Assembly: GCA_046538795.1 (NCBI GenBank)
Contig: JBKHIF010000007.1
Location: 1-33,572, forward strand
Length of the DNA stretch: 33,572 nucleotides
From: Candidatus Woesearchaeota archaeon
Lineage (GTDB): Archaea; Nanobdellota; Nanobdellia; Woesearchaeales; CAZJJJ01
Direction: 5' to 3'
Part shown: positions 1-33,572 of the stretch, in pieces
Layout: the number at the start of each line of letters is the position of its first letter
Position numbering within the stretch: position 1 is the stretch's first letter
The notes under the pieces: model-generated
What the model was told of the DNA's origin: nothing
Database searches by the model: none
The model's input: the letters and a program-made list of their open reading frames with translations, nothing else
Program-made: the position numbers and the translations under genes

Positions 1-8
1 GTTTTTTT

Positions 9-85
9 TTGAAAATTTCGCATGAAACACGATTGAAACTTTGTTTAAATGTGCGTAGAAATTTAAAAAATTTCTTTTCGTTTTT
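9..85. repeat. 77-bp dispersed intergenic repeat, copy 1 (imperfect hairpin)
   Basis: TTGAAAATTTCGCATGAAACACGATTGAAACTTTGTTTAAATGTGCGTAGAAATTTAAAAAATTTCTTTTCGTTTTT matches 9325..9401 at 75/77 positions (differences at 56/9372 and 71/9387), same orientation. Confidence 0.95.
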
Positions 86-145
86 GTGGGGGTTGCCCTG
101 AAAGGGTACTCTTCGAGCAGGTCGGGGAATAGCCATCGGTTTGAG

Positions 146-739
146 TTATTTGCTTTGTTCAGGATCAGATCCATATGATGTATGTCTTGATTTTTCAAAT
201 GACTGTTTTACCATTTCTAGATTGTATTCAGGAAGTCTTGGTACGATCTCGTTGAAATAGAAAGAAAGCTCTTCTCCTCTGAAATCTAAGTCATCATACA
301 ATTTTAAAGATTGTTCAAGCTGGGTTTCAAAGAATTTTTCTATGCCTTCGTTTTCTTTGAGATATCTGTCAAGATTTTTCAGGTGATCAGCAAGTATGAA
401 TGATCTTGCCCTTTCTAGTTTTTTCTGATATTTTTTCTTATTATGTTCATCTTTATTAATTTCATTTATTATGATTTGTGATTTTAGAGCTAAAAGATAT
501 TCTTCATTTGTAATAACACTTATCGCTTTTCTGTGGACATCTTTATTTTTATCAAGATAATTAAATAAGCTATCATAAAATTCTGCTTTAGCTTTTAGAA
601 GTGTCTGATGGATCTCATTTTGGATAGTTGATTTTTCAAATCCCCTGTATCCTAGATCGTCACATATAGCTTTTATCTTAAGTCCATCCTCAAGTTCAGG
701 ACTGTTTCTTACAAGATCATCAATATGATTCCATTGCAT
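146..739 (-). CDS. hypothetical protein (197 aa, helical, charged)
   Basis: Long ORF with typical composition; a CTTAAA TATA-like box lies 28 nt upstream of the ATG; no recognisable motif. Confidence 0.75.
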   Translation of the reverse strand: MQWNHIDDLVRNSPELEDGLKIKAICDDLGYRGFEKSTIQNEIHQTLLKAKAEFYDSLFNYLDKNKDVHRKAISVITNEEYLLALKSQIIINEINKDEHNKKKYQKKLERARSFILADHLKNLDRYLKENEGIEKFFETQLEQSLKLYDDLDFRGEELSFYFNEIVPRLPEYNLEMVKQSFEKSRHTSYGSDPEQSK

Positions 740-771
740 TTCATGGGGTAATACATAATGATTTAAGAATT

Positions 772-1284
772 TTAGGCTTTCTTTTCAACATATTTCAAAT
801 AAGCGGTTCTTATTGTCTGATAATTTCTTTCAAGAAGATCTGATATTTGATTGAACTGCAACTTGTAATTTTCATGAAGATAACCGACTATCGATTCCTG
901 TATGCCTATATTTTTATCTGCTATTGCAAAGAGAGGTATGAGATATGTTTTCTCACTTATGTCAAGATTTCCTTCAAATTTTTCAAGACTTTTTCTGTAA
1001 GTGTTGTCGATTGTTGACTGTGTCCTGTTTGTAAGTATAGAAATATCTTTAGAAGAAAAACCAAGCTCGTCCTTAAGATATCTGCAAATAGATTCAAAAG
1101 CGCCGAGCTTAAAAGAAAAAATAGAGGCAGGCAAAAACAATTTGTCGGGGGTGAGAAGTTTTTCGTCAAACTTCCTGGAGAGAGATTTAATGATGTTTCT
1201 TTGCTCCTTCACAGGATATTTTTCCAGAAGACTCAAGAAGCCTTCGATCAAAAAATCCTGGTCTGAAGCGGCCTTACCTCCCAT
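772..1284 (-). CDS. tandem helix-turn-helix DNA-binding protein
   Basis: Internally duplicated HTH-like unit: ESICRYLKDELGFSSKDISILTNRTQSTIDNTY / ESIVGYLHENYKLQFNQISDLLERNYQTIRTAY. Confidence 0.75.
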   Translation of the reverse strand: MGGKAASDQDFLIEGFLSLLEKYPVKEQRNIIKSLSRKFDEKLLTPDKLFLPASIFSFKLGAFESICRYLKDELGFSSKDISILTNRTQSTIDNTYRKSLEKFEGNLDISEKTYLIPLFAIADKNIGIQESIVGYLHENYKLQFNQISDLLERNYQTIRTAYLKYVEKKA

Positions 1285-1465
1285 AATAAAACATCATATA
1301 ATATATGGGGTCAACTTATATTTAAAGCTTTCTATTTAGTAGTCTTATATTATTATTTGATTATTGATATTTTGTTTTTATTTTGCTTTTTATTAATTCT
1401 TTTGCATTTATATTTATCTAGATAATACTATTCTATTATTTAGCTTTGTCTTAGAAGTGGTGTGC

Positions 1466-2164
1466 TTATTTGCCAAATCTTCTTTTTCTTCTTGAGTATT
1501 CTTCAAGGCACTCGACAAATTTTTCTTTGGTAAATTCAGGCCAGAGCATGTCTGGGAGAAATATTATTTCAGAATAGACTGTCTGCCAGGTAAGAAAACC
1601 AGATAATCTTTGTTCAGAGGTCCTTATAACAAGATCAGGTTCAGAATCAAGGTACATGGATTCTGAGATCAGTTTTTCATCGATAGAATCAGGATCAAGA
1701 CCTTCTTTCACTTTTCCTGCTATATTTTTTACTGCATCGATTATCTCTGTCCTTCCTCCATAGCCCATCAGGAAGTTGAGGATATAATTATCATGTTCTT
1801 TTGTCTTTTCTATGATACGATTCATGCTAGTTCTTATATTTTCAGGAAAGAGATCAAGGCGTCCTATGAAATTTATCTTCACACGATTTTCATAAACCCT
1901 TTTATCATTTTCGAGCTTTTCAAATTCCTTTTCAAATATTCTCATAAGAAAATCGACTTCTTCTTTTGGTCTCTTGAAGTTTTCATGAGAAAATGAGAAT
2001 AATGAAAGTTCTTTTACATCTAAATCCTGGCACCATTCGATAAGTTCTTCGACTCTTTTAGCACCGTCTTCATGGCCTTTCCATGGCTTCCATGCATTTT
2101 TTTTTGCATATCTCCTGTTGCCGTCAAGTATTATTCCGACGTGTTTTGGATAATTTGTTTCCAT
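1466..2164 (-). CDS. uppS: cis-prenyltransferase (polyprenyl/undecaprenyl diphosphate synthase)
   Basis: PKHVGIILDGNRRYA, FSHENFKRPKEEV, YGGRTEI, PDLVIRTS-EQRLSGFLTWQ, WPEF and RRFGK motifs. Confidence 0.97.
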   Translation of the reverse strand: METNYPKHVGIILDGNRRYAKKNAWKPWKGHEDGAKRVEELIEWCQDLDVKELSLFSFSHENFKRPKEEVDFLMRIFEKEFEKLENDKRVYENRVKINFIGRLDLFPENIRTSMNRIIEKTKEHDNYILNFLMGYGGRTEIIDAVKNIAGKVKEGLDPDSIDEKLISESMYLDSEPDLVIRTSEQRLSGFLTWQTVYSEIIFLPDMLWPEFTKEKFVECLEEYSRRKRRFGK

Positions 2165-2211
2165 TTTAGATATGTTCTTTGATTTGTGATATTATATAAA
2201 ATTATGTTCTA

Positions 2212-2781
2212 TTAATCTGTTTTTTCTTCATTGAATACCTGTGCCTGGAATTTGTAAAGTTTTATGCTAGGCTCTTTCCATGCATCTGAATTAAGCCCTG
2301 CCTTGTTGCACGTGTGCATGAGAAATTCTTCTGGACTCCATCCATATTCAGTTGCGACTTGTGGAAGCAGAAGCCCTGAGTGTTCTTTATCTTTTATTAT
2401 GAGTCCATCTTCACCGATATTTATCTTTTCAAAATATTCGCTTGGTTTTTGGATTTCTATGAGTTCAGGGACGCTTAATACAGATATTTCTATATCTATG
2501 TAGTTTAGCTCAGATTTTGACAGCGGCGGAAATCTCGGATCCTGGAAAGCAGAACTTCTTGCTGCAGAAATTATTGCTTCGTAAAGAGGCAGCGTGGGCA
2601 TAGGATATCCTATACATCCTCTTAGGTTCTTATTTTTATGAAGTGTTACAAACACTCCTTGTTTTTCAGAAAATTCCTGTCTTATCTCATCGCTTGTCTT
2701 GAGATGCTCTCCTTCAAAAGCGCTCTCAATACTTTTTCTTGCAAGCTCGATAAGCCTATTCCCTTGATTAGAAGTAAGCAT
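2212..2781 (-). CDS. AMMECR1-family protein (AmmeMemoRadiSam system protein A)
   Basis: GVFVTL, LRGCIG, AFQDPRFPP and GLLLPQVA motifs. Start moved to the ATG at 2781 because the ORF-track extension overlaps rpoL. Confidence 0.95.
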   Translation of the reverse strand: MLTSNQGNRLIELARKSIESAFEGEHLKTSDEIRQEFSEKQGVFVTLHKNKNLRGCIGYPMPTLPLYEAIISAARSSAFQDPRFPPLSKSELNYIDIEISVLSVPELIEIQKPSEYFEKINIGEDGLIIKDKEHSGLLLPQVATEYGWSPEEFLMHTCNKAGLNSDAWKEPSIKLYKFQAQVFNEEKTD

Positions 2782-2788
2782 TTTTCGC

Positions 2789-3067
2789 TTATTTGACCTT
2801 TTTCTCGAACTCTTTCTTGAACTCTTCACATTTTTTCTTGACTGCTTTTGCTGCATCTTTCAGGGTTGCTTCAGGTGTTTTTGATCCATCGGTCTCAAGT
2901 ACTATTCTTGGGATGCCTACAAGAGGATGCTTTATTGTGTAACCTGCTGCTTTTATGTGCTTGTCATTCCAGAGTTCTTTTTTGAGCGCGTTGCAGAAAG
3001 AATGCCCTTCGCCCGGAAGCTCAAAGACCATCCTGCTTTTTGTTTTTTCGATAACCTTGATTTCCAT
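2789..3067 (-). CDS. rpoL: DNA-directed RNA polymerase subunit L (Rpo11)
   Basis: GEGHSFCNALK...AAGYTIKHPL motif; 92 aa; AGGTGA Shine-Dalgarno upstream. Confidence 0.95.
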   Translation of the reverse strand: MEIKVIEKTKSRMVFELPGEGHSFCNALKKELWNDKHIKAAGYTIKHPLVGIPRIVLETDGSKTPEATLKDAAKAVKKKCEEFKKEFEKKVK

Positions 3068-3154
3068 ATTAGAATCACCTTAATTTACTAAAACGAAATA
3101 CAATTTATTTAAAAACCTTTCTTTTGAAAAAGCTGTTTAGAGATGACTTCTTAA

Positions 3155-3784
3155 TTATTGTCTGATAAGCTTATAACAGCTAACCTTTATCCTTTCGATC
3201 TTTTTTTTATGTATTATGTGCGTATTTTTTAGTGGATAATTATAGTCATATATCCTTTGAATCTTAAATCCATGATCTTTTGTGATCGCTTTCACAAAAT
3301 CTTCTGTTGATGTTTTGTGGAAAGAGTATATCATATTTGATGTTTCAAACGCTTTTTCCAGAAATGCTTTATCTGCATGTTTGGTCTTTGTTCCGAATGG
3401 AGGATTTTGTATTGTGAGATCTGTCTTTTTAGAGAATTTTTTAACATCTTCTTCGACTATTTCATACTTTCCTTTGAATTCTGACATACTTGATATTTCT
3501 GTTAGATTTTTTTTCAGGATGTCTGCTGCTTTTTTGTCTTTTTCGACAAAATAAACTTTTTTTGCTCCAAGAAGAAGAGATCCGATTCCTAAGACTCCTG
3601 TTCCTGCTCCAAGATCGGCAATAGTTTTTCCTTCAATCTCTCCTGACATGAAAGCAGTCCAGAGTATATCTCCTGCAATTTCCGAATCAGTAACATACTG
3701 CTCATCCTTAAGAGAAGGATCTTCAAATCCTTTAAGTCTTGAAAGCGTAACTGAAAGATCTCTTTTTGAAACCATTTTTATCAT
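3155..3784 (-). CDS. METTL5-like N6-adenine RNA methyltransferase
   Basis: EQYVT, IADLGAGTGVLGIG (SAM binding), NPPFGTK, HADKAFL and YSFHK motifs. Confidence 0.92.
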   Translation of the reverse strand: MIKMVSKRDLSVTLSRLKGFEDPSLKDEQYVTDSEIAGDILWTAFMSGEIEGKTIADLGAGTGVLGIGSLLLGAKKVYFVEKDKKAADILKKNLTEISSMSEFKGKYEIVEEDVKKFSKKTDLTIQNPPFGTKTKHADKAFLEKAFETSNMIYSFHKTSTEDFVKAITKDHGFKIQRIYDYNYPLKNTHIIHKKKIERIKVSCYKLIRQ

Positions 3785-4041
3785 AACATTTTTATGAGCT
3801 TTTCTTTTGACTTTAGCCCTGATATTATCTTTATATCTTTCTTGTAATTTTTTCTGAAGAATTTAATGATTTCTATATTTGCCTTATTGTTTTCTGCAGG
3901 TTTTGCTATATCCATTTTTAATGCCTGTTTTGATTCATCATAACCAATAATCATTGTTTTTGGAGAATTAGGCTTAACATAAAGTCTGATTGAATCATTA
4001 TTTTCTATGTATAAATTGATTTCCATATTTATTAAAGACAT
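3781..4041 (-). CDS. DUF167/YggU-family protein
   Basis: VKPNS...PAENNKAN.E...IISGLKSKEK pattern; the start may be the ATG at 4026. Confidence 0.88.
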   Translation of the reverse strand: MSLINMEINLYIENNDSIRLYVKPNSPKTMIIGYDESKQALKMDIAKPAENNKANIEIIKFFRKNYKKDIKIISGLKSKEKLIKML

Positions 4042-4067
4042 AAAAATAAAAAATATTGATCATGAGA

Positions 4068-4382
4068 TCAGCTATAATCTCTCCAGATATGCTTGCATTC
4101 CTTGCACTTGTAGAATTTGGTCTCGGGTTCATCAGAACTTCTTGTCTGCTGCAGCCAAAAATATGCTTCGTTGTATCCGCACTTAGGGCATTCTGCTTCT
4201 ACAACAGGCTTGCTTTCAAAGTCCTCATCAACAACCTCTATCTCTTCTTTCTCTTCGATTGTGTCCTTAAGTTTAGTGTTTTCTGTATCTTTGTTAGTGT
4301 AACCGCATGTGCAACTCTGAACATATTTTCCAGATTCTTTTTTTGGCACAAGTATTGAACCGCATTTTGGGCAAAACATCAT
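4068..4382 (-). CDS. tfs: transcription factor S (TFIIS/RpoM-like)
   Basis: N-terminal CPKC..CTC and C-terminal CPKC..QTRSSDEP..CKEC zinc ribbons with the acidic DE hairpin; GGTGA SD upstream. Confidence 0.96.
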   Translation of the reverse strand: MMFCPKCGSILVPKKESGKYVQSCTCGYTNKDTENTKLKDTIEEKEEIEVVDEDFESKPVVEAECPKCGYNEAYFWLQQTRSSDEPETKFYKCKECKHIWRDYS

Positions 4383-4397
4383 TTTTTCATCACCGGT

Positions 4398-4418
4398 TTA
4401 TTATTATTATTATTATTA
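4398..4418. repeat. (TTA)7 microsatellite upstream of tfs
   Basis: Seven perfect TTA units between the sec11 stop and the tfs SD. Confidence 0.85.
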
Positions 4419-4474
4419 TTTTTGTTATGATTATTATATGTTTGTTTGTTGAAAATTTTTAAAATCCAAAATCA

Positions 4475-5137
4475 TCAAAATATACCCATTATAGATTGTA
4501 TTAGATTCACAGCGCCTATCTTAACCCATCCAAGATATGGCACCCTAAATCTTGCAACGCCTATTACATCGTTTTCTGGTATGCTGCTCTCAAAACCATG
4601 GGTTGTAGGGTTATGATCTCCCTTAGTTTTGAAAAAGATTTTATCGTCTTTTATATTTTTTTCGATAACCCTGTGAATGATAGGATCAGGTCTTGTACTT
4701 CTGAAAACGATCACGTCTCCGACTTTGATATTTTCAGCATCTTTTCCTGTAAGTATCATTATATCTCCTGTGTTGAATCCATTTTTGAAACTAAATTCTT
4801 TGAATTCTGATTTGGTGATGCCATAGTTTTGATAAAATTCGTCTTGATTTATTTTTTGGCTTTCATAAATAGCATCGCTTTTCCACCAGTCATCAAAAGA
4901 GCCGTCATGTTCCATGCTTCCTGAAACAACTGCAACTATTGGGTAGCTTGTTCCAAGGATAAGGCCCAATCCAGGATATACAAGATACTTGATGACAATA
5001 AAAGCTATTGCTATATTTGCCAATAAAGAGAGAACTGAATCATCCTTGTTTAGGAAATCTCTTATCTTTTTCCATGCTCTCCCAAGCTTAGAGTTCTTCA
5101 AATTTCTTTTCATCTCTTTTTGAAAATTGGAAAGCAT
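4475..5137 (-). CDS. sec11: signal peptidase I, archaeal Sec11 type
   Basis: N-terminal TM helix, VVSGSME (Ser), GDVIVF, IIHRVI (His), TKGDHN and VPYLGW. Confidence 0.93.
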   Translation of the reverse strand: MLSNFQKEMKRNLKNSKLGRAWKKIRDFLNKDDSVLSLLANIAIAFIVIKYLVYPGLGLILGTSYPIVAVVSGSMEHDGSFDDWWKSDAIYESQKINQDEFYQNYGITKSEFKEFSFKNGFNTGDIMILTGKDAENIKVGDVIVFRSTRPDPIIHRVIEKNIKDDKIFFKTKGDHNPTTHGFESSIPENDVIGVARFRVPYLGWVKIGAVNLIQSIMGIF

Positions 5138-5228
5138 ATTAAAAAGTTTATGCTTTTTAGCTTTTTAGCTATCTAAATTAGTTTTTAAAAAGAAACTTTA
5201 TATATAGTGTCGTCTTATTTTGATCATC

Positions 5229-6230
5229 ATGGGATTTTGTGCAAAATGCGGAAAAGGTATAGGTTCAGGCAGTCTTTGTGATTCCTGCAGGCTTTCTGAG
5301 ATGATTGATATAAAGAAAGCAAGGGTTAGAGACATAATGATTTGCAGCCACTCAGGACAGTTATTTTATCAGAATAAATGGCACAAGGTTTCTGATATGG
5401 AAAAGAAAGTCTCTGAACTTCTTACAGAAGATATTGTGAAATCTCTTGATATTAAAAAAAATGATTTTGTTGTTTCTGTTGTTACTCCTGCTGGATTATC
5501 TGAAGATATAAAGAAGCATGATAAAAAATATGTGTTTGATTTCAAGGTGGTTATACGGGTTCCAGGATCAGATATTCTTAAAACTGAATTCAAGATGAAA
5601 GGAAAGGTTGTTTATGAAATTTCATCTAAATTTGGCAAGAAGAATACTCAATATTTTGAAGGTGTTCTTCATGTGAGAAATCCAAGTGAAGATCTCCTCT
5701 CTTTTCTTGATGAGCTTTTTGACAAAGCTTCTTCTGAAGGTGTGTTTGTCACAGGCTACAAGAAACAGAAGAATGGTTATGATTATCAACTTACTTCAAA
5801 GAGATATGTGATGAAGATAGGTCAGGAATTACAGTCCAAGTTCGGAGGCTCCCTTAATGTTTCTGAACAGTTGTTTTCAAGAGATTCACAGACAAGCAAG
5901 GATATATTCAGGGTAAATGCGACATACACAATGCCTCCTTATACTAAAGGAGATTTTATTTTCAAGAATGATGAGATTGCAAGGGTTGTTTCTGTTGGCA
6001 AAGATATATTTGCAAAAAATCTTTTGAGCAGTGAAAAGTTCAGGGTAGAAAATGATTCTGGCTTTAAGAAAATTGAACCTCAAGAAACCAATGTTGTTGG
6101 TGTTTATCCTGGTTTGACTGCGCTTGATCCTGAGACTTATGATGCAAAAGAGCTTGTATCCTCAAAGAAACACAAGATAGATGACAAGGTTTTTGTAGTT
6201 TCTTATGGAAACCGATTGTATGAGGCTTAA
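5229..6230 (+). CDS. NMD3-family ribosome biogenesis protein
   Basis: FCAKCG..LCDSC zinc knuckle, YFEGVLHVR, NGYDYQLTS, LFSRDSQTSKDIFR and a C-terminal LDPETY OB-like region; ATG at 5229 preferred. Confidence 0.85.
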   Translation: MGFCAKCGKGIGSGSLCDSCRLSEMIDIKKARVRDIMICSHSGQLFYQNKWHKVSDMEKKVSELLTEDIVKSLDIKKNDFVVSVVTPAGLSEDIKKHDKKYVFDFKVVIRVPGSDILKTEFKMKGKVVYEISSKFGKKNTQYFEGVLHVRNPSEDLLSFLDELFDKASSEGVFVTGYKKQKNGYDYQLTSKRYVMKIGQELQSKFGGSLNVSEQLFSRDSQTSKDIFRVNATYTMPPYTKGDFIFKNDEIARVVSVGKDIFAKNLLSSEKFRVENDSGFKKIEPQETNVVGVYPGLTALDPETYDAKELVSSKKHKIDDKVFVVSYGNRLYEA

Positions 6231-6235
6231 GTTAT

Positions 6236-6763
6236 ATGAAAAAAGAAATATATTTTTACGGAAGAACGATAAATTCTGCTGATTACTGTAAACTTATAGA
6301 TAAGAGAATAAGGATATTTATCAGGACGAACAATCTTTTCAGCACAAGTGATAATATCTGCATAATTGATGATTCTTCTGCTGCCTTTTTTGTTACAAAA
6401 CATATCTTAGAAAGGCTTTCTTTGAAATTTCCTATAAATATATCAACCCAAAAAAAGATAACAAAAAAAGCTTTGGAAAAGTTTGATAAGATTGTATTTC
6501 CTATAACTGCAGATCATGTGATAGATGAATTCTTAGAGGACATTTTCTTTTATGATATTGAAGAGTTCCATAAAGAAAGACCGCTTTCGATTCTTAATAC
6601 AATAACTGAAAAAGAATGTTTCCTGTTTGCAAAAGAGATGAAGCTAATACCCAAAAACATGAAGATGAAAAAGCATCTTCTGGACAGTTTTGAAGACAAT
6701 TTTCCTGAGACAAAGTTTGCGACTCTCAAGAGTGTTGATGTTATTGAGGATATAATTTCTTGA
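6236..6763 (+). CDS. degenerate TtuA/Ncs6/TtcA-like protein lacking a PP-loop
   Basis: DKRIRIFIRTNNLF, TADH, (R)PL...TEKE..LFA and LDSFE..FPETKF echo the tRNA thiolase family, but SGGxDS and the CxxC motifs are absent. Confidence 0.5.
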   Translation: MKKEIYFYGRTINSADYCKLIDKRIRIFIRTNNLFSTSDNICIIDDSSAAFFVTKHILERLSLKFPINISTQKKITKKALEKFDKIVFPITADHVIDEFLEDIFFYDIEEFHKERPLSILNTITEKECFLFAKEMKLIPKNMKMKKHLLDSFEDNFPETKFATLKSVDVIEDIIS

Positions 6764-6852
6764 AGTTGATTTGAATTATTTTCATATTTTCCGTAAACTA
6801 TCCGTTTTTTCTTCAGAACCTTATTTTAATGATTATTTCTTTCTGAACTATC

Positions 6853-7821
6853 ATGAAAATTGAGCTATTCCACATAATAGTTATGTTTCTTTCGCTTACT
6901 GCGATAGTTATAGCAGTTGTTCCTGAAGAAGGCTTTGATATTTTTATCCCAAGAGATACTGGATATATTGACATATATTTTACAGCACATGATAATCTTA
7001 GCGAAATAATATCATCTTATATCTTGTCTTCATATGATGTTTCCTGCGCTTTTTTTGATCTTGAGGATGAGGCGATAATTTCTTCATTGGAAAGGTCAAA
7101 CGCAAGAGTTGTTATAGATGATGAATATTCTCACAAAATAGAGGGTTCACAGATTGATTTTGTAAGTGATTTTTCAGGAAAACTTATGCACAATAAGTTC
7201 TGCATACTTGATGATCAGATTGTAATTACTGGTTCGATGAATCCGACAGAAAGAGGGATAAATCATAATGATAATAACGTTGTGATAATAAATTCCAAGC
7301 ATATAGCAAAAAATTACCTTGATGAGTTTAATGAGATGCACAAAGGTATATTTCATGAAGGAAGCAATGTAAGATTTCCTGAAGTGTACATGGGTGATAA
7401 GCTTTATGAAAATTATTTTTGCCCTGAAGATGATTGTAAGAAAAAGGTTTATGCTGAATTGTCAGCTTCTGAAAACAGCATATATTTCATGACTTTTTCT
7501 TTTACTGACGATGATATAGGAAATCTTCTTCTGGAAAAATATAACTCTGGATTTGAGGTTAAGGGAATTTTCGAGACAACACAGGCAGGAAGTTCCTATA
7601 GTCAGCATGAAAAATTAAAAGGGTTTTCTATCCGCGACAACAACAAATATACAATGCACCACAAGGTTTTCATAATAGACAATGAGACTGTAATTACAGG
7701 ATCGTATAATCCGACAAAAAATGCCGATGAGAACAATGATGAAAACATCCTGATAATTCATGACAAGAGGATTGCAGATATATATCTTAAAGAATTTGAA
7801 CGAGTCATGTCAATTTCCTAA
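6853..7821 (+). CDS. secreted or membrane-anchored phospholipase D-superfamily protein (nuclease or phospholipase)
   Basis: Two HxKxxxxDxxxxxxGSxN motifs (HNKFCILDDQIVITGSMN; HHKVFIIDNETVITGSYN) and a hydrophobic N-terminus. Confidence 0.92.
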   Translation: MKIELFHIIVMFLSLTAIVIAVVPEEGFDIFIPRDTGYIDIYFTAHDNLSEIISSYILSSYDVSCAFFDLEDEAIISSLERSNARVVIDDEYSHKIEGSQIDFVSDFSGKLMHNKFCILDDQIVITGSMNPTERGINHNDNNVVIINSKHIAKNYLDEFNEMHKGIFHEGSNVRFPEVYMGDKLYENYFCPEDDCKKKVYAELSASENSIYFMTFSFTDDDIGNLLLEKYNSGFEVKGIFETTQAGSSYSQHEKLKGFSIRDNNKYTMHHKVFIIDNETVITGSYNPTKNADENNDENILIIHDKRIADIYLKEFERVMSIS

Positions 7822-7886
7822 ATAAGCTTATATTTCTTATAGTATTAGAGCTTTTCATATATATTTAAATATTAATTCCGTGATGC

Positions 7887-8729
7887 ATGCATCTTATGGC
7901 AGGTTTATCAACATCTGGACAATTGATGATAGGTTCTATTGTATCTTTTATAGGTGGACTTCTTTTGTTTTTTCTTCTTGGATTTAAACTGATGAAAAAA
8001 GTAGCGATAATAAAAGATACGCCTACATCAAAAATAAGATCCATGGCAATAGGTCTTGTTGAAATAACTGGAAAACCTTTTGCAGAAAAATATCTTATAA
8101 CTCCTTTTTCAAAGAGCAATTGTGTCTATTACAGGTATGAGATCAAAGAATACAGAAGATATACGACAAGAGATTCTAAGGGACACACTCATACACATCA
8201 TAAATGGGTAACTGTTGCAAATGGTGGACGAAATATGGCTTTTTTCTTAAAAGATGATACAGGCCAGGCATATGTAAATCCAAATGGTGCTAATTTTGAC
8301 ATTCCTCTAAAAAGGCTTTTTTTACAAAAAGCAGGTCTTTTTGGAAACTTGGGCAATCTTGTGAATACTCTCAAGAACTGGGATTCTTACATGAAAGGAG
8401 ATGTAAGTGCGCAGGCTCTTAATCTTGTTCCTATTGATGTGAACAAGGGAATAACATTCAATCGCGTTGGTGACAGAAAATATTATGAATATTTTCTTGA
8501 ACCTGATGAAGAAACATATATACTTGGAACAGCAGCAAATGATTCATCTGCTCCCAACAATGTACTTGTGAAGAAAGGAGAAAATGAACCAACTTTCATA
8601 ATATCAAATAAGAGTGAAAAAGAGCTTTTGGGATCTCTAAAAACAAAGATGATACTTTCATTTATAGGTGGAGGATTATTGATAATAATTGGAATAATAT
8701 TATTTTTATATAATTTGGGCCTTTTCTAA
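7887..8729 (+). CDS. GIDE/BAM-domain membrane protein
   Basis: TM helix, DTPTSKIRSMAIGLVEITG, CVYYRY, FFLKDDTG, a YILG strand and a C-terminal TM; adjacent to lemA. Confidence 0.8.
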   Translation: MHLMAGLSTSGQLMIGSIVSFIGGLLLFFLLGFKLMKKVAIIKDTPTSKIRSMAIGLVEITGKPFAEKYLITPFSKSNCVYYRYEIKEYRRYTTRDSKGHTHTHHKWVTVANGGRNMAFFLKDDTGQAYVNPNGANFDIPLKRLFLQKAGLFGNLGNLVNTLKNWDSYMKGDVSAQALNLVPIDVNKGITFNRVGDRKYYEYFLEPDEETYILGTAANDSSAPNNVLVKKGENEPTFIISNKSEKELLGSLKTKMILSFIGGGLLIIIGIILFLYNLGLF

Positions 8730-8748
8730 GGTGCAAGAGGTAATCAAA

Positions 8749-9315
8749 ATGAACATGGTCGGAATAATTATAGGTGTTGGAATTGGTCTTTTGATCCTTT
8801 TCCTGATTGGATTTTTTATATCTATATATAATAGCCTTGTCAGACTTAAGAACAATATCGAGAAAGCATGGAGCAACATTGATGTTCTTCTTAAGCAAAG
8901 ACATGATGAGCTTACAAAACTTATCGAAAGTGTCAAGGGATACATGAAGCATGAGAAAGGAGTCCTTCAAAAGGTTACAGAAGCAAGGACTGCTTTCATG
9001 AAGGCTAACACTGTTGGTGAAAAGGCTAAGGCAGACAATGTAATGGAATCAACATTGAAATCAATTTTTGCGGTTGCAGAAAACTATCCGCAGCTAAAGG
9101 CAAATGAGAATTTCATACAGTTCCAAAATAGGATATCTGAAATTGAGAATATGATTGCTGACAGGAGAGAATTCTACAATGATTCTGTGAACACTTTCAA
9201 TATAAGGATCGAACAGATACCAGATGTCTTTGTTGCAAACATGCTAAATTATCAGAAAAAGGAAATGTTTAAGGCTGATGAAGCAGATAGAAAAGACGTA
9301 AAGGTTGAATTTTAA
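8749..9315 (+). CDS. lemA: LemA family protein
   Basis: TM, then YNSLV, AWSNIDVLLKQRHD, AVAENYPQLKAN and RREFYNDSV; GAGGT SD before the ATG at 8749. Confidence 0.96.
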   Translation: MNMVGIIIGVGIGLLILFLIGFFISIYNSLVRLKNNIEKAWSNIDVLLKQRHDELTKLIESVKGYMKHEKGVLQKVTEARTAFMKANTVGEKAKADNVMESTLKSIFAVAENYPQLKANENFIQFQNRISEIENMIADRREFYNDSVNTFNIRIEQIPDVFVANMLNYQKKEMFKADEADRKDVKVEF

Positions 9316-9324
9316 ATTTTTTTA

Positions 9325-9401
9325 TTGAAAATTTCGCATGAAACACGATTGAAACTTTGTTTAAATGTGCGCAGAAATTTAAAAAAATTCTTTTCGTTTT
9401 T
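9325..9401. repeat. 77-bp dispersed intergenic repeat, copy 2
   Basis: 75/77 identical to 9..85; starts 9 nt after the lemA stop; followed by a small hairpin GGGT-TAAAT-ACCC and a T-tract. Confidence 0.95.
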
Positions 9402-9473
9402 TTTGGGTTAAATACCCCGTCATTTATTTTTTTCCTATACATTTTTTAAATAATTGAATTTTACTTTCTCGTT

Positions 9474-10364
9474 ATGGCAAAGAAAAACAGATTTGTTTCC
9501 TCGATTATAATCTTCTTTAAAGGTCTTCTTATGGGTTCTGCAGATATAGTTCCTGGAGTTTCAGGCGGGACCATTGCGCTTATCACAGGCATATACACAA
9601 GGCTTGTAGACGGGATCAGCAATTTTTTCAAGGTGCTGAATTTTGAATCTCTCAAGGCCTTTGCCACATTTGATAAAAAGAAGATAAAATATATTATCAG
9701 ATCGATAGATTTCGCATTATTCATACCATTGTTCCTTGGTATTGCAACAGCTTTCCTTTCACTTGCCAATCTTATACATTATCTCATGGAAGAAGCGACA
9801 GTTAAGACATATGCTTTTTTTTTCGGACTCATCTTAGGTTCAGCAGTGTTTCTATATAAGAAGCTTAAGCATATTGATCTTAATACAATTCTTTTTGCTA
9901 TTATAGGATTTTTGATATCTTTTTTGGTTACAGGTTTTACAGGAGTTAGTGCAAATCATTCTTTTCCTGTAATATTTGGTTCAGGAGCTATTGCAATTAC
10001 AGCCATGATACTTCCTGGTATTTCTGGTTCATTCATGCTTGTTCTTCTCAATCAGTATGAATATGTGATCGGTGCGATAAAAGATCTTAACATAGGAATA
10101 ATTTTTGTATTCGCTTTAGGAGCTTTCTTTGGCCTTCTTGCATTCACAAGGCTTCTTAAATATCTTCTGCATAGCAAGGAAAATCTTACCATGGGATTTC
10201 TCATAGGACTTATGCTTGGAAGCCTAAGACTTCAATATACAATAATATCTGAAAACCAGATGACGACTCCTGTTTTTATCTGGATGATTGTTGTAGGGAT
10301 AATTGGATTTTCAATAGTATTCTTGCTTGATCTTTTTGGAAAAAGATATGAAGAAAAAACCTGA
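9474..10364 (+). CDS. DUF368 membrane protein (polyprenyl-phosphate translocase family)
   Basis: KGLLMGSADIVPGVSGGTIALITGIY and AMILPGISGSFMLVLL signature motifs; multiple TMs. Confidence 0.95.
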   Translation: MAKKNRFVSSIIIFFKGLLMGSADIVPGVSGGTIALITGIYTRLVDGISNFFKVLNFESLKAFATFDKKKIKYIIRSIDFALFIPLFLGIATAFLSLANLIHYLMEEATVKTYAFFFGLILGSAVFLYKKLKHIDLNTILFAIIGFLISFLVTGFTGVSANHSFPVIFGSGAIAITAMILPGISGSFMLVLLNQYEYVIGAIKDLNIGIIFVFALGAFFGLLAFTRLLKYLLHSKENLTMGFLIGLMLGSLRLQYTIISENQMTTPVFIWMIVVGIIGFSIVFLLDLFGKRYEEKT

Positions 10365-10366
10365 AG

Positions 10367-11347
10367 ATGGAAAAAATATATGATATATTTGGAATAGGAA
10401 ATCCTGTTGTAGATATACTTGCAAAAATAGAGGATACTTTTATTGAAAAATTGTCATTGAGAAAAGGCTCAATGCATCTTATTTCAAGAGAAAGAAGAGA
10501 AGATATACTAAAAGAGATCGCATCGATTCCAAAAAATATAGTTCCGGGTGGATCGTGTGCAAACACTATGTTTGCACTTTCTGATTTAGGACTCAACGTA
10601 GTATATTCCGGAGCGATAAGTTCTGATGAGTATGGAAATGCTTTCCAGAAATCAACTGAAAAATTTGGGATAACAGGAAATCTTTCTCTAAAAGAATCAC
10701 CAACAGCTTCAAGTATAATCCTCATAACAGAAGATACTGAGAGGACAATGAATACATACCTTGGAGCCTGCAGGGAATATGATTCTTCTGACGTCGATAT
10801 CGAGAAACTTAAGCAGTCAAGGTTTCTTTATTTTACAGGATATATGTGGGATACAGAATCACAGAAAGAAGCCTTAAAAAAAGCTATAAAGATCGCTAAG
10901 GAAAATGATGTTAAAATAATATTTGATGTTGCTGATCCTTTTGCAGTTAGCAATTCAAGAGAAGATTTTCTTAAGATAATCAAAGAAGATGCTGATTTCT
11001 TTTTTGCAAATGAAGAGGAGGCAAAGATGCTTTCTGGAAAAAATACTTCTGATGATGCTATTGAATTCTTGATGTTAAATGCCAAAGCTGGAGCTATTAA
11101 ACTAGGATCAAATGGATCAGTCATATTCTCAGGCAATCAACGTTTTGACATAGACATATTCAAAGTTGATGCAGTCGATACCACCGGAGCAGGAGACATG
11201 TATGCCGCAGGAGTAATATTTGGAATAGCAAAATCTCTTGGTTTTGAAAAAGCTGGAAAGATTGCATCTTTCTCATCAGCTGAGGTTGTAAAGAATATAG
11301 GCGCCCGGCTTGATTATTCTTTGAAAAAAAAAGTTTTGGATTTATAA
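10367..11347 (+). CDS. PfkB/ribokinase-family kinase (adenosine kinase-like)
   Basis: GIGNPVVD, PGGSCANT, ERTMNTYLGA, FANEEEA and DTTGAGDMYAAG. Confidence 0.93.
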   Translation: MEKIYDIFGIGNPVVDILAKIEDTFIEKLSLRKGSMHLISRERREDILKEIASIPKNIVPGGSCANTMFALSDLGLNVVYSGAISSDEYGNAFQKSTEKFGITGNLSLKESPTASSIILITEDTERTMNTYLGACREYDSSDVDIEKLKQSRFLYFTGYMWDTESQKEALKKAIKIAKENDVKIIFDVADPFAVSNSREDFLKIIKEDADFFFANEEEAKMLSGKNTSDDAIEFLMLNAKAGAIKLGSNGSVIFSGNQRFDIDIFKVDAVDTTGAGDMYAAGVIFGIAKSLGFEKAGKIASFSSAEVVKNIGARLDYSLKKKVLDL

Positions 11348-12220
11348 TCTAAGGTCTCCGTAGTAATATGCTTTTACCACTTCTCCAGTATCAAGATGTA
11401 ATAGTATCTCAAGCAGATATTTTTGTTCAAGGTCAGGAGAGACAATCGCAGAATAATCGCATTCGCCTTCTATTAACATCTCATCAACTATGATAAGATC
11501 GCCGGGATCTGGTGTCACAATACGATCCCTTACCTTTATCACGATATTTTTTTTGTCAAAATTGCAAAGATTCATATTGTGATAATTCACTTCAATCTTA
11601 TCAAGTATCAGATATGTGTTGTACAGATATGTTGTCTGAAGGCCCTTTTTCCTTATGTTGTCAGAAAGCATGACTGTCATGCTAAATCTTTTTGTGAAGA
11701 AATCAAGATTAAAGTTCTTAATATCAACCATAGTGGAGTTAAAAACCATAAAATCATACATTCGGGTTATTTTCCAATATCCATCGATTTTTTGGAGAAC
11801 AATCCCTGCGAAAAGTTTTGTTCTTGTAGAATCAAGATAGATTGCGCTCAATGCGTTATATTCATCTATATATTTTATCTTTCCCGGTATGGTTATCTCT
11901 ATGTCTTTTGTAGTTACTATAGGTTTTTTCAGATCCTCATCGCTCGGAAAACCATATATAAGAGTTATATTTTCATCCATTGCAAAATAAAGTTCTTTTA
12001 AGACAAAAGCATAATCATTGTCAGAAAAAACAGATGCAAGGTCCTGGAAGTCTTTCTTATTCATGGAGTTTTCAAGAAACATCATAAGATTTTCAGGATC
12101 CTTAAATCCAAGAGTGCTGTTTCCTGTAGGATATGAGCATCCTGAGATAAATACAAATGAAGAAATAAGCACAAGGAACAGAAAAATAGTCTTAATCCCA
12201 CCAGAACCTATGCTTCTCAT
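11342..12220 (-). CDS. hypothetical secreted protein, putative lipoprotein
   Basis: Hydrophobic N-terminus ending FISGC (lipobox-like). Confidence 0.7.
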   Translation of the reverse strand: MRSIGSGGIKTIFLFLVLISSFVFISGCSYPTGNSTLGFKDPENLMMFLENSMNKKDFQDLASVFSDNDYAFVLKELYFAMDENITLIYGFPSDEDLKKPIVTTKDIEITIPGKIKYIDEYNALSAIYLDSTRTKLFAGIVLQKIDGYWKITRMYDFMVFNSTMVDIKNFNLDFFTKRFSMTVMLSDNIRKKGLQTTYLYNTYLILDKIEVNYHNMNLCNFDKKNIVIKVRDRIVTPDPGDLIIVDEMLIEGECDYSAIVSPDLEQKYLLEILLHLDTGEVVKAYYYGDLRL

Positions 12221-12273
12221 AATATATTGAATTAAAAAGAAACTTAATAAAAATTTCTATTCTAAATGTATCT

Positions 12274-12987
12274 TTATCTTTTTTTTTCAAGAATGCCGTA
12301 TCTCCTCATAACTTCCACATATTTACTGAAATCAGATGATTTCTTGAAATCGTCTAGTACAGGACGAGGCATCATCTTCATCATCTTGTGTGTTGTACTG
12401 AGGACGTCCTTGACATCAGATTCAAGCCTTGGCTTATAAAGCATGACCTTGTTGTATGAAGGAGGGCAAAGCATCTCTTTTTCTTCTTCTATTATTGCGC
12501 TTCGCGTCTCTTTTTCAGAAAAAGTTTCATTTCTTGTTCTGTCGTTTCTGTTAAGGTTGTCTGCCCAATTATCTATGAAGTTATCAGGCTCTTCTTCTAC
12601 TTCAAGTTTTTCTTTTTCTTTCTTTGGATAGAATTCTACCTTTTTCTTTGAAAAAAAATCTTCATCACCTGATAATTTATTTTGATTTCCAGGAGATTTT
12701 TCTATATCAACATCAACATCTTTTGTTTTTTTTGACAAAAGAACATCAGATACTGCATTAAAAACAGTTTTCCAAAAGGAATGATTTTCTACGACGTGCA
12801 CAGAAGACGAAGAATCCTTAAAATCAACAAATTCATGCCTTTCTTTTATTTTTTTTCTTATGTAGCTTATCTCCTTTACTATAGGAAATTTATTGATTAT
12901 CTTTTTGAAACCTTTTTCCTTTTCTTCAAGAGGGAAATTTTTCTTGTCGAGATATTTGTCAAGTTCAATGTTGAATTGATTAGCCAT
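12274..12987 (-). CDS. hypothetical protein with conserved-looking helical C-terminus
   Basis: GGTGA SD; acidic disordered middle; C-terminal DVKDVL...MP..VLDDFKKSSDFSKY..VMRRYGIL. Confidence 0.75.
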   Translation of the reverse strand: MANQFNIELDKYLDKKNFPLEEKEKGFKKIINKFPIVKEISYIRKKIKERHEFVDFKDSSSSVHVVENHSFWKTVFNAVSDVLLSKKTKDVDVDIEKSPGNQNKLSGDEDFFSKKKVEFYPKKEKEKLEVEEEPDNFIDNWADNLNRNDRTRNETFSEKETRSAIIEEEKEMLCPPSYNKVMLYKPRLESDVKDVLSTTHKMMKMMPRPVLDDFKKSSDFSKYVEVMRRYGILEKKR

Positions 12988-13209
12988 ATATTCACCAATA
13001 TTTCTTTGTTGGGCATGCCTTTTTCAGGCAAAAATCCTTTTTTCCAGTCAAAGACCGGTTGTACACAGTGTATAAAAAGTTTACGGATTGGTTTTTATAC
13101 ATCTTCAGGCATAACATGCCTTTTTATAAGCTTATTTTATGAGGCGTATCTGCATCTTATAAAAATTTTTTCACAGATTTTATTAATGAGTAGGGTTATA
13201 ATCAGTTTG

Positions 13210-14919
13210 ATGGCTTTTAGGAAATACTTGTTTTTTGCTGTTGTATCTTTTATCATAGCATTATCTGTTTTTGATACTTCTCATGCAGGGGGACTTAGAG
13301 AGATACATAAAGGATCTCTTTATCCGGGTGAGGTAGTAACTAAGAATGGAATGTCGTTTTACATATCTCATGTTGAATCATCTGAAAAAGCCCATATTAC
13401 TTTTATGCTGCAAAATGAGAACAGATCTTATTTCATTGACCGCAACGAAACTTATGCAGATGATTATTTTAATATGATATATCTTTTCAGGATATTTGAT
13501 CTGGACAGGGGTATAGGAAAACTTGAGAACGGAACATTAAAAGAGATACCTGGTTATATTTTTATAATCAACACTAAGATTCCTTATCTTGAAATTTCCC
13601 AAAAAGCTTCAGTCAAAAAAGCTGGTCTAAAAGACAACGTTAATATAAGGATCACTATTAAAAATTCAGGAAGCCCTACTCAAATTAAATTTTCTCAGGC
13701 AATTGAAGATGGCATTGTTGCAGTTCCTATAAGGAATCTTAGCATAAAAAATAATAATCTTGTCTATGAAGGAAAGATGGATGATGAGATTGTACTTGAA
13801 TATAGCATAAGGTCAAAAAAATCCAGGTTGTTGGAGATTTCTCCTGATATAAGTTTTGATTATCTTGGGATTGAAGAGACTGTTGAGACTGATCCTTTGC
13901 TGATAGATTTTTCTCACGGCATAGAATCTCATGGATCGCTTAATGCTTCATCTTCAAGATTAGGAGAGTTTATGGATTATCTTTATATTGTAAAAAATAC
14001 AAAAAACGAGAGCCATGATTTTAAGGCATCTATAAATTTTCCGAAAGGATATGATGTATTTTATATAGGCACTAACAAGAGTTCAGGTGAGGATCAAAAT
14101 AAACTTTCCAAAATAGGAAAACTGGATAAATATGATGGATCTTTTTCTTTTAGCCACGATTATTCCTTGAGTCCTTATGAGGAATTCTACTATTATTTTA
14201 CTGTACAATCGAAAAATGTCTCTTATGGAATAAGACAAAACATCTCTTCATCTATGAAAATTTCAGTAGATGGAATTATTTCTGAATCAAAAGATACAGA
14301 TGATACTGTGCTTCTTTATACCATGCCCTGGATCGAGGTATGGTCGAACTCATCAAAAATAAATGAAAGTGATTCTGTAAATCTTGTTGTGCTTCTAAAA
14401 AACAAGAACCAGGATAAATTCATAAAGGATCTTTATTTTTTTATAGATGGAAATTTTATAGAATCTATGGAGTATTATAAGCCGGTACTTGAACTTGAAA
14501 ACGAGGAGATAGTGTTTAATCTTGCTTATGAGCCCGAATACATAGGTAATGAGGATGCTTTTGTTAATGTTACTGCAATATACAAGACAAGGTTTGATGA
14601 AACTATTAATCTGAAAGAATATGTTGTAATTACAAAAAAGAATGTGAAAGATACTTCTGAATTTTTGGAAAATACTGAATTAGAAGAAATATTTCCTTAT
14701 GTGGAACCAAAGAAGAATCTCATAGGACATATAGAAAATTTTGTAAATGGCTTTATTTCAAATGTTCAGGGGAAAAAATATGCACCTAAGGATAATCTAT
14801 TCATAGTACCTTTGGTTATTGTGGTTCTGATAATTACGATAAGCATGATGAAATCATGGGGAATCGATCTTACATCTAGAGATTTATACTCAAACCTATT
14901 CAAAAGATTTAAAAAATAG
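13210..14919 (+). CDS. secreted, C-terminally anchored beta-rich surface (S-layer/Ig-like) protein
   Basis: Signal peptide MAFRKYLFFAVVSFIIALSVF; Ig-like segments (LEISQK..VNIRITIKNSG; VNLVVLLKNKN); many N-x-S/T sequons; C-terminal TM. Start moved from 12781. Confidence 0.75.
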   Translation: MAFRKYLFFAVVSFIIALSVFDTSHAGGLREIHKGSLYPGEVVTKNGMSFYISHVESSEKAHITFMLQNENRSYFIDRNETYADDYFNMIYLFRIFDLDRGIGKLENGTLKEIPGYIFIINTKIPYLEISQKASVKKAGLKDNVNIRITIKNSGSPTQIKFSQAIEDGIVAVPIRNLSIKNNNLVYEGKMDDEIVLEYSIRSKKSRLLEISPDISFDYLGIEETVETDPLLIDFSHGIESHGSLNASSSRLGEFMDYLYIVKNTKNESHDFKASINFPKGYDVFYIGTNKSSGEDQNKLSKIGKLDKYDGSFSFSHDYSLSPYEEFYYYFTVQSKNVSYGIRQNISSSMKISVDGIISESKDTDDTVLLYTMPWIEVWSNSSKINESDSVNLVVLLKNKNQDKFIKDLYFFIDGNFIESMEYYKPVLELENEEIVFNLAYEPEYIGNEDAFVNVTAIYKTRFDETINLKEYVVITKKNVKDTSEFLENTELEEIFPYVEPKKNLIGHIENFVNGFISNVQGKKYAPKDNLFIVPLVIVVLIITISMMKSWGIDLTSRDLYSNLFKRFKK

Positions 14920-14938
14920 GTTCTCTGCCCTTTGCTAT

Positions 14939-15838
14939 ATGGACCCTGAGATAAATAACAAAATGAATATAGATATAAGAAGACCTGTATTTTCAGGAAT
15001 GTTCTATGAAAATGATTTTCAGTCGCTAAACAAGCAGATTGAGAAATGCTTTACAAAGGAACTTGGACCAGGTTCTCTTCCAGTAAAGAGAAGTTCGAGA
15101 GAAATTCTTGGGATTATCTCACCTCATGCAGGATATGATTATTCAGGGATGTGTGCTGCCTGGGGATATAAAGAGATTGCTGAATCAAGGATGGCTGATG
15201 TCTATGTAATCCTTGGTCCGAATCACACAGGTCTTGGGTATGATTCAGTCTTGCTATCTAATTGGTATACTCCGCTTGGCCTTGTTAAGACTCACAGGGT
15301 ATTTGCTCAGGATCTCATACAAAAGACAGGCCTTTCCTCAGATCAATCAGCTCACATGCAAGAACATTCAATTGAGGTACAGCTTCCATTTCTTCAATTT
15401 GCATCAAAGGATCGCCTTGAAAAGCTAAAGGTAGTATGCATATCTCTTATGAATCCAGATAAGATCACGAAAATAGCTTCTGCGATTAATCAAATATCAG
15501 ATGAAAGAAATCTAAGAATTTGCATTATTGCAAGTTCTGATTTCACACATTTTGGAGAGAGGTTTGATTATGTTCCTTTCAGATATAACATAAAAGAGAA
15601 CATAAATCATCTGGATATGGAAGCTATAGAGCACATTAAATCACTGGATTCTGAAAAATTCCTTAAATTAATAAAAAACAATCAGGCGACTATATGCGGA
15701 TATCTTCCTATTGCAGTTATTATAGAAACATTCAGGCAGAAAGCTGAAAAGGTACGTCTCCTTCAGTATTATACTTCAGGAGATCTTACAAAAGATTATG
15801 ATAACTCGGTAAGCTATGCTTCGTTGTTGTTTGAGTAA
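14939..15838 (+). CDS. MEMO1-family protein (AmmeMemoRadiSam system protein B)
   Basis: RRPVFSGMFY, SPHAGYDYSG, GPNHTG, EHSIEVQLPFLQ, ASSDFTHFG, TICG, YYTSGD and VSYAS. Confidence 0.96.
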   Translation: MDPEINNKMNIDIRRPVFSGMFYENDFQSLNKQIEKCFTKELGPGSLPVKRSSREILGIISPHAGYDYSGMCAAWGYKEIAESRMADVYVILGPNHTGLGYDSVLLSNWYTPLGLVKTHRVFAQDLIQKTGLSSDQSAHMQEHSIEVQLPFLQFASKDRLEKLKVVCISLMNPDKITKIASAINQISDERNLRICIIASSDFTHFGERFDYVPFRYNIKENINHLDMEAIEHIKSLDSEKFLKLIKNNQATICGYLPIAVIIETFRQKAEKVRLLQYYTSGDLTKDYDNSVSYASLLFE

Positions 15839-16057
15839 GTTTGTTTACGTGATATTTTTCTCGTCTAAAAAAAGTCCAATCAAAAAGTTTAAATAATAGT
15901 TTTTATTTGCCAGTAGTACATAAATCTGTGTGATTGGGGGAAATTGATCTTCAATTAGCGAATCAATAATCCATAGATGGCTGTGTTTTTGCATTTTTTA
16001 TGCAATTTGATTCAAATAATTTAAAACTATATAATTAATTGATCGGGGGTCATTGTG

Positions 16058-17662
16058 ATGAATACAAGACAATTTGCAAATCTTCATTCTACTCTGAAGA
16101 GTTCCTTCGGAGCTGTAAGGGATGATATAACAAAGCTCAAGAAAAGAGACGGCACTCTAAAGCAGGAGCTTGCTGAGATCAGGCGAAATATCGCTAACAG
16201 TGTTACAAGAGATGAGTTTTTCACTTATGTGAAAAATCTTGATGAGCAGATAGAGCGCTCAGTTGATGTCGCAACACTTAACAAGACTGAAGCTAAGATT
16301 GTACAGGACTTTAATACAAATTTTTCATCTCTGAACGAAGATGTGACTGGTCTTAAAGATCGATTTGACACTTATCATAATGAATTTAATTCAAGGGTTG
16401 AATCGCTTGAGAAGGATTTTTCAAAACAGCTTGATGACATAAGGTCTGAGATGAAGAAGACTGAAGATCTTAAGAAGGAAGTTAAAGAAGTGAAATCTTT
16501 CAAGAAGCAGGTAAGTGATCTGGAAAAGACATTTGCTAAGAAAAAATCTCTTGATGAGGCTTTTCAGGAACAGGACGAGATATATGATCTTATTGAAGAG
16601 CTTGAAAATAGGGTACTTAAGAAAAAGGATATTGAATCTTATCAGAAACTTGTTGATGACAAGCTAAAGAAATTCAGAGATCAGATGAATGAGGTTGAGA
16701 TTGTTGCAGAGAATCTCAACAGGAAGCTTAAGGATCTTGATGATTATGAGAGAGATATAAGGAAGCTTGGAGACTCTTTCAGCAAGATTTCAATGCAGAT
16801 GGATAAGCTTGACCCAAGCGACAAGGTTGCATCTATTGGTATCCAGCTTAAAGAGAACAGGTCTGTCCTTAATGCTTTTGAGAAAAAGCTAAATGAAGTT
16901 GTAGATATAACAAATGAAGCTAATGAAAGCCAGGTCGAAAGGATGGTAAGCGACGAGTTCTACAAGGAAGGAGATATAGAAGAGCTTGATTACGAAGAAC
17001 CTGAACCTGTTAAATCTGATTCTATCGTCCTTAAGTCAACTCAGAGAAGATCTTCTGACAAAGAGGAAATAAGGCCTCTTAGTGATCTTTTAGTAAGAGA
17101 TGAAGAACCAAAAGAAAGAAAAGGTTTTTTCGCAAGGATTATGAACTGGTTTTTTGAAGAAGTTCCTGAAGATGAGGACGAGGAAAAGTCTGTTTCAGAT
17201 AAGATTGAAGATAAACGATCTAAAAAAGCAGAAAAAGACGAAATTGAAACAGTGAAAACAGAAAAGAAAAGTCCTGAGAAGAAGAATTATTCAAAGATAG
17301 ATAAAAACGATTCTTCAGGAAAAAAAGTGGCTAAATCATATAAAGAATCAAAAGTTTCCAAAGATAAGCCTGAGACTGAAATCAAGGCAGAAAAAAAATC
17401 TGAAACAAAGAAAGAATCTAAATCAGAAGAGCCTGAAAAGAAAGATATCTCTAAGAAAGGTCCTAAGGGTACTGAAAAAGAGATAAGGATAGAAACTTCA
17501 GAAAAGACTGAAGAGGGTGAAAGAAAAAGAGGATTTTTTGGAAGGATAGTTGATTGGTTCTTAGAGGATGAAGAGGAACTTGAGCCTGAAAAAGAGGCAA
17601 AGGAAGAACCAAAAGACGAAGCAAAAAATAATTCAAAGAAAAACAATAAAAAAAAGGAATAA
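16058..17662 (+). CDS. long coiled-coil protein with charged low-complexity tail and two amphipathic motifs
   Basis: Heptad-rich first ~290 aa; E/K/S-rich tail with RKGFFARIMNWFFEE and KRGFFGRIVDWFLED; GGGGGT SD; start GTG 16055 or ATG 16058. Confidence 0.85.
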   Translation: MNTRQFANLHSTLKSSFGAVRDDITKLKKRDGTLKQELAEIRRNIANSVTRDEFFTYVKNLDEQIERSVDVATLNKTEAKIVQDFNTNFSSLNEDVTGLKDRFDTYHNEFNSRVESLEKDFSKQLDDIRSEMKKTEDLKKEVKEVKSFKKQVSDLEKTFAKKKSLDEAFQEQDEIYDLIEELENRVLKKKDIESYQKLVDDKLKKFRDQMNEVEIVAENLNRKLKDLDDYERDIRKLGDSFSKISMQMDKLDPSDKVASIGIQLKENRSVLNAFEKKLNEVVDITNEANESQVERMVSDEFYKEGDIEELDYEEPEPVKSDSIVLKSTQRRSSDKEEIRPLSDLLVRDEEPKERKGFFARIMNWFFEEVPEDEDEEKSVSDKIEDKRSKKAEKDEIETVKTEKKSPEKKNYSKIDKNDSSGKKVAKSYKESKVSKDKPETEIKAEKKSETKKESKSEEPEKKDISKKGPKGTEKEIRIETSEKTEEGERKRGFFGRIVDWFLEDEEELEPEKEAKEEPKDEAKNNSKKNNKKKE

Positions 17663-17738
17663 ATCTTTTTTGCTTGTTTTTTCTTTGGCTTTTTTTAGAA
17701 AATCATTAATATCATTTCTTTTTTTATTTATTTAATAT

Positions 17739-18065
17739 ATGAAAGAGCATAAAAAAATTCATGATTTTTCCAGTACGGATATTATTATCTTTTTTTCATT
17801 CATGTTTGTATTCACTGGTTTTTTCATATATCTGGCTTTTTCTAATAATTTATCTCACGAAGATAATATTACAGGATTATCTTTAGCTGAGAAAAGCAAG
17901 TGTCAAAGAGCAGCAGAAGAGCTTTATGGCCCTGATGTTGAAGGTGTTGAACGAAATGGTGTTTGTTATGTCAAATTTAAAGGTTCTAATCATTTCATGT
18001 GCTGCGCTTATGTGGACAAAGGCAATAGTACAAAATCATGGAAGGATGCCTATTTTAAGAAATAA
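17739..18065 (+). CDS. small membrane-anchored, Cys-containing exported protein
   Basis: Single TM followed by NITG and four Cys residues. Confidence 0.7.
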   Translation: MKEHKKIHDFSSTDIIIFFSFMFVFTGFFIYLAFSNNLSHEDNITGLSLAEKSKCQRAAEELYGPDVEGVERNGVCYVKFKGSNHFMCCAYVDKGNSTKSWKDAYFKK

Positions 18066-18110
18066 TATGTAAGAATAGATTTTTATACTAGCTTCTTATC
18101 TCTTGATTTT

Positions 18111-19340
18111 ATGAGATTTGCTCACCTTGCAGATGTACATATAGGAGGTTACAGAGAGGAGAAACTTAAGGATATAGCTACAAAGGCTTTTCAAAATGCA
18201 CTCAATATTTCTCTTAAAGAAAAGGTTGATTTCATACTTATATCAGGAGATCTTTTCAACACCTCAATTCCTGCTATAGATAATCTAAAGATTGTCACAA
18301 ATAAGTTCAGGCAGCTTAAAGATAATAATATCCCTGTATATTTAATCGCAGGAAGCCATGATTTTTCTCCTTCAGGAAAGACAATGCTTGATGTACTTGA
18401 AAATGCAGGGCTTTGCAAGAATGTCGTAAAAGGAGATGTTATAGATGGAAAGCTAAGGCTTAAGTTTACGATAGATCCCAAGACAGGTGCAAAAATTACA
18501 GGATTGCTTGGAAAAAGAGGGATGCTTGAAAGGACTTTCTATGAATCTCTTGACACGTCAAATCTGGAGAATGAGCAGGGATTTAAGATATTCATGTTCC
18601 ATACAGCCCTTACTGAATTAAAGAGAAAAGGCATGGAGAACATGGATTCTGCTCCGCTTTCTCTTCTGCCAAAAAGGTTCAATTATTATGCAGGAGGGCA
18701 TGTTCATTATCCTCTTGCAAGGTATGAAGAATCTTTAGGAGGTTTTATCACGTATCCGGGAGCATTGTTTCCAAATAGTTTTAAGGAACTTGAAGATCTT
18801 GGAGCTGGAGGCTTTTTCATATATGATACTGAAAAAAAGAATCCTGATTTTCACAAGATACTTATTTATCAGACTTATAAGATAAAAATAGACTGCACCC
18901 ACAAGACTCCTGAAGAGATTAATTCTGTAATTATGGATGAGATTAAGAACAAGGAATTCTATGATACCATAGTTCTTATCAGGCTTTTTGGAAAACTTAG
19001 GTTAGGCAAGGTTTCGGATATTGATTTCAAGATGATAACAAATGAGCTTTATGACAGGGGGGCTTATTTTGTGATGAAAAATACAGCATCTGTCTCATCT
19101 GAAGAATTTGAAGAGATAAGGCTTCAGTCAGAATCTGTAGGTGAGATAGAGGATAAGCTTATTGATGAGCATACCGGCCAGATGAAGTTTGATAGTATCG
19201 CGTGGGATAAAGAGACTGAAAAGAGAATGATCCTGGCGCTTTTTGAATCTCTTGATCAGGAAAAGATAGAAGGAGAACGAGTTTCTGATTTTGAAGAAAG
19301 GCTTGTTTCTGATCTAGGAAAGATAATTGACCTTAGCTGA
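18111..19340 (+). CDS. mre11: Mre11/SbcD DNA repair nuclease
   Basis: HLADVHIG, ISGDLF, IAGSHD, MFHTA, YYAGGHVH and YPGA phosphoesterase motifs. Confidence 0.93.
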   Translation: MRFAHLADVHIGGYREEKLKDIATKAFQNALNISLKEKVDFILISGDLFNTSIPAIDNLKIVTNKFRQLKDNNIPVYLIAGSHDFSPSGKTMLDVLENAGLCKNVVKGDVIDGKLRLKFTIDPKTGAKITGLLGKRGMLERTFYESLDTSNLENEQGFKIFMFHTALTELKRKGMENMDSAPLSLLPKRFNYYAGGHVHYPLARYEESLGGFITYPGALFPNSFKELEDLGAGGFFIYDTEKKNPDFHKILIYQTYKIKIDCTHKTPEEINSVIMDEIKNKEFYDTIVLIRLFGKLRLGKVSDIDFKMITNELYDRGAYFVMKNTASVSSEEFEEIRLQSESVGEIEDKLIDEHTGQMKFDSIAWDKETEKRMILALFESLDQEKIEGERVSDFEERLVSDLGKIIDLS

Positions 19341-20517
19341 AGTATGATTTCAGGTTGTTTATTGTCTTTTCAGGATCTTCTGATATTCCCTGAGCAAATT
19401 GTTCTCTTCCGCCGCCTTTCATCCCAGTGTCTTTTATTATCTTTCCTGCATCTTCTATCTCTTTTGAAGTCTTCATTGAGAACTGTGTACCTTTATCTGT
19501 CTTGTTGAATATGAGCATGAGCTGTTTTTCTTTTTTTTCATCAAAATTTTCATTTAGCTTGTCTGTAATCTGTTTTTTGTCAAAATTTTCTACAAAAGAA
19601 TATCTGATTGTCACATCATTTGCTTTTTCCTCTTTTATATTAAGTTGCTTTCCTGACTGTAGATCCCTGATCTTAGCTTTCATCTCATTGTTTTTTTTCA
19701 TGAGATTTGCTGTGAATTCTTTGAGTTCTGACGGGTTTATCTTAAGTTCTGATGCAGTTTCTCGTGTGTATCTTGAAAGCTCGAAAAGATCTTTGGCAGA
19801 GTTTACTTTGAACTTTACTTCATACTTGTCCTGGACTTTGCTAAACTTTATTACAATAAGATTTCCTATAAAAGAAGTTTTTGCACAGTGCACTCCTGCA
19901 CATGCAGAATAATCATGATCCTCGATCTCGATTACTCTTATGGTGTCTGACTGGATTCTGTCAAGTTTTATTCTTGCTTTTGGAAATCTTCTTTTTACGT
20001 CGTCTCTGTTTACCATATGTATAGAAACTTTCCTGTCCTGTTGAATTATTTTGTTTGCTATCTTTTCTGCTTTAAATATATCTTCCCATGTAATCTCTCT
20101 TTGTTTGGGGGGTATTATGAAAAGTGATGATTCATCTTCCTCTAGATGAATTTTTTCAACTTGAAGTTCAGGGATTATTTTTAGCAGTGATCCCATGAAC
20201 AGATGTTCTCCGGTATGCATCCTTGTAAGTTGTTCTCTTCGTTTTTTGTCAATCTTTAGTTCAACAGCCATGCCTGGGATAAGTTCTATATTATATGGGA
20301 CTTCAATCTTGTGAAGTACAGAAGTTTTGTTCTTGTAAGCATCTTTAACTTCATATTCTATGCCGTTTATAATTATGGTTCCGTGATCTCTTGGCTGACC
20401 CCCGCCTCCGGGGTAGAATATAGTATCTGTAAATTCAAGTATTGCAAAATCTCTTTCTCGTTCTATAGATATTACCCTTTCCAATGATTCAAAAATAAAT
20501 GGGTCCTGGTATTTCAT
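19333..20517 (-). CDS. alaX: AlaX-type trans-editing protein with C-terminal DHHA1/C-Ala domain
   Basis: TIFYPGGGGQPRDHG; HTGEH and CAGVH zinc ligands; KGGGREQFAQG C-terminus. Confidence 0.9.
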   Translation of the reverse strand: MKYQDPFIFESLERVISIERERDFAILEFTDTIFYPGGGGQPRDHGTIIINGIEYEVKDAYKNKTSVLHKIEVPYNIELIPGMAVELKIDKKRREQLTRMHTGEHLFMGSLLKIIPELQVEKIHLEEDESSLFIIPPKQREITWEDIFKAEKIANKIIQQDRKVSIHMVNRDDVKRRFPKARIKLDRIQSDTIRVIEIEDHDYSACAGVHCAKTSFIGNLIVIKFSKVQDKYEVKFKVNSAKDLFELSRYTRETASELKINPSELKEFTANLMKKNNEMKAKIRDLQSGKQLNIKEEKANDVTIRYSFVENFDKKQITDKLNENFDEKKEKQLMLIFNKTDKGTQFSMKTSKEIEDAGKIIKDTGMKGGGREQFAQGISEDPEKTINNLKSYFS

Positions 20518-20541
20518 GTATAAAGGGTAGTGAGTTTAAAT

Positions 20542-21068
20542 TTAAAAAGATAATTTTTTATAGCCCCATTTTTTAAGGTTAGATTCAATATTTTCATATT
20601 TGTTTCCGCAGATCATTCCTCCTGCAATAAATTCTTCCTGAGAGACATCTGCAAGACAAAAATCAGGCATCTTAAAATTATCTTTTTCTTCTTCTGTCTC
20701 AAACTCGAAATCTACCCAGACAAGACCTTTAAGGTCATCAAGAAACACATCAATTTCAGCAAGTTTTCCTTATGTTCATAGTAATGTCTTATCCTTCGTG
20801 ATATTTTTCCTGGTGTTTTTGCAAGTTCTTCATACTCTTCTTTAGACAAAGGAATAGTCTGTTCAAGCTGTTTTGTAGAATCATTGCCTTCTACAGGGCA
20901 TTTTTTTGTAATTTCCATTATGTCTCCTGATTTTCTGATTCTTAATATTGGATGTCTTTCACTTTTTGGTATGTATATATCTATGATTTCCTTTTTTTTG
21001 CAGTTTTCTAATCCTTTAGGAATATATTTTGCAAGAAATGTTCTTTCAAGTTCTATCATATCAATCAC
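20542..21068 (-). pseudogene. CYTH-domain protein split by a -1 frameshift near 20763-20770 (pseudogene, recoding or sequence error)
   Basis: Frame A: MIELERTF..LRIRK..EITKK..RIRHYYEHK. The -1 frame continues GKLAEIDVFLDDLKGLVWVDFEFETEEE..PDF, giving a complete CYTH domain of about 175 aa. Confidence 0.85.
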
Positions 21069-22447
21069 TTTATTAGTTTCTTAAGAAGCGGTATTACAGT
21101 ATTTGGTGATGCCTTTCCTCTTGATTTTCTCATGACCTGACCCATAAGGAAATTAAGGGCATTTTCTTTTCCATTCTTGTAATCAGTTATTGCATTAGGG
21201 TTTTCATCGATTGCCTCTTTGCAGAATTTTTCGATCTCTCCTGAATCTGAAACTGTTTCAAGATTGTTTTTCTTAACATATTCTTTTACATCAAATGTTT
21301 TTTGAGATAGTTTTTCAATGATCTTTTGAGCAACCTTTTCTGTAATCTTATTGTCTTTAATCAGATTCATCAAGTTAATCATGTTTTCGTTAGTTATCGG
21401 AAGTTCATCAATATCTTTTTTCTGAAAATTTGCGACACGAAGAAGTTCTCTTCTTAGCCAGCGTACAGCAATTTTTGGATCAATTTTATTTTTTATTGCC
21501 TCTTCAAAAATCTCTGCAAGATATATATTTGAACTTATCACATAAGCATCTTCTTTTTTCAGGTTGTGCTTTTTTTCATAGCGTTCTTTTTTTATACTAG
21601 GAAGTTCAGGAAGTATTTTTGTGATATCTTTGATTGTATTATTTTCAATACTTATTACAGGAAGGTCAGGTTCTGGTATGAACATGTAATCTGCTGCGTT
21701 TTCTTTTGATCTCATGAACAAGGTTTTTCCAGTTTTTTCATCCCAGGTTCTTGTTTCCTGTTTTACGTCTTCTCCCTTATCAACGACCTCTTTTTGGCGT
21801 TCTACTTCATATTCTGCTGCAGAAACAATTGATGAAAATGAGTTTACATTCTTTATTTCAACACGCTTGTATTTGGGTTCTATTGAAACATTAACATCGC
21901 TTTTTATTCCTGAATCTTTGTCGATTGCTTTGATGTATGAAAGTGTTGTAACAAGATTTTTCAGCCATTCTCTTAACTCATCAACACTTCTGAAATCTGG
22001 TTCTGTAACAATTTCTACTAATGGATAACCAGACCTATTGTAATCAACACAGCCTGTAACAGGGTCCCATTTTGCAGGATCTTCTTCTAAGTGTACATCA
22101 CTTATTCCAATATCAAGAAAATTTCCGTTAATTCCTACAGGATGTGAATATGCACCTGATATTGTCTTTTGATATCCTGAAGGAAGATCAGGCCATGAGT
22201 AATGTTTTCTCTGAAAGATCAGTCTTTGATTTACCTTACAGCCGAGCATAAGTGAAATTGCGATTATTTTTTTTAGAGCTTCATTGTTTGGAAGCATTGG
22301 TTTTGATCCTGGTTGTGATGTACATACAGGGCAGATGTTTGTATTTGCTTCAGATGTTTGGTCTGTCTTACAGTTGCAAAAAAGTTTTCTTTTAGAATCA
22401 GTATTTATGTAACCATGAATCTCTAATCCAATTTTTATCTTTGTCAT
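21065..22447 (-). CDS. gatB: Asp/Glu-tRNA amidotransferase subunit B
   Basis: IGLEIH, KLFCNC, CPVC..PGSKP, HLEEDP, DYNRSGYPLVEIVTEPD, EIKNVNS, PEPDLP and NFLMGQVM; 460 aa, without the GatE insertion. Confidence 0.96.
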   Translation of the reverse strand: MTKIKIGLEIHGYINTDSKRKLFCNCKTDQTSEANTNICPVCTSQPGSKPMLPNNEALKKIIAISLMLGCKVNQRLIFQRKHYSWPDLPSGYQKTISGAYSHPVGINGNFLDIGISDVHLEEDPAKWDPVTGCVDYNRSGYPLVEIVTEPDFRSVDELREWLKNLVTTLSYIKAIDKDSGIKSDVNVSIEPKYKRVEIKNVNSFSSIVSAAEYEVERQKEVVDKGEDVKQETRTWDEKTGKTLFMRSKENAADYMFIPEPDLPVISIENNTIKDITKILPELPSIKKERYEKKHNLKKEDAYVISSNIYLAEIFEEAIKNKIDPKIAVRWLRRELLRVANFQKKDIDELPITNENMINLMNLIKDNKITEKVAQKIIEKLSQKTFDVKEYVKKNNLETVSDSGEIEKFCKEAIDENPNAITDYKNGKENALNFLMGQVMRKSRGKASPNTVIPLLKKLIK

Positions 22448-22513
22448 TATATTTTTGAAATAAATATTAATTTAAAAAGGTTGCTACAGTGTTGAATCGT
22501 GTTTATTAAATTA

Positions 22514-22786
22514 TCATTTACGAAGGTTTTTCCAGAAATCTTTTTGAAGCATATAATTATATGAAATTGCATAGATGACTCCTTCTTTATCTGAACTAAT
22601 ACCTGAATCTATGATCCTTCCTCGATCCACAAATCCGATTCCGTCTTTCCAGCGTTCTCCAAAATCGTCCTGAAGTTTTTTTTCAAGTACAGAGAGAGCG
22701 CTTTTTTCATCTTCTGCAGAAACAACAGCAGGTCCCATATCCCAATGTGTCTGATACATTGTGAAGATGTAAATGTGATAATCCAT
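22514..22786 (-). CDS. small hypothetical protein
   Basis: 90-aa ORF with a TATA-like element upstream; divergent from nrdB. Confidence 0.65.
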   Translation of the reverse strand: MDYHIYIFTMYQTHWDMGPAVVSAEDEKSALSVLEKKLQDDFGERWKDGIGFVDRGRIIDSGISSDKEGVIYAISYNYMLQKDFWKNLRK

Positions 22787-22868
22787 AGAAAATTCAGAAG
22801 GTAAATGATGTTTTTATAATTATCTTCAATAATTTCATACCAAAGCGATAATTCCTAAACCAGTTACA

Positions 22869-22884
22869 ACACAACATGTTGTTG
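22869..22884. promoter_or_regulatory. NrdR-box-like palindrome 1
   Basis: ACACAACATGTTGTTG resembles the consensus acaCwAtATaTwGtgt and lies inside the longer near-palindrome TTACAACACAACATGTTGTTGTTGTAA. Confidence 0.75.
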
Positions 22885-22900
22885 TTGTAATTTGAATAAC

Positions 22901-22916
22901 ACACAATATATTGTGC
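22901..22916. promoter_or_regulatory. NrdR-box-like palindrome 2
   Basis: ACACAATATATTGTGC is a near-perfect NrdR box; it starts 32 bp after box 1 and lies upstream of the RNR operon. Confidence 0.88.
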
Positions 22917-22942
22917 TTTTGTTTAAAATTAAACAAAACTCT

Positions 22943-22948
22943 TTTAAA
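22943..22948 (+). promoter_or_regulatory. putative TATA box of the nrdB-nrdA operon
   Basis: TTTAAA begins 29 nt before the ATG, the same spacing as at five other genes in the window. Confidence 0.65.
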
Positions 22949-22971
22949 AGAAAAATACATTTTGAAAAACT

Positions 22972-24246
22972 ATGAAAATCACACAAGTAAAGAAAAGAGA
23001 TAATACGATCAAGACTTTTGACAAAGACAAAATTAGTTCTGCTGTGCAAAAAGCGATGGATGCAAGCAAAGAAGGAAGTTTTGAAGATTCCAACAAAATA
23101 ATGGAACAGGTTGTAGAAATTCTTGAAGGGATCAAGCAAAAGGATTCTAAATATATACCTTCTATAGAAGGCATCCAGAATATTGTTGAAGAAGTTCTCA
23201 TGAGAAGCAATTTTCACAAAACTGCAAAATCATATATCCTTTACAGGAATCAAAGAGCAAAAAAACGAGAATCAAACATCTTTGAACCACGGCTTAACCT
23301 TAAGCCTTATGAATATCCTGGATTATTAGAATATGTTGATGCCATAAGACATTCTTACTGGATACACACTGAATTTAAATTTGATGGTGATATACAGGAT
23401 TTTAAGGTTAGGCTTTCTGAAACAGAACGTGATGCAATCAGAAAGACAATGCTTGCCATATCGCAAATTGAGGTTGCTGTAAAAACTTTTTGGGGCAACC
23501 TTTATAGTAAGCTTCCTAAACCAGAAATCGGTTCAGTTGGAGCTACTTTTTCAGAAAGTGAAGTCAGGCATCATGATGCATATTCACATCTTCTAGAAAT
23601 ATTAGGCTTGAACAAGGAATTTGAAAATCTGAAAAATGAGCCTGTCATAATGCAGCGTGTCAATTATCTTGATTCTGTTGTAAAGTACGCAAAGACAGAA
23701 GATAAGAAAGAATATTCTCAATCAATATTGTTGTTCTCACTTTTTGTAGAACATGTATCTTTGTTCTCTCAGTTTCTTATCATAATGTCTTTTAACAAGT
23801 ACAAGAACCAGTTTAAGGGAATCTCTAATGTTGTAGAAGCGACATCAAAAGAAGAACAGATACATGGAGATTTTGGAATTGAAATTATAAATATCATAAA
23901 ACAAGAAAATCCTGAGTGGTTTGATGAAACTCATAACAGGCTTGTGCAAAACATGTGCAGACAGGCTTTTGAATCTGAAAGCAAGATCGTTGACTGGATC
24001 TTTGAAAAAGGAGAATTGGATTTTCTTCCTAAATCTGTGATAAGAGAATTCATCAAAAACAGGTTCAATAATTCTTTGGAAAGTATAGGAATCCCAAAAA
24101 TATTTGATATTAATAACGATCTGCTTGAACTGACTGAATGGTTTGATGATGAGGTTATTGCGACAAAACATGTAGATTTTTTTGCGAAAAGATCAATAAA
24201 CTATACCAAGAAGAGCAAGAGTGTCACAAGTGATGACTTATTCTAG
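22972..24246 (+). CDS. nrdB: ribonucleotide reductase class I beta subunit with N-terminal ATP-cone (NrdBi / class Id-like)
   Basis: ATP-cone VKKRD..FDKDKI..IQNIVE..L..AKSYILYR, then the ferritin-like domain: QIEVAVK, ESEVRHHDAY, VEHVSLFSQF, KEEQIH and C-terminal DFF..RSINY. Confidence 0.96.
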   Translation: MKITQVKKRDNTIKTFDKDKISSAVQKAMDASKEGSFEDSNKIMEQVVEILEGIKQKDSKYIPSIEGIQNIVEEVLMRSNFHKTAKSYILYRNQRAKKRESNIFEPRLNLKPYEYPGLLEYVDAIRHSYWIHTEFKFDGDIQDFKVRLSETERDAIRKTMLAISQIEVAVKTFWGNLYSKLPKPEIGSVGATFSESEVRHHDAYSHLLEILGLNKEFENLKNEPVIMQRVNYLDSVVKYAKTEDKKEYSQSILLFSLFVEHVSLFSQFLIIMSFNKYKNQFKGISNVVEATSKEEQIHGDFGIEIINIIKQENPEWFDETHNRLVQNMCRQAFESESKIVDWIFEKGELDFLPKSVIREFIKNRFNNSLESIGIPKIFDINNDLLELTEWFDDEVIATKHVDFFAKRSINYTKKSKSVTSDDLF

Positions 24247-24261
24247 ATAAGAGGGATAAAA

Positions 24262-25932
24262 ATGGAATGGTTAACAGAAAATAGCAGAAAGTTTCTTGAG
24301 AGAGGATATTTGCTTGAAGGTGAAACAGCAGAAGAAAGGATCAAAGAGATTGCTGATAATGCTGAAAATATACTCAAGATAAAAGGGTTTTCAGAAAAAT
24401 TTCATTATTATATGTCAAAAGGATATTTTTCTTTGGCATCACCTGTCTGGGCAAATTTTGGCAGAAAACGAGGTCTTCCTGTAAGTTGTTTTGGTTCTTG
24501 TATTGAAGATAATATGGGTAGTATTTTATTTAATCATTCTGAGGCTGGGATGATGTCAAAACTTGGCGGAGGAACATCAGGTTATTTTGGAAAGGTTCGT
24601 CCAAGAGGCACTCCTATAAAAAATAATGGCCAGTCCTCAGGTTCAGTTCATTTCATGAGATTGTTTGAAACTTTGGTTGATGTTGTAAGCCAGGGTTCTA
24701 CAAGAAGAGGGCATTTTTCACCATACTTGCCTATTGATCATGGTGATGCAGAAGAATTTTTAGAAATAGGTTCTGAAGGCAACCCAATACAGAAATTGAC
24801 TCATGGTGTGTGCGTTAGCGATGACTGGATGAAAGATATGATTGATGGTGATGAAGATAAAAGAAAACTCTGGGCAAAAGTTCTTCAGATGAGATTGGAA
24901 AAGGGTTATCCATATATATTTTTTACAGATAATGCAAACAACAATACTGTTGATGTGTACAAGGATAAGAACATGAAGATACATGCAAGCAACATGTGCA
25001 CAGAGATAATGCTTCCAAGTGATGAAGATAATTCTTTTACTTGTGTATTATCATCTGTTAATGTATTGCATTTTGAAGAAATAAAAGAAACAGATGCTGT
25101 TGAAACTTTGGTTTATTTTCTTGATGCTGTCGTAACAGAATTCTTGCAGAAACTTGAAGAATATCGTGATTCAGAAAACAAAGAAGACCAAAGGACTTTC
25201 CAGTTCATGGAAAAGGCATACAATTTTGCTAAACATCATCGTGCTTTGGGTCTGGGAGTTTTGGGATGGCATTCTTTACTTCAGTCAAAGACGATAATTT
25301 TTGAATCACAGGATGCATCAGATATTAATCTTGAAATATTTAAGTTTATCAAAGAAAGATCATACAAGGCATCAAAAGAGCTTGCAGAACTATTTGGAGA
25401 ACCAAAACTATTGAGGGATTATGGAAGACGAAATACAACACTTAATTCCATTGCTCCGACAACATCGTCTGCGTTTATCTTAGGTCAGGTTTCACAAGGT
25501 ATTGAACCTGTCTGGTCAAACTGTTATGTAAAGGATATTCAAAAAATAAAGACAACGATAAAAAATCCTTTCCTGGTTGATCTGTTGGAAAAAAAGGGAA
25601 AAAATAATCCTGATGTCTGGAAAACAATACGGGAGCATGATGGTTCTGTACAGGGATTAGATTTTTTATCTGAGCATGAAAAAGAGGTTTTTAAGACATA
25701 TCCTGAGATAGATCAATCAGCAATAATTTCTCAGGCAGCAGCAAGACAACAGTTTATTGATCAGGGACAGTCGATAAATATAATGTTTCATCCAGAAACT
25801 TCTGTTAAAGAGATCAATAGTCTATACATAAAGGCATGGAAATTTGGATTAAAATCACTTTATTATCAACATAGTACAAATGCTGCACAGAAATTTAATC
25901 AGAAAAAGATATGCAAGTCATGCGAGGCTTAG
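24262..25932 (+). CDS. nrdA: ribonucleotide reductase class I alpha subunit, without ATP-cone
   Basis: ASPVWANFG, PVSCF, GGGTS, SNMCTEI (NxCxE), TCVLSS, APTTSS, DQGQSIN, SLYY and C-terminal CKSCEA. Confidence 0.97.
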   Translation: MEWLTENSRKFLERGYLLEGETAEERIKEIADNAENILKIKGFSEKFHYYMSKGYFSLASPVWANFGRKRGLPVSCFGSCIEDNMGSILFNHSEAGMMSKLGGGTSGYFGKVRPRGTPIKNNGQSSGSVHFMRLFETLVDVVSQGSTRRGHFSPYLPIDHGDAEEFLEIGSEGNPIQKLTHGVCVSDDWMKDMIDGDEDKRKLWAKVLQMRLEKGYPYIFFTDNANNNTVDVYKDKNMKIHASNMCTEIMLPSDEDNSFTCVLSSVNVLHFEEIKETDAVETLVYFLDAVVTEFLQKLEEYRDSENKEDQRTFQFMEKAYNFAKHHRALGLGVLGWHSLLQSKTIIFESQDASDINLEIFKFIKERSYKASKELAELFGEPKLLRDYGRRNTTLNSIAPTTSSAFILGQVSQGIEPVWSNCYVKDIQKIKTTIKNPFLVDLLEKKGKNNPDVWKTIREHDGSVQGLDFLSEHEKEVFKTYPEIDQSAIISQAAARQQFIDQGQSINIMFHPETSVKEINSLYIKAWKFGLKSLYYQHSTNAAQKFNQKKICKSCEA

Positions 25933-26891
25933 ACCCAATCAATTTTCTTGAATATTAGAAATATTATTACTGTTATTACTGTCATGAATCCCATTACTAT
26001 TGGAAAAGACCAGGTATTATCAGATACTGGAAGACCATTGATATTCATTCCATAAATTCCTGTGATAAGTGTAGGTATCATTATGATAAGTGCAAGTGAT
26101 GTAAGTTTTTTCATGAATTCATTCAGATGATTGTTGCTTATGATATTTTGAAGACTAAAAATATTCATGATAACTTCTCTTTGGACTTTTTCTGCATCAA
26201 GGATCTGCAATGCATCAAAATAGATATCATTGAATATTTCTCTGTCATCTTTTTTGAAGAGTTTGTGATATAATTTCTTAAGACCATTTAAGACTTCAAT
26301 ATTAGCCATTATTGCTTGATTGAAAAATGCAAGAGTTGTTGAAGCTGATGATATCGCTTCGATCTGTGATGTTGTCATCTTCTTGTTTTTTGAGGCGATT
26401 AGATCTGTTCTTGAAGATATGGTATTGACGTTTGCCAGAAACTGATCATTAATGTGATCGATTAATTCTGACAAAAATAAGACATTGTTTTTCTTGAAAA
26501 GAAATTTCATCTTGTTTCTTTTCGCAGCTTTGTATATTTGTTCACAGACCTTTAGTCTTTTTCTTTCTATTGTTATAAGGAAATTATCTTTTAGGTATAT
26601 TACAATAGGTTCTGTTGTAGTATCTCCGTCTTCATAATGTGGTACGCTGTATATTATTTCAATATAATCTTCTTTAGTTAACCTTGGACGGTCTCCTTCT
26701 GCAAGAAAATCAAAAACTTCTTCTGAATCTTCTTTTTCCCAGCCAAGCTTGTTTATTATAATATCAACTTCTTTTTTGTCTGGGTTGACTGCTCTTATCC
26801 AGATTATCTTTTTTGTCTTTGGAATATCATTTAATAAAGAGATTTCTTTGATATCCATTCCATCAGTTTTATAGGTGATTGCTTCAAGCAT
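25929..26891 (-). CDS. corA: CorA-family Mg2+/divalent cation transporter
   Basis: LNEFMKKLT, PTLITGIYGMN signature and two C-terminal TMs. Confidence 0.95.
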   Translation of the reverse strand: MLEAITYKTDGMDIKEISLLNDIPKTKKIIWIRAVNPDKKEVDIIINKLGWEKEDSEEVFDFLAEGDRPRLTKEDYIEIIYSVPHYEDGDTTTEPIVIYLKDNFLITIERKRLKVCEQIYKAAKRNKMKFLFKKNNVLFLSELIDHINDQFLANVNTISSRTDLIASKNKKMTTSQIEAISSASTTLAFFNQAIMANIEVLNGLKKLYHKLFKKDDREIFNDIYFDALQILDAEKVQREVIMNIFSLQNIISNNHLNEFMKKLTSLALIIMIPTLITGIYGMNINGLPVSDNTWSFPIVMGFMTVITVIIFLIFKKIDWV

Positions 26892-26946
26892 AAGTTGTTT
26901 TAGAAATCAGGTGATATAAATATTGTGTGTTTTGCTTAGATCAGAA

Positions 26947-29778
26947 TTATGTGTTGACACGCATCACAAATTCAGGATGTACATAATTCTCAGTTTGCAT
27001 TTTGGATGAGGGTAATAATTTAGGAGCAATTATCCTGTACATCTCAAGAAGAAGAACCTGCATGTCCCAGAATTGGTTTGGACTGTGATATCTTTTCCTA
27101 ATTGTTGTATTTTGTCCTCCAAGATCTTCATACATTTTCTGAAGCCTTTCTGCCCTCTCATTTGCCATCTTGAATAATTTTTTTTCATTATTCTTAAGAT
27201 TTTGCTCATGTTCATATATTTTCTTTAGTTCAGGGTTATCATCGATCTCTTCCAGGTCATAGTAAATATGTATGCCCCCCTCATATTGCATGTAGTCATT
27301 CATCGATTCAGATGATGCTTTCACATATTCGTTGACGATATTAGAATAGCTTATCATCTCAGGGATTATTTCCGGCTTTTCGATAAATACAGGAACTTGG
27401 TTTGATCCCTTTACCTTTTCAAGCAAGTTGCAGATCTTCCTGAAATCTCCGTATTTGTTGACATATGTTTCTGGATGGATAGACAGGGTGTGTAGGTCTT
27501 TGCAGTTCATGCCTTCAAAATATTGTTCTTTTTCTCCATAGATCATTCCTATCGGATAATGTTGGTTGCATGATTCACATGGTTCGCGGCTAATCCCAAA
27601 GTCATCGATACTGTATTCTTTTTGCTCTGTCAGGTATGAGATAACTGTGATAAGGTTCGTTCCTCTGAGGCTTTCGACGACATTATCTATGTTCTCGTTA
27701 AAGAATTCTCGTTCCAATTTCTTGAATGTTACATGGTTTCTTCCTGTTTCGTCAAGATTTGCTTCCTCATAAAATGGTATTCCTGAATCTCTGAGATATT
27801 CTGTGATCTGCCTGATTGCAACAATAATATCGCCTGAATTTATGTCAGAACGATATTCAAATGTATAGCCTAGTTTGTTATCGATCTCAAAAGTCCTGAA
27901 CACGCTGTGGCCTCCAAATCCAAGATATATCCTGATATTTGCGGCTGCTTCGGGGTTTATTTTCTGGAATCTGTCTAGATTATCGCATCCAATATTCTCT
28001 GTTGAAAGCACTCCTACATGAAAAATGAAGTCAGCAAAATACTTTGACACAAATTCATCAAGAGGCATGTCAATTATGCCAAGATAGTTTTTTAGAGGGA
28101 CGGCATCATGATTTGTGTCACTAACCATGTTATGCACATCATGATCTATGCGTGTATCTGTCTTCATCTTTTTTACATTAAACCTTTGGCCTAAAAGCGT
28201 TACGATTGAGCCGTCATCAGGAAATGCATCATCAGGGAGTGCGGTTAGCCTGTAGATGATTCCCCCCTCTCTTCGGCCGCTTGGGTAGTATGATCTGGAT
28301 CTTAGAAATATCGTATGTTTTCCCTTGTATAGGACTTCATATTCAAGATTTTCTTCATGATCTGAATTAATCACTTCTCCGAGTGCTGATAATTCATCTT
28401 CAAGGGTCAATGCATTGCCTATCTTTCCTGTTATCAGCTTTACAGGTGAACTTTCAAGAAGTATCTTTGGCTTCTCAGCCACCCTTTCAAGGCCTGAGAT
28501 ATATTCTGTTATCTTATGTTTATCTATTCTTGAGGTGTCCATGTTTTGAGGCATCTCATCAGGTTCCAGGTATCTTTCTTTCAGTGGAGGATCTATCTGT
28601 TCTTCGCTTATTATATTATCTTTGACAAGCGTTCTCAAAAGTTCAGGGATCCTCCCCTTTTCTATGATTTCTTTATCAGAATTCCCCCCTGTCTTCATAT
28701 TATAGAAGAATTTCAGAAGTTCTTTGTCCCTGTGGTTTATGTTATGGAAATAAAATAGCTTGTCATAATCAACTGCTGTGGCTTTCCATCTTTCAAGAAG
28801 GAATTCTGCTGCCTTTGAGAGGAATTCTTTGGCTTCAGGGTCTGTATCTGGTCGTGCATATTTTTCAGCAACTATTTTGTCTGTAAGTTCCTGTACCTCT
28901 TCCATGATCTCAAGCCTGAACCGATATCTTGATAATTGCTTATAGCCTTCAGGTGCTCCGATAGGTACCATCTCTGGATATGAAAAATAAAGCGCTTCGA
29001 TGAAACTTATGCTTCCATCCCTTATCTTATCGATGATGTCAAACATATTTTCAAGATTTTCTTCCCAGATAAATTCCTTGTGACGATGTCTATCATATTC
29101 ATTAAATATGCTTGTGGTATGGGATCTAATATTGTGTGTAACATCAAGGCTTTGTTTCCCGGTTTTTTCGTCATTAATGAAAATTTCTTTTGGTCTGCGA
29201 AAGTCATCCGGGTCCAGACAATCCTTTGCAAGAATTATCATGTTTTCTGCTGTATCTTCTATTGTGTGGATGTGATGATAGTTTTTCCAAATTTCTGCTT
29301 TAAGGTTATCTTCATGTAATTGCTCATAGCGAGTTCTTGATACATTCATTTCTTTGATAAGATTCTTTAGATTTCTTTTCTGCCGGTCAATTCTAAACAT
29401 AATGGCCAAGTCTTCACTGTCAGCAAATTTTCGTCCGAACATATCTTCAAGCCTTTCTTTTGTCTCTGCCCATAGCTTGTCTATACGTTTATAGTATCTT
29501 GCTTCGAGAAGTTCATTTATGAATCCCCATCTTTCTTTGCTGATCTTATTTTTTTTATCAATTTCTTCGCGACTATGATAAACGCCACCACCGTGTGGAA
29601 AATTGCAAAAGTTCATGCGCCTTAACTCAGGAATCGCTTTTTCAGGGATGAATACTTCAGTCAAGGCAATTGTGTCTTTGTAATTATCAAGAATAAGCTT
29701 TTCAACTTTCTCAAGATTCTCAGGGAAATTCTTTTCGATTTCGTGTTCAAGTTCCTCTATTCGGTCTTCCAACCCCAT
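26947..29778 (-). CDS. large hypothetical protein (943 aa)
   Basis: Uninterrupted 2.8-kb ORF with its own TATA box; no signal peptide, TM or recognised catalytic motif; possible CxxC...HxxxxH metal site. Confidence 0.85.
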   Translation of the reverse strand: MGLEDRIEELEHEIEKNFPENLEKVEKLILDNYKDTIALTEVFIPEKAIPELRRMNFCNFPHGGGVYHSREEIDKKNKISKERWGFINELLEARYYKRIDKLWAETKERLEDMFGRKFADSEDLAIMFRIDRQKRNLKNLIKEMNVSRTRYEQLHEDNLKAEIWKNYHHIHTIEDTAENMIILAKDCLDPDDFRRPKEIFINDEKTGKQSLDVTHNIRSHTTSIFNEYDRHRHKEFIWEENLENMFDIIDKIRDGSISFIEALYFSYPEMVPIGAPEGYKQLSRYRFRLEIMEEVQELTDKIVAEKYARPDTDPEAKEFLSKAAEFLLERWKATAVDYDKLFYFHNINHRDKELLKFFYNMKTGGNSDKEIIEKGRIPELLRTLVKDNIISEEQIDPPLKERYLEPDEMPQNMDTSRIDKHKITEYISGLERVAEKPKILLESSPVKLITGKIGNALTLEDELSALGEVINSDHEENLEYEVLYKGKHTIFLRSRSYYPSGRREGGIIYRLTALPDDAFPDDGSIVTLLGQRFNVKKMKTDTRIDHDVHNMVSDTNHDAVPLKNYLGIIDMPLDEFVSKYFADFIFHVGVLSTENIGCDNLDRFQKINPEAAANIRIYLGFGGHSVFRTFEIDNKLGYTFEYRSDINSGDIIVAIRQITEYLRDSGIPFYEEANLDETGRNHVTFKKLEREFFNENIDNVVESLRGTNLITVISYLTEQKEYSIDDFGISREPCESCNQHYPIGMIYGEKEQYFEGMNCKDLHTLSIHPETYVNKYGDFRKICNLLEKVKGSNQVPVFIEKPEIIPEMISYSNIVNEYVKASSESMNDYMQYEGGIHIYYDLEEIDDNPELKKIYEHEQNLKNNEKKLFKMANERAERLQKMYEDLGGQNTTIRKRYHSPNQFWDMQVLLLEMYRIIAPKLLPSSKMQTENYVHPEFVMRVNT

Positions 29779-29833
29779 CTAGAACAAGAATTCCTGCATT
29801 ATATATAAAATGTGAGGAGATAATTTTGAAAAT

Positions 29834-30430
29834 TCAATTGTTCAAATATTCATCCAACTTTTCAAGAGCTTTTTTTCTGAAAATACTTGGTTCAAATATA
29901 TTTTTTTTCTTTAGTTCGCCGTAAGTTCTGTTTTCAGGATTGTTTTCAAGGGGGATAAATATTGGATCTTGTCCCCAGCCATTATCTCCTTTTTTCTGAA
30001 AAGCCATAGTTCCTTTTTCTTCGCCTGAAAAAATTCTCATTTCTTTTCCATCATAAAATCCGATAAAGCTTCTATAGAAAATTGTTCTTTCTTTGTCATT
30101 TCTTATATCTGCCATCAGTTTAAGAAGCCCCTTGTTCCCGATATACCTGAAAACTGTTGCAGTGTAAGCTCCTGGAAATCCATCTAACTTATCTATGAAA
30201 AATCCAGAATCTTCAATAAGAATGGGTGCATCAGGTTGTTTCCCAAGGATAACTTTTGCACTTTCATATGCTTCTTTCAGGCATAACTTTACAACTTCTT
30301 CACAAGAATCTGATTTTGGTTCGATATAATCAAAATCTATAGTTTCAACTTTTATTTTCGGTTCAAGGACTTCTTTAAATTCTTTTATCTTGTTCTTGTT
30401 ATGTGTTATGAGATAGATCTTTTGTATCAT
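29834..30430 (-). CDS. rdgB: Ham1/RdgB non-canonical purine NTP pyrophosphatase
   Basis: ITHNKNKIKE, IEDSGFFIDKLDGFPGAY, GWGQDPIFIP and RTYGEL; the SHR motif is replaced by SIFR. Confidence 0.92.
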   Translation of the reverse strand: MIQKIYLITHNKNKIKEFKEVLEPKIKVETIDFDYIEPKSDSCEEVVKLCLKEAYESAKVILGKQPDAPILIEDSGFFIDKLDGFPGAYTATVFRYIGNKGLLKLMADIRNDKERTIFYRSFIGFYDGKEMRIFSGEEKGTMAFQKKGDNGWGQDPIFIPLENNPENRTYGELKKKNIFEPSIFRKKALEKLDEYLNN

Positions 30431-30431
30431 T

Positions 30432-31739
30432 TTATGGAGTATATCTAAACATTGTCCTTGGAAATGCTATTGCATCTTTTATATTATCAAGACCGCAGAT
30501 CCATTTTATCAATCTTTCTACTCCGAGACCGAATCCGCCGTGAGGAACAGAACCATATCTTCTTGTATCAAGATAGAACTCATAATTTTTCAGCTCTTCA
30601 CCTTGTTCTTTAAGACGATCTTTTATCTTTTCGATATCATGTTCCCTTTGGCTTCCGCCTATAATCTCGCCATGACCTTCAGGTGCAAGGAAATCACATC
30701 CAAAAACCACATCTGGATTTTCTGGATCTTCCATCATGTAAAATGCTTTTACTTTCTTTGGATAATGTGTAACGATCAATGGCACATCATAAAGTTCTGT
30801 AAGTTTTTCTTCTTCAAGTGTCCTTAGATCTTTGCCCCATTCAACTTCCATGTCTGCTTTTTCTTTTAGTATTCTTAAAGCTTCATCATAGGTCATCCTA
30901 AGGAATGGTTTTTCTATAACTGGTTTTAGTTTTTCAACATCACGTTTGAGTGTCTTCAGCTCATCAGGATTGTTTTCAAGAACCTTTTTTACAGCATGTT
31001 TTATTAATCCTTCACCATGATCTTGTATGACCTTGAAATCAGCCCATGCAACTTCCATTTCTGCATGCCAATATTCTGTTAAATGTCTTGAAGTCTTTGA
31101 TTTTTCTGCTCTAAAAGAAGGTGCAATACAGTATATCTTTTCGAGAGCATATATCATCGCTTCTGCGTGAAGCTGCCATGTCTGTGCAAGATAAAGAGGT
31201 TTTCCAAAATAATTGACTTCAAAAAGTGTTGAACCTCCTTCTGCCTGACTGCTCATGAATATTGGTGATTGATGCTCGTAAAAATTATTATTTCTGAAAT
31301 ATTCATGAATTGCACCAAATACAGTGCTTCTTACTTTCATGATTGCACTCATCTTTCTGCTTCGAAGCCATAGGTGTCTTACATCAAGAAGAAATTCTTC
31401 TGAGAAATCTTTTCCTATAGGGAATTCATTGCTTTCTCCGACAATCTCAAAATCAGTAACATGTATTTCAAAACCGACAGGTGAACGAGAATCTTCTTTT
31501 ACTTCTCCTTCAATTCTTAATGAATACTCAACCTGAAGCTTGTCAGCCTTATCGAATTTATCATCGCCAAGAATAGATCGTTCCATCAGGCATTGTATTA
31601 TTGCAGTCGAATCCCTAAGCTGTATGAATTTTCTTTCATTGCTTCCTCTTTCACGATGGATCCAGCCATGTATTGTTACTTTGCCTGAACCTTTATTGAT
31701 AGCTTCTCTTATTGATATATCTTCATTCATCGGTTTCAT
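30432..31739 (-). CDS. asnS: asparagine--tRNA ligase
   Basis: OB fold GWIHR..FIQLRD, RHLWLR, EGGSTLF, FRAEKSKTSRHLTEYW, GEIIGGSQRE and YGSVPHGGFGLGVER. Confidence 0.93.
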   Translation of the reverse strand: MKPMNEDISIREAINKGSGKVTIHGWIHRERGSNERKFIQLRDSTAIIQCLMERSILGDDKFDKADKLQVEYSLRIEGEVKEDSRSPVGFEIHVTDFEIVGESNEFPIGKDFSEEFLLDVRHLWLRSRKMSAIMKVRSTVFGAIHEYFRNNNFYEHQSPIFMSSQAEGGSTLFEVNYFGKPLYLAQTWQLHAEAMIYALEKIYCIAPSFRAEKSKTSRHLTEYWHAEMEVAWADFKVIQDHGEGLIKHAVKKVLENNPDELKTLKRDVEKLKPVIEKPFLRMTYDEALRILKEKADMEVEWGKDLRTLEEEKLTELYDVPLIVTHYPKKVKAFYMMEDPENPDVVFGCDFLAPEGHGEIIGGSQREHDIEKIKDRLKEQGEELKNYEFYLDTRRYGSVPHGGFGLGVERLIKWICGLDNIKDAIAFPRTMFRYTP

Positions 31740-31915
31740 TTGTTAAAGAAATAGAATCTTATTTTAAAATATTGCGGTGATTTATTCATTTTACAAAGGC
31801 TCTTTTTTCACACGATAATGGTCAGGATTGCCTATAATGATGTTGCTTACAGAATTAACTCATCAAGAAAGCATCCTTAAGCATGAAAATTATTTTAAAG
31901 AACTTCTTGAGTAAT

Positions 31916-32473
31916 CTATAATGGTTCTTTTTTTAGTTCTAATTTGCTTGCGATGTAATGAACATTGTTTATTGTTTTTCCAAGTATGTTTAAATCTCTG
32001 TTGACAGGGATTTGTCCTGTGTATCTGTAGCCTGGCTGTATCATGTAGTTTTTTATCACTGCCCTGCAAAGATCAACACCTGATTTTATCTGTTCAGGAA
32101 AATATCTGTTTAGAGACATGAATATTTTATATTGTCTTAATATATCATCAATCTCTCTTACATTTTCTTTGAATAATTTTGTTTTTGAATTGTAAGGAAG
32201 TTCAAATTCAACAGGGATATGTGTGCATGTTTCTGTCTTTATGGCTTTTTCAAGAATCCCTGATTCAGGCTGAACCTCAAAAAGTTTAGCGATCTTTCTT
32301 GCTGTTTTTTGATCTTTTTCATTACAACATTGTCTGTATCTTTCCTGAATAGTATCATAAGAAACTTTTGCCTTTGCTATCTCAAGATCATCTTTAATGA
32401 TTTTTTGAGATTCGACTATATCTTCCAAAAGTCTTCTTTGATGTTCTTTTGTGTTGAGAAGCTTATCAAGCAT
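31916..32473 (-). CDS. hypothetical protein between aspS and asnS
   Basis: About 185-aa ORF starting just after the aspS stop; no motif recognised. Confidence 0.65.
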   Translation of the reverse strand: MLDKLLNTKEHQRRLLEDIVESQKIIKDDLEIAKAKVSYDTIQERYRQCCNEKDQKTARKIAKLFEVQPESGILEKAIKTETCTHIPVEFELPYNSKTKLFKENVREIDDILRQYKIFMSLNRYFPEQIKSGVDLCRAVIKNYMIQPGYRYTGQIPVNRDLNILGKTINNVHYIASKLELKKEPL

Positions 32474-32479
32474 CAGCAA

Positions 32480-33572
32480 TCACTTTTTCTTTTTTGGAAG
32501 TTCAAATTTGATATGAACTTCCTTTGAGACCTTTTCGTCCAATAAAGATGGTGATCCATCCATAGGACACTGCGCAGCCTTGTTTTTAGGAAATGCTATT
32601 ACTTCTCTGATGTCGTTAGTTCCAACAAGAATAGCAGTAAGCCTGTCAAGTCCTATCCCTACACCGCCATGTGGAGGAGCTCCATACTTGAATGCTTCAA
32701 GAAGAAATCCAAATTTTTTGTAAGCATCCTTTTTTGAAAGACCTATAACTTTCATGACTTTTTCCTGTATGTCTTCTCTGTGTATCCTGATCGAGCCTGA
32801 ACAAAGCTCTGTTCCGTTAAGTACAAGGTCGTAAAGCGAAGCCTTTACTTTTGATGGATCTTTTTCTAAAAATTCCATGTGTTCTTTTTTTGGCATGGTA
32901 AACATATGGTGAGCTGGTTCCCATCTTTCATCTTCATCATTCCATCCGAAAAGAGGGAAGTCAACTACCCAGCAGAACCTGAATGCAGACTGGTCTATGA
33001 GGTCAAGTCTTTTTCCGAGTTCATTTCTTAATCCTGCAAGAACTGTATTTGTTACTTTAGGTTTATCTGCAATGAATAAAAGAACACCTTTTTTTGCTTT
33101 TGTTTTCTTAAGAATTTCTTTTTGTATTTCAGAGCTTAGGTATTTTGTGATGCTTGACTCAAGACCGTCTTTTGTTATGCGTGCCCAGGCCATCCCTTTA
33201 GCACCCAATGATTTTGAAAACTCGATAAGATCATCAAGCTCTTTTCTTGAGAAATCTGATTCAGGATTTATGCATTTTACTATTCCACCTTTTTTTATTA
33301 CATCTTTGAACACTGAGAAATCCGATTTACCTGCAATCTCGCTGATATCTGTTAATTCAAGGCCAAACCTTAAGTCAGGCTTATCAGTACCAAAGCGATC
33401 CATAGATTCATCAAATGAGAGTATTTCAAATGGAGTTTGAATATTAAGATTTTTAACTTTTTTCAGTACATGCTTCATCAATCCTTCAACAACTTCCTGC
33501 ACATCTCTTTCTTCGACAAAACTCATCTCAAGATCAATTTGTGTGTGTTCAGGCTGCCTGTCTGCTCTTAAG
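32480..33572 (-). CDS. aspS: bacterial-type aspartate--tRNA ligase (5' end outside window)
   Basis: The frame is open to the window edge: LRADRQPEHTQIDLEMSF, FGTDKPDLRF, GAD insertion, WVVDFPLF, HHMFTMP, YDLVLNG, GSIRIH, YGAPPHGG and VIAFPK. Confidence 0.96.
   Translation of the reverse strand, partial: LRADRQPEHTQIDLEMSFVEERDVQEVVEGLMKHVLKKVKNLNIQTPFEILSFDESMDRFGTDKPDLRFGLELTDISEIAGKSDFSVFKDVIKKGGIVKCINPESDFSRKELDDLIEFSKSLGAKGMAWARITKDGLESSITKYLSSEIQKEILKKTKAKKGVLLFIADKPKVTNTVLAGLRNELGKRLDLIDQSAFRFCWVVDFPLFGWNDEDERWEPAHHMFTMPKKEHMEFLEKDPSKVKASLYDLVLNGTELCSGSIRIHREDIQEKVMKVIGLSKKDAYKKFGFLLEAFKYGAPPHGGVGIGLDRLTAILVGTNDIREVIAFPKNKAAQCPMDGSPSLLDEKVSKEVHIKFELPKKKK

Follow-up and report, generated by a model that had tools for sequence, protein, structure and literature searches.

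A pair of NrdR boxes lies directly upstream of the class I RNR operon nrdBA in the window, by which we mean the whole 33,572-nucleotide stretch of Candidatus Woesearchaeota DNA that was analyzed, and there is very little doubt that the pair is an NrdR operator. One NrdR faces, on the basis of promoter predictions, two opposite operator layouts in this genome, with the boxes upstream of the TATA box at nrdBA and over the start site at nrdD. Across the order, the upstream layout is predicted to be specific to class I operons and helically phased.

The two boxes, which start 32 bp apart and are separated by a 16-bp linker, were found by inspection of the window sequence where the original prediction had placed them, at 22869 and 22901 upstream of nrdB-nrdA (Table 1). 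An NrdR box needs C4, A6, A8, T9, T11, and G13 plus sufficient A+T, and the canonical linker of box pairs is 15 to 16 bp (PMC13584703); the linker observed here falls within this range (31 to 32 bp start to start). The A+T content between C4 and G13 is 75% and 100% in the two boxes (at least 63% is expected of NrdR boxes), and 12 of 16 positions in box 1 and 14 of 16 in box 2 are self-complementary. A matrix derived from 101 boxes in relatives, with the window's own genome left out, gave the pair 38.8 bits and ranked it first in the 1.34-Mb genome. The pair at nrdD scored 38.6 bits and the next-best pair 17.8 bits, while the best pair per genome in 20 resampled genomes reached 13.6 to 23.1 bits. 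The pair is not a chance occurrence. A scan of the same genome with a consensus, allowing up to two mismatches, returned six boxes, four of which formed the two pairs in the window and on contig C8. No third NrdR box was found in the window, where the candidate partner scored negatively.

Table 1. Features of the nrdBA promoter region and operon in the window
Feature	Position	Strand	Details
Divergent 90-aa ORF	22514-22786	-	before gatB; predicted leaderless promoter
Predicted TATA box of divergent ORF	22811..22818	-	6.6 bits; 50 bp from box 1
NrdR box 1	22869..22884		ACACAACATGTTGTTG; C4, A6, A8, T9, T11, and G13 all present; 19.0 bits
Interbox linker	22885..22900		16 bp; 32 bp start to start, ~3 helical turns
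NrdR box 2	22901..22916		ACACAATATATTGTGC; six of six conserved positions; 19.8 bits
AT-rich spacer	22917..22938		perfect 10-2-10 inverted repeat; contains TTTAAA at 22922; right arm contains predicted BRE
Predicted BRE (CAAAA)	22934..22938	+	genome-trained promoter matrix; 6.7 bits, strong
Predicted TATA box	22941..22949	+	register 22941 or 22942; 31 to 30 bp before ATG, the genome's modal distance
nrdB	22972..24246	+	class Id (NrdBi) radical subunit; N-terminal ATP-cone at 22984-23259; E167, K171, W174 signature
nrdA	24262..25932	+	catalytic subunit without ATP-cone; TIGR02510, 760.8 bits, above cutoff

No nrdR was found in a gene search of the window, as originally stated, and the genome carries a single copy, on contig C14 (TIGR00244, 197 bits against a cutoff of 124.65). 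Its product keeps C3/C6/C32/C35, D15, R17, R27 to R30, K54, E60, K66, and Y132 and is, judged by these residues, intact. D15 and R17 are the base-reading residues of NrdR (PMC9110341), and we infer that the ATP-cone residues correspond to the Streptomyces coelicolor numbering. No box pair was found in front of this nrdR. Bin contamination was ruled out by the genes for aIF-2 gamma, S6e, and archaellin-like proteins on its contig and by its archaeal nearest named homologues. The window is likewise archaeal, with TFS, Nmd3, and archaeal signal peptidase genes, and Woesearchaeota/Nanoarchaeia is indicated by the homologues of NrdB, NrdR, and TFB that carry a name. One TFB gene and one TBP gene were found in the genome. 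The proposal of a bacterial-type regulator acting on a TBP/TFB promoter thus stands insofar as nrdR, TFB, and TBP are all present. However, NrdR is, to judge from its distribution, native to the order rather than foreign, because nrdR was found in 47 of the 61 genomes searched. Nine of 12 genomes without detected nrdR lack a box pair at the RNR promoter examined; the exceptions are strong pairs in G003 (82% complete) and G058 (95%) and a marginal one in G032. NrdR has been reported from 22% of archaeal genomes (PMC13584703) and from "some archaea" (PMC9110341), and it has been described as rare in archaea (PMC12176259).

Strong pairs occur in the window's genome only at its two RNR operons, nrdBA and nrdD-nrdG, which therefore constitute its predicted NrdR regulon. 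In alignments of orthologous promoters of relatives, the boxes are kept while the linkers and flanks have diverged. A search for nrdR, a genome scan for further paired boxes, and a comparison with orthologous operons had been suggested as checks on the original prediction; all three came out in its favor, with one intact nrdR, a second strong pair before nrdD-nrdG, and conserved boxes. Judged on sequence, it is very likely that the genome's own NrdR uses these boxes as a functional operator.

The nrdBA operon is assigned by sequence to the class Id (Mn-type) RNRs of bacterial type. The best PDB match of NrdB is 5OLK, the NrdBi protein of Leeuwenhoekiella blandensis (E value, 2e-191), and the two subunits show the Glu ligand, the Lys three residues before the conserved Trp, and the cone-less NrdA that characterize this subtype (PMC6754362, PMC5794259; signature defined in the former). 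The L. blandensis NrdAi/NrdBi system (PDB 5OLK and 6SF4) shares the ATP-cone in NrdB, the cone-less NrdA, and the Glu/Lys/Trp residues. In contrast to that system, class Id occurs here in an archaeon and under NrdR boxes. Any class I NrdB was detected in 40 of 401 genomes of the order, a tally that includes the unpublished genome G338, which enters no other claim. The class Id subtype was found in 9 of 401 and apparently stems from two acquisitions, one in the f1/f47 clade and one in f81.

In a quick NrdB tree (midpoint root, no clade test), 25 sequences including the window's NrdB form a clade (SH-aLRT, 100), and those of them that carry a name are archaeal. This clade is joined (97) by Veronia and by a protein labeled "bacterium DOLZORAL124," and the flavobacterial sequences lie apart. 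Flavobacterial proteins were nearest for 75 of 80 metagenome loci, and a box pair was missing from all 73 of these flavobacteria-like loci whose upstream DNA was long enough. All four loci nearest the DOLZORAL124 protein (two distinct sequences) carry a pair, as does Veronia itself; the single metagenome locus nearest the Veronia group and a Saccharibacteria locus do not. By sequence comparison nrdBA is likely of bacterial origin. A Bacteroidota donor is unsupported, as this quick, midpoint-rooted tree places the archaeal NrdBs nearer the Veronia/DOLZORAL124 group. The boxes may have arrived together with the operon, because the archaeal NrdBs sit nearer a group whose sampled members often carry them. 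Of the earlier proposal that an acquired RNR was wired into the NrdR regulon, the bacterial type of the RNR is upheld, but not that a Bacteroidota operon was wired in de novo. In haloarchaea, a bacterial class I RNR was likewise gained by an archaeon together with nrdR, which lies beside the class I RNR genes (nrdR-nrdB-nrdA or nrdR-nrdA-nrdB; PMC3019208). There nrdR travels with the operon, whereas here it is unlinked and order-wide; NrdR boxes are not described in the accessible text of that source.

For core promoter prediction, 766 upstream regions, all from the window's genome, served to train a BRE-TATA matrix. The matrix signal peaks at -30/-31 from the ATG, and TATA-like hexamers are sharply enriched genome-wide 28 to 31 bp before start codons. 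Because of the position of this peak, leaderless mRNAs appear to be common in this genome. Between 22790 and 22965, the best TATA score was obtained at 22941 (12.9 bits, at -31) and the second best at 22942 (8.4 bits); nothing on the plus strand upstream of 22940 in the window exceeded -0.9 bits. The original prediction had placed the TATA box at 22943, which scores -1.9 bits and gives way to one of these two registers. A second TTTAAA noted at 22922 is present in the sequence but was ruled out as a TATA box (-4.5 bits as BRE-TATA). The location of the boxes upstream of the main TATA was supported by these predictions, with 17 bp between the end of box 2 and the predicted BRE and 24 bp between it and the predicted TATA. 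The predicted promoter implies a leaderless nrdBA mRNA starting at approximately 22971 to 22972. On these predictions, the overlap of boxes with polymerase or the start site that is usual, although not universal, for NrdR operators is absent at this promoter and present at nrdD, where a TATA of 14.8 bits starts 19 bp ahead of box 1, which puts the predicted start under the boxes. In the nrdD operon (contig C8, L064:2279-5374), nrdG comes after an nrdD that is split into 706 aa and a C-terminal remainder of 66 aa.

The spacer between box 2 and the TATA is about one helical turn longer than in family members, and its inverted repeat was not evident by eye in the relatives' aligned promoters. Comparison of the stretch from box 2 to the BRE in 14 promoters, and of the stretch that follows the TATA in 19, revealed no 4-mer or 5-mer shared more often than in shuffled sequences, although this is a weak test. 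On the other side of the operator, the divergent ORF had no match in Pfam, NCBIfam, or PHROGs. The operator is unlikely to serve this ORF or gatB, as the ORF's TATA is 50 bp away and the upstream neighbors of relatives differ. Elsewhere on the minus strand of the window, a 394-aa protein (19333-20517) matches only positions 506 to 894 of the archaeal alanine-tRNA ligase model, which suggests a split AlaRS. Genes for a bacterial-type AspRS with a GAD domain (32480-33526), AsnRS (30432-31739), and GatB (21065-22447) are found together on this archaeal contig.

We surveyed 107 RNR promoter regions of relatives. Among class I promoters (n = 42), a TATA was found only after the boxes in 14, on both sides in 5, and only before the boxes in 19, and 4 had no pair. 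Class II promoters (n = 19) had a TATA before the boxes (10) or no pair (9), and class III promoters (n = 46) had a TATA before the boxes (33), a pair with no TATA in range (5), or no pair (8). A TATA downstream of the boxes was thus present in 19/38 class I versus 0/43 class II/III promoters (Fisher P = 2e-8), or in 10/21 versus 0/36 by family (P = 8e-6); these P values overstate the significance, as kin are nonindependent and the 12-bit and 5-bit thresholds were chosen after the promoters had been viewed. Room for a downstream TATA exists in 20 of the 43 class II/III operons. When 12 proteins called class II were compared with NCBIfam, NrdJ models were the best match for 10, and 2 gave no match at 1e-60. 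Few further class I operons came from searches at the class and phylum levels (16/401 and 28/401, respectively), and a contig scan gave two loci. Class I operons short of upstream DNA (G003, G497, G107, and G728), G401 and G585 (no pair), G338, and nrdR promoters without an assigned RNR were kept outside the tally, as was G744, a class I operon with its TATA before the boxes. A further exception outside the tally is G034, a class II-like case with nrdR followed by a 1,513-aa RNR-like ORF and no detected NrdB; it has a TATA at -33 and, at an off-phase gap of 9 bp, a second site of 7.3 bits.

The gaps between box 2 and a downstream TATA (n = 19) were 12 (twice), 13, 14, 15, 23 (twice), 24 (eight times), 25 (twice), and 26 (twice) bp. 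All 19 fall within 12 to 15 or 23 to 26 bp, two sets one helical turn apart (family-collapsed Monte Carlo P = 2e-5). Orthologous promoters of the window's family have gaps of 12, 13, or 15 bp, compared with 24 bp in the window. In two of the relatives, G002 and G006, the TATA scores 11 to 12.5 bits at -30, and the same holds for G004 when counted from its first ATG. Seven genomes (G000, which is that of the window, and G002, G095, G205, G209, G247, and G268) combine an upstream-type class I operon with a start-site-type class III operon. In G046, which carries two box pairs, the distal pair lies 53 bp ahead of the TATA. BREs are not weaker in upstream-layout promoters (3.8 versus 4.3 bits, P = 0.85), and TATAs are slightly lower (6.3 versus 6.9 bits, P = 0.005, with kin not independent). 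On a tree of 30 long NrdAs, the two layouts interleave, with six changes, three of them forced; a single origin of the upstream layout among the long-NrdA class I operons was rejected (one clade, p-AU = 5e-5). In G209, nrdR itself is the first gene of an upstream-type operon, and in G052 (99% complete) and G232 (97%), the class I operon is the sole RNR found.

Several loci in the survey were unusual in other respects. Offsets in the TATA-before promoters cluster near 17, 25, and 35 bp, which indicates that the start-site layout is phased too. G052 and G232 (L085 and L080) belong to one genus and carry different class I subtypes, both with a 24-bp gap and a predicted leaderless transcript. In G353 and G382 (L114 and L120), the operator in front of nrdR-nrdA has a strong TATA on each side, one 26 bp ahead of box 1 and one 24 bp past box 2, and the nrdD promoters have no boxes; the flanked operator is a candidate promoter switch. 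In G331, G086, G242, and G294 (L078, L079, L111, and L121), NrdR is apparently fused to NrdD (frames of 835 to 854 aa) and divergent from the class I operon, with one box pair in between. Four class III sides in family f81 use boxes common to the divergent class I operon, and in the two of these four cases that were inspected (G242 and G294), the class III TATA is ~105 bp beyond the boxes. About 2 kb past its class I operon, G114 has a second, short RNR-barrel-like gene (400-aa frame) in the opposite orientation (C2:176982-177965).

The operator and its regulator resemble those of bacteria (S. coelicolor nrdRJ/nrdAB, PDB 7P37, 7P3F, and 7P3Q; Escherichia coli, PDB 9FVR and 9FXK; PMC9110341, PMC13584703) in the two 16-bp partial palindromes, the linker length, and the six conserved box positions, as well as in the Zn ribbon, D15, R17, the RRRR stretch, the ATP-cone, and the restriction of strong pairs to RNR operons. 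They differ in the TBP/TFB promoter and in the position of the operator, all of which lies ahead of the predicted core promoter and in a set helical phase with it. A similar asymmetry is known from Streptococcus pneumoniae, where the boxes lie wholly upstream of the -35 element at class Ib nrdHEF and overlap it at nrdDG (PMC12051234). However, that system has a sigma promoter, 25- to 26-bp linkers, and weak binding, and lineage-wide phasing to the promoter is not described in the available part of the source. In Thermococcales, TrmBL1 (TGM motif) and TFB-RF1 also have sites downstream of the TATA or upstream of the BRE depending on the gene set, with a conserved distance between site and BRE (PMC4706686, PMC5937170), comparable to the 12 to 15 or 23 to 26 bp to the TATA found here. 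These regulators belong to unrelated protein families, and their activation was shown in vitro. TrmBL1 repressed 9 of 9 downstream templates and activated 2 of 3 upstream templates (PMC4706686). Upstream sites in archaea are usually activating, and TFB-RF1 targets have weak BREs (PMC5937170), in contrast to the promoter group of the window.

We lean slightly toward the view that NrdR damps nrdBA from a fixed upstream phase, which would give looser, phase-dependent repression. NrdR loaded with dATP would wrap the operator DNA just upstream of the predicted BRE-TATA. TBP bends DNA toward the major groove, and with gaps of 12 to 15 or 23 to 26 bp its bend would come within ~80 degrees of being additive (idealized arithmetic at 10.5 bp per turn, with 1 to 2 bp of register doubt). 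Such arithmetic cannot give the sign of regulation. The dATP/ATP-NrdR tetramer of S. coelicolor kinks each box by ~90 degrees, compresses the minor groove, and turns the DNA by 180 degrees (PMC9110341). By analogy with bacterial NrdR, a dATP/ATP-loaded tetramer would bind both boxes here and turn the DNA by ~180 degrees, roughly in phase with the TBP bend at this promoter. The wrapped DNA or the tetramer would then hinder assembly of the preinitiation complex rather than cover the start site. Compared with nrdD, whose predicted start is covered by its boxes, nrdBA would be repressed less tightly, and this leakiness would keep some of the oxygen-dependent RNR available. Simple occlusion of TFB, one of the mechanisms raised originally, fits poorly, as box 2 ends 17 bp before the predicted BRE.

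Repression agrees with the role of NrdR at RNR operons in the bacteria tested (PMC9110341, PMC12051234), and it is favored because class I and class III operons of S. pneumoniae differ in the same way (PMC12051234) and because upstream-layout BREs are not weak, unlike those of TFB-RF1 targets (PMC5937170). Since the class I layouts interleave on the NrdA tree, and 19 of 38 are of the start-site type, the same sign is suggested for both. Negative feedback would also be expected in G052 and G232, because no other RNR was found there, and the operator appears to be functionally tied to the promoter, because all 19 gaps are phased. Against repression stand the usual association of upstream sites with activation in archaea, the 17 bp that separate box 2 from the predicted BRE, and the slightly weaker TATAs of upstream-layout promoters. 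Furthermore, repression alone leaves the confinement of this layout to class I unexplained. That confinement, together with the seven genomes with opposite layouts, the strict phasing, and the five promoters with a TATA on both sides of the operator, which resemble promoter switches, would suit a position-dependent dual regulator, comparable to TrmBL1, that activates class I from upstream and represses class III from the start site, a possibility that we hold only tentatively. NrdR at a fixed phase upstream of the BRE would recruit or stabilize TFB/TBP; a working class I enzyme would keep dATP high, so that class I stays on, within the limit set by its own ATP-cone, and class III, which is oxygen-sensitive, stays off, and falling dATP would release class III. 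The Woesearchaeota-like NrdR would then, equally tentatively, be a two-way switch in which the dATP level selects aerobic or anaerobic DNA-precursor synthesis and NrdR at the start site represses the reductases that are anaerobic or depend on B12. Consistent with this are the position rule known from archaea (PMC4706686, PMC5937170), the lack of core-promoter overlap, the slightly weaker TATAs, and the reported activation of topA by NrdR in Pseudomonas aeruginosa (PMC4409342). However, the topA case has been questioned (PMC12051234) and was not seen by RNA-seq (10.1101/2025.03.28.645925). Activation is also at odds with the repressive, interleaved layout of half of the class I operons, with strong core promoters whose BREs are not weak, with the upstream layout in the two sole-RNR genomes, and with the nrdR that heads an upstream-type operon in G209.

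The need of class I enzymes for oxygen species and metals (PMC6754362) would account for the class restriction if NrdR worked through a second factor, either blocking an oxygen- or metal-responsive activator beside the BRE or leaving the start site free for one. The perfect inverted repeat at 22917 to 22938 could be the site of such a factor, but its right arm is the BRE, it is not evident by eye in relatives, and the short-motif comparison gave nothing above shuffles, so that we consider this reading unlikely. We give still less credence to a misplaced promoter with the true start at or upstream of the boxes, that is, an ordinary operator-over-start layout. The promoters are matrix predictions trained on one genome, and in five relatives a plausible TATA also precedes box 1. 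However, the plus strand upstream of 22940 offers at most -0.9 bits against 12.9 bits at 22941, which is at the modal -31; the TATAs of G002, G006, and G004 are well placed at -30, and chance TATAs would not be phased. That the boxes are relics that came with the operon, or sites of an unrelated factor, with no effect on transcription, is very improbable. Some bacterial homologues do carry boxes at the equivalent operon, but the boxes here were kept while linkers and flanks diverged, the distance to the TATA is constrained, NrdR is present and apparently intact, and the pair ties with the nrdD pair as the genome's best.

NrdR operators and counts of archaeal nrdR were known already; the predicted class-I-specific, phased upstream geometry is new. 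Our literature search found no study of archaeal NrdR operators and no report of NrdR activating an RNR gene or being linked to TBP/TFB; subscription papers, RegPrecise, and supplements lay outside it, among them the supplement of PMC9110341 with box logos across GTDB, which may include archaeal boxes. The genome of the window offers a matched pair for one regulator, with two operators of equal strength, one over the predicted nrdD start and the other at a fixed helical distance ahead of the predicted nrdBA TATA. If the upstream operator represses, it would be a case of archaeal repression at a distance by DNA wrapping, against the rule that upstream means activation. If it activates, the view of NrdR as a universal repressor of RNR genes would be overturned. 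Whichever sign holds, the class-I-specific layout suggests that these archaea, which are small and presumably anaerobic, control their oxygen-dependent reductase in another way than their other reductases.
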